NCBI GenBank assembly: GCA_051313645.2
Contig: JBNRSN020000029.1
Span: forward strand, 20,026,001 to 20,090,000
Length of the DNA: 64,000 nt
Direction of reading: 5' to 3'
Origin: Centroscyllium fabricii
Lineage: Eukaryota
The notes beneath the pieces were generated by a model, which worked only from the letters and a program-made list of their open reading frames with translations, was not told where the DNA came from and ran no database searches. Position 1 is the stretch's first letter, and each line of letters starts with the position of its first letter. Made by a program: the position numbers and the translations under genes. Shown piece by piece: positions 1 to 64,000 of this stretch.

Positions 1-172
1 TATGCTTTGTACATGATTGGGACACATATACTGTGGGAGTGTTGCCAGGTGTTAATGTATAAATGTTTCTGTTAAAGGCACTCGGTGCTGCAGCTGGGCA
101 GTTGTCAGAACTCGTATCTCTCGTCATCACTGAATTGAACAATTGTGCTCTTAGTACGGAACGTCTTTGTCT

Positions 173-570
173 TAGAAACATAGAAACATAGAAACTAGGC
201 GCAGGAGTATGCCATTCGGCCCTTCGAGCCTGCTCCGCCATTCAATGAGATAATGGCTGATCATCAAAACCCAGCACCCTGTCCCTGACTTCTCCCCATA
301 TCCATCTCGAACCTGCACCGACACATGTCCCACCCTATTCCCGTAACCCCACATATTTAATACCCCTAACACTAAGGGTCAATTTATCATGGCCAATCAA
401 CCTAACCCGCACATCTTTGGACTGTGGGAGGAAATCGGAGCACCCGGAGGAAACCCACGCAGACACGGGGAGAATGTGCAAACTCCACACAGATAGTCAC
501 CCGAGGCTGGATTTGAACCCGGGTCTCTAGTGCTGTGAGGCAACAGTGCTAACCACTGTGCCACCGTGCC
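173..570 (-). mobile_element. tRNA-derived SINE with V-domain core and CR1-type tail (HE1-like)
   Basis: The minus strand begins ggcacggtggcacagtggttagcact...ggttcaaatcc (pol III A/B boxes), has the core gtgtggagtttgcacattctccccgtgtctgcgtgggtttcctccgg and ends in (tttctatg)n. Homologous to 44069-44462 and 58479-58882. Confidence 0.9.
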
Positions 571-1061
571 ATAGTTTAAGCTTAAATTAACGGATTATGC
601 TAAAGTATAATTGGGAATTGTTATATGCGTAATAACTCTCGGATGCTTTTAAGTAAGAGAAGGTTTTCACAGATTCATTGAGTTTTTTGTTATCGGTTCG
701 CCGGGTCTGAACTTTGGAAACTGTTGGACGGGGCAATGGGCGATTTCCATACCTTTTACAGTGCTGATACTTAAATTAACTAATGATCACGTTTCTGATT
801 TAGTCCTGATTATAAACCTAATTAACGACTCGCCGGAGTGTTTTTGCACTGGTTTTACACGTCAAGAATTACCCCCGAATTAATATATACCGAATGTATA
901 CTGATTTCATACTGATTGAATGCGCACCCTATATCGTTTTGATTTGCCTTGCACCAAATCACGGCACCCTTTACAAATCTGAACACCTTTTGCAGTTCAA
1001 TACACTTTTTGACCATAGTCAGTCACTAGACTCCGATGGCTACGGTTCACACCAAACTTAG

Positions 1062-1270
1062 TCATAGAGTCGTAGATTAATACAGCACAGAAAGAGGCCC
1101 TTCGGCTCAACGGGTCCGTGCCGCCCATCAATCCCAGTGTATACTAGTCCCATTTTCCCGCATTTGGTCCGTAGCCTTGTATGCTGTGGCATTTCATGTG
1201 CTCAACCAAATGCTTTTTGAATGTTGTGGGGGTACCCGCCTCGACCAGCATCTCAGGAAGTGAGTTCCAA
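1062..1270 (-). mobile_element. CR1 LINE 3' end fragment
   Basis: Degenerate end of ORF2 plus 3' UTR with ggcccttcggc hairpin motif, resembling other CR1 tails in the window. Confidence 0.6.
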
Positions 1271-1529
1271 TCTTAATGCAATTCATCCTAGCTGAAGCAA
1301 CTGCTGTACTTTATTTAGAAATAGAGCAGAGCTACTGAGACAAAGCAGCACTCCATTAAATCTCTGAGATGTTCAGGGTGCAATCTCAAACGTAATGCCT
1401 TATAATTAAATAAAAAACATTATATGGCAACTCTGATCGCGTTCTCTGATAGAACATCAGCAGTCACCTTATTTATACTCAACCTTTGCACCTGCTATGT
1501 GTGAGGAACTCATGTGCCAATTCTTGCTC

Positions 1530-1880
1530 GACAATGGCGGGGGAGTCCAGAACCAGCGGCCACAGTTTACCGATAAGGGGTAAACCACTTCGGACAGATA
1601 TGAGGAAGAATGTCTTCACCCAGAGAGTGGTGAGCCTGTGGAATTCCTTGCCACAGAGGGCAGTGGAGGCCAGTTCATTAAATATATTTACGAGGGAATT
1701 GCATATATTTCTTCAGGCTAAAGGGATTAAGGGTTACGGAGAGAAGGCGAGGACTGGGTACTGAACTTGAAAGATCAGCCATGATCTCAGCCAAATATCA
1801 GCCAAAATCTCATTGAATGGCAGAGCAGGCTCGAAGGGCCGAATGGCCTACTCCTTTTCCTATCTTCTATGTTTCTATGT
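1530..1880 (+). mobile_element. CR1 LINE 3' end fragment
   Basis: Translates to RKNVFTQRVVSLWNSLPQRAVEA...IKGYGEKA, followed by 3' UTR and (tttctatg) tail. Nearly the same as 56020-56373 and 60630-60960. Confidence 0.9.
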
Positions 1881-2830
1881 GTCAGCAGCAAAGTTCGATA
1901 TATTACATTTGGCCCTCTCTTCAAAATCATAGATTTAGTTTGTGAATAGCTAGGACCGAAGCACTGATCCTTGCGGCATCCCACTAGTTACATCCTGCCA
2001 AACTAGAAAATGACCCGTTCATCCGACACTCTGTTTTCTGTCCGCTAACCATACCTCCACCTCTGCTAGTATATTATCCCCAATCCAATTAGCCCTAATT
2101 TGGTTTAAGAACCTCTTGTGTGGCGCCTTATCGAATGCTATCTGGAAAAACAAAAGCACCATTTCCACTGGTCCCCCCTTATCTGTTCTGCTAGTTAGAA
2201 CCTCAACAAATTCTAACAGATTTGACAAGCATGATTTACCTTTCATAAACTGGCATTGACTCTTCTCAATATTATTAGCATTTCATCTGTGCCCAGTTAA
2301 CACGTCCTTAATAATATATTCTAGCATTTCGCTACAACTGATGTCAGAGTAAATGCTGTGTAGTCACCCCTTTCTCTCTCCCTCCTCTCTTAAATAGTGA
2401 GGTTACATTTGCTACACTACAATCTGAGGGTACCATGCTGGAGTCTGTGGAAGTTTGGAAGATGACAACTGATGTATTCACTGTCTCCTTTGCCCCATCT
2501 TATAAATCCCGACGATGCAGGCCATCAGGATAGGGCGACCTACCAGCGTTGAATCCACTTAATAACGCCGTTACTACTTTTTAATTTATGCTAACTTCTT
2601 CCAGTTCCTCATTCTCCCTGGACCCTTAGTTTGCCACTATTTCCGAGAAGTTTTTTGCATCTTATTCCATAATGACAGACACGAACTATTGGTTGAATTT
2701 ATCTGTCATGTATTTATTCTACATTATAGTTTATCCTGTCGCAGCCTGTAAGGGAACCACATTTACTTTTGATAATCTATTATTTTTCTCACTCAAATAG
2801 GAGCTTTTACAATACCTATAGAAACCTTTA
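1881..2830 (-). mobile_element. Degenerate CR1 LINE ORF2 (RT region) fragment
   Basis: ORF 2019-2246 reads KGKSCLSNLLEF...FQIAFDKAPHKR...WLADRKQSVG, which are CR1 RT motifs; many stops around it. Confidence 0.8.
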
Positions 2831-2935
2831 CATGGCGTTCACGTTTTCGATAAATGCTGATTCGTTGTTTGATGTTGGACTAAGTCTGTACAACTTCCAT
2901 ATGAATATTATCTGATATATCCTCATACACAAGGC

Positions 2936-3478
2936 TGTCATAGGTTGGATTCCCCTTTAAATTATAGGTCGCCTCTTCTCCCTTAAATTGGCCAGTACCT
3001 CGTTTACTACTGCATTCACCTGATTGGACAGCCCTAATCAACCAATATAATCTTGAGCTGTTTATAAACTTCCACTTTGCACCAGGAGTTTGCCAGATCG
3101 TTAAATCTCTTTCTGTGATACAGGTGTTCTGTTCCTAGCTCTCTGATCCAGTCGATGTGTGTTACTGACCTGCTTACAGAAGAAATGGATTCTACTCTGC
3201 TGGAACTCTGTGTTGGATTTTGTCCCTCCGGTGAAGCGGACTACCTGGAGAATTACTGTTTCTGTATTTGGACTTATTGCTCTCTCCTACCTGAACTCTG
3301 GTTTGGACCTGTTACTCTCTCTTACCTGAACTCTGGTTTGGAATTGTTTGTCTCCGAGAACTTACTGCAGTTATTGACTTTATGTTTCTATATCTTCGGA
3401 TGACTCGGAAATAAAGGAATTTTACTTCTACGCTGGTTTCCGGTGCTTTGCATTTGGGCCCTACCATCAACCGTTACA
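2936..3478 (+). repeat. 5' LTR of chromovirus
   Basis: TG...CA termini (tgtcatagg...ccgttaca), CCAAT-like boxes, TATAAA at 3063-3068, AATAAA near 3410. Confidence 0.95.
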
Positions 3479-3495
3479 GAACGATCTGGCCAGAA

Positions 3496-4430
3496 ATGGA
3501 GCCAGCAGACACACCGAAGCGTCTGGCACAGGTCGAGGGCGCCCTATTACACCAGGGGCAGGCCTTGGGGAGGATAATCACTCAAATGGAGCAGCTAACC
3601 GCCGCCTGGAACTCGCGGGCAGCGTCGGATCCGGCAGGGATTCCACCACCACCAGACCCGGCTTCAGCATCGGTGTCGGCACCCATGCCTCACCTACAAG
3701 GCCTCACACCCGAACCACGAGTCGGGGTACCAGAACGTTATGCCGGTGAACCTGAGCAATGTAATCCCTTCCTCACTAACTGTTCCATTCTGTTTTCATT
3801 GCAGCCCCGCACCTTTGCCAATGAGACGGCAAAGGTAGCCTTTGTGGTTAACCACCTCACAGGAAGAGCTCGTCTTTGGGGAACCGCCGAGTGGGAGAGA
3901 GAGACTCAGGCTTGCTCTTCTTTCAAGGGATTCGCCACCGAATTAAGAAAGGTGTTCGGCATGGTGACCTTCGGCTCCGAAGCAGCTCAGGGACTCATGA
4001 ATCTGAGCCAGGGCAATCAGACAGTGGCTGATTACTCAATAGACTTCCGAATCAGAGCTCGTCTGAGTAATTGGAATTCGGCTGCATTATGTGACGTTTT
4101 TCTTCATGGGCTTGCAGGGTGCATCAAGGATGAACTGGTCTCCTGTGAACTCCCTTCCACCCTGGATGAACTAATTTGTCTTGCCACCAGTAACGATCTC
4201 CGTATCCAGGTGCGTCAACGTGAGAGACTACTGGGAACGACTTGTCGACATCCCCCGAAACTGACTCAAGAGATATTCGTGGCGCCCAGGAATACTGCGA
4301 CAGCAGTGTCAGAGCCAGTAGGCACCGAACCAATGCAGTTGGGTCGCACCAGTATCTCATTGGTGGAGCATAAACGACGCCGCAAGGGGAATCTCTGTTT
4401 GTACTGCTGTCAGGCCGGCCATTTCGTTTC
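3496..4430 (+). CDS. gag: Retrotransposon Gag (capsid-like domain, truncated zinc knuckle)
   Basis: ATG at 3496 just after the PBS. Motifs [41 protein letters not shown] and CLYCCQAGH; the last Cys of the knuckle is missing, suggesting a deletion at the gag-pol junction. Confidence 0.85.
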
Positions 4431-4457
4431 CCAAGACTCTCTCCCAAACCACGACCC

Positions 4458-7400
4458 TTGTGCCAGGGTAGACTTCTTCTCCCTAGGGGATCCCAGACTC
4501 TCGTCAACTTTATTGACTCTGGAACGGACGTCAACATTATCGATGAAGATCTGGTCACACAGCTGGAGATTGACCGGGTGCCACTGCCACTGCCACAGCC
4601 AGTTCCTGCCAATGCCCTAGACGGCCACCTCCTGGGAACGGTGACACATCAGACCTCACCGGTTCATATGCTTCTGTCTGGGAATCATCATGAAAGCATT
4701 CAATTTCATATCTTGAAATCACCTCGGCTTCCTTTAATCCTGGGACACACTTGGCTTCGCCGCCACAAACCTCGCATTGACTGGAACACGGGAGCTATTT
4801 CGGGGTGGAGTTCCTCCTGTCACCAGGTCTGTCTGAAACAGGCTACCGTCATCCAGCAGCCAGTAACACCTCTTCCCGCTTCAGATATTTCAGTGGTCCC
4901 CACCGAATACCATGATTTTAGGGAGGTGTTCAGCAAGGCTAGAGCCACGTCGCTGCCTCCACATCACCCTTATGACTGCGTCATTGATTTGCTGCCAGGT
5001 TCTTCCCCACCCAAGGGACGTCTGTTTTCTTTGTCTGCACCTGAGAGGGAGGCCATGGAAACATACATCGGTGACTCTATGGCGGCGGGGATCATCCGTT
5101 CCTCTTCATCACCAGCTGGGGCTGGATTCTTTTTTGTGGGCAAGAAGGACGGGTCGCTGCGACCATGCATCGACTACAGGGGCCTTAATGACATTACGGT
5201 GAAGAACCGGTATCCTCTTCCTCTCATCTCTTCGGCTTTTGAGTTGCTACAGGGGGCGACCATCTTTACAAAGCTGGATCTTCGTAACGCTTATCATCTG
5301 GTCCAGATATGAGAGGGCAATGAATGGAAGACTGCTTTCAACACCCCCTCTGGACATTATGAGTACCTCGTTATGCCGTTCGGGTTAACCAACGCCCCAG
5401 CGGTATTCCAAGCCTTGGTTAATGATGTTTTACGATACATGCTGAATAGGTTTGTGTTCGTGTACATGGACGACATTATAATCTTTTCCAAATCTCGTGA
5501 GGAGCATGTGCACCACGTCCAGACTGTCCTACAACGGCTCCTGGAGAACTCATTGTTCGTGAAGGCAGAGAAATGTGAGTTTCATGTCACTACCGTCTCT
5601 TTCCTGGGGTACATCATTGCGCAGGGGAGCGTGCAGATGGATCCAGAGAAGGTGTCAGCTGTTGCGTCAATGTCGTACTTGTAAGCTGAGAGTCCACTGC
5701 ACTCTATTAGAGTCCACTGCACTCGCCAATTTTTATCGACGGTTCATTCCTAGCTACAGTATGGTAGCGGCTCCGTCATCGGCTCTTACCTCCTCAAGGG
5801 TGCCGTTCCTGTGGTCTCCTGCAGCTGAGGAGGCTTTTCGAGATCTCAGGTCCCGGTTCACTTCTGCTCCCATTTTCCAGGTGCCTGATCCGGATCAGCA
5901 GTTCGTGGTAGAGGTGGACGCATCAGATGTTGGAGTAGGAGCTATTCTGTCGCAACATTCGGCTTCAGACCAAAAGCTACCTCCCTGTGCCTATTTTTCC
6001 AAGCGCCTGTCCTCGGCTGAGATGAACTATGACATCAGGAACCGGGAGTTACTGGCGGTCAAAATGGCATTGGAGGAGTGGCGCCATTGGCTAGAGGGGA
6101 CCAAGCTGCCGTTCCTAGTATGGACTGACCACAAAAATCTTGAATATATTCGCACGGCCAAGAGGCTGAATTCACGGCAGGCTAGGTGGTCTCTCTTCTT
6201 TACACGCTTCAACTTCACCCTCTACTACAGGCCTGGTTCCCGCAATGTCAAGCCTGATGCTCTGTCCCGCCAGTTCCAGAAGGAGGAGGGCCCCGCTCCT
6301 GGATCTGACCTTATCCTTCCAGCTCCTTGTCTTATTGCTGCGGTTACGTGGGAGATCGAGGAGAGAGTGAGATCAGCCGTGGAGGATCAGGCTGGACCCA
6401 GCGGTTGTCCTCCTGACCGTTTATTCGTCCCCACGAACCTTCGACCGGATGTTCTCCTATGGGCCCATGCTTCCAAGCTTTCCTTCCATCCGGGGGCTCA
6501 AAGGACCAAGGAAGTTATATTGCGGAGGTTCTGGTGGGATACACTGGTGGAGGATACCCGGGAATATATCAACGCCTGCTCGGTATGTAACCAACACAAG
6601 CCGTCTCGTCGGGCCCCTGCTGGTCTTCTGCAACCTCTGCCGATACCACATCGCCCTTGGTCCCACATATCCTTGGACTTTGTTACCGGTCTGCCCTCAT
6701 CCAAGGGACTAACCACGATCCTGACTGTGGTGGACCGTTTCAGTAAGATGGCTCACTTCATACCTCTGCCTAAACTGCCCTCAGCGAAGGAGACAGCTGA
6801 ACTCATGCTGCAACATCTTTTCCGGCTTCATGGGCTTCCTTTAGACGTAGTCTCCGATCGGGGTCCTCAGTTTACATCTGTATTCTGGAGGGAGTTCTGC
6901 AGTCTGATCGGGGCTACAGTCAGTCTGTCGTCGGGGTTTCATCCACAGTCCAACGGGCAGTCAGAATGGATGAATCAAGAGATGGAGAAAGCGCTCCGAT
7001 GCATGGTCTCCCAGAATCCCTCTTCCTGGTCCCAGTTACTCCTGTGGGTAGAATACGCTCACAACACTCTGACCAGTTCCGCCACCGCACTCTCCCCGTT
7101 CCAGTGCGCCTATGGATTCCAGCCTCCATTGTTTCCGGATCTGGAAAGGGAGGTTTCCTGTCCGTCCATCCAGGCATTTATTCAGCGTTGTCGCCGAACA
7201 TGGGACCAGGCTCGGACTTCGTTGCTTCGCTCGGCGGATCGATACTCGGCTGCTGCCAACCGTCGTCGTTCGGAGGTTCCTAAATATCAGGTTGGGCAGA
7301 AGGTGTGGCTCTCCACTAAGGACCTGCCTCTCCAAGTGGAGTCGAAGAAGCTTGCTCCTCGTTTTATCGGACGCTTCGAGGTCCAGAAGATTATCAACCC

Positions 7401-7866
7401 AGCTGCTGTGAGACTCAAGCTCCCTCAATCCATGCGGGTTCATCCCACATTTCATGTCTCACGCATCAAGCCAGCACGTGAGAGTGCTTTGGTGCCTGTT
7501 GCCGCGCCCCCTCCACCTCCTCTTATGCTCGGCGGTGGGTTGGTCTACACTGTTCGTCGCCTACTTCGCTCCCGTCGTCGAGGGAGAGGACTTCAGTACC
7601 TCGTGGACTGGGAGGGGTATGGTCCAGAAGAGCGGTCCTGGGTTCCTGCTCGCCACATAGTGGATCCTCAACTCATTGTCGATTTTCACAGGAGGCATCC
7701 CGACCAGCCAGGTAAGAGGACTGCGACCCCTGGGGAGTCTGGACAAGGGTCCGGTCCCGTGCAGTCTCAGGAAACCCTGAATGAGGATGTAGAATCTGCT
7801 AATGAGGAAGATTCCCTTCAGTCTTGTGATGAGATGGACATGGAGGAGGGCCCCGAGGACTGTTAG
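4458..7866 (+). pseudogene. pol: Pol polyprotein (protease, RT, RNase H, integrase, chromodomain) with nonsense and frameshift lesions
   Basis: Protease FIDSG; [34 protein letters not shown]; RNase [16 protein letters not shown]; integrase H-H-C-C finger, [17 protein letters not shown]; chromodomain [16 protein letters not shown]. Stop at 5310-5312 and frameshift near 5670-5725. Confidence 0.92.
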
Positions 7867-7948
7867 TCCCTCCTCCGCACCCCTCCACCCACCCGATTCC
7901 GGCATTTGGGGTTTGGGACGTCAGGAGTCGTCCCTTGAGGGGGGGTTC

Positions 7949-8491
7949 CGTCATAGGTTGGATTCCCCTTTCAATTCTAGGTGGCCTCTTCTCCCTTAAA
8001 TTGGCCAGTACCTCGTTTACTACTGCATTCACCTGATTGGACAGCCCTAATCAACCAATATAATCTTGAGCTCTTTATAAGCTTCCACTTTGCACCAAGA
8101 GTTTCCCAGATCGTTAAATCTCTTTCTGTGATACAGGTGTTCTGTTCCTAGCTCTCTGATCCAGTCGATTTGTGTTACTGACCTGCTTACAGAAGAATTG
8201 GATTCTACTCTGCTGGAACTCTGTGTTGGATTTTGTCCCTCCGGTGAAGCGGACTACCTGGAGAATTACTGTTTCTGTATTTGGACTTATTGCTCTCTCC
8301 TACCTGAACTCTGGTTTGGACTTGTTACTCTCTCTTACCTGAACTCTGGTTTGGACTTGTTTGTCTCCGTGAACTTGCTGCAGTTATTGTCTTTATTTTT
8401 CTATATCTTCGGATGACTCGGAAATAAAGAAATTTTACTTCTACGCTGGTTTCCGGTGTTTTGCATTTGGGCCCTACCATCAACCGTTACA
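7949..8491 (+). repeat. 3' LTR of chromovirus
   Basis: Direct repeat of 2936-3478 preceded by the PPT; first base mutated (cg instead of tg). Confidence 0.95.
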
Positions 8492-10669
8492 CAAGGCAAT
8501 GTAGATTTGAATTTTGACATTGTTTTTGTATCAAACACTAACACTGTAATTGAGTTCGACAGCCTCACAACACATTATATAAATATCTTTCTGCTGCACT
8601 TTGCTGTTAATCTCTGACATTTTCTGCTGTATTGAAGGCTTCCCATTCTTTGTCACCTAACTACATGAGGCACGCTGCGTTTATCTATCCTGAACCAGTG
8701 TTGTTTCATTTTAATCACTTGTATCATATTGTAGTGCAATATTCTTCATGGTATTTCTAAATATACTTAAAATATCTCTGTGTTTCCACAATCAGATATA
8801 AAATTAAAGAATGCACGTGCTAGGGCATTAAAAGCATTTATTTAATGAAGTCATGCAATAATAACAGAGGAGAGTTTGTTGCCTCTAGATACTTCACATT
8901 GTGCTCAGGTGTCAACTTACTCCATGTAACTGGAAATGTTGATATTGGTGGTTTTCAAGGGTTTTTTCCACTTTCCAGGATAATTACAGTACACATCATT
9001 TTGTGCGGACTCAGTCGCGGCTTTCCAAAATTCCATTAACATTTGATTACATTTCATGATTGGGATACTAAATAATTAACCACATCCTGCAGGTGGATAT
9101 TCATAATTTGGTCCTCCTTCAATTCATTTTGTCCAGAGAGTTCATTTTATTTAACATGTCCTTTAAAAAAGTTATTACCGAATTTGCAGTTCCATCAAAG
9201 CAGACCAAATCTACTCAATTAACGGAGAGGGTTCCAGTGTTAAAAACAGTTGCTGTCTCATTTATCATAGACCGTTAACTTCTTATATGCTCCGCTCTAA
9301 TCCCGTAATCGACAGAGTTTTATTCATTGATTTGAGAACTATTCCCCAAAAGCTATTATTAAATCCATTACCGTCTTTAAGGCCTATGTGATATACTGGA
9401 CCTGATTCGGATGTTACGCTGTCCCTTTACTACAATCGTCCTATTAAAGACAGCATGATCCTCCCAGTTAGCCGCGCTGTCTCAGGCTTGCACCAGTTCG
9501 ACAGTCCCAATTGCGTCAGATTCAATTTTGCTACTTCGTGAAGCACATCATGGTACAATATCATCCGAGTTGGGAGTACCATTAGTCCATTGGTCAGTTC
9601 CAGGGTGTGTTTAGGGCAAGTGACCAGGTTTTAATTTGTCCTTTCCGTGATTTGTGTTTTATTTGTAGGGAGGGGAATTTTCGGTGGAACTGTTATTCCT
9701 ACTGCATGTATAAGCGCACTTCTTGTACCAGATTCCCTTTACTAATAAGTGCAATAAGCCTTTAGGTGAATATATCCATCAGTTTGCTTCTGCAGCCTAT
9801 CCTAGTGAACCCGTCATCTAAGTCCAATGCTGCAGTACGAATGTGTGACATCGCCCTCCTTCGAGATGCTTCCTGTACTATTCTCCCCCACACCAGTGTT
9901 CCACCCAACTGCGTCCCGTGTCTCACCAGGTGAAGACTCCTCCTCTATCCAGCAACTAAAATAGGTGCTGTGCCAGTATATGAGCTGATGCCTGCGACTG
10001 TAGGATAGCTTGACGGTTTCTGTTCATCTTCACTTGTATATTCTTCTTCCTCCACTGACTGGGCAGTTCCAGTCTTGCTTATCTAAACTGAAAAAGGGAC
10101 AATGGTTGGTTTCTGCTGAAGAGAGGGGAGACAGAAACAAATGCCTGCTTATACACTCTGAGGCTTCAAAGTCCGAAGACATTTTGGAAAGAGGAAGATG
10201 CGGGATGAGAGAAGGTTGATGAGTTATGCTGTCACCATCATCATTAATTGCTTCAGCTCAGCCAGTGGACTGGCTTCATCAACCCGAATCCCATGATGCC
10301 CTGCACTGTCTCCTCGATGTGGTTGAAACATGGAGGCGCTTGTCATGCTCCGGCTCTTTTCTGAAGCCTGCTGTTATGCACCAACTCCTCGTGTTAGAAA
10401 GGGGGCAGTATGTCAAGGAGTGCAGTGCAATAAGTTTGGTTGTGTTGGCTGTCATAGTTGAATAGCTGGTATTGTGTGCGAGCTGCGAGTTGCGGGTGCA
10501 AGGCTTGCAATAGTGTTAATGGTGAGATTTAGCTTAAGAAATGAAGACGTGAGTACTTATTGTTCCAGGTTTTTGGTGGATGCATGACGGGGTTATTGAA
10601 CTGAGCAGTGGAGGAGGTTAGATTTGCAGCTCGTAGGATGTGCCAATAGAAAAAGAACACACTGGCATT

Positions 10670-10895
10670 AAAAACTCGTGTGATATCGCTTATCTGCTTC
10701 CTGCACTGCATTCATGTTCCTTGTGCAACACACCTGGTATTGGTCTCCGCCGCTAATTCTTCACAACGGCTCGTGAGCATCTGTTTACAGAACGTGCTGC
10801 CCCCCTGATGATGCAGAATATCTGTCCTTATTCCAGGTTCTTTCACCAAGACCAGTGCAGTGTCTGAAAACCTTGGTGCGCGCCCATGAGCATGT
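10670..10895 (-). pseudogene. Myb/SANT-like DNA-binding domain remnant (Harbinger accessory gene type)
   Basis: Adjacent short ORFs read RAPRFSDTALVLVKE...RCVAQGT* and QCRKQISDI, matching the R-P-F-S-D...W..IA...RT..QCRK pattern of Harbinger Myb/SANT proteins. Confidence 0.6.
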
Positions 10896-11375
10896 TCAGT
10901 AATGCTCACACTATGATGGCAAAAATTCAGTTTTGAAATGAATCGCACCACTTCTTGCTGCCACAACGCATATTCCGTTTAAGAGGTGCATGCTGCTTTT
11001 AGGTAGCGCAAGCCAATGGCAATAATTCACCCTCTGCTCAAGGGTGAAAAGCACGGGTGCATGAATTTGCCATGCTGCTTACATGGCAATGAAAAGCTGC
11101 GGGTTAATGGTGCACCACGATTCCAAAGCCTATTATTGGTGGTTAATCAATTACTACCAGAGCAGGTGTTGAAATAAATTCACAGCTGACATGCACTTTG
11201 CATACTCCAATAATGCTGTACCTGTGCGTATGTTTAGCCTGTTTTCAGTGCACACAACCTCATGACACGCTGCTATTGTGTTTCTATTGGGTGAGAAATT
11301 GGACATAGGTGTGGAGATAAAACAAGAATGCTGCATTCTATGACAAGTCTGATATTCAGGCCACTGAAAGACAAT

Positions 11376-12290
11376 GGGCCCTGTTTTCCTGTGGCCCAAT
11401 TGCTGCGGGTGCGCGCTCACGTGCACCCGCGGCGCACGCGCACGTAATTTTTATTTTTTTTCTGACTGCAATTTCCTGTGGAAAATGCCGGGTTTCTTTC
11501 CAGCGTAGGGGTCTGTTTTTTTTTGGTCCGAGGTGCTTTGTGCGTAGGTTTTGAGAAAGCCACGCCCACTGAGGTCGGCTTTCCCCGCACAAAGCACAGA
11601 ATCGGCCTCAGGACAAAGAATATCGGGTAGGAAGCACCTTTTTTTTGGTTTTTTTAAGTTTATAGGAAGCTGTTTTTTTTAAGTTTCTGCCTTTTTTGCT
11701 GTTAGGTTTTTTTTTTGCTGCAAGTGAAAAAAACACGTTTAAATGTAAGTTTTTTTTTGATTCCGTTGCAGATATTTGTCTGTGGTCTTTCAGCTTGTAA
11801 ATGGGTAGGGTTTTTTGTTTTTTGGTGAAAGTGAAAAAAAAACGTGTTTTTAACGCGAATTAACCAGCTGTGATGGCCATCAGAGCTGCTGACATCGCGT
11901 TCAAAACCCGTTTTTTTTTCACTTTCACCAAAAAAAACACCCTACCCATTTAAAAGCTGAAAGACCACAGAAAAATATCTGCAAAGGAATTTAAAAAAAA
12001 CTTATTTTAAACGTGTTTCTCCACTTCTCAAAGCTGCTGCAGCACCTCTAAGACTGCTTTTTAAATCTGCAGCTGAAGAGAGACTTGCCCACGTGATACA
12101 CACGCATTTTGAGCAGCTGCCACAGGAAATCGGAAGCTCAAAGTCTTCCTGGGTAGGAAGCTGAAGCCCCTTGCCCATCAGCACAGGAAATTCACGTTTC
12201 TGGTAATCACCCGAGCTGCACCCCCACGAGGCATTTCTGACCCACCTTCGTGGGGGTGCAGCTCCTCTGGAGCACAGGAAAACAGGGCCC
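11376..12290. mobile_element. Non-autonomous PIF/Harbinger-type MITE with internal palindrome
   Basis: Perfect 18-bp TIR gggccctgttttcctgtg / cacaggaaaacagggccc and 3-bp TSD aat on both sides. A second copy in inverted orientation lies at 48548-49424. Confidence 0.9.
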
Positions 12291-12335
12291 AATGGAACTG
12301 AATAGCAGATGGTGCGTATATAATGCGACCAATGC

Positions 12336-12600
12336 ATAAGAACTTAAGAACATAAGGAATAAGAGCAAGAGTATGCCAATAGGCACCTCGAGCCTGCTCC
12401 ACCATTAAACAAGATCATGGCTGATCACAGACTAACCTCAATTCTACTTTCACTCTCCATCCCGCCCGAACCCATGTGATCTCCCAGCAGAGGCGAAAAA
12501 CCAATAAAAAAACAGTGGCCAATTTGGGAGGAAAAATCTTGGAAATTACTCTACGACCGATCTGGGAGATCGAAACTTGTCCAAGAGATCACATGGCCGT
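12336..12600 (-). mobile_element. CR1-type 3' UTR/tail fragments
   Basis: (aagaacat)-type tail and ggctgatc hairpin motif, then a segment closed by the inverted repeat ccatgtgatctc / gagatcacatgg. Confidence 0.55.
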
Positions 12601-13199
12601 TCTGAACCTAGCCTCACGTCCACTTAACTGCCCACTTACAGTGACCCCTAATTCCATTTACTTGCAATAAACTGTCTTTCTCGGTTTTAAATTATTCAAA
12701 GTGATAGGTTCAATATCATTTGTTTTGCTACTCCGCCCTTGTCCAGTTGTGCCAATCAAAAGGTCTCAGCCTGTTGTTAAGCTCAGGTAAATCACATTAT
12801 TCCCGCGTTGTTGACGGGCAACATGGTCGTTAGATTTTCATCTTTCCCCTTCCAAGTAACATTTATTTCATGGATTGGCAACCCATTGTGGATTCACACA
12901 AATTTTATTTCCAATGAAATCAATGGTGCTCAAAATCAAACGGTTTCTACAAGGCAGTTAATATCTGCAACTCCAGCTTCATGGTGTAATTTGCAAATCG
13001 AACACAATGTAATGTAACATGAGAAACCAAGTTGGCCTACTCAATTAATATTGCAACTTTCCATTAAAGTAATTCATGTTACGTCCTGGAACATGGATTA
13101 CTTAAATTATATCACATTGGGGATACCCAGAGATATTTAATTATGCTTAAATATATTGAATCCTTGTGGCAATAATGAACTGCAATGTGATACTAGAGT

Positions 13200-13430
13200 T
13201 AAGGCGACAGCAGATTGGGAAAGGATATATATAAGCAGCGTGTTTCCTATAGCTGCGCTAGCAAGAATGAGGAGTCATCGATACAAAATTAAATGTAAGA
13301 GAATTAGAGCAAATTGCAGCAGAACATTCTGTTCATAATGGGTTGTAAGACTTTGCAACTCAGTTGAAGGGTTAGTGTTTGAGGCCTCAAGAGTGCCAAC
13401 ATTCAAGTCTAAATTGGACAGGTGAATAAT
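13200..13430 (+). mobile_element. Old CR1 ORF2 C-terminal fragment
   Basis: RMRSHRYKIKCKRIR followed by degenerate F..RVV.L.N.. and FKSKLDR motifs. Confidence 0.55.
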
Positions 13431-13926
13431 GGAATATCACACAATACTCATCTGGTAGGTGTAGAGTTTCAGTCCAGTAACAGACACGACTTGAGGTTTA
13501 CGAACTCTTGAAAATGTCTGAAGTGTCTTTGGAAAGAACAGACATTGAGCGTTCTAATTATCTGGTCCAACACCATGAAGGCGATGAACACGTTTATTCA
13601 ACCTAATCAGTCTATTTGGTGAACATTTCAATTTCACGTTACATGTTGACAGTTCGCAATTTGAGAGCAAAATATCAGGTCAGGCATGAATTACCTCTGA
13701 AAAGATCAAACACCCGTGGCATAATTTGAAAGATTCGCCAGTGGATGGGAACAGTTAACGATTTCAACAGATAACTGCGCATGTTTCTGATGGAACGAGG
13801 AGGATGAGCGGAAACCTACAGATATATTTCTGAATTTATTTTCTAAATTTTCTGTAGAAAATGTTGTATGTTTGATCCAATCCTAAAAGGCTTGTCTTAC
13901 TTTCCAGCAAAAGTTAATATATACCC

Positions 13927-15890
13927 AAAAACAAAATACTGCAGATGCTGAGAATCAAAAACAACAACCGAAAATGCTGGAAATTCTCAGCAGGTCAGGC
14001 AGTAACGTGGAGAGAGAAGCTGAGTTAACATTTCAAGTCCAAGACCCTTCGTCAGAACTGGAAAAAGAACACGGAACTTATTTTTATTCTCCGTTTGCCA
14101 GTCTCTTCTCACCTACATTTCCGATTCTTCCGATGCCCTCCGCCAATTTAACATTTTCCAGTTTACTAGACCCAACTGTCTCCTTTTCACTATAGTCGTC
14201 CAATCCATATGCACCTGTATATGCCACCAGGACGGCCTGAGGACTCTCCGCGTCTTCGTTCAACAGATGTCGAAACAGCCTGCATCAACCACAAAATCCC
14301 TCCAACTGGCTGAACTTGTTGTCACATTGAATGACTTCTCATTTGACTCCAAGCACTTCCTCCTAATTAAAGGTATTGCTATGGGGACACGCAGGGGCCC
14401 TATGTATGCCTGCCTCGACGTGGGATATGTGGAACATTCTTGCTCCAGTCCTAATCAAGTCAACGAACTCTGCACTTTTATGATACATTGATGAATGTAT
14501 TGGTGACATTCCCTGCTCTCGCCTGGAACTAGAACATTTCCTTCACTTTGCTATCAAATTTGACTCTTCCCTTACATTTACATAGTTAATTTCCGAGTCT
14601 ACTCTTTCCTTAATTGACTTCTCTTTCATTTTTTCTGAGGAGAGACTATCGAAAAACATCCTCTATATGCACACTGACTCCCACAGCTACCTGTACTACA
14701 CTTCCTCCCACTATGCTCCATGTAAGGACTTTATTTATTTCTCTAAGTTTCTCCGGCTGCACTGCAACAGTTCGGACGATGTTTAGTCCCACAGCAATTC
14801 CAACGATAAGACTTCCTTTTTCCTCAACTGAGGGTTACCTCTCTGCCATTGTTGACATGGCACTAGAAAGTGTGCATTACATTTCCGCACTTCTGCTCTC
14901 ACACATTACCCTCCCTCACAGAACCACGATATGGTTCCCCTTGTCCTCATATTTTACACCAACAGCCTCCAATACAACGGATCACCATCTGCAATTCCCA
15001 CCACGTCCAGCGCGATCCCACCAATAAAAAAACCTTCTCCTCTCCTTTCAGCATTCCAAGGAGACTGCTCCCTCAAGGACACCCCTGTGCGCACCTCCAT
15101 AATGCGCAAAAACCTTCCAATTCCCACTGCAACTTCCCAAGCAAGCGAGGGTGATGCAACATATGACGTTTCACCGCCTCCCTTCCCACTGGCCAGGCCC
15201 CCAGACACTAATTCCGGAAGGAACGGCGATTCGCTTCTACTTCTTGCAGTTTAGCATACTGTATTCGCTGCTCACGATGCTTTCTCCTCTACACTGCACA
15301 CACCAAACGGAGATTGGCTGACCGCTATGCAGAACACCGTCATTCAATCCAGACACGTGACCCGGACATTCCGGTCACCTGTCGCTTTAATTTTCCCCTC
15401 CACTCCCTCTCTGCTCTCTCCGTCTTCGGCCAATTGCACTGTTCCAACGATACCCAAAGCTATCTCGAGGAACAGCACCTCATTGCGATTCGTCACTTTA
15501 CAGCCTTTTGGACTCAGTATCGATTGCAAAAAATTCAGACTATACCTTAACACCCAGGTTTTCTTTTCTCTCGCACATGACAGCTGCTGATGTTTCTGTC
15601 AATGCCATTTACTCCTCATCCGAGCCATCTTTTGATCCTTAACTAATACCATTTCCATCTCCGCTTGCCTTGCATATAATCAATTTTGAATTTCAAGCTC
15701 TCCAGACTCCCTCCCTTATACAGACTTTCCTTTTTGTTCTTTAATTCCCTTCTTCCTTTCCTTGCCCCACACATGCTTACATACCTGTTACGTTTTCCAG
15801 TGCTGATGAAAGTTCATCGACCCAAAAGGTTAAACCTGCTTCTCTCTCCATGATGCTGCCTGACCTGCTTAGTGATTCCAGCATTGTCAG
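13927..15890 (+). mobile_element. Penelope-like retroelement (RT + GIY-YIG endonuclease), degenerate, with inverted terminal repeat
   Basis: RT motifs LAELVVTLNDFSF...KGIAMGT and YID(E) near 14484; GIY-YIG region YCIRCSRC..LY...TKRRLADRYAEH at about 15258-15340. The segment 13927-14065 is an inverted copy of the 3' terminal repeat at about 15790-15890. Confidence 0.85.
14023..14059 (-). ncRNA. Minimal type I hammerhead ribozyme motif in Penelope-like terminal repeat
   Basis: Minus strand AGTT-CTGACGA-AGGGTC ttg GACTT-GAAA-TGTT-AACT gives the CUGANGA and GAAA core, stem II, and stem I AGTT/AACT. Confidence 0.7.
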
Positions 15891-16063
15891 CGTTGTGTAT
15901 CATTGACCCAGTGAGTTCAGCCTCATACAATATGACATCAATGTTAGAGGCCAGAATTCAGCTACCATTGCCTTCAGAGTTTCCTTGCGTACATGTGAAC
16001 TGAACAACTGATGTAAGTTTCGGACAGATATTATTGCATTTTACTTCTGTGAAGTCATTTGAC

Positions 16064-16968
16064 TTATTTGATTACATGAGTAAGTATGGAGATGGGATGC
16101 TTAATCAAATTCTTAAACTCTTCTCTGAATTTATTCTGTGACACGGCATATATAACCGTGTTTGTGCATGAACTCAGGTTTCCAAGCATATACCCACACT
16201 GTTCCATAATAGCGAAGGAGTCGTTATAGTTTGTTTCCAAAAGGTGAACATCTGTAAAGTGCACACATAAGTAATATATGAAAATTACCATCCATAAAAG
16301 TATAAAATTTCCTGAGATGGCGAGCAGTAAAATGATGGATTTTCTTCGGTTCTCTGTCTCTTGGTCGTCGTGATTATCCCCACTTTTGTTACCTTGGAGT
16401 CCTTTCCTCACTCTATTGGACAGTAGAATGTGCCTGGCGGTCAGGCCATTGAGCAGTAAAATCAAAACAAATGGTGCAAATGGGATCAAAATATTTTCCA
16501 ACCACAAATATGCTGCCCATAAAGCTGAGGTATAGAAGCTTGGTATCACAGAGCAGGACCATGGTACATTGTCAATAATTTCCCGAGGTTCATGCACTAA
16601 GTAGATTGGGACATTTTGTAAGCCGCTTAAGGAACACACCACTCCTATAACCACAGCCACAGTTCTTTCGGTGCAATATTTTGTTCGCAAACTTTGGCAA
16701 CAAATAGCAACAAATCGATCAAAGGTGAAAGCCACAGTTAACCATACAGAACAATCTATTGAAAAATAATGCAGGGCGATAAGGAGACTACAAATAGGGG
16801 TATAGTTCAGGAATGAATAAGGGAAATACGCTTCTTTAATCTGTGAGAGAATTACACCAAATACCAAGATCAGTAGATCAGCCACTGCCATGGCCAACAG
16901 GTAACGGGTGATGCATTTGGAGAGGCCGCAGTTTCCACGGTATAAAATCACAATTGTCACCAAATTAG
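16064..16968 (-). CDS. Class A orphan GPCR, GPR139/GPR142-like, exon 2
   Basis: Acceptor tcctttttgcag at 16969-16980. Open frame with LAMAVADLL (TM2), SVWLTVAFTFDRFVAIC (TM3), PFVLILLLN (TM5), KSIILLLAISGNFILLW (TM6), SCTNTVIY (TM7) and KFREE helix 8. Confidence 0.92.
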
Positions 16969-17555
16969 CTGCAAAAAGGAGGAAATGTCATTACTATCTT
17001 TCCTGATATACAAAAGATAATCAATCGACAGCGCATTGTATGAACATCCAAGATTATTTTATGTTGCTCTACAGCGTATCTCGATCTTTCTCCCGCACCA
17101 TTTGACACGATTAGCAATTCCGACAGGATAAATTTCGATATCGAAATACACAACAAAATTGATCTGTGAGGTACTTCAAAAAAAGCAAAAATCTGCTGTG
17201 AAATTCAAGGGTACAGTACAGCTTTCACCGTACCAAACCAGTCCTTTCAGACTGTCGCCCGTAATATAATCTGTCTGATTTTAATTTCCTTTATTTAATC
17301 GGAAAGGAATCTCAGGCTGGGTAGAAGGAGAACGACCGATTTGCCGGTCACAAACACACCATACATATTGTCGTGGATAACTTTGCAACTGCCCTTCCTT
17401 CCTTAAAACCTACATTGCGGATCCACTTGTTGACAATATTAGACGAACAAACCACAACGCAAGTTCTAAACTAACGTCATGTTGAAAATGTCCCCCAACA
17501 TCTCATCATGTAAGTCCTCGTAAATATTCATACAATGGAGATTTCACTGTGCTAA

Positions 17556-17833
17556 TGTTGAGGCCTGCAAGGCTGAAGGACCACGCTGGACACAGAGAGG
17601 TTGAATGCAGAGTTTTTATTAACTACTTGTTACAGCTAGGGCCAGGTAGGGAGAAAGAGAGAGAGCCACCTGGCTCTCAGATATTTAAAGGTCCCGCGGC
17701 TGGGGACGTCACTGCCGGCTGGCCACCTGGTGACGTCATCACGTCGGGGAAGTCCGTGCGTCCTCCGACGGGCGGGGCCGCTTTGCAGCCTTCCCAGCGC
17801 GGGTTCGTGGCTGCCGGTGGGCGTGTCGCCACA
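17556..17833 (-). repeat. 3' LTR of CsRn1-like element
   Basis: Identical to 20457-20734; AATAAA on minus strand at 17615-17620, CRE-like tgacgtca and a GC box. Confidence 0.95.
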
Positions 17834-18041
17834 CAGCTCCCCCCCAGAATCCGCGAGGGGAAGTGTAGTTTCCTAGAGGAGAGGGAGACAAAAAGGAGAG
17901 CAGACAGACATTTCGATTACACACAGAATGTCCGACAGTTTGCCGCAATGGCCTGGTGTTGTGGCCGGCAGGTGTTGTGTGCTGTTCCGTGGTTCGAAAG
18001 ATGGTGTTGTGGCGGGCCGTCTATGCTCTGCCCGTGTCGCC

Positions 18042-20360
18042 TCAGGCGAGGCGCTTAGGTGGCCTGATGGTCCGTCCGGCACGTGTGATGTGTTGCTTGT
18101 TGGTCTGTGTGGGAGTGTGGGCGGGTTTTGGTGCGGTAGGGCGGCCGCGTTTAGGTGGTTGTGCGGGGACTGTTGTCTCGCCCGCCATTATGTGTGCTGG
18201 TTTGAGCCGGTCAATGGATACGGTCTCAGTTCTGTTGCCCATTTGAATGTCAAAAGTCTTGGGTCCCGCCCGAAGCACTCTGAATGGCCCGTCGTACGGT
18301 GCCTGCAGCGGTGCTTTGTGAGAGTCATGGCGGACAAACACGTACTTGGCGTCCTGAATGGTGTTGGGGACGCGTGTCGCCGGTTGACTGTGGCGGGCCA
18401 CCGGAAGTGGTTTGAATTCTGCTGCCTGGTTGTTGAATTCCCTGAGGCAGCGCTCGGCCGACCAGGGTTCGTTTGTTTCTGCGATGAACTCGCCTGGTAC
18501 GGTTAGTGGTTGGCCGTAAACGAGTTCGGCTGCCGAGGCGTGTAGATCTTCTTTGGCCGCTGTGCGGAGGCCGAGCATTACCCAGGGCAGGCGGTCCTTC
18601 CAGGTTGCGTCCTGGAGGCTGGCCCGCAGGGATGTTTTAAAAGTTCGGTGGAACCGTTCGCAGAGGCCGTTGGCTTGCGGGTGGTAGGCAGTGGTTCGGT
18701 GCAGGGTTACCCCAAGGTCGTGAGCGATGGTTGACCATAGAGTTGAAGTGAATTGGGGGCCCCTGTCTGAAGTAATGTCGTTGGGGACGCCGAAGCGGGC
18801 GACCCAGGTGGCGATGAAGGCCCTGGCCAGTTCGGCGGTGGTGTTGAGGGGGACCGCTTCAGGCCAGCGGGTGGTGCGGTCGACCATTGTGAGGAGGTAC
18901 AAGTGTCCACGTGATGGGGGTAGTGGTCCAACCAGGTCGATGTGCACGTGGCTGAAGCGTCTGGCTGGGATGGCGATTGGTTGGAGCGGTGCTTTGATGT
19001 GTTTGTGCACCTTGGCTCGCTGGCAGGCATTGCACGAGGTGGTCCAGGCGCGGACATCTTGTTTTAGGCCGCGCCAAACGAATCGCGCAGAGATGAGTTT
19101 GGTGGATGCGCGGACGCCGGGGTGGGAGAGGCCGTGGAGGGTCTGGAAGATGTGCTGCCTCCACGCGAGGGGCACCACGGGCCTGGGTTGGGGCAGGGTG
19201 AGGAACTCGGCGAGCAGCGTGGCGTACGTGTCGGAGTTGCGGGCCCGGCAGTGAGCTGCCGCGTGGGTCTGGTGTGCTGGGGCTGTGGAGCACGGAATGG
19301 TCGACATGATTTGGATGTCGACCAGGCGGCGCCGGGTAACATCGACAAGGAGCCCGTGGGCGCACAGAAAGTCGGCTCCGAGTAGGGGCGTGTTAACCTG
19401 CGCGGTGATGAAGTCCCACGTATACCTGTGGCCTGCTAGTTTAATGGTAAGCTGGCGGGTACCGAACGTGAGTATCTCGGAGCCGTTTGCGGCTTCGAGT
19501 GGTGGGCCTTGGGTGCCCTGCTTGGATTCTGCGGGGGAGGCTGGCACGATGCTGTGCTGCGCGCCTGTGTCGCAGAGGAAACGGAGGCCTGAGACACTGT
19601 CTGTAACGAAGAGCAGCGCTCCGGAGCGGCCGACGCACATGGTGGGGCTGGGGCAGGTTTGGGGTTTGAAGTTGCAGGGCGGAACGCAGCGCTGCGCTTT
19701 GGCCTCAAACCTGGTATGGTAGTAGCACCAGCCGGTTGCCGCGGTGCGTGGCTTTTTGTGGGTCCGCGCGGCTCTGAGTTGGGGCCGGGGTTGTGGTTGG
19801 TGCTGCTCTTGTTGAGCGGCAGCGTGGCGGTGCATGGTGGCGCGGGTGCGCTCGGCCTTAATGAGCTTGTCTGCCTCCTGAGCTAGCTGCCTGTTTGAGA
19901 GGTGCTCCAAGACCGTCAGTGTCGGTCTGATGGAGGGCGGCAGCTTAAGGAGGTAGAGGGCGCGCTTAAGGGTGTCTGAGTCGCGATTAAGCACCTCGAA
20001 CTGGGCCCACAAGTCGGTGGGGTCTGCATCTCCCAGGTCGGGGAGGTTAATGACCTGGCAATCGCGCTCGAAAATGGTTGGGGTAAATTTTGCGAGCAGC
20101 GCGGCCTTTAGCGATTCGTACCTGCCAGCAGAAGTGTCTTCCTCGATGGTGTCCCACATTCTGTCGATGGTGGACTGTGCGAGGGCTGCGAAGAGCAGGC
20201 TGTAGCGGTCGTCTGCGTGCACGCCATGAATGCGGAAGGTGTTCTCGGTGTTGCGAAACCAAGCCGCTGGACGGAGCTCCCAGAATTGTGGTATGGTTGG
20301 GACCGGGAGGTAAACTTGGCCCCGTCTGCCTTGGCGTGCTGAGTCGGTTGCTGCTGGCAT
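18042..20360 (-). CDS. Gag-protease-integrase polyprotein (772 aa), RT and RNase H absent
   Basis: Gag IPQFWELRPAAWF and CYYH-x9-C-x3-C motif; protease FLCDTGA...LLGADFL; integrase HGLSHPG...CNAC, HIDLVGP, ITSDRGPQF, ANGLCERFH, PYDGPF. No YxDD motif anywhere in the ORF. Confidence 0.93.
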   Translation of the reverse strand: MPAATDSARQGRRGQVYLPVPTIPQFWELRPAAWFRNTENTFRIHGVHADDRYSLLFAALAQSTIDRMWDTIEEDTSAGRYESLKAALLAKFTPTIFERDCQVINLPDLGDADPTDLWAQFEVLNRDSDTLKRALYLLKLPPSIRPTLTVLEHLSNRQLAQEADKLIKAERTRATMHRHAAAQQEQHQPQPRPQLRAARTHKKPRTAATGWCYYHTRFEAKAQRCVPPCNFKPQTCPSPTMCVGRSGALLFVTDSVSGLRFLCDTGAQHSIVPASPAESKQGTQGPPLEAANGSEILTFGTRQLTIKLAGHRYTWDFITAQVNTPLLGADFLCAHGLLVDVTRRRLVDIQIMSTIPCSTAPAHQTHAAAHCRARNSDTYATLLAEFLTLPQPRPVVPLAWRQHIFQTLHGLSHPGVRASTKLISARFVWRGLKQDVRAWTTSCNACQRAKVHKHIKAPLQPIAIPARRFSHVHIDLVGPLPPSRGHLYLLTMVDRTTRWPEAVPLNTTAELARAFIATWVARFGVPNDITSDRGPQFTSTLWSTIAHDLGVTLHRTTAYHPQANGLCERFHRTFKTSLRASLQDATWKDRLPWVMLGLRTAAKEDLHASAAELVYGQPLTVPGEFIAETNEPWSAERCLREFNNQAAEFKPLPVARHSQPATRVPNTIQDAKYVFVRHDSHKAPLQAPYDGPFRVLRAGPKTFDIQMGNRTETVSIDRLKPAHIMAGETTVPAQPPKRGRPTAPKPAHTPTQTNKQHITRAGRTIRPPKRLA

Positions 20361-20456
20361 GGTGGTAGCGATTCGACTGCGGCAGCTTGTCCCTCAGTCC
20401 TGCAGTGGCTGCTTCATTGTTCCCCTGAGAAACGTCTCAGGTATCGGGGTCAGCAG

Positions 20457-20734
20457 TGTTGAGGCCTGCAAGGCTGAAGGACCACGCTGGACACAGAGAG
20501 GTTGAATGCAGAGTTTTTATTAACTACTTGTTACAGCTAGGGCCAGGTAGGGAGAAAGAGAGAGAGCCACCTGGCTCTCAGATATTTAAAGGTCCCGCGG
20601 CTGGGGACGTCACTGCCGGCTGGCCACCTGGTGACGTCATCACGTCGGGGAAGTCCGTGCGTCCTCCGACGGGCGGGGCCGCTTTGCAGCCTTCCCAGCG
20701 CGGGTTCGTGGCTGCCGGTGGGCGTGTCGCCACA
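20457..20734 (-). repeat. 5' LTR of CsRn1-like element
   Basis: Followed on the minus strand by c-TGCTGACCCCGA (PBS-like, 20444-20455). Confidence 0.95.
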
Positions 20735-23700
20735 CTAACATGATTCAGAGAGCAATATTCCATCGCTCTGGTTTCTGGCATCAGGTGAACATTTCTGCCA
20801 GGGGTTGATCACGTGCTTTTCCTCAGGAAATGACAGCAAATTATGATTTCGGAACGATTCGTTGATCATTTGCACAATATAGCAGCAAAGATTTCATTTT
20901 GGATTGTGCCTTAACTATGTAACACCAGAGTCGGTTATATCCCGGCAGCCGGTTAAGTGGTGAGATTAACATGGGGTCCGATCATGGGCAGAGGGAACAT
21001 TAGTGCAATCTCAGAGATATGACTGGTAAAACAGTAAAACCACAGTTATTATTAGAAAAATGGGTTCTGGTATGGATCTGACACGGAGTTTAGAAATGCA
21101 TTTGAAATGTAGTTTTTCTGTAACATCGATGACTATGAATATATACTGGGGGCTCTGAATAGAAAAGCTCTTCTCTGCAATCAAGAGCTTGTTCGTCATG
21201 GGCGGTAATACGCATGATATTCACTTTTTTAGACCAATACATCCTAATATCGGGAGGGACAGCACAAGCGATGCAGAACAAGAATTGCTACATGTAGATA
21301 ATGGTGGGTTCCGGAGTAACTCAAATCACTGCTCAGCTATTTATCACATATCTATTTCAAACTGTAAATTTTAAACGAAGTATAATTATTGACCTCGTTT
21401 TACAACAGGAAATCTGTTCTTTGGCCTGCACCCTAAGCAGAATAATATAAAATTAATTAGCTCTTGTATCAGGTCCAAATCTCTGTTAAAAGCGGATATC
21501 TAAGTTTTGGGAATAGTGCCGATTACAAACCTGGTATTGAAAACTCTTGTCAACATAATGACTACCCATATAACAATCATATCACAATTTAACTATTCCC
21601 TCTTTTGGGCTGCATGTATGACACAATATTACTATTGCCTCCAGTTTTTGTGAATAACAGTATTTTTTCATCTATCACCAGGGAGATTAAAGTCTATAAT
21701 TGATTGTAACTAATTATCGCCTGGTTTATGAAACGAGATTAAACGACTAGTAACAAAGAAAATTATTTTCAACATCACGCCCCTGGCCGAGAATCTGAAG
21801 AACGGTTGGCGAGTAGTCTGCCGGCCATTCAGCCCACTGCTGACTCTCCCCTTCTGTGAGGAATCCACTGAAGTTCTGTGGTAAGTTCAACCATTTAAAT
21901 CATTTCTCACGGATATCCAGGATCATCTGTCCAGGTTTGGATGGCCCGCGAAAATTGTATTGTTGACACACTACTGCTACCATGCACGTTAAACGTGGGG
22001 TAGAATGTAGCCTGAGCTACCTGGGCATCAACCATCGCTTGAGTATGTGGGTAGAAATTGGTATTGGTCCTCAGCGCTTTCGCATGTGACGCCTGTTATA
22101 TGCCTCGCGTGTTAATCAGTTCTGTTGAGTTCAATGGAACTGAAATTCGGACTGGAAGTGAGAGACAGACACGTTATCGCCGATCAACCTCCAAGATGTT
22201 GAAAGGGAAATCTGGCGGCTATTATCACGGATACTAACAGAATCCAATGCTTTTATTTTCCTTTCAAAAATAATGGGCCATGATCTACTGTTTTGTTAGG
22301 GAAGGGTTAGGTTCCGTAGTATTTTCCTTTCCGTGACGATCTCAGAATATGCGGAAAGTCCCGCACGTAAATATTACAAACTATCCTATAATGTGCGGAG
22401 GAATCACCAGGTACATCACCTTGGCATTAGAATTAGAGCATCACAGCATTAGTTGGACTCGATTTAGTATCGCTTGGCTCACATCATTTGCGTAGTCAAT
22501 AATTGACTCCAGCTGAATGCAGTGGGCGGGACCTTGTTCCGAGTGGCAGCCGTTCGACAGATTTGCAATTGCTCGTAAACTTTCACGGTTTTGCACGGGA
22601 AGTCCCTGTCAGCCAACAAGCAATAAAGCGCAGCGCCTTCCACATGGCATCTGGGGCTTTAGTGCACTCGGCGAGCAACTGTGTATCTTATAGCCAATCA
22701 GATTCATGAATCATTTCTGAGAGCATCACCGTTTCTGAACCAGAAGTATTTGATAGAATTCAAGGTCAAACCAGATACAGAAGCGAAAGAAGGAAAGGGA
22801 AACAACAAATCGATTAAGAGCGAGATATTGGTAGTTAAAAGAATCAGAAAGCCAGTGGAAAAAGATATATCCTCTCCAACAAAACGTAATAGAGAAAAAA
22901 TGGGACTCCACACTTTTAATTTTAACTTCAATGCCAGAGACGTTGTTTTGCAGTAAGTAGGATTTAGCATGCCGTTAAAGGGGCACTTCGAATAGAATGG
23001 ACCAGCCGTGCCTTCTCCTGGCGAGTTTAGACCATATATATGGGGCAAGTACAGTAAGATTACTCTGACCATTGCATTTCAATGGTGAAGGAGTACAAAT
23101 GTGGAAATTCAAAGGAGACAAATTGGAGTCCAACATCAGATGATCTGGAGACAGCTTTTACTTTTAAACTGAACATCTAAAGTGATTACCCCCTGCTGTG
23201 AGAGAAAACATATGTCCTGTCCCTGCAGATAAACAACCCCAAAAAATGCCTCTGGTGGGAGGAAACAAATGTCTTGTCCTTACCGATAAGCCACCTTCGT
23301 TAAACAGACAACAAATGGACATGTTATTGATGGTAGGGAAATCACAGTTTGCTACGGAGGCCAGCTAATTGGCAGCCTGTGATTAACTCAGTTTGCAATG
23401 ACAGATTTATTTCGCTCAATTATGGGAAGATTTAGATACGAAAGTAATATTCCTTAATTGCCATGTGACTATTTTTAACTATGTGATTGGATAATTTGTG
23501 TAGAACAATGACTGGTTATAGCAACTATTTTGAGAAGCCTGGCAAAAGTATCCATAAGGTTTTGAGCACTTCTCCCAGAGCTCTGTCAATTATTAAACAG
23601 CAGTTTGTCTATACTATTATGTGTCTGAGTGTAAGTCATTGAATATATGTATTAAGTTGGGTATACGTCGACATTGCTTTACGCTTGGTCCATTCAGGCT

Positions 23701-24429
23701 CTGATTAATTCTCTAACAAATGGTAATGTACACGGCCAGATTTTGATTTCGGGAAGCTCACGGAGAAGCAGTGCATCCCCGACAGCAACATCCATATTTT
23801 AGCGCTTAACTGCGGTTGCGCAGTACCAGAGTGATGTCCAATATGCACATACATAACGTTGATCGCTATTGGCCTCACTATTATTTTTACAACACAATCC
23901 CGCTCATTTTATCAGATCACACAGTCTCAGAATGGTGCCTGCAGGAATGCGATATTAGCGAAAATATTATGACTACTTGCCCGTAGGCAATGAGCAAGTT
24001 CAACACATAGCGGAATTTGTTTTTATCAATTATGCACGGTAGGCTCACGCCACCCATTGTATTTGAAAGGCGAGTCTTTAGGTGAGATGTTATAATTGCG
24101 CAGCCTTTGCAGTTGCAGGACATCATGGACAACAACTTCATGATTTCCGTGTTTAACTGCACACGTGTGGTCACTGGAGTTTTCTGTCCGATTTCAGTAT
24201 AATACGATGAGCGCTGCTAGCATCACAGTTATTACTAGCACATAATACTGCCCAAGAGAGATATGGAAGAAACTTGGAGAATTTTGTTTTGTTTCTTCAA
24301 TGGCAGTAATCAATGCCCGCAAAACATGCACATCAATATAAACAGATGATATGATTGGAACGACTGTGGGAACAGTGATGCTGTTTAGACAGCGGAATAT
24401 ATTAATACTAACAGATTAAAACGTCTTAC

Positions 24430-24499
24430 CAGGAACACCAATGATTGCAAGAATCGGATAATAAATGTTTTCCACCTGTATGATTACCGGCTGTCCCAT
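24430..24499 (-). CDS. GPR139-like GPCR exon 1 (MGQPVIIQVENIYYPILAIIGVP)
   Basis: ATG at 24497-24499 and donor gtaag at 24425-24429. The 70-nt phase-1 exon joins exon 2 in frame (VP-A-NLVTIVIL), completing TM1; total CDS 975 nt. Confidence 0.88.
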
Positions 24500-24569
24500 T
24501 TTCAGAGAGAAGCGACCTTGTCTGTTCGTGTTGTTGACCTGCAGAACTTCTGTTTTCCAAACAAAGTCG

Positions 24570-24577
24570 TATTTATA
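24570..24577 (-). promoter_or_regulatory. Candidate TATA box of GPCR gene
   Basis: TATAAATA on the minus strand about 70 bp upstream of the ATG. Confidence 0.5.
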
Positions 24578-24622
24578 CCTGAAGAAACGTCAAGCGACAC
24601 AAGAGCATTACATAATGATTGT

Positions 24623-24653
24623 CATTAGTTACAGTCATTTGAACAAACAGATT
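24623..24653. promoter_or_regulatory. Conserved upstream block shared by both GPCR paralogues
   Basis: cattagttacagtcatttgaacaaacagatt here versus cattatttacagtcatt-gaacaaacggatt at 46942-46971, in the same position relative to exon 1. Confidence 0.65.
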
Positions 24654-25149
24654 GAACTAAACCTTGTTGACTTCTATTGGCCAGGGAGTAGGATGATTAG
24701 CAATGATATTGCCCATTGACAGAGTGAGGCATCCTGGATATTCATTTCATCATACGTTCCAAACAGAATATTTCGCAAACTCCACTCCGACAATTATGGT
24801 GCCAATCGGTTTAACATGAGTATATATATTCATAGGTTCAAACAAGATATTTGATGTAATAAATACACACATTTTTCATATATTGGCTGCATCGTGATCT
24901 TAGTTATGTCAAGATTTGTTTTTCTTTGCTTTAACTGATATTAAATTTAATTTATATTCAGGTGCGTTCCGTGGTGCAGTGAGATCGAAGAATATTCACA
25001 AATAGCCACGGCAAGTGATACAGTCAGTTGTAGGTATCTAATCAGCCCTATAGATTTGCAGATACTCTGGAATTGTGGAGGTATTAATGGATCTTGCGTA
25101 GGCTGTAAAATGGTTATAGCACGAGAACCTTAGAATGATACAACACACG

Positions 25150-26290
25150 CATGTGCCGGTTATTTCAAAGACCGTCAAATTAGATCCTCTAAACTGCTCT
25201 TGGCCCATAGACCTGCTAATATGTCCTCTCAATTATTTGTCTAATTTACTTCTGAAAGTTATTATTAAATCTGTTGTCACCACCCTTTCAGGCAGTGGAT
25301 TCGAGATCACAAATACTCGCTGCAATTTTCCCCATCATGTCGTATCTGCTTCTTTTGTGAATTAACGTAAAGCTGTGTATCTGGTTACCGAACTTGCTGT
25401 TACTGGAAACATTGTCATTTTATTTGCTCTGAGAAAACACATTTTCATTATTTTTAACTTTGTCGAATCTCCCCTTAGCTTCTCTCCTCTAAAGAGAAAA
25501 TTGCCAGTGTCTCACGTCATCGAAGTAACTGAATTATTTCAACCCCCAGAAATGTTTTAATAAATCTCATCTGCACCATCTCTAAAGCCTTGACATCTTC
25601 ACTGACGCGTGCTGCCCAGAATATGTGGCAATTGTTCAGCTAAGGCATAACCATTGTTTTGTAAAAATTCAGCATAACTTGCTTGCTTTAGTGCTCTGTG
25701 CCACTATCTGAAGCACCATTGGGCCTGTTTGCATTTTTAACAAGTCACTCAACTTAAAACACGTGTAAGGTACACCAGCTGGTCTCGCTTTTCCTGATAC
25801 GCCTATTTAATGTCATCATTTATAATTATATTTTCTCTCATCATTCTTCGTACCAAAATGAATCACTTCACACTTGGCTGCATTAACTTTATTTTGCCTT
25901 GTGTCTGCATAGTTCATCAGCCTGTCGATATCCTAATGAATTCTGTTAATGTCCTTCTCACTGCAGACAACATTACCGAATTTCCTGTCATTTGCAAAGT
26001 TTGAAAGTATGTCCGGCATATCCAAATCCAGTTCAGAAATATATATCTAAATGTGTAGTGGTCCTAACAGCGAGCACTGGCGGATACACACTACCATCCT
26101 CACTGAAGCACAACTGCTTACACAAACACTGTACTTTCTAACCTTTAACCAATTTTGTGTTGATCAAACCACAGCCCCAATAATGCCATGGGCTTCATTA
26201 TTGCGTACAGGTCTATTTTTGTAGAAATTCATCAAAAGCCATTTAAAGTCCATCTGCCGAACAACAAACGTGCCACATTCATCCATTCAT
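25150..26290 (-). mobile_element. Old degenerate CR1 LINE fragment
   Basis: Residual similarity to CR1 RT and 3' end (gtcatttgcaaa = FADD, gtggtcctaacag = LLGPL); many indels. Confidence 0.6.
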
Positions 26291-26899
26291 TTCATAAAAG
26301 ATGTAGATGTATGTGAAATTAACGGAGTTGCCTGCGCCATTGGAGCTTATTCTACTATTGTATCACGATCTTAAATGTCACCTGTGAGGAGCAATTACAC
26401 GGGACAAAATCTTGGGCAACTGGTCACAGCAAAACCAATACTGAATCAGCACAACAGCTTCCACGCGCGTTAGATGCATAGTTCAGAATCAAGGGATTGA
26501 GACACATTAACCTGGTCTAGACGAAAAGTTGCTGCTGCAAGTGTCTGAACTGAACTAAAGTAATTGATGCGAACTAATTTGATTTACAGACTGAGAGAAT
26601 GATCAAATTATTAAATTATGAATAGAGATTTTCCGTGGCTGGCCACTAAAAACAGCTGGTTAAGTAATTATTTCAACAGTATCGGCTTTGTGAGTTGGGT
26701 CTATCATAATTGGCACACCGGATCATCACCCATAACAGGGAAATATGTTAAGCTTGACTAGTAATACTTGTTGCGTATAAATAACGTGACTGCAGTTGTT
26801 ATGGCAGAGAACGAGATTAAAGTTGATATCTCAGAAAGCCTAGTTAAATACATGCCATTAATGATGTCCAGTTCAAGTTTGTGCCCGCAGTACAATAAC

Positions 26900-29810
26900 A
26901 TAGGTATTACTAGCTGGAACAGGCCATAAGGCCCTTCGAGCACGCTCCTCCAATCAATAACATCATGAATGATCTTCGACATCAACTCCACTTTCCCGCC
27001 AAATGACCATATCCCTTTATTATCCTAGAGTCCAAAAAATATGTACCTCAGCCTTGAATATGCTCAACGACTGAACATCGACAACCATATGGGATAGATT
27101 ATTCCAATGATTCACAAACATCTGAGTGACGAAATTCCTCTGCTTCTCAGTTTAATATTCAATTCAATTCAATTCAATTCAAGTTTTATTGTCATTGCAG
27201 AGTATTAGTACAATACAACGAGACGAAGACTCGACTCTCCCGAGAGTAGTGTAAACAAAATAAATAAATTACATAAATAAATTGCATACAGTAAAGTTCA
27301 TTATCAGGCGTGCAGGTACCGGAGTTTCTTTTTAGAGTTCAGGAGGCTGACAGCCCTGGGGAAGAAGCTGTTCTGAAATCTAGTCGTGCAGGTGCAAATT
27401 GCTCTGTAGCGTCTCCCGGAGGGCAGAGGGGCGAACAGACTGCGGCTGGGGTGTGTGGGGTCTTTTATAATGTTCATAGACCTCCGTAAGCAGCGTTTGA
27501 GGTAGATGCTTTCCACTGACGGTAGCTGTGTACCGGTAATTCGTTGGGCAGTTTTGACTACCCGCTGCAGGGTTTTCCGGTCCGAGATAGTGCAATTACC
27601 ATTCCAGACAGTGATGCAGCTTGTCAGTATGCTTTCTATTGTGCAGCGGTAGAAGTTGGAGTGGATGCCGGATGCCAGCCTGGCTTTCTTCAGCTTCCTA
27701 AGGAAGTACAGGCGCTGTTGGGCCTTCTTAACCAGAGAGGAGGTGTTTAGTGACCAGGAGAGATCTTCCGAGATGTGGACCCCGAGGAACTTGAAGCTGG
27801 ACACCCTTTCCACCTCAGCCCCTTGGATGAAGATGGGGTTGTGTCTTCTGCTTCCAGTCCTCTGGAAGTCCACTATGATCTCCTTCGTTTTCTTGGTGTT
27901 CAGTGCCAGGTTGTTGTCGGCACACCAACCCACAAGGCGTTGGATCTCATCCCTGTAGGCTGACTCGTCGTTGTTGGTGATCTGGCCAACCACCGTGGTG
28001 TCATCCGCGAACTTGATGATCGTGTTGGAGCCATGGACAGCCGCACAGTCGTGAGTGAAGAGGGAGTAGAGGAGGGGGCTGAGCACACAACCTTGTGGGG
28101 CCCCCGTGTTCAGGGTAAGTGGGGGGGAGGTGAGGTTGCCTAACTTCACAGACTGTGGTCTGTTGGTTAGGAAGTCCAGGCTCCAGTTGCAGAGGGAGGT
28201 GTTCAGGCCGAGGGTGAGGAGTTTGGTACACAATTTGTTGGGGACGATGGTGTTGAATGCTGAGCTGTAGTCAATAAACAGCATTCTGATATATGTATCT
28301 TTGCTATCCAGGAGGTTTAGTGCAGAGTGAAGAGCCATAGTGATAGCATCCTCTGTAGATCTCTTATACTTAGACCGTACCCCTTAGTTCTAGATTCTCC
28401 AGCCAGGGGAAACAACTTCTCAGCATCTACCCTATCAAATCCCCCAGAATGTTATATGTTTCAATGAGATATCTTCTCGTTATTCTAACCTCCAGAGGGT
28501 CCAGCCACAATCTAGTCAATATCTCCTCCTAGGACAACTCACTCCTCCCATGAATCAATCCAATGTGCCTCCATTGCACTGCCTCTACGTCACGCTTTCC
28601 TTTCCTCCAATAATGCGACGAAAACAGTGCACAGTACTCCTGGAGTGGTCTCAACAAAGCTCTGAATATTTATAGCATGGACTTTCAAACTATTGTATTC
28701 CAGATTCCTTGAAATAAAGTTCAACGTGCCGTTTGCCTTCACAATTGTTTGCTGTTGCTGCATGCTAATTATTTGTATTTCTTGTACGAGGAAATCTACA
28801 TTTCTCTGAACACCAAGATAATTTTTTTCACAACAGTTAAAAACGAATATGTTTATATATTCTTCCTAATGATGTGAATGCCCTCACATTTCTGAGCATT
28901 GTACTCCGTCTGACAACCTAATTGTTTACACACTTAACATATGTATAACCTTCTGTAAGCTCTTCGTGTCTTCAACTTAGTTTTGCAGCGTTAGCATATT
29001 TAGATATATTCCACACCTTTCCTTCATTCATATAAATTGGAAACTGTGGACGCCTTTCACGGAACCTTTCTGCAATCCCGTAACTACAGCCTGCCAACCT
29101 GAAAATGATAATTTTTTCCCTGGTCTCTGATTTCTGTAACCAATCCTCTATCTATGGTAATATATTACCCCAATCCAATGAGACGTTACCTTGCGTAACA
29201 CAATTTTATGTGGCACTTTACTGAATGCTTTATCGAAATGCAAATATTGTATATCCACTAGCTCCCTTTCAGCTATCTTATTGGTTTCATCCTCACAAAA
29301 CTCTAATGAATTTGATAAACACGATTTTCCTTTCATAAAACCATGTTGATCTGCCTGATCACATAAGGATTTTCTAAACGCAAGTTACCACTTCCTTAAT
29401 AATAGATGCCATTATTTTCGTGGCAACTAATGTCAGGCTAATTGGCCTGCAGTCACCTGTTGTGTTGCCCCTCCTTTCTTGAATTGTGCGGATACATTTG
29501 TTAACTTCCACAACTTTGGGTCCGTTCTAGAATAAAGGGAATGTTGCAAGATCACAACAATTGCAAGCACTATCTCTGTAACCACCTGTTTTAAAACCCA
29601 GGATTTAGACCAGCAGATCCAGGGGACTTGTTTGCATTTAATGCAGTTAGTTTCTCAAATATTTTCTCTACTGATATTAATAACAGTAAGTTCCTCACTC
29701 ATCGGCCCCTTGTTTATGAACTAATTGTAAAAGTTTTTTGTGCCTTCTACTATGAAGACGGAAACAAAAATTTGTTTAAAGTCTTTACCATTTCCTTATT
29801 CTTCATTAAT
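26900..29810 (-). mobile_element. Degenerate CR1 LINE interrupted by a Rex1-like insertion
   Basis: CR1 tail at 26900-27150, resuming at about 28361; ORF 29148-29336 reads KGKSCLSNSLEF...FDKAFSKVPH. Confidence 0.75.
27156..28361 (-). mobile_element. Rex1/Babar-like non-LTR retrotransposon, 5' truncated, open RT frame
   Basis: 344-aa ORF with [52 protein letters not shown] and LPSGRRYR; aataaa followed by a (ttgaa)n tail. Confidence 0.9.
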
Positions 29811-30712
29811 TGCCCAGAAATTCGGGTCTCCACTATTTACCGGTCCGCACAAATAAAGTGTCCTAAATGACTTACCCATTGTCCTCAGACTGTGACCTCT
29901 GGTTGTGGACTGCCCAGCAATCGAGAACATCCTTCCCGCGTCTAATCTGTCTAGTCCTTTTAGAATTTCATAAGTTTCAATTAGATCCCCTCTCATTCTT
30001 CAAAACTCTATCGAGTATAAGCCAAATCGACCCAATCTCTCCTCATACGTCATTACTGCCATCCTAGGAATCAGAGGCAGGCATGCCGCGCTGATGCATC
30101 TGAAAATTGGAGTTAGAGCGAGATTTGCATGGGATCTCGGGGTCCACGGGGAGCCAATCGGAGCAAAGAATGCTCCATTCATGAGATTAACAGGAAGACC
30201 TATCAAACAAAAGAATTACTACAGCCCCAAAATCACACTGAAACTTAAAATATATATTTTTAAATCACAATGTTTAAACTGTTATCAATCACATAAATTA
30301 GCTATTTTAAACAAAAAATAAAACTTTGCCAAAAATAATTAAAGTATTTAACGTGTCTAAAAACAACTTAGCTTTCTTTAAATTATTTTAAAATGAAAAA
30401 CCAGTGGAAAAAATGAGCAAATTGAATAAAAGAAAGACTTACCTGATGAAATCCACTTATTGCGCACAAAAATATCAGCCATACGTTTTTCAAATACTTA
30501 CCCTGATACAAACCTGTGAACAAATTGGAAGTGCATTGCGCACCCTCTGTCAAACACGTGAACTTGCTTGGACATCTGACCCCTTAAGTCCCTGGATCGG
30601 AATTGCCAGTTTTGCACGCATGCGCGGTGCATGCCAAAAATTGGCAATTCCGATGGGCCCACGCGTGAGTAGACCGTCCGTACTCTCGGGTTGGCCCCAG
30701 AATTTCTGGGTC
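29811..30712. mobile_element. Harbinger-type MITE containing a CR1 fragment (about 29860-30075)
   Basis: Termini (t)gcccagaaatt / aatttctgggtc, AT-rich core; related to 41334-42091 and 62090-62327. Confidence 0.65.
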
Positions 30713-30719
30713 ATTAATA

Positions 30720-32650
30720 AATTCAGACAAGATGTCGGTGGGAAAGAACGGAACGAGTTAGTGGAACTACAATGACTAGGATAAGAGGCAACGTGGGCCC
30801 AATATTTTCTGCCTGAAACTAAGATAATTGATTACAGGGCCGCCACCACCTTCTTCAGACAAGGCTCTACCAACAGTATGTTAACGAGCACTAAGTGTGG
30901 ACAGAGAGGAGCGGGTGAGGAACTGCGAGAGGAGCAGGAGCAGCGGCGCCGTTGTGGTACAGCTTGGACCAACAACGTTGTCCGGAAGATCACACTTCAT
31001 ACTATGAAGCCCATGCACAGAGAAACTGCGAGAAGGAGGGAAGAGGACAGTAGCAGTATATTTGTTTGTTTGTGCTAGTCCGTTTTAGCAGAGCCTGGTC
31101 TCCAAGTTTTTTGGATCCCCTTGACATTGGATCAAGACCTTGCTCTGCCAAGCCCGTGTGGTAGCTGGCGTGCAAGGGCCACACAATGATAAAATAATTC
31201 ACAGGTATCTTCCATCATCTAAAATGAAGTTCGGGTTCAGGAATATCAGTACCCTCATGGACAACGCCAATATTGACAGACCGGAACGACATACTGTTAC
31301 TGTTGCCTGGGAGCTTCAACGTTTCGACATAGATATCACCACCCTCAGTGAGACACGGGGGGCAGGGGAAGGCCAGCTCAATGAACAAGGTGGTGCTTAC
31401 ACCTCCTTCAGGAAATGCAAACCTGAGAAGAATGCCGCCTCCAAGGGGTAGGATTCGCCTTAAAAATGAGCTAGTTGAATGTCTCAGAGACGCCACTTGC
31501 AGAAGTAAGCGAACACTTCATGACATTCTGGATGACCCCAGCCCGAACCAATGTGCTAGCGTTATCAGTGCATATCCCCCGCACTGAAAGAAACCGACAA
31601 GACCAAGAGGAATTCATCTCAGGCATCGAACAATCCCTGTTTCGAGTCCCAACGGGGAAGAAGCAGATCCTCCTTGGCGACTTTAATGCCAGAATTGGAT
31701 AGGACAGAGATGACTGGGGAGGTGTGATCGGCAGAGAAGGGATAGGGATTGCCAAGTCCAACGGTACCCTCCATCAGACGAAATGCTTACAAAATGTCCT
31801 TGTCTGAACCAACACACTGTTCCATCATACAGATAAGTACCCGGCTTCAAGGAAGCAACTTCATTCCAAACATTGGAATTTGCTGGACTACATCATCTTC
31901 CGAGCGAGGGAGAGCAAAGATATCTGTATCAATCGTGCCCTGATATGCACTGATCAATGTTGGACAGAACAGTTCCTAATCGGCACTTTCACCTCCACCA
32001 ATGTAGCCCCAAAAGAACGGTGGCAGCAGAAACAATTTAACTGGAAAATCAACGCAGGAGCACTGAAACACCTTGATAAGAAAGCCCTATGCAGCCTGCG
32101 CCTCACAACCAAACTAACGATTCCAAATATTTCAGAGACACAGAATTTTCACACTGCTTGGTCTCCACTCAAGGTCTATATTATCAGCACTTATGAAGAT
32201 ACGCTCGCTCACTCGATCAGGAAACACCAGCACTGTGAATGACCAGGAGATGCAATAGCTAATAAGCCACGAGCACAATGCAGTCCTGATCTGGAAACTG
32301 CAACACAACTCGAGAGCAAAGAATCAGCTCTACGGATGGCTGAAGGCAAAACAAAATCAATACCTGTAGAACAGATGGTGGGTGGAGAACGCGTTGGATT
32401 TCCAGCAGTTAGCCGGCAACCACGATGTGCGTGGATTATTTAGCGCAGTCAAGACCAACTACCATCCCAGGACCCAAGGGCTAAACACACGGTCGGCCAA
32501 CAGCAGAGATGTACTCATCAAGGACAGAGGCCAGTCAGTGAGTGCCCGCTGGAAGGAACAATTAGAAGATCTCATTAACTGAGAGTCGATTTTCGATGCT
32601 AGTGCCTTGAACTCCATCCGGCATCATGCTTCCCGCCACCATCTCAGTAC
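30720..32650 (+). mobile_element. RTE-clade LINE 5' part (5' UTR plus AP-endonuclease region), degenerate
   Basis: MKFGFRNISTLMDN...DRPERHT...DIDITTLSETR...GEGQLNE, ILLGDFNARIG, LDYIIFR, ARWKEQLEDLIN. The upstream non-coding part recurs at about 62410-62580. Confidence 0.8.
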
Positions 32651-32654
32651 AACA

Positions 32655-35600
32655 CCAGAGGGGTCAGAGAGTTGGTTACTAAGGGGGAATTGACACTCGG
32701 TGAGTGTGTGTTTACATAGAATTGGTGAGTGAGGGGGGACTGACAGTCTGTGACTGAGGGGTGACTGAGAGTAGATGAGCGAGGGGGATTGAATGTCGGT
32801 AAGTGAGGTGGACTGAGAGTCAGTGAGTAAGGAGGAAACTGAGAGTTGTTTAGTGAGGTGGGGTCTGAGATTTGTTGAGTGAGGGGGGACTGAGAGCCTG
32901 TGAATGAGGGTTTTATGAGAGCCGGTGATTGAGGAGGGACTAGAGTCTGAGGGTGAGCGGGGCACAGATTCGGTGAGTGATTGGGCACTGAAATGGGTGA
33001 GTGATGGGAGACTGAGAGTAGGTGAGTGAGGGGCAACTGAATATATATGAGTGAGCGGAGACTGAGATCGGGGAGTGAGGTGTGACTGCGAATTGGTGAA
33101 GAAGGGGGAATGAGATTCGGTAAGTAACGGGGAATTAGATTCAACAAAATGGGGTGATGACACTCGGTGAGTGAGGGGGACTGAGAGACTGAGGATGAGC
33201 GGGACAGAAATTCTTTGAATGAAGGGGTGAGAGCGGGGAGAATGAAAGTCGGTGATTGAGGGGAGAATGAGTGTCGGTGAGTGAGGTGTGACTGCGAGTT
33301 GTTGAAGAAGGTGGAATGAGATTCGGTGACTAACGGCGGAATGAGAGTCAACAAAATGGGGGGATGAGATTGGTTGAGTGAGGAGGGAGTGAGAGGCAGC
33401 GAGAAGGGGGACTGACATTCAGTTACTGAGGGTTGTCTGAGATTCGGTGACTGAGGGAGAATTACAGTGGGTGAATGAGCCGGGACTGAGAGTCGGAGAG
33501 TGAGGGATGACTGCTTGTCTGCGAGTGAGGATTGGCAAAATAATCGGTAAGGAAGGGGGCCAGAGGTTGGAGACTGAGAGTCTGTGTGTGACGGGGAAGT
33601 ACGAGTCGGCGACTAAAGGTGTACTGAGATTTGGTGAGTGTGGGGGCAATGTGAGTCGGTGAATTTGTGCGGAAGGTTGGTCGATGAAAAAGCAGGGCGA
33701 GGATTCGTTGACTGAGGGAGGCAGAGAGTTGGTGTGCTAGTCGGGACACAGAGTCGCTAAATAAGGGGAGACTGAGAGTCGGTGAGAGAGTGGGGACTGG
33801 GAGTTGTTGAATGAGGGGTGCCTGAGAGATTGCGAGTGAGGGATAACTGAGGGTAGGTGTCTGAAGTGGGACTGAGAGTCTGTGAGAGAGGTATAACTGA
33901 GTGTAGGTGTGTGAGCAGGCACTGAGAGTCTGTGAATGAGGGATAACTGAGGGTAGGTATGTCAAGAGTGACTGATAGTCGGTGAGTGGCGGGCATCGAT
34001 AGTCGGTGAGTGAAGAGAGATGGGGAGTTGATCTGTGAGGGGGACTGCGAATCAGTCCATGAGGGTGGACTGAGAGTCGTTGAGTGAGTGGGTGGACTGA
34101 AAATCTGAGTGAGGGTGACTGATATTGGGTGAGTGAGGCGGTAATGAGAGTCGGTGAGCAAGGGGGGGAATGAAAGTCAGTCAATGAGTGTTGACTGAGG
34201 TTTAGTGAGTAAGGCGGACTTACAGCCGATGAGTGACGGGGACAGCGAGCCTGTAAGTGAGGGGGAATGAGAGTCAGTGAGTGCGGGGGGACTACGAGTC
34301 GGTGAGTGAGAGGTCCTGGAGTGTATATGTGTAAAGTGGACAGAGATTCAGTCATTAAGGGTGGACTCAGAGTCGTTGACATAGGAGGGACTAAGAATCT
34401 GTGAGTGAGGGGGGACTGAGAGTTGGTGAATGAGGGGAGAGTTAGAGTCATTGAGTGAGGTTGACTCAGAGTCGGTGAGTTAGGGGGAACTGAGTGTCAG
34501 TGAGCGCGGCTGTATTAAGAGTGGGTAAGTCTGGGTGATCTGACAGTCTGTGAGTGAGGGGTGACTGAGATTCAGTGAGTGAGGGGGACTGACATTCGAC
34601 GAGTGAATTCTGACTGATAACCTGTCCGTTAGTAGAACTAAGTGTTTGTGCGTGAGTAGTACAACTAGTGAGTGAGGGTGAACTGCGTGTAGGCGAGCAA
34701 AGGTGAATCGGTGTCTGTGAGTGAGTGGGATGAGTGTCGTTGAGTAATAGGAGATTGAGTGTCGGTGTGTGATGGAGAAGTGCGAGTCGGCGACTCAGGG
34801 TGAAATGAGATTCAGGGAGGGTGGGGCCACTGTGAGTCGGTGAATGTGTGCGGAGGGTTGGTCGGTGAAAAAGCGGGACTAGGATTCGTTGACTGAGGGG
34901 GCAGAGAGTCGGTGTGCTAGTCGGGACTCAGAGTCGCTAAATAAGTGGTGACTGAGCGTCGGTGATTGAGTGGGGACTGGGAGTTGTTGAATGAGTGGTG
35001 TCTGATAATATGTGAGTGAGGCAAAACTGAGGGTAGGTGTCTGCAGTGGGACTGAGAGTCTGCGCATGAGGGATAACTGAGGGTAGGTGTGTCAAGCCGG
35101 ACTGAAATTCGGAGAGTGAGGAGGACTGGTAGTCGGTGGGTGGCGTGGATGGATAGTCAGTGAGTGAAGATAGATGGGGAGTTGTTGTTTGAGGTGGGCT
35201 GCAAGTCAGTCAATGAGGGTGGACTGAGAGTCCGTGAGTGAGTGGGTGGAATGAGAATCTGTGAATGAGGGGGACTGAAATTGGGTGAGTGAGGGGGTAA
35301 TGAGAGTTGGTGAGTGAGTGGGACCGAGAGGCAGTAAATGAGAATGGACTGAGAGTCGGTGTGTGAGAGGGAACTGAAAAACTGTGACGGGGAACTGATA
35401 GTCTGTGAGTGACGGGTGAGTGAATGTCTGTGAGTGAGGTGCGGTTGCTAGTCTGTGAGTGACAGGGTAGTGACAGTCTGTGAGTGAGGGGGGACTGATA
35501 GTCTGTGAGTGAGGGGGGACTGATAGTCTGTGAGTGACGGGGGGGTGAGATTTTGTGAGTGAGGTGGGGACTGAGTGTCGCGAGTGAGTGGGTAGGAGAG

Positions 35601-35985
35601 TCTGTTACTGAAGGGGGACTGAGATAAAACACTGAGGTTGGACTGAATGTCGGTGAGTGAGGGGTGACTGACAGTCTGTGAGTGAGAGGGACTGAGAGTC
35701 AGTGAGTGAGGAGGTGCTGAGTGTCAGTGAGTGAAGGTGGACTGAGAGACGATGAGTGAGTGGGGACTGAGAGTCGGTGACAGATTTGGGACTGAGCGTC
35801 GGTGACTGAGGTGGGACTGATAGTCGGTGCGTTAGGGGGGACTGAGAGACGGTGAGTGCGTGGGGACTGAGAGTCGGTGAGTGATTTGGGACAGAGCGTC
35901 GGTGATTGATGTGGGACTGATAGTCGATGCGTTAGGGGGGACTGAGAGACGGTGAGTAAGTGGGGACTGAAAGTAGGTTAGTGAG
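32655..35985. repeat. G-rich degenerate minisatellite, unit about 25 bp (gagtcggtgagtgagggggactga)
   Basis: About 3.3 kb of diverged tandem units with strong strand asymmetry; the overlapping Ser/Pro/Leu/Thr-rich ORFs are by-products. Confidence 0.9.
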
Positions 35986-37861
35986 CATCTTGTCTTCGAG
36001 AGCAAATCAATTATTTTGACAATTTATTAATTTTTTCAAGACCAAATAAATGTGCAATTATGTATCAGAGTGATTTATCACAGTTTATGCAGTGTATCAA
36101 ATTGTGTGAGCAAGACTTTGGAAAGTATTGAGCTGGTGAAAGTCTCTCTATTAATGCAAGTACTTCAGAGTATCTAAATTTCTCCATTTCAGTCCCCAGT
36201 CCAGACTGACAAGATTGCTTCACACAATGGTGTGTGTGTGGCAGGGTGAAGGAAGAAAGAGAGAAAGTAACAAAGAAAGTTTGCTAAAATGTCACACAAC
36301 TGTTAACAAAATTAGACATACGATGATAGTTATTGGATAACCTGAGTCTGAGTAAGGTGGAACTGAAATCATTTTTTTCAATCATTTCACTAACCTAATA
36401 ATTGCATAAAACGTACACTTAATCAGATTCACCAACTGGATTCTGAATTTATGCTGTGCCGCTGCATAAATAAATGTGTTTGTACATGAACTCCAACTCT
36501 GAAGCATAAACCCAGCTTCTGCATTATGTTGAGAAGTGTGTTGAAAGCTGTGAGCATAAACTGAACGTCTAGCACTTCTTTACAGAGATGATATGTAACA
36601 TTTAGCAACTATAAGAGTTAAAACTGCCTGAGATGGCGAACAGTAAAATTATGGATATTCTCCAATACTCCATCTCTGGATTTCTTCTGAGATTCTCAGA
36701 ATTGTTATGGTCCCTGAGTCCCGTTCTGACTCTATTGGGCGACAGAATGTGTCTGATGGTTAGAGCATTGAGCAAGAAAAATCAAAACAATTGGAGCAAA
36801 TGGGATAAAAACTATGTCAAACCAGGCGACTGCTGTCCAGAACGGTGAGATATAGACGCTTAAATATATAGCACAGAAGCAAGATTCACTGTCAAGTATT
36901 GTCTGATGTTCAAATGTAAAGTATATTGGAATGGTTTCCAGAGAGATTATCCAACACACTATTGCTATACCGATGGCCACAGTTTTTAAGGTGCAATATT
37001 TGAATCTCAGCTTCTGTTAACAAATGACCGCAAATTGCTCAAAGGGGAAAGAAACTGTTAACTTGATGGAAAAATCAATGGCAACACAAGGGAGGATGAG
37101 ACTCTGACTGCAGACAGGGTTGTAGAACAAGATTGCCCTGTTTTTCCGATGACCGCTCGGGCGCAGTGTGTGAGTATGGAGTGGCTACTCACGTATGCGG
37201 CCATGGAATTGCAAGTTGACGCCATTTCCCTGGGATCCCTGTAATTCCGAAGAAGCCCAGCGGGGGGTCGGGAGCTGTATCGCGTTGCCCGGCACACCAG
37301 GAGGTGCAAAGTGCACTTACAATTTTTGTAAGAGTCTTTTATCGGGATAAGTAATGGCCCAGATATTACCCTCCCATGCCTCAGGTGGGTGCAGAGTTCC
37401 GAACTGCACTTAGCCTAGCACCTGCCTTTTGCCGTTTTCATCCACTAGATGTCGTTTTTTTTAAGAGAAATCCTGGGAAGCATCTGACATCACGCTGCCC
37501 CGGCGTGCAGCGTGTACGATCCCTCCAGGGCGGTGGAAGTGTTAGGCCCCGGCCACGAAGGTCGCCCTTCCATGAACACCCTCCCGCCCTTCATCTTGAA
37601 CAGACAACAGAAGCGTTTGAAGAAGCATTGTTCATCAGCTAGACATAAAGGTAAGTGGTTTAATTCTATTTTTAACAATGTTTAGCAACTTAAAAAAAAA
37701 CTTTTAAAGAATTTTGCAGTTATTTTCATTATTTTACATTGTTTTACATACAGAGATTTGAAGAAATTTATTTGGTTTAAAAAGCCCTGAAATTGTTTTT
37801 AGTTAATTTTGTTTAATTAGGAATGTGAAATTGCTGGAATAAGCTCTGTTCATTTAATTGA

Positions 37862-38075
37862 AAGATGTCTTAATTTCTCTGACGATGATCTAACCAATCT
37901 CGTCAATGAGGCTGAGGGAAGAGATTACGGATCATCGGTATTGGAAAGTGAAGGGCGCTGCAAAAAGGACAAATGGTCGCCTGGTCTGAGGTTGCCCAGG
38001 CTCTGAGCGCAAACTCCTGCACACCATGTACAGCGGATCAATGCCACAAGAACTTTAGTACTTTTTTGTGATCTG
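37862..38075 (+). pseudogene. Harbinger Myb/SANT-like gene remnant
   Basis: RCLNFSDDDLTNLVNEAEGR...AWSEVAQALSANSCTPCTADQCHKNF; acidic and coiled-coil-like downstream pieces at about 38670-39170. Confidence 0.65.
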
Positions 38076-39736
38076 TTAATGTTTTTGCAGCATTAGTAAA
38101 CTCAACTGTATTTTAAAAGTTAGTGGGACAACTGCTTTCCGTTGAGGCACCAGAAGATGCAATAATCGTTTATGGATTTCAGGCCAGGCAGGGTCATCTA
38201 TTGCTCTCTTATCTGGATATCACTGCTAGAGCTACGCGAGTTCCATTTGTGATTGAAGCCAATACACCAAGGATTTAAATTACACTTTGTTCCAAGAGGA
38301 AAATACTGCTTATCCTGTTTGAAATGTATTTCTTCTTGCATGCTAAGCTGAATCTTCCTGATGAACTGTTTTAAGATTGTATTTTAGAGCAAAAACAGTC
38401 ACAATGCAGGATAACGCTCAAACACCTGTTATGGTCCAGCTTTGCAAAGGGAATTATCAGAGCATGAGGAAAGGGTGCAATAGCTGTATCAATTTGCTGA
38501 AGATTTTCCCCTGGAAGTTTTAGACTAAGGCGCAGCATCCTCAGCTGAACGTGAGTGGCTGCGGCCAGCTATATCTTTAAACATGTTGTTAGTTGTCTGT
38601 GAATATCAGCGTCTGTGATGTGGCCAGATCATGCTTCAACTTTGGTAATCCTTACTGTTTCCTTTCCACAGATGGACATCATTCCTCTGACACAGGAGCT
38701 GAGTGGTGTGTTCAGTCTACTGGCGCAGAGGACATTGGGATAGGTGGAGCTGAAGCAGTGAGTTTGGAGCTGCCGGAGGAGGAGGGAATTGTGGCTTTAC
38801 AGCTAATGGAAATAGAGGAGGAGGGCATAGACAATGGGATGTTAGGCAGTAGCACATCATCTGCTGGCCCCTCTTGTCCTGTGCAAAGCACACCAACTGT
38901 CTGTTCCACACACACACACACCAGCCAGGTACTGCAGTGCAGGCGGGAGAATCGGAAGAAAATGTAACAGAGCAGGACTTGCACTCTGAGTTGGAGAACA
39001 TTGCCGGGTTAAGCGAAGCGATGTGTTTGATGGGTGAGGAACATGTAGATTGTATTGGCAGCCTTGGCCAGAAATTGGACAAAATAGGAAATTCAATTAA
39101 TAAGATGGAATTACATATGGAGCAGCAACATTTAAATGTAACAACATCCATTAATCGAATTAATGACTATGTTGGTTGACTGTTTCAATTGCTGGAATGT
39201 TTCTACTAACCTATCTCTGTCTCACTCAGCCCCACCCTAACCTACTCCCAGTGCAGAAGCAGCGCTGGCCCAGGAGCCAGCTGCTGCTTCAGTACAGATG
39301 CAGCAGGACTGCCTGGAGTCAATTGCTGAAGGGCAACAGATGGCACACTTGGGCCTTTCAAGTGGCAGAACAGGGCTCCATTTGCGGGTACAGGGAAAGC
39401 GCACCAAACATTATTAATGTGTCAGATTTGGCACAATGCACTACATTTGAAGCTCTCGCACACATTTTAGGGGGGGGGGGAAATTGTTCAAATGTTAAAT
39501 TTTTCGTCGTGTTACTGTTGGCTTTCGCTATTTGTATCTTTCAAGTAGTAGACTCTTAATTTTAAAAGAAATAAACTTTGTTTTTGAGAAAATAATTTTA
39601 TCAACTGCTTTCACTAAGAAAATTAAATTTCACTTTAAACTGTTAGCATAATTTTTCAAAAAGTAATTTTGCTATATAACATTTGAAAGTTACAATCTCA
39701 GGTGTTTGGAAATAAATATTTGTATAAGTCTTTGAA

Positions 39737-40321
39737 ACCTCCTCTCTGGTTAAGAAGGCTCAACAGCGCCTGTACTTCCTTAGGAAGCTGAAGAAAGCCA
39801 GGCTGTCATCCGGCATCCTCTCCAAATTCTACCGCTGCACAATAGAAAGCATACTGACAAGCTGCATCACTGTCTGGTATTGTAATTGCACTATCTCGGA
39901 CCGGATAACCCTGCAGCAGGTACTCAAAACTGCCCAATGAATTACCGGTACACAGCTACCGTCAATGGAAAGCATCTACCTCAAACGCTGCTTACGGAGG
40001 TCTATGAACATTATTAAAGACCCCAAACACCCCATCCATAGTCTGTTCGCCCCTCTGCCCTCCGGGAGACGCTACAGAGCAATTTGCACCCGCACGACTA
40101 GATTTCAGAACAGCTTCTTCCCCAGGGCTGTCAGCCTCCTGAACTCTAAAAAGAAACTCCGGTACCTGCACGACTGATAATGAACATTACTGTATGCAAT
40201 ATTCATGTAATTTATTTATTTTGTTTGCACTACTCTCGGGAGAGTCGAGTCTTCGTCTCGTTGTATTGTACTAGTACTCTGCAATGACAATAAAACTTGA
40301 ATTGAATTGAATTGAATTGAA
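39737..40321 (+). mobile_element. Rex1/Babar-like 3' fragment (second copy)
   Basis: Highly similar to the reverse complement of 27156-27745, ending in aataaaacttga(attga)n. Confidence 0.9.
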
Positions 40322-40643
40322 AATATATGTTACCATTTGAAACTTTCAAACTATGTTCATCTCAAGTTTTTGTTAAGAGATATTTTGTAAATCTTTGCAT
40401 TGTATAAAATAGATGGTTTCCATCTACTCCTATGGCACTAAGAAAAATGAAAAATCAGTTTAAACTGTTTACACATTTTTTTAATAAACTAGTTAACATT
40501 TAAAAGTAACAAACTACATTCATTAATAAAGAAATTCAAAACTGCTTGATGATCCAATAAATGTTCAATGTTTCACTTTAAATTTAGTATGTTACTTTCT
40601 TTGCCTTGCTGGGTGACGGGGAGCTATAAGGCGACACAAGTAA

Positions 40644-42430
40644 TCATCTGGTCAAGCTGCTGGCTACAAGCACTTCCCGAGCAGCCTTGTTTTCGGCAGT
40701 AGTTGCCTCCGCCCTGTCACGCCTTGAACAAGGCACATTCTCATCGTCCAGGGTGATGTCCATGTTATCTATTTCAGCGGGTAGCTCTTCTTCACGCCTT
40801 AGGGTCAGTCCCTTTCGCAGGGAAAAGTTATGCAAAACACAACAGGCTATCACAATATTTCCCAATTTCTTTAGAATACTTCAAGGTCCCTGCTGACCCG
40901 TCCAAGCACCGGAAGCGTGACTTAAGAACGTATTTGTCCTCTCCACCACTTGCCACGCGGACAAATGTGCCTGCTTGTATCTCTCTGAGCCTCATTAATG
41001 CTGTTGCGGTAGTGAGTCATTAGGCAAGGTTTAGCGGGAAGCCTTTATCATCCAATAACCATCTGGATCCTGGAGGCAGTGTGTTGAGGTCAGCTTATGC
41101 GTTCGAGTGACGGTTGATGGATGAGCCATGATTATGAGGTGAGCATTACAGATTGTCATTACATTGAATGAATGATAATCCTTCCTGTTAATCTATGACA
41201 CTGTTGCATTGCCTGGTGTCTTCAATGCATTATGGGTTCCATCGACGGCCCCAATCACTTTGGGGAATCGAGCAATGTGACAAAATTCAAGGGCACTCTC
41301 CTTCCAATGGCGACTTGACAAGTAAAAGTTTATGGCCCAGAAATTGCAGTGGAGCCTTCGTGCGGCTGCAGAACCTGTGTAACGCACTTTAATTGCCCAT
41401 ATTCAGTTTTTCTTTTTTGCACTGTGAAATTTCCGTTAGCCCAGCCTGTCAGAGCTCCATGGGAGTTTCATAGGGCATAATTAGTGCGAAGTGGCTTTTG
41501 AGACCACGTGATTGGCAGGGAGCCAATCAGTGGAAGCAATTCTCTGTTCAAAACTTCCACAGAGAAATCTGTACGAGTTTTGAATGGAGAGATTCTCAAA
41601 AGACATCTAAACACAAAAATAAAATTTTACAAACACCAATTTTTTTTAACATTACCCCAACTAACACAAATAACCTATTTTAAATAAAACATAAAATTGC
41701 CGGATTTTTTTTTTATTTCCAACACGTGTAAAAAAATACGTACATGTCTTTAAAGTTATCAACAACTAAAAACCTGGAAAAACAAAAATTAAAATCAATA
41801 AAATACACATTTGCCAGATGAAAACGGGTGTTAACGACTGCATTTTTCCAGCGTTGAATTCTCTTCTCTTGGTCCGCAGAAAAAGTTTTTTAAAAATCGG
41901 GAAGTCTGGGCGCTCCCGTAGTTTGCTGCTTCCTGTGCTGGACCTCCCAGGAAGCAGCGACCCCCCCATCCGCCGCTGGGCGGCACAGGAAGTTCCGAAA
42001 CGTGCTCTCTGGGTTCTTCCTGCGGGTTTAAGCTCTGGTGCGCTCGCACTAGCGCTTAAACCCAATATGCGCTAACGGGAATTTTTGGGCCAATAAATTC
42101 TGAAGCCTATGGCAAATGGCATATGTCACCTGGTGAATGCAGGCCCTCGCAATATTCTTGGAGATGCTGCTTATGTCACCAGTGATTGCCTGAAACGACC
42201 CATTTGCAAATAAGTTCATTGCTGTGGTCACCTTCATGTTCACTGTTAAGGCAGTGTGGGTCTTTGAGCGTGTTTGATGGTCCTCTTTTAGCATCTCACA
42301 CCGTCAACCAATTGCCTCTTTAGTGAAACACAGCCTCATGATACACAATTCCTGCGACAGCATCTCAAACGACCTTCTCTGCCTGTACACTCTGTGGGGT
42401 GGGTAGATTTTCCTCCCCACCGGTGGACAT
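40644..42430 (-). pseudogene. Harbinger transposase (HARBI1-like DDE nuclease) remnant
   Basis: KVTTAMNLFANGSFQ...CIHQVT, FPKVIGAVDGTH, WLLDDKG, LKSRFRCLD, IVIACCVLHNF. Contains frameshifts and is interrupted by the MITE at 41334-42091. Confidence 0.85.
41334..42091. mobile_element. Harbinger-type MITE inserted in the transposase gene
   Basis: TIRs ggcccagaaatt / aatttttgggcc with flanks tat / aat; the transposase reading frame continues on both sides. Confidence 0.8.
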
Positions 42431-43837
42431 TGATGGTACCTCATTTTTCTTTCCTATTCCCTTCGTCTTCTACTTTTCATTAATAACCTCATAATTAGAG
42501 CTCTCCGCAGCCGCAACGCCCAGAACATCAGCACAGGAATCATTTCTCCCTCACAGGATTTCTCTTTAAAATGAATTACCTGGAAGTAAAAAGTGGAAAT
42601 ATTTGTTGAAGTAATATAGTTGGTGGATAAAAAATCACCTCATGGTATGGCGGGCAACATGTGGTTGGTTATATGCCTGTCCATAACATAGCATAAAATG
42701 ACTTTCTAAATCATTTTCTGAAATTCAGACATACATACATACGTTACAGAAAGGAATGTCATCTGCCTGTATGGAACAGTGATATGCACATTTCAGACCA
42801 CTGAAAACACGATTAATAACTTTTGTAAATTAACTTTTCTGGCAAAATAATCGCGTCCCTACTGGCCAAACAACACTGAAAACCCGATTTATAATTTTTG
42901 TAAATTAACTTTTCAGACAAAACAATCCCTTACCCTCTGCTGTAAAATTTCATGCTGCTCAGAATCCTGTTACGGAGGATTCACTCCTCTATTTTAGGAG
43001 TGCAAATACAAAAGCACTTAGCCAAACTTACATGCACTGCAGCAATCAGCAGGTCGTCGGAAGTGCATTGCTCCCGCACTTAATTTCCCCTCCAAGAGAT
43101 CTGGACTCTGACCTCTTGTGGCAGAGTCTGGGAATTGCCCGTTTCCCATGCATGCACAGTGCATGCCAGAAACCGGTAATTCCGATGGCCGAACACGTGA
43201 GTACCCAGCGCGTTGCAACCCTAATTTCTGCGCGATCGAAGTTTTGCGCCTGAAAATATCAGCTATAACGATCCTTTTTATAAGGTATATCTTTATTTCA
43301 TAGAATTTAAGTATTATTTTAACAGATTGTTTTTTTTTAAAACTTTAAAGAAAGTTAAGTATTTTTTAGGGCAGTTAAATATTAGAAAATATTTTTCAAA
43401 CTTTTTATTTTTTGTTTAAAACATCTAATTTATGTTCGTTATAGTAATGTTAAAAATGTGGTGTTTTAAAAAATAATTTTACTGTTAAGTGTGTTACTGA
43501 GGCTCTTTATTTTCATAACTTTGACAGAAAGCTCTGTCAAAGTTATGAATGGTGGATTCCATCCAATGATTGGCGCCCCGCGGACCATGTGGACCAGTGC
43601 GGGCTCTCGCACTAACTCCGTCGCTGAATTGCCTCAGCGCAGCAATTGGGGCCTGGAGCAGCAATGCACATCGGGATTTCAAATCACAAACCTGTAGAAC
43701 GGCAGGTGCGCAGTGTAAATGGACCTCGGAGGATTGCAGTGACAGGAAGCCTCAGAGGCTTATTTTTGGGCCAATGAGTTTGTGAAATAAATATAATTAA
43801 TATCACAGGGTATCACATTAACAATAATGAAGAAAGG

Positions 43838-44835
43838 GGTTGGAGGATGAAAGCAGAGAATACCTGCTACAATTGTACAAATTATTGGTGAGACCAAACC
43901 TGGAGTTTTGCGGACAATTTTGGTCTCCTTCTTTAAGCAAGGATATACTTTCATTGGAGGCAGTTCAGAGACGATTTATTAGTTTAATTCCAGAGATGAG
44001 GGATTTGACATATGAGGAAAGCTTGAGCAGGTTGGGCCTTTACTCAGTCAAATTTAGAAGTACGAGAGGGCGACACGGTGGCATAGTGGTTAGCACTGTT
44101 GCCTTACAGCACTAGAGACCCGGGTTCAAATCCAGCCTCGGGAACTATCTGTGTGGATTTTGCATATTCTCCCCGTGTACGCGTGGGTTTCCTCCGGGTG
44201 CTGTGGTTTCCTCCAACAGTCCAAATATGTGCGGGTTAGGTTGATTGGCCATGATAAATTGACCCTTAGTGTTAGGGGGATTGAATGTGTGGGGTTACGA
44301 GGTTAGGGTGTGATATGTGTCGGTGCAGGCTCGAAAGGGATCGAGGGATATGGGGGGAAGGCAGTGACAAGGTGTTGTGTTTGGATGATCAGCCATGGTC
44401 TCATTGAATGGCGGAGCAGGGCCGTATGGCCTACTCCTGCTCCTATCTTCTATGTTTCTATGATCTTATCGAAACATATAATTAACTGATCGTGCTCGAC
44501 AGGGTCGGTGAAGTGAATATGTTTCCCGTTATGAGGAAATATAGAACTGTGGGGCACTGTCAAAGAAAAAATGGCCGCCCTTTTAGAGCTGAGATGAAGA
44601 GGATCCTCTTCTCTCAGAGGGTCGGAAATTTGTGGAATCTCTGCCCCAGAGAGCTGTGAAGTATTTCATTAATATATTTAAGGTGGAGATAGACAAATGT
44701 TTGAATGATAAGGGATGAACGGCTCTGGGGAAGGGCGAGGAAGTGGCTTTGAGCCCAAGATCAGCCATGATCATTTGAATGGTGGAGAAGGCAGTAGGGG
44801 CCAAGTGGACTATTCCTGCCCCTATTTCCTCTGTT
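43838..44835 (+). mobile_element. CR1 3' fragment inserted in GPCR pseudogene, itself interrupted by a SINE
   Basis: LLQLYKLLVRPNLEFCGQFWSP...LGLYS, resuming at 44463 with DLIETY and a CR1 3' UTR. Confidence 0.85.
44069..44462 (+). mobile_element. HE1-like V-SINE
   Basis: tRNA-like head, V-domain core and (tttctatg) tail, as at 173-570. Confidence 0.9.
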
Positions 44836-46331
44836 AAAATTATATCAGCCTCTGTCATGGCAACCAGCTAACGAGGTATGCATCTTGAGAGGCCAAACTT
44901 TCCTCGCAAGTGAATCACAATGATCCTAAATTAGCTGCAAGAAACAGGAAAACATGAAAATGAGCGATTCTCACGATATAAGTTTTATCATTGTTTGAAA
45001 ATGAATTAAAATATTGCTGTTTTTTCCTGTATAATTCCAGAACAAAATAATTATTTATCCCGACTCGTTAATATATTCCATGCAAGTCACAAAACGTGCT
45101 GTTCTCTGATAATATGACTCACAATGTGACACTTCACACAGTGGGCGAGGAAACTGAGGGAATTAATTGGAAAGGTTTTGTCTTAGTACATGCCCTGTGA
45201 GTATAGATGTTGGTTAGGTGGTTCTGTGCAACGTTGTGTTAAGGCAGAATATAAAAGGAAATCGTTTCACAGCGGAACGGCAACTAGTTACAAACATCTG
45301 AAATTACACGCATAAAGCAGTTTGGCATCTGTGTGAATGGACATAATGGATGCTTGGCCGTAAAATACCAATTCAAAGTAATTATTGGAAACACGCATAT
45401 TATAATAGAACATAAATTATTTTAATCACCCGATTGACATGCAGATTACTGGTAATGGCCGATATCTATTTCATCAGCCCCTGGAAGGTTGAAAGGCTGC
45501 ATGTAACGTGGAGACAGGTATTTGTAATAGGTCAGTAGTGCCCAGTAACAGGTGTTTAATGGTTTACAAACGGACCCAGAGACAGGAGCAATCCAGGCCA
45601 AGAGTGACATTACCCATACATACTAGGACCAGTTAAATAGTTTGTTTCTTATCTACCCTGGTGTGTGCAACTAAGCAATTTCGGGCTGATTATCCAAATT
45701 AGCACCACACCACCCACCCCCGGATGATATTTCGACTCAGGGACATGGCCCGCCAAATCCCCACCGCTTTGCTGCCGTCCAGGGATATGCCAGGGAACCT
45801 GAGCTCAGCGCACAATCAGCACATTATGAAGACTCTGATGGTAAAGAGGCGGAGGTGGATTTCCAAACCTCTGTCTCATTGCCCTCATCTACCTCAATCT
45901 CTGTGCCACTAAGTAAGGTAGGCAAACGAGAGAGCGATCTCGAGCTGTCCCGGATGTTGCTGAACCAAGTCTTAGAGACAGGGTGCACAGACTGTAGATT
46001 GGAAGCGCGGCTTCCAGTGTCAATCTACGCTCTCGCCAGCTTCCTGAAGTCTAAGGGGCAGGAGTTGGTTGCCGGTCGAGATCGGTAGCACGAATATCCT
46101 GATCCACCAATCCAGAAAACTGTAGGGCCGACAAGACTCTGCGTGTCTTCTCTTGACTGTCCGAACCACGATCGACTAGGCCTTGGGTTTGCTCTTGGCT
46201 GCCCGCTCATCATTCAAATCGCTCTGAGATAAAATCATGCCGATCCAATTGCTGGATATCAACGGTGCAATTTAGATGGGATGCCCCTGCGTAATGCTGC
46301 GACACCGGAGGCAATAATGTGCCTTAATATT

Positions 46332-46530
46332 ATGCAAGAAGTCACACAAAACCAGGTTATAGTCCAACTGTTTTATTTTACATCACAAGCTTTCGGAGCG
46401 TCTGCTCCTTCCTCAGGAGCAGACGCTCCAAAAGCTTCTGATTTAAAATAAAACTGTTGGACTATAACCTGTTGTTGTGTGACTTCTTGCATTTGTCCAC
46501 CCCATCCAACACCGGCACCTGTACATTATG
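46332..46530. mobile_element. Penelope-like terminal-repeat remnant forming a ~160-bp palindrome with hammerhead core
   Basis: Arms 46332-46409 and 46415-46492 are near-perfect inverted repeats. The minus strand reads CTGAGGA-AGGAGC agac GCTCC-GAAAGCTT. Flanked by the direct repeat gccttaat (46321-46328 / 46531-46538). Confidence 0.7.
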
Positions 46531-47959
46531 GCCTTAATCGCCGAGAATGAAAATAGTACAATTGTAGATTCTGGAACCTCAGGAAAATGCTTGTTGTCGG
46601 TCTGGTGATTATATTAAACACATGCTGGAATAATGGTTCACTTGGCTTTTTTAACTGATATCAGAAACAAATGACTGTAAATCAAACACATCAAAACAAA
46701 AACATTACCTATTTAGACAGCAGCATGAACAGTAAAACAGTTAACACTGATGACGTTTAATATTAACTGTTCGTAGTGACCTATCAGGGACACCAACCAC
46801 TGCCAGATACGGAGAGAATATTGCTGATATCCGATTAATTATTGGCCGCTGCAGTTTTGCTCAGAGTTATCTTTGCCCGTCAGCATGATTGATGGACAGA
46901 ACAAATAGCCTCTGATCAATACTTCCATGATACCAGAGAGGCATTATTTACAGTCATTGAACAAACGGATTAGGTAACTGCTACACTGCAATACTGATCA
47001 GGGAATATATTATTTTATAAACATTCCCTAGTGGAAATCAGGAAAAAATAATAGTGGCGAATATTACTGTTTTTTACATTAAAGATATTTCTAAAACTCC
47101 ACTTCTAAGACACTGTCGTATTGTATTCCAATAAAAGAACATGAATTTAAATCATTGACATTGGCATAGACTCTTAGTATGTATTTAATTAAATAAGTGT
47201 TTCCTTTTATATCTCTATATAGTCCAGTCTTCGTTTTAGAATAATAGGTAAACTATATTCCATATTTATTGTTCACCACCACAGAGGTAGCATCTCCCTA
47301 TACAGAAGGAACACATTGCATCAACGAGCATTCACAGAATCTTACAAAGTGCACACATTTCGTTGTGTACAGCAGTTAGTGTATAATATATATGGGCAGG
47401 AATATTACTCTCCCCTTCTCCAAGGTGCTGGTCCAGTGCAATGCAGCTGAAATGTGTTGTAACTGGCCTGATCTGAACTTGTGGCGTTGGGTGTTTAGAA
47501 TGGCCATGGCATCTCCCCACCACTACTATCTGGTGCAGAAATCCAGCGACTGCTGAAGATATTAGAAACCTGCCGACGTCTGAGGGATTCCATCACCGAT
47601 CATCCAATGGGTTGTTGTCTTAATGCTGTGCTTCCTTTGAAGGTGAGTTCGATGCTGCAAGGCCGAGTCCTTTAGGGAAACAAACCTATGGGCCGTACAC
47701 GGTCTGGCCTAAATGTGACTCCTGATCCACAGCAATGTGGTTGACTAGGGGGAAAAGGCCCTTAAATATCTGATAGCAAGCTTATCATTATTTCAATTAG
47801 GTCACCCACCTCTCTCAGTCGGTTCGCGTCCGCAGCAGCAAACACGGGCAAAGGAAATGCGTTTGGGGTTCCGATCACGTTGGTTCCCCATCGGGTCTGA
47901 CGTTTTTCAAATTTCCCACCCGAACTACCTCCGAACACAATCCGGCCGAATGTTTCTGC

Positions 47960-48300
47960 AGTGTGCACCATCAAGAAGATGAATTGTAGCAACTCGTCAA
48001 GGCTTGTTCGACAGCATCACCCAAGCTCGCAACCCTACCAGCCCGAAGGACCAGTGCAGCAGGCACATGGGATCAGCACCATCTGCAAGTCACACACAAT
48101 CCGGACTTGGTATTGTATCACCGCTCCTTCATTGTCACTGGGTCAAGAAACAAGAAATCCCTCCAAAACAGCACTGTGGGAGTACTTTCAGCTCAAAGAT
48201 TGGAGTTGTTCAAGGAAGTGGCTCACCACCATCAACTAAAGGGAAATTAGATATTGACCATAAATGCCTTCTCAGCGACTTTCACAATTGTAATAAAACA
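47960..48300 (+). mobile_element. Probable LINE 3' end fragment (CR1/L2 group)
   Basis: Resembles common elasmobranch LINE C-terminal/3' UTR sequence, ending in aataaaa; recognised from memory only. Confidence 0.4.
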
Positions 48301-48547
48301 AAAGGAATTTAGTTGAAACCCTGGAACCTGCTACGCATATTGAAGGGACCTCCGGATTTAGAACTGGGCATTTAATTAATGCCCGAGACATCAATCTATT
48401 TATTTACGATCCCCAGAATCAGATTTTTGTAATTCACTGACCCATGTAACACTATCGTTGTGTCCCCACCGCCACCCATTATGTGTAATTATAGGACCCC
48501 CACCTGCGGAATCTAATATGCATATTTGAAGCACTCCAGAATACAAT

Positions 48548-49424
48548 GGGCCCTGTTATCTTGTGCTCCAGAAGAGCTGCACCCCCACGAAGGGGGGTCA
48601 GAAATGGCCCTTGGGTTGCAGCTCGGTTCATTACCAGAAACGTGAATTTCCTGTGCTGATGGGCAAGGGGTTTCAGCTTCCTACCCAGGAAGACTTTGAG
48701 CTGCAGATTTCCTGTGGCAGCTGCTCAAAATGCGGGTGTATAACGTGGGCAAGTCTCTCTTTTGCTGCACATTTAAAAATAAGTCTTAGAGGGCTGCAGG
48801 GAGCTTTGAGAAGTGAAAAAACACGTTTAAAGTTAATTTTTTTAAATTCCATTGGCGATATTTGTCTGTTGTCTTTCAGCTTGTAAATGGGTAGGGTTTT
48901 TTATTTTTTGGTGAAAGTGAAAAAAAAACGGGATTTGAACGCGATGTCAGCAGCTCTGATGGCCATCACAGCTGCTGATATCGCGTTCGAAACCCGTTTT
49001 TTTTTCACTTTCACAACAAAAAACCATTTACAAGCTGAAAGACCACAGACAAATATCTCCAAAGGAATAAAAAAAAACTTAACTTTAAACGTGTTTTTTT
49101 CACTGGAGAATAAAAAAACCCTAACAGCAGAAAAGGCAGAAACTTAAAAAAAACAGCTTCCTAGAAATTTAAAAAAAAACAAAAAAAAGGTGCTTCCCTA
49201 CCCGATCTTCTTCATCCTCAGGCCGATTCTGTGCTTTGTGCGGGGGAAAGCCGACCTCAGTGGGCGTGGCTTGCACCACGCACCAAAAAAACACGACCCT
49301 CCGCTGGAAAAAAAAACGGCATTTCCGATAGGAAATTACCGTCAGAATTTTTTTTTTTAAATTACGTCCGCGGGTGCTCGGGAGCACGCACCAGCGGCAA
49401 ACGGGCCACAGGAAAACATGGCCC
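48548..49424. mobile_element. Harbinger-type MITE, second copy (inverted relative to 11376-12290)
   Basis: Ends gggccctgttatcttgtg / cacaggaaaacatggccc; same internal palindrome centred on gatggccatc. Confidence 0.88.
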
Positions 49425-49691
49425 GTTTGCCCTCACATTTCTCACATTTCTCCACATTATACTCAATCTGCCATTTAAATTTCCACTCATTAGCATGTCT
49501 ATATCCCTTTGATGGCTCTTTCTGTACTCCACATAACTTACTTTAATACCCATTTTTGTAGCATTAGCATACTTGGTAAAATTTCTCTCAGTCCCTTCAT
49601 TTCAGCCATTACAATAAATTGTAAATATTGGTGGCCAATGCTATAATTCTTGCGGTTCACCAGCAGTTACAGCCTGTCCACCTCAAAAGCC

Positions 49692-50623
49692 ATGTGCTCC
49701 ACCTGTAATATGTGGGAGTTCAGGGGCCCTGACGTGGCCCCTGAGGTGCACGTATGCAGGAAATGCATCCATCTACAGAACTTAGCCGACCGCATGGTGG
49801 CGCTGGAGCTGCGGATGGATGCATTACGGGGCGTAGGCGTAGGCAACGATGAGCGGGTCGTGGACAGCACGTTTGAGAGGGTGGTCACACCAAAGACGAG
49901 AGTAGGCCAGATAGAAGGAAATTGGGTGACCGCCAAGAGGAGTGCCAGATTGAGGAAGGAAGTGCAGGGAACCCCTGTGGCCGTCCCCCTGTCCAACAGT
50001 TATACCGCTTTGAATACTGTGGAGGGGGAGGACCTACCAGGGGAGGGCAGCAGCAGCCTACTTCCTGGCACTAGGGGTGCTGGGGCTGCCCAGAATGGGA
50101 GGGAAAATAATGTGCCAGCAGTAGAAATAGGGGATTCAATCGTAAGGGGCACAGAGAGGCGGTTCTGCGGCCGCAGACGTGACCCCAGGATGGTTACTTG
50201 CCTCCCTGGTGCCAGGGTCCGGGATGTCACGGATCGGCTGCAGGACATCTTGAGGGGGGAGGGGAACCAGGTAGAAGTTGTGGTCCACATTGGCACCAAC
50301 GACATAGGAAAAAGGGGGACGAGGTCCTGCAAAGAGAATTTAGGGAGCTGGGTAAAAAGCTAAAAAGCAGGACCCCAAAGGTTGTAATCTCTGGATTACT
50401 CCCAGTGCCACAAGCTAGCGAGTATAGGAACTGTAAGATAGAGCAGCTTAATTCGTGGCTAAAAAGTTGGTGTAGGAAGGAATGTTTCAGCTTTTTGGAC
50501 AATTGGTCTTGCTTCTGGGGTAAGTGGAACCTGTACATGCCGGACGGGTTGCACCTGAACCGGAATGGGACCAATATCCTTGCGGGAAGGTTTGATAGTC
50601 GGGTTGGGGTGGGTTTAAACTAA
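49692..50623 (+). pseudogene. CR1 ORF1 (Cys-rich finger plus SGNH/GDSL esterase domain), one frameshift
   Basis: CSTC...CRKC, GDSIVRG, CLPGARV, VHIGTND, DGLHLN; frame change near 50310. Confidence 0.88.
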
Positions 50624-50730
50624 ATTGGCAGGGGGAGGGGACCCAGAGTGAAGGCATAAAGGGTAGGGGAATACAACCTAATAAAGGAAAGCAGACTAGA
50701 CAGCAAAACAAGGTAGTATTAGGTCAGAGA

Positions 50731-53536
50731 ATGAAAGGTATATATTTTAACGCAAAGAGTCTGACTAACAAGGTGGATGAGTTAAAGGTATTGGTTGACA
50801 CATGGGAATATGATATAGTAACTATCACGGAGACGTGGCTGAAGGAGGGGCAGGAATGGCAGCTAAATATTCCGGGGTATAGAATTTTCAGGCGGGACAG
50901 AGACGAGGGAAAAAGTGGAGGGGGGGTAGCGATACTGATTAAGGATTCAATCACAGCCATCAGGCGGGTCGACCTAATGGATGATTCCTCAAACGAGGCA
51001 CTATGGGTGGAGGTAAAAAATAAAAAGGGGGGGCACCTTACTGGGAGTATATTATAGACCACCAAACAGTAATGGGGAGATGGAGGGTAAGATCTGTGAG
51101 CAAATCACGAAGATAAGCGAAAATAACAAAGTAATAATATTAGGGGACTTTAATTTCCCCAACATCAACTGGGATTGTCAGAGTGTGAGGGGCACGGAAG
51201 GTTCAGCATTCTTAAAATGCAGCCAGGAGAGTTTTTTGAAGCAATATGTTGGGTCACCTACAAGGGGGGGGGGGGCGGTACTAGACCTAATACTTGGGAA
51301 AGAAGACGGGCAGATAGAGGAGGTAACAGTGGGGGAGCACTTCGGGGATAGCGACCACAATTCAGTTAGTTTCAAGATTGTAATAGAGAAGGATAAAAAT
51401 GGACCAGGGGTAAAAGTACTAAACTGGGGGAAGGCGGATTTCATTAAAATCAGGCGCGATGTAGCCGCAGTAGACTGGGGCCATCTTCTCAGAGGAAGAT
51501 CTGCATCAGAGCAGTGGGAGGCCTTCAGAGGGAAGGTCGGGAAGATACAGGAGGAACATGTTCCTGCAAAAATCAAGGGCGGGGGAGGTAAACAAAGGGA
51601 ACCGTGGATGTCTAGGGATATATGTAAATTAATGAAGAAAAAAAGGGGGGCCTTCAATGAATATAAACGGCTAAAAACTGAGGAGGCGCTAGGGGAGTAT
51701 AAGAATAATAGGGGGGAATTAAAGAAGGAGATAAGAAAAGCCAAGAGGGGTCACGAGATTGCAATGGCCGGCAAAATCAAGGATAACCCTAAGGCATTTT
51801 ACAGTTATATAAAAAACAAAAGGATCACGAGGGAAAGAGTGGGGCCCATTAAGGACGATAGCGGAAAGCTGTGCGTCGAGCCCGAGGCGGTGGGGGAGGT
51901 ACTAAACTAATTTTTCTCTTCAGTATTCACAAGAGAGAGGGACGGAACCAACATCGTAATCGGACAGAGTGTAGGGGGGGTAATTGAGGATATTACCATT
52001 ACAAGGGAAGAAGTACTAGAAATCTTGGGAAGCTTAAAGGTAGACAAATCACCAGGGCCGGACGCGATGTTCCCCAGGCTGCTGTTCGAGGCCAGGGAAG
52101 AGCTTGCGGGCCCCCTGTCTCAAATTTTCAGGTCCTCTCTCGCGTCAGGGGAGGTACCCGAGGACTGGAGAACGGCTAATGTAGTACCCCTGTTTAAAAA
52201 GGGTAGTAGGGACAAACCGGGTAACTATAGGCCAATCAGTCTTACATCTGTAATGGGGAAAGTAATGGAAAAAATCCTGAGGGACAAGATCAGTCTGCAT
52301 TTGGAAAGGCAGGGTCTCATAAGAGATAGTCAACATGGCTTCGTCAAAGGTAAGTCGTGCCTAACTAATCTCTTGGAATTCTTCGAAGAGGTAACAAAAA
52401 GGGTGGATGAAGGGAGTACGGTCGACGTGGTGTATATGGACTTCAGCAAGGCTTTTGATAATGTCCCACATAGGAGACTGATAACAAAGGTAAAAGCACA
52501 TGCGATACAGGGCAACGTGGCACAGTGGATTCAAAATTGGCTGGGGGACAGGAGACAAAGGGTAATGGTAGAGGGCTGCTTCTGTGACTGGAAACCAGTA
52601 ACCAGCGGTGTCCCCCAAGGATCGGTTTTGGGACCCTTACTGTTTCTAGTATACATTAACGATTTGGACACGGGAGTAGGGGGTACGATCAGCAAATTTG
52701 CTGATGATACGAAAATTGGAAGGGTGGTAAATAACGATGAAGATAGTAAAAGGCTCCAGGAAGATATAAATGTAATGGTTAGTTGGGCAGAAAAATGGCA
52801 AATGGAGTTCAACCCAGAGAAATGCGAGGTCATACAATTCGGCAGACCAAATGGGGTAAGGGAATATACCATGAACAAAAAAACGTTAGGTAGGACCGAG
52901 GAACAGAGGGACCTTGGGATACAGGTGCACAGCTCCCTGAAGGTTGCTGGACACGTAAACAAGGTGGTTAAGAACGCATACGGAATTCTGGCCTTTATTA
53001 ACCAGGGCATAGTGTACAAATGTAGGGAGGTAATGTTAAACTTGTATAACACGCTGGTGAGACCTCAGCTGGAGTACTGTGTGCAGTTCTGGTCACCGCA
53101 CATCAGGAAGGATGTGGTTGCCCTGGAGAGGGTGCAGAGAAGGTTTACCAGGATGATACCTGGTCTGGGTGACTTATGCTACGAGGAAAGGCTGGACAGT
53201 CTGGGGTTGTTTGCCTTGGAGAAGAGAAGATTGAGGGGTGACATGATCGAGGTATACAGGATCATGAGAGGACACGATAAGGTGGATAAAGGGGCATTGT
53301 TTCCCTTGGTGGGAGAGTCAAGTACCAGGGGACATAGATTCAAGATTAGGGGGGGTAGGATTAGGGGGGAGGTAAGGAGAAATTTATTTACTCAGAGGGT
53401 GGTGGAAGTGTGGAACTCCCTGCCTGTAAGGGTGGTGGAGGCAGAAACCATCGCAACATTTAAAAAATATTTGGACCAGCACATGAAGGACCGTAACATA
53501 CAGGGTTATGGGCCAGATGCGGGCAAATGGGGTTAG
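50731..53536 (+). pseudogene. CR1 ORF2 (AP endonuclease + reverse transcriptase), frameshift near 51030 and stop at 51908-51910
   Basis: YFNAKSL, ITETWL, GGGVA, GDFNFP, SDHN; KSPGPD, NYRPISL, DFSKAFD, GVPQGSVLGP, FADDTK, RPQLEYC. Confidence 0.93.
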
Positions 53537-53629
53537 TATAGTGAGGTGTTTCCTGGCCCGGTGCGGACTGGATGGGCCGAATGGCCTTTATCCGCACTGT
53601 AAAGTTTCTATGATTCTATGATTCTATGA

Positions 53630-55335
53630 AATGAGCCATTTAACCCTGGTCTCTGTTTTCTGTTCGTTAACCAATCCTCTATCCAGGATAACATATTACC
53701 TCAATCTAATGAGCTGTTACCATGTTCAACAACCTTTTCTGCAGCACTGATGTGATTAGTTTTAGTCACATTCGGGCTACTCTAGATTAGGCGTATTCCA
53801 CACACGTTAGCCGAATCCTAAATATGCCTACTTGGGTCCAAAGGTCTGGAATCGCTTCTCTCTCCCTGAAGAAATGGAACAAACTAAATATGCTCTCTCC
53901 TCCAAATAGCACGTTTAATACGTTTATCTAGACTGTAATGTTGTAGATATGATGAGGGTCCAGAAAACTCCCCCAAACTTCTGCAACTCCTGACCAAATA
54001 CTGTATAAAAATTGATTTCACGAGTTTGATACAGTCGTCTTATGTGAGACAATTCTAAAAATATATAGATTTCTTAAGGAACCGATTTGTAATTTAGCGT
54101 TCGTGAGTCAATCTAACCATTAACAGTTCCAAAAAGAGAAAGCTTAGAATTCTAAGATCAGAGAACGTTACTCTAAAATAGTTACGTCGATACAGTTTTA
54201 TTGTACTTAAAGTTCTATTCAGGATATCCACCAAATTACAATGATGTTGATCGACAAGGTTCAAAGAGTTGGAGACTTACTGAGCTGCCTCTGAAGCCGA
54301 GAAAATTTCTGCCTCTTTAAAGAGATTTCAATTTTTATCCACTTTACCAGTGGTATTTCCATTAAGGGTTTCTGCTTATGTAAGCTAATTATCTCTAGTC
54401 AATTGTTCTGTTTACTGCTGCGATTCTTACAGTCACCTCAGCTGCTGGAACTACAGGTGTTCTAGCTTTCGCATAAAATAGGGTGTTACGGCAGATGTGC
54501 TTTTTACTTGATGTAATTTTTACGAAGTCCGATGTTTCTTACTTTTATGTGCATCTTTAAGAAGTTTAAATGAATACATCTCGTAGAAGGTGTACCACTG
54601 ATTCATTCCGAAAGATTCAGCCTACCGGAGCCTTTCACCTTCTGCGTCAATAACGTTATTGATACAGTGTCAAAGAGAATCTCATTTCTATAGCTAGAAT
54701 GCTTTCACAGCTTTTTCATGGCTAGGTTTCTGGATTTCCAAACCCAGTTTGTCATATTTTCATAAGGTCAGAGTTATTTCAGATTTTTCCTTCACAGCAC
54801 TGCACAGAATGCTTTTGAAAATCCATATATTTTATATCCACTCCATCAGCTGTCTTACTGGTTTCATACTTACAAAACTCTAATCAATTTGATAAACTAC
54901 ATTTTCCTTTCAAAAAGCCATGTTGAATCTGACTGATCATATAATGATTTTCCAAATGCCCTGTTATCACTTCCTTGATGATGGATGCCATCAATTTCTC
55001 GGCAACCAAGGTAAGTCTAGCTGGCTTGAAGTTCCCTGTTTTCTTTACACTGTTTTCTTGAACAGTGCGTTTATATTTGTTACCTACTAATACTTTGGGG
55101 CCGTTCTAGAATATGTCATTTTGAAAGATCAAAACTAATGCATCCACTATCTCTGCAAACCCGTGTTTCAAACCTTAAGATTTAGGCCAACACGTCCACG
55201 GGATTTGTTGGCATTTAGTTCTTTTAGATTCTCAAAAACTTTTCTCTACTGATCTTTATTACATTATGTTCTTCACCGTTCGATCTCTTGGTTGTGAACT
55301 GTTTCTGATATGTGTGTGTGTCTTCTGCTATGAAG
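53630..55335 (-). mobile_element. Old CR1 RT fragment (host of the solo LTR)
   Basis: Collinear with the degenerate CR1 at 29100-29800 (e.g. acaaaactctaat, aagccatgttga, gttctagaata). Confidence 0.7.
53748..54796. mobile_element. Probable solo LTR (1049 bp) inserted in an old CR1 fragment
   Basis: TG...CA termini, 4-bp TSD gcac (53744-53747 / 54797-54800); CR1 sequence is continuous across the insertion and there is no ORF. Confidence 0.65.
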
Positions 55336-56373
55336 ACGGCTACATCGTATTTGTTCACAATATATATTAATGATCTGGACCAGGCAATTGGATGCAACAT
55401 CTCTAAGTTTGCAGACGGCACTAAACTAGGAGGGGGGCGGGGGATCTGCAGAGGTGCTCAGGAAGCTCCAGTGCGATTTGGAGAAGTTGGGGGAATGGGC
55501 AGATACATGGCAAATGCACTATAATGTGGATAAATGTCAGGTTATCCACTTTGGGTGCAAAAACAGGAGGGCTGATTATTATTATTTAAATGGCAATAGA
55601 TTGGGAGATGGGGAAGTGCAGAGTGACCTGGGTGTTCTTATGCACCAGTCACTGAAGGCGAGCATGCAGGTGCAACAGGCGGTTAAGAGGGCAAATGTTA
55701 TGTTGGCTTTCATATCAAGAGGGTTCCAGTGTAGGAATAAGGATACCTTACTGCAGCTGTACAAGGCGCTGATGAGACCACACCTTGAATATTGTGTACA
55801 GTTTTGGTCGCCTCATCTGAGGAAGGATGTTCTTGCCATGGAAGGAGTGCAGCGGCGATTCACCAGGATGATACCTGGAATGGCAGGAATGACCAACGAG
55901 GAGAGATTGTGTAGTTTGGGCTTGTACTCGCTGGAGTTTAGAAGATTGAGAGGGGATCTCATCGAAACATATACAATTCTGACGGGCCTGGATAGGTTAG
56001 ATTGAGAAATATCTTTTCCAATGGAGGGGGAGTCCAGAAATAGAGGCCACAGTCTAAGGATAGGGGGAAATCCATTTAGGACAGATAGGAGGAAGAATTT
56101 CTTCACCCAGAGTTTGGTGAGCCTGTGGAATTCCTTGCCACAGAGGGCAGTGAAGGCCAATTCATTAAATATATTTAAGAGGGAATTGGATATATTTCTT
56201 CAGGCTAAAGAGATTAAGGGTTACGGAGAGAAGGCGTGGACGGGGTACTGAACTTGAAAGATAAGCCATGATCTCAGCCAAAGATCAGCCATGATCTCAT
56301 TGAATGGCTGAGCAGGCTCAAAGGGCCGGATGGCCTGCTTCTGCTCCTATCTTCTATGTTTCTATGTTTCTAT
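55336..56373 (+). mobile_element. CR1 LINE 3' fragment
   Basis: FTIYINDLD...SKFADGTKLGG, RPHLEYCVQFWSP, (tttctatg)n tail. Confidence 0.92.
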
Positions 56374-57119
56374 GTTGGCCATTTCCTTGCACTGCATTAT
56401 AACCTCTCATGTCGCAACTCTTATGGAACAACATTTACTTTTATTACACTATTCCTTTTTAAATGTTTTAAAAAAATCTAACAATCCATTGTTTATGCTA
56501 GTTTACTCTCATAATCTATTTTCCCATTTTGCACTATTTTTGCTGGTCCTTTACTGTTTTCTAAAGCTCTACCAATACTTTGCTTACTATTTTCATGTGC
56601 AAACTTATAAGCATTTTTTCTTAATCTAACGTTATCCATAACTTATTTAGATGGCCACGGATGGATCACTTTTCCCTTACAGTTTATATTTATCGGTGTC
56701 ATGCATATTCTTTGAGAATTTTGCAATATTTTTTTAATGTTTGTTAATGCTTATCTATTGTCATACCTTTTAAACTAATTTCCAAATCTACCTTAGTCAT
56801 CTCGTTCATCATACCTGTATTAATGTCTTTACTTAACTTTAAGTCTCTAGCATGGGATTACAATATTTAACACCCAAACCCAATTTGAAATTAGAGTATA
56901 TTATGATCGCTCTTCCGCAGATAATCACTTAGTGTGAGATTTCAAATTAAACCCGCATCATTACCGAATACAAGATCTAAATTAGTCCCTTCCCTGATTG
57001 ACTCCATGAAATCTTCTTCTAGGAAACTGTCTCGAAAATATTCAGTGAACTCTTCTCCAAATTTGGTTTCCCAGACTTATTTCCCGAATCTATATGATTA
57101 GATCAGAAGTTTAGCACAA

Positions 57120-57460
57120 TGAGAGATAGAAAAATACAAATTAATGAACAGATCTAGAGGCACAATACTTAAAGAAGAATGAGACAGATCTAAGTGAAAG
57201 ACGGGAGTGTAGGTGAGGAGAGGAGTGGCTAGGATTGGAGGAGAGGAGAGCGGGGAGATGGGGAAATGGAAGTAGAGGAGATGGGAGCAGATCTGTGGAA
57301 AGGAGTGGACAGCCGAGCAGATGAAAGGAAAGAGGAAAAGAGAAATGAGAGGAAAGGAGAGGGGAGCAGATGAGAGAATGGAGCATGGAGTCAAAGAGAG
57401 AAGAAAGGAGAGAGACGGCCGGAGAAAAGAATAGACACATAAAGATAATAGAACTGAAAG
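57120..57460. repeat. Purine-rich (GA) low-complexity tract
   Basis: Degenerate gagag/ggaga pentamers, almost pyrimidine-free on the plus strand. Confidence 0.75.
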
Positions 57461-58478
57461 ACATATAAATTGCTCAGCTAAAGATTATACTACATATCGT
57501 TTTAGATTTGGATGGACCTGCTGCTGCGGCTAGATGATCAATTGGGCCCAGCTAATCCAACCTGCCAACACATCCAGTTTGTCATCTGATCTCATCTTGC
57601 TGAAACATGCCGATTTTCAGCCAGCAACACATCTGCTACAAGCTTCATACTTGCCACGGGATCTTTTAACATTGCCACTTATTGACTTTCAGTGTCTGGA
57701 ATTGAACAGGAACAAGCGGTCGTACATGAATTAGCATCATTAGTTATAGCGACAGATGGTTTAATAATTCATTTGTCTCGTGTCACAATTGCTTTATCGC
57801 TGTTAAAGAAATATCATGATGAAAACCTGTGCGGTCACTTGATAATGTTCGTGGTGACCTATTACAAATTTTCTTATACCTCCTTATATCGAGCGCCACC
57901 TCGGGGATAAGATGAAAGTCAAAATAGTAAGTCCAAGCCTCATCTCCTTTTCTTTGCTGCGAGGTGCGGTTCTCTCAACATAGCAACAAGATGTGGAACA
58001 GGCCTCTGGTTTTCTGGTCTGAGTGATTCGAAAGGAGGAAATGAGCAAGTGGGACATGGCTTTTACACACAACTAATACTTTTACACACAGCACAGCTCC
58101 ATTGCTCATAACTCTAGAGGACTAGAGTGATAGAGGTGGTTATAGGATGCTCACACTGCTTGTAAAGTTGGACCTATATTATAATTCTGGTGATAGGCAG
58201 CAGCAACAAGTCTTGAAGTTCGCAAGAGACCACATTTATATTCCTCATATGCCCATTGTCCGAACACCGTTTCACTGACACACTTGCTCATATGAATATA
58301 TTTAATTAACATTGGGAAGGATCTCCTTTAAAACAGCTGTTATTTTTATTTTCTTGTATACACCGACGTCCTGCACAGCAATTCCCTCAACAGCATCTCC
58401 ATCCTCAACAACATTCACTGCTCCACCTCACACGGTATTACCTGTCAAGGCTTGAACTCGCACAGCACCACATCCCTC

Positions 58479-58882
58479 GTCACGGTGGCATAGTGGTTAG
58501 CACTGTTGTCTCACAGCACTGGAGTCCCGGGTTCAAATCCAGCCTCGGGTATTAACTGTGTGGAGTTTGCACATTCTCCCCGTGTCTGCGTGGGTTTCCA
58601 CCGGGTGCTCCGGTTTCCTCCCACATTCCAAAGATGTGCGGGTTAGGTTGATTGGCCAGGATAAATTGACCCTTAGTGTTAGGGGGATTGAATATGTTGG
58701 TTTACGGTGATAGGGTGGGATATGTCGTTACAGGTTCGATAGGGATCGGGTGATATGGGGACAAGGCAGGGGCGGGGTACTGGGTTTGGATGATCAGCCA
58801 TGGTCACATTGAATGGCGGAGGAGGCTCGAAGGGCCGAATCCCTACTCCTGCTCCTATCTTCTATGTTTCTATGTTTCTATG
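58479..58882 (+). mobile_element. HE1-like V-SINE
   Basis: Same head, core and tail as the other two copies; imperfect flanking repeat caccacatccc / caccatatccc. Confidence 0.9.
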
Positions 58883-59417
58883 TCACCATATCCCCATACA
58901 TCAACTCACACAGCTCTGCCACCCTCACAGTCACTTCAATTGGCATCGCCACAAACAGCACCAACTGCGTCAGCACCACATCCTCCTACAGCACCAAATA
59001 CAGCAGTACCAACCTCACCATCATTCCCCTCAGCATCAAATTCTTCACCATCATCTCACAGGGCAAGACCCTGTCACGACCACATCATACAGCACGAACT
59101 CCCTCAGCAGCAGCACAAAAGTCAAGAGCTCACTAATCTACACTCAACCAATGCCACATCGCTCACCAGCAACTCCCGCACCAACATCGCACATGCCAAG
59201 AACACCTCACTCACCATGAGCTTCATCAACTGCAGCTCACGTGGCACCATCTCCAATTCAGACATCAGTTGATCACGTGCTTGGATTCTCCGTCGCTTAT
59301 TTGCTAACCCATGCCTGCATCTCTGCTTTCCTTTGCATTAATGCTTGCTTGTTTCTTCTTAATCCTTTAGTCCAACATCCCTGGCCAAGATTGATTGAGA
59401 ATAGTTGTGTGCTGCAA

Positions 59418-61330
59418 ATGTGGCTCAGTTGGAGCGCATTTGCTTTTGAGTCAGCAGGCATTGTGTTCAAGTTCAACGCCGCAGGCTTTGGCAGATACTC
59501 TAAGCTTCACTCTAGTGCAATACAGAATGAGTGCTGCACTGTCGGAGCGGCAATACTGGGGGTGGGGGGAGCTGCACAATAGGTGGGCAGTAATGCGAGT
59601 GCGCTGCACTGTCGGAGGACCAGTAGAGTGGGAGTGCTGCACTGTCAGATTCGCGGTACTGAGTAAGTGCTGCACTGTCGAAGGGGCAGCACTGTGGCTG
59701 TGCTGCACTTTCGCAGGCCCTGTCCTGAGGGAATGCGGCATTGTCGGTATGGCAGTACTGAGAGAGTGCTGCAGTGTCAGAGGAGCAGTAGTGAGGGAGC
59801 GTTGCTCTGTATGGCGGTATTATTGATGTGGTGCTGTGATGCACAATCAATTGCACTCAAGACGAGTTTAGGAATGTAATCGAGGCTTGTATTACCTAAA
59901 GAACTGGCGTACAGGATGCCGATGCCAAGAATGCCTCCAGTCTGTCGTGCTGCTACATTAATATGGCAGTGTGTGGGTGGAGTCAGCCGAGTCCTCCCAG
60001 ATGGACAACAAGTGGACTAGAGTGAACAAGAGGCAAACTACTCCCAGTGCAGTTAAATATATACAGTGCAATACCAAGGTTCAGCACACATAACTATATA
60101 CAATGTCAATACAGTGGATTACCACATTCTGCACCTTTGCACGGCAAGGTGAAGTTATCCACCTTGGGGGCAAAAACGGGAGGGCAAATTATTATTTAAA
60201 TGGCAATAGATTGGGAGATGGGGAAGTACAGAGAGACCTGGGTGTTCTTGTGCACCAGTCATTGAAGGCGAGCATGCAGGTGCAACAGGCGGTCAGGAAG
60301 GCAAATGGTATGCTGGCCTTCATATCAAAAGGGTTAGAATACAGGAACAAGGACACCTTAATACAGCTGTACAGGGCACTGCTGAGACCACACCTCGAGT
60401 ACTGTGTGCAGTTTTGGTCGCCTCATCTGAGGAAGGATGTTCTTGCCATGGAAGGAGTGCAGCGGCGATTCACCAGGCTGATACCAGGAATGGCAGGAAT
60501 GACCTATGAGGAGAGACTATGTAGTTTGGGGATGTACACACTGGAGTTTAGAAGATTGAGAGGGGATCTCATAGAAACATATAAAATTCTGACAGGCCTG
60601 GACAGACTAGATGCAGAAGGAATGTTTCCGATGGCAGGAGAGTACAGAACTAGGGGACACAGTTTAAGGATAAGGACTAAACCATTTAGGACAGAGATGA
60701 GGAGGAATTTCTTCACCCAGAGAGTGGTGAACCTGTGGAACTCACTGCCACAGAGGGCAGTGGACGCCAGCACATTAAATATATTTAAGAGGGAATTAGA
60801 TATATTTCTGCAGGCAAAAGGGGTTAAAGGTTACGGAGAGAAGGCAGGGACGGGATACTGAACTGAAGGATCAGCCATGATCTCATTGAATGGCGGAGCA
60901 GGCTCGAAGGGCCGAATGGCCTACTCCTGCTCCTATCATCTATGTATCTATGTATCTATGTAGTAGTGAGGGAGAGCTGCACGGTCGGATTGGCAATACT
61001 GTGTTGCCCTGCACTGTTGGATGGGCAGTATTGTGGGAGCACTGCACTGTTGGAGTGGCAATACAGAGCGAGTGCGGCACTGGTGGAAATACAGTACTGA
61101 GGGAGCGCTGCACTTTAGGGGCAACTACTGAGGAAGAGCTGCAATGTTGGAAGGCAGTACTGAGGGAGCGCTGTCGTTCGACTGGCCATAACGAAGGAAA
61201 TGCTGCACTGTTCGAAGTGCAGTACCAAGGAAGTGCTGTAATGCTGGAAGGGCAGTACTGAGGTAGTGCTGCAATGCTGAAGGGCAGTACTGCGGGAGTG
61301 TTACACTTTCGGAGGTGCCGCCAGTTGAAG
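59418..61330 (+). repeat. tRNA-headed (Deu-type) SINE with internally amplified ~31-bp unit, interrupted by other insertions
   Basis: Head gtggctcagttgg...gttcaagttc; tandem gcagtactgagggagtgctgcactgtcggagg units at about 59515-59820 and 60961-61320. Confidence 0.65.
60148..60960 (+). mobile_element. CR1 LINE 3' fragment with open frame
   Basis: EVIHLGGKN...RDLGVLVH...RPHLEYCVQFWSP...FFTQRVVNLWNSLP; (tatctatg)n tail. Confidence 0.92.
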
Positions 61331-61509
61331 GAGGCGTGTGAGATGGGAGAAACCTTCATTTCAGCGTCTCGCTACTGACTACCTGAACTAAACCAGCCAA
61401 GTTTTTTTGGTTGTAGTTTCAAGATTATATTACGTAACTGATACGCAATGGACAAAGATACTGGGGCATTGATGCTTTTCAAATGAATGTAACATGCCTC
61501 GGGTATCAT

Positions 61510-62090
61510 ACAATCATAGACATTTGCAGTATAGAACGTGGCTTTTCCGTCCATCTTGTCCATGCCGGCCGACAAAGAGCTATCCACAATAACCCACTTC
61601 CAGCACTTCCGTACGTTATGGCACTACAAGTGGATATCCAAGTAATTTGTAAATGTGGTATAGGTATCTGCCTCTACCACCCTTTCTGGCAGTTAGGTAC
61701 AAATCGCATCACTCCCTGGGTGAAATGAATTCTCCTCAAATCCCATCTAAACTTCCGACTAACTATTTCAATCTATGCCCCCTGGTTATTGACCCATATG
61801 CTAAGTGAAATAGTATCTTCATAACCACTAAATATAGGCCCATCATAATTTCAAACACCTTAATTAGTTTTCCCCAGAGCCTCCTCTGTTCCAAAGAAAA
61901 CAACTAAAGCCTCTCTAATCTTTCCTCAAAGCTAAAATACTGGTTTCCAAGCACCATTGTCGTAAATCTCGTCTCTATAATTCTAGCGCAATGACATCTG
62001 TCCCGTAATGCGGTGACTAAATCTGCATGCAGTATTCTAGCGGAGGACGAATTAATGCTTTATGCTGTTCAAACATATCTTCCCTGCTTT
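61510..62090 (-). mobile_element. Old CR1 3' fragment
   Basis: Degenerate CR1 tail and ORF2 end similar to 1062-1270. Confidence 0.65.
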
Positions 62091-62327
62091 TCATTTAAAA
62101 CTTATGAATGGAGCATTCTCTGCTCTGATTGGCTCTCGAGGACCCATTTGATCCCAGAGGATGCATCGCACTAACTGTGCTGCTGGGAAATGGAAGCACT
62201 CCGGCAGGTGGAGTGGGCCTAGGATCAGAATTCCACATGGGCCAGCAATGCAATGGCAGGCACGCAAGGTAAGCGCAGGTTGGAGGCTTACACACGCGCA
62301 AAGCGTCAAACCCAAATTTCTGGGCCA
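62091..62327. mobile_element. Harbinger-type MITE half
   Basis: Ends in aaatttctgggcc; the internal part is the reverse complement of about 30090-30190. Confidence 0.55.
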
Positions 62328-63104
62328 TATAAAATAGAAGAAATGCAAGACCTGGACCACTTGACTTACATTTTTACGGGGATTCGCAGCAAAAGTTTAA
62401 AAACAAGGCAGACGAGATGCTGTGGCAAAGTAGTGAAGTAGGTACTGGAATTCCAGTGACTCAGATAAGAGGCAAGTGATTCCGATATTTCTTGTCTAAA
62501 ACAGACATAATTGATGACAGGACCGCCACCATCCTCTTCAAGCGAGTTTCTGCCATCGGTATGTTAAAGAGCTGATAGGGGTCAAAGGGTTAAAAACAGA
62601 TGTGTCATGTTGTCATGAGATGAGAACCTGTCAAGGACGGGCGGGTCTTTCGGTAAATGGCATCCCTGTATTTGGAAAGCGGTTTTCAACTGTGAATAAA
62701 TGATAGAGTTTACTGCTCTCATAGGCTTTCCTGTGAAGATGAAATGTCGGAAGTATTCTCTCAAACACTTTCTTTGTATGGGCACTCGGCAAGGAGCTTG
62801 GCAACAGCCAGAAGATGAGCCGAGGCGGGTTTTGGTTTGTGGATGATCCACGCGCGTCACACTGAGCTAGCCTTGAGGCCAAGAATGACTGGGTCTGACC
62901 TGTGGTGATCCTTATACTACCCAGGGCAGAATGGATAATATAAACCTTGATTGCGCCTTTTGTAACGACCGCTCAGATGCAGTAAAAAAGCGAGTCTCAG
63001 TTACACTGAATATATATAATTAATGTCACCATTACGGGTCAAGTCAAATCTTTCGAAACAAATGGATGAAGGGATTATTTGGCAAATGCCCAGAACCCCT
63101 GCAT

Positions 63105-63390
63105 TAGTTAAACCGAGACCCCATCTGCCCTCTCAGATCGATGCATTAGATCCCATGGCACTATTTCGGAGTGGAGTTCTACACGCTGTTCAGTCCAATA
63201 TTTAACCCTGAAACATAACTGCTGTAAAAATGAGACTTGGACATTATCACTTTGCGGTGCGCAAATTGACGGCCCTCTTTCCTACATTGCAAGTGAGACT
63301 ACCATTCAAACGTTCTATATTTTTGAAAATCGCTTGGTAGTTTCACAATGATAGGAATGTCGCTATATTAGTGCAATTTACTTCTTCAAT
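63105..63390 (+). mobile_element. Deu-domain SINE remnant
   Basis: gttaaaccgagaccccatctgccctctcag...gatcccatggcactatttc...gtgcgcaaattg...cgctatattagtgcaa resembles the Deu core with an L2-type tail. Confidence 0.55.
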
Positions 63391-63564
63391 GCATTCTGAG
63401 GCGCAACGGGAAATTTCAGAACGTTTACCTTCACATTCGAACACTCACCTTTCATTGAACCCATTCCTTTTTTTGATTAGAACACTGTTTCCGACGCTGC
63501 CATACCTCAAGTACCTTCGATTGCATTGTGACGTTGGCAGCACCTTCTTCCTTCGTAATGAGAG

Positions 63565-64000
63565 AAATATAGAGATATGGAAACATAGAAGATAGGAGCA
63601 GGAGTAGGCACTTCGGTTCCTCGAGCCTGCCCTGCCATTCAATGAGATCATGGCTGATCATTGAAATGCTGTAACCTGTCTTTGCCTTCTTCCCATATCG
63701 CCTGATCCCATCAGGCTTAACATATATCCAACTGTTTCTTGAATATATTGAATGAACTCGCCTGCACCGCCCTCTGTGGTAGGGAATTTCGCAGATTCAC
63801 CACGCTCTGGGTGAATACATTTCTCCTCATCCTAAATAGCTTACCCCTCATCCTTAGGCATTGGCACCTGGTTCTGGTCTTCCTGGACATAGGGAACATC
63901 CTTCCAGCGACTAGTCTGACCATGCCTGTCAGAATTGTATAGGTTTCAATGAGATCCCCTCTCAATCTTCTAAACACCAGTGAGTATAATCCCAGTCTAC
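63565..64000 (-). mobile_element. CR1 LINE 3' end (continues beyond window)
   Basis: FRRLRGDLIETY...NVFTQSVVNLRNSLPQRAV plus 3' UTR and tail. Confidence 0.9.

Follow-up and report, generated by a model that had tools for sequence, protein, structure and literature searches.

An internally deleted Gypsy-family copy in Centroscyllium fabricii, probably left by a recurrent template-switch slip of reverse transcriptase

Introduction

Several described systems resemble the locus reported here. CsRn1 elements are characterized by a CHCC Gag motif, a tRNA-Trp primer site and a 4-bp target-site duplication (TSD), according to the sections of PMC2582038 drawn on in this article. The mouse IAP 1-delta-1 form carries a 1.9-kb deletion that fuses gag to pol; the relevant part of PMC6466679 describes it as non-autonomous, amplified and responsible for most new IAP insertions. 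For the deletion step itself, retroviral reverse transcriptase (RT) is known to produce deletions at direct repeats and to transfer strands at the bases of hairpins and where it pauses (PMC3187697, in the part used here), and non-homologous switching by HIV-1 RT has been tied to the extension of mismatched ends (PMC13288777, likewise in part).

The window analyzed here is a 64,000-nucleotide stretch of the Centroscyllium fabricii genome (GenBank assembly GCA_051313645.2, contig JBNRSN020000029.1, positions 20,026,001 to 20,090,000 of the forward strand). It contains an LTR element whose single open reading frame passes directly from protease to integrase. A sequence-only reading of the window described this element as very young and intact, and proposed that it may represent a replicating non-autonomous family formed by template switching. 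Comparison with the rest of the genome suggests that the element is probably an internally deleted Gypsy-family copy produced by a recurrent RT template-switch slip, with no daughter in the assembly.

Results

Sequence comparison of the window delimits an RT-less element of 3,179 bp at 17556-20734 on the minus strand, on which all of its features lie. It is flanked by 4-bp CTAA TSDs (left copy 17552..17555, right copy 20735..20738), and its 3' LTR of subfamily A type (17556..17833) and 5' LTR (20457..20734) are each 278 bp long with 100% identity to one another. One frame of 772 codons (18042..20360) encodes Gag, protease and integrase. The overall architecture that had been read from the sequence (a 3.18-kb element, identical 278-bp LTRs, a CTAA TSD and a 772-aa ORF) is thus confirmed, as is its high GC and CpG content: the element has a GC fraction of 0.61 and a CpG observed/expected ratio of 0.88, versus 0.41 and 0.67 in the flanks.

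A Pfam scan of the 772-aa ORF reports DUF7041 (aa 23-94), the zinc-binding domain Integrase_H2C2 (aa 396-451; 19008..19175) and the integrase core rve (aa 467-561; 18678..18962). The same scan finds neither RT nor RNase H, in agreement with their reported absence, and its protease match is weak (E 0.004, under the cut-off); the aspartic protease region, with a DTG at aa 264, has approximate limits of 19311..19628. The Gag CHCC motif CX2HX9CX3C, as defined in the available part of PMC2582038, occupies aa 212-229 (19674..19727) and begins at aa 212 in both RT-less copies found in the genome. A tRNA-Trp-type primer-binding site lies at 20445..20455, with a private change at 20453, and the polypurine tract region (17834..17847) matches that of full-length copies. 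The CsRn1-type features named by the sequence-only reading, namely the CHCC motif, the tRNA-Trp-type primer site and the 4-bp TSD, are therefore all found.

Two other features of the window were recorded. A 307-codon open frame at 16064-16987 on the minus strand encodes a rhodopsin-family 7TM receptor, and the element is about 570 bp from the upstream end of this frame. At 3415-7866 on the plus strand there is a fragmented chromodomain-bearing Gypsy element, consisting of Gag, partial RT, RNase H, integrase, SH3 and Chromo.

Searching the 7.2-Gb genome yielded copies that match each half of the element at 98-100% identity, with the split between the halves at element position 1629-1646. The 20 loci first examined, which are the best matches to the element halves, are mostly 4,808 bp long with an open frame of 1,326 codons, and 16 of them have identical LTRs. 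Within one full-length copy, RVT_1 spans aa 457-614 and RNase H aa 680-810. Relative to the full-length protein the window copy is without aa 387-928, a loss of 1,623 bp or 541 codons, and the RT and RNase H of full-length copies with the same LTR occupy exactly this gap. A full-length, RT-bearing partner with an identical LTR, the existence of which had been anticipated, is therefore present. Alignment with full-length subfamily A copies also refines the junction, previously put at about 19185-19205, to the bond between 19201 and 19202.

The parent family is 4.75-4.8 kb in full-length form and numbers about 4,500 copies in the genome, where its 5' breakpoint site is matched 4,498 times. It was sampled on contig C1 by taking 80 of the first 87 matches to that site, the remaining seven being subfamily B copies taken previously; both LTRs were in view in 77 of the 80. 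Among these 77 copies, 53 have an open frame of at least 1,290 codons, 33 have identical LTRs, 73 share with the window copy a 4-bp TSD, and 76 match the published tRNA-Trp primer site. The shortest sampled copy is at least 4,688 bp long, and the largest deletion among the seven subfamily B copies is 360 bp, in a sample that requires an intact 5' breakpoint site and so under-counts deletions there. The parent family is a large recent burst comprising several subfamilies, and kilobase deletions within it are rare.

Further variation was observed in this family. Subfamilies vary in length between RNase H and integrase (coding positions of about 2,880-2,960; elements of 4,751-4,856 bp), and this length-variable stretch is C-rich, i.e. 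G-rich on the minus strand. One copy, L039 (C822:299.50 Mb), has three LTRs, two of them in tandem at one end. Two copies of a diverged subfamily that is 92-95% identical to A, L203 (C335:2.14 Mb) and L204 (C1377:175.06 Mb), each harbor about 4.7 kb of inserted DNA. The inserts, which are bounded by TG...CA, have differing end sequences, and both sit at the one 5-bp site that forms the 3' breakpoint of the window copy. Finally, contigs near-identical to the full-length element occur at depths of about 5-90 in runs X3, X5 (organism B), X6 (organism C) and X8 (organism D). The possible reasons include RNA runs, related species, low-copy horizontal transfer and contamination; the public-run listing names no RNA run that contains the element.

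Three search patterns locate the junction at two loci genome-wide, the window and L002 (C778:7,311,682-7,314,868). L002 is a separate insertion with an ACAT TSD and flanks dissimilar to those of the window copy; it has two LTR differences and a 774-aa frame, and its primer-binding site and polypurine tract match those of full-length copies. The junction thus does recur at a further locus with a different TSD, the finding that the sequence-only reading had named as the sign of a replicating deletion family. The two copies nevertheless fall into different subfamilies: at the 32 diagnostic sites that distinguish A from B, the window copy has the A state at all 32 and L002 the B state at 29, and the sites closest to the junction lie 169 nt before and 8 nt after it. 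The copies show 46 differences over 2,622 shared sites, and each is 10 differences from its nearest full-length copy. Among 124 copies, no two-copy variant is common to the window copy and L002. In a tree of 47 of these copies, picked to include nearest neighbors, a clade of the two is rejected (AU p 8.2e-07, at a cost of 114 log-likelihood units). Given different subfamilies, the lack of a shared variant and the rejected clade, the junction formed independently twice, unless two very close crossovers moved it.

These data do not show descent of several insertions from one deletion, since the two loci belong to different subfamilies, and the proposed replicating non-autonomous family, which would comprise 2 of about 4,500 copies, is not upheld. 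A narrower version of that proposal, to which we give little credence, is that the RT-less form has gone through one or more rounds of copying in trans and represents an early non-autonomous lineage like IAP 1-delta-1. The window copy would then be the daughter of an older deleted copy that the assembly does not contain, or recombination would have moved the junction between subfamilies. Both copies do keep an open frame (772 and 774 aa), and their junctions are base-identical and placed off the homology. The window copy's interior is also more diverged than its identical LTRs suggest, and inter-subfamily recombination is plausible because some sampled copies are intermediate in distance between A and B. 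Junction transfer, however, needs crossovers within 169 nt on one side and 8 nt on the other. A lineage copied in trans is hard to reconcile with so low a copy number and with two private markers of the window copy, a 6-bp in-frame loss in the integrase core (18830..18845) and paired synonymous variants at 18072/18075, each of which was sought genome-wide and occurs at no other locus. The window-copy ORF has 5 non-synonymous changes, 3 synonymous changes and one 2-codon loss, which are too few for dN/dS and give no sign of constraint.

The recurrent RT template-switch slip preferred here was evaluated through the sequence of the junction. The deletion ends form an 18-nt imperfect direct repeat, with 13 positions alike in A and 14 in B and a perfect core of 6-7 nt. 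The downstream copy of this repeat (19184..19201 in the window, 13/18 alike) contains a perfect 6-nt microhomology at 19195-19200, and the join falls 1 nt outside this core. The downstream repeat is retained whole in both the window copy and L002, as minus-strand switching predicts. The earlier suggestion of a template switch at a microhomology encoding Gln-Pro therefore stands as far as a deletion between short repeats is concerned, but the perfect match lies in Thr-Leu codons; the Gln-Pro codons are outside it, within the wider 13-of-18 repeat.

The repeat itself is unexceptional. In the A copy, an 18-nt window just as good is present at 472 of 4,132 offsets, and the duplex energy of the true partner ranks 226 of 2,827 in A and 115 of 2,771 in B. 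Homology alone thus does not account for the recurrence, and homology rank was rejected as its cause. The 45 nt preceding the 3' breakpoint form a predicted RNA hairpin that ends 3 nt away from it in both subfamilies; a comparable hairpin is found at 2.4% of the positions sampled in A and 0.9% of those in B, for a 45-nt window that was picked after a first fold.

Two further candidates were considered and rejected. The junction base is present at the 5' site of four full-length copies, which could indicate a parent variant that extends the microhomology, but these four are without the window copy's private variants. Splicing was rejected by eye: whichever strand is read, none of the registers compatible with the join makes the removed stretch GT...AG.

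On the minus strand, G-rich tracts are present at both breakpoints as well, which makes a DNA-level route conceivable. Under this alternative, which we consider unlikely, a full-length insertion later suffered a chromosomal deletion through microhomology-mediated repair, perhaps begun at quadruplex-capable G-rich tracts. The 5' tract ranks third to fourth by a G4Hunter-type score on the minus strand and the 3' end adjoins one of two canonical G3 motifs, although the element is C-rich throughout and minus-strand G-rich windows are consequently common. The timing is compatible, since the insertion is old enough to occur in two samples and to have acquired about 11 uncommon changes. Simple repair, on the other hand, is not expected to keep the same mismatched junction base twice, and no junction was found with its crossover within the microhomology. 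The sequence-only reading had offered a one-off deletion after insertion as its own alternative; the deletion may have followed insertion, but a junction present at two loci is not a one-off.

Other deletions starting from the same 5' tract were collected with a degenerate pattern, which is by design blind to in-register junctions and misses perhaps two thirds of the rest on a base-composition estimate. It gave 21 matches, 15 unrelated and 6 from the element: two deletions of 1,778/1,835 bp, two of 141 bp, and single ones of 292 and 10 bp. L064 (C1:577.93 Mb) and L200 (C113:114.81 Mb) share the 1,778/1,835-bp junction, which is out of frame and removes RT plus the integrase zinc finger; their subfamilies are about 6% apart. 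L198 (C113:38.64 Mb) and L199 (C1322:1.44 Mb) have an identical in-frame 141-bp deletion with differing TSDs and differing nearest relatives. Neither pair stays within one subfamily, and for each of them a clade is rejected (p 1.5e-05 and 2e-126). An out-of-frame junction is therefore as recurrent as the in-frame one, which removes the need for selection on an open frame and counts against a lineage copied in trans. The polarity of the 141-bp junction is the reverse, which implies that more than one route is at work.

One control site gave 3 matches, one of them a deletion of at least 100 bp. A second gave 90, and the 30 of these that were examined are mostly older relatives with small indels. 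With five deletions of at least 100 bp at the 5' tract versus one at the single clean control site, the tract is likely a deletion hot spot, albeit on small numbers. Its interpretation as a G-quadruplex hot spot was not adopted and is suggestive only, with 3 matches at the first control and the second swamped by older related families.

The window copy proved to be neither intact nor clearly young. The third base of its primer site (20453) is unlike that of all 42 other copies examined; this base is one of the three that would pair with the CCA end of the tRNA. The integrase core is two residues short, its motif spacing being 33 versus 35 in 102 of the 106 proteins in which the motifs were found (121 examined). 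Among its cis signals, then, the primer-binding site is altered, and the polypurine tract and LTRs are like those of full-length copies.

About 11 changes in the window copy are absent from most subfamily copies. Averaged over 18 sampled subfamily A copies, its distance from them is 15.2, and the corresponding values among members are 4.6-10.5, with a set cut-off that excluded about one more divergent member. The internal region is thus farther from the subfamily than that of any of the 18, at 2-3 times the usual distance. The identical LTRs noted by the sequence-only reading are real but common in the family (33 of 77 sampled copies), and together with the unusually distant interior this indicates that the window copy is not among the youngest. 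It may be old for its clade or may derive from an aged intermediate. Its divergence combined with identical LTRs is somewhat easier to explain by copying from an older intermediate than by ageing in place, under which LTRs would remain identical with a chance of roughly 1 in 10 by our own estimate.

The junction is known from assembly sequence, and the read evidence consists of Logan contigs, which cover the flank-LTR joints. A collapsed locus that actually contains RT and RNase H appears very improbable. Logan contigs of run X1 compared with a full-length copy give no 1,623-bp joint, but they are equally without all 12 known assembly deletions of at least 100 bp, which makes them uninformative on this point. 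Both flank-LTR joints are intact in runs X2 and X11, which represent two samples, one of them maybe the assembly source. A repeat with 13 of 18 positions alike would also not be expected to cause collapse, or to do so at two loci with the bases of the right subfamily each time.

Discussion

The preferred account of the window element, an RT slip during copying of a full-length RNA, can be set out as a series of proposed steps. During minus-strand synthesis on that RNA, RT would pause 3 nt before the predicted hairpin, just upstream of the start of integrase. The nascent strand would then re-pair 1.6 kb onward through 6-7 matching bases and the imperfect repeat, with extension proceeding past a single mismatch at its end. 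Integration of the shortened cDNA would rely on proteins encoded by the full-length RNA. The open frame would be a chance outcome of the repeat spacing, which is a multiple of three, and the damage that the primer site and integrase core suffered afterwards has probably made the copy a dead end.

The element has little import as such, since a burst that yields thousands of copies should include internally deleted ones. It does provide a caution: the same junction with different TSDs can mislead, because identical junctions recur independently, and ancestry must therefore be examined as well. In addition, the family supplies natural replicates for locating the template switches of a Gypsy RT. 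If the form were amplifying, it would be a rare RT-less family that retains integrase. A stronger version, which we regard as improbable, holds that a structure-guided hot spot repeatedly removes RT and RNase H in frame and that the Gag-protease-integrase form has undergone one or more rounds of trans-copying already; were trans-copying true, the locus would show the seed of a parasite like IAP 1-delta-1 in a vertebrate Gypsy family before amplification.

RT-less fusion proteins were also sought elsewhere. The best protein homologues are fish and invertebrate Gypsy polyproteins, and, with 7,986 candidates scored, the best 120 of 2,390 matches all contain RVT_1. Among the same best 120 of 2,390, no single alignment covers more than 67% of the fusion-spanning query. 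No published report of an RT-less Gag-protease-integrase Gypsy family was found among the titles and abstract openings covered, which came from outside subscription journals.

With the CsRn1 clade of Ty3/Gypsy elements (CsRn1, PwRn1 and AgCR), the family shares the CHCC motif, the tRNA-Trp-type primer-binding site, the 4-bp TSD and a GPY/F-type motif, and some clade members likewise have a single fused ORF, as given in the sections of PMC2582038 used here. The window copy differs from the clade in being without RT and RNase H and in its changed primer site, whereas its full-length parents have neither defect. Judged by these sequence features, the window copy belongs to a CsRn1-type family, of which it is a defective member.

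Template-switch deletions by retroviral RT show the same loss of one repeat plus the intervening sequence, the adjacent hairpin and the extension of a mismatched end (PMC3187697 and PMC13288777, in the parts cited above). Unlike them, the window junction is known from fixed genomic copies alone, and its repeat is very short and imperfect. The TR-GAG or 'semi-autonomous' plant LTR families resemble the window copy in having kept Gag and protease and lost RT, but the accessible part of PMC13570524 describes them as multi-copy and mostly restricted to Gag and protease, while the window copy keeps integrase and does not form a family. IAP 1-delta-1, as presented in the same part of PMC6466679, has in common with the window copy a kilobase-scale internal deletion, one fused gag-pol frame and a need for proteins supplied in trans; it differs in being amplified, whereas the window copy and L002 are two independent singletons among about 4,500 copies. 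The likeness of the window copy to TR-GAG is less close than its likeness to the starting point of IAP 1-delta-1.
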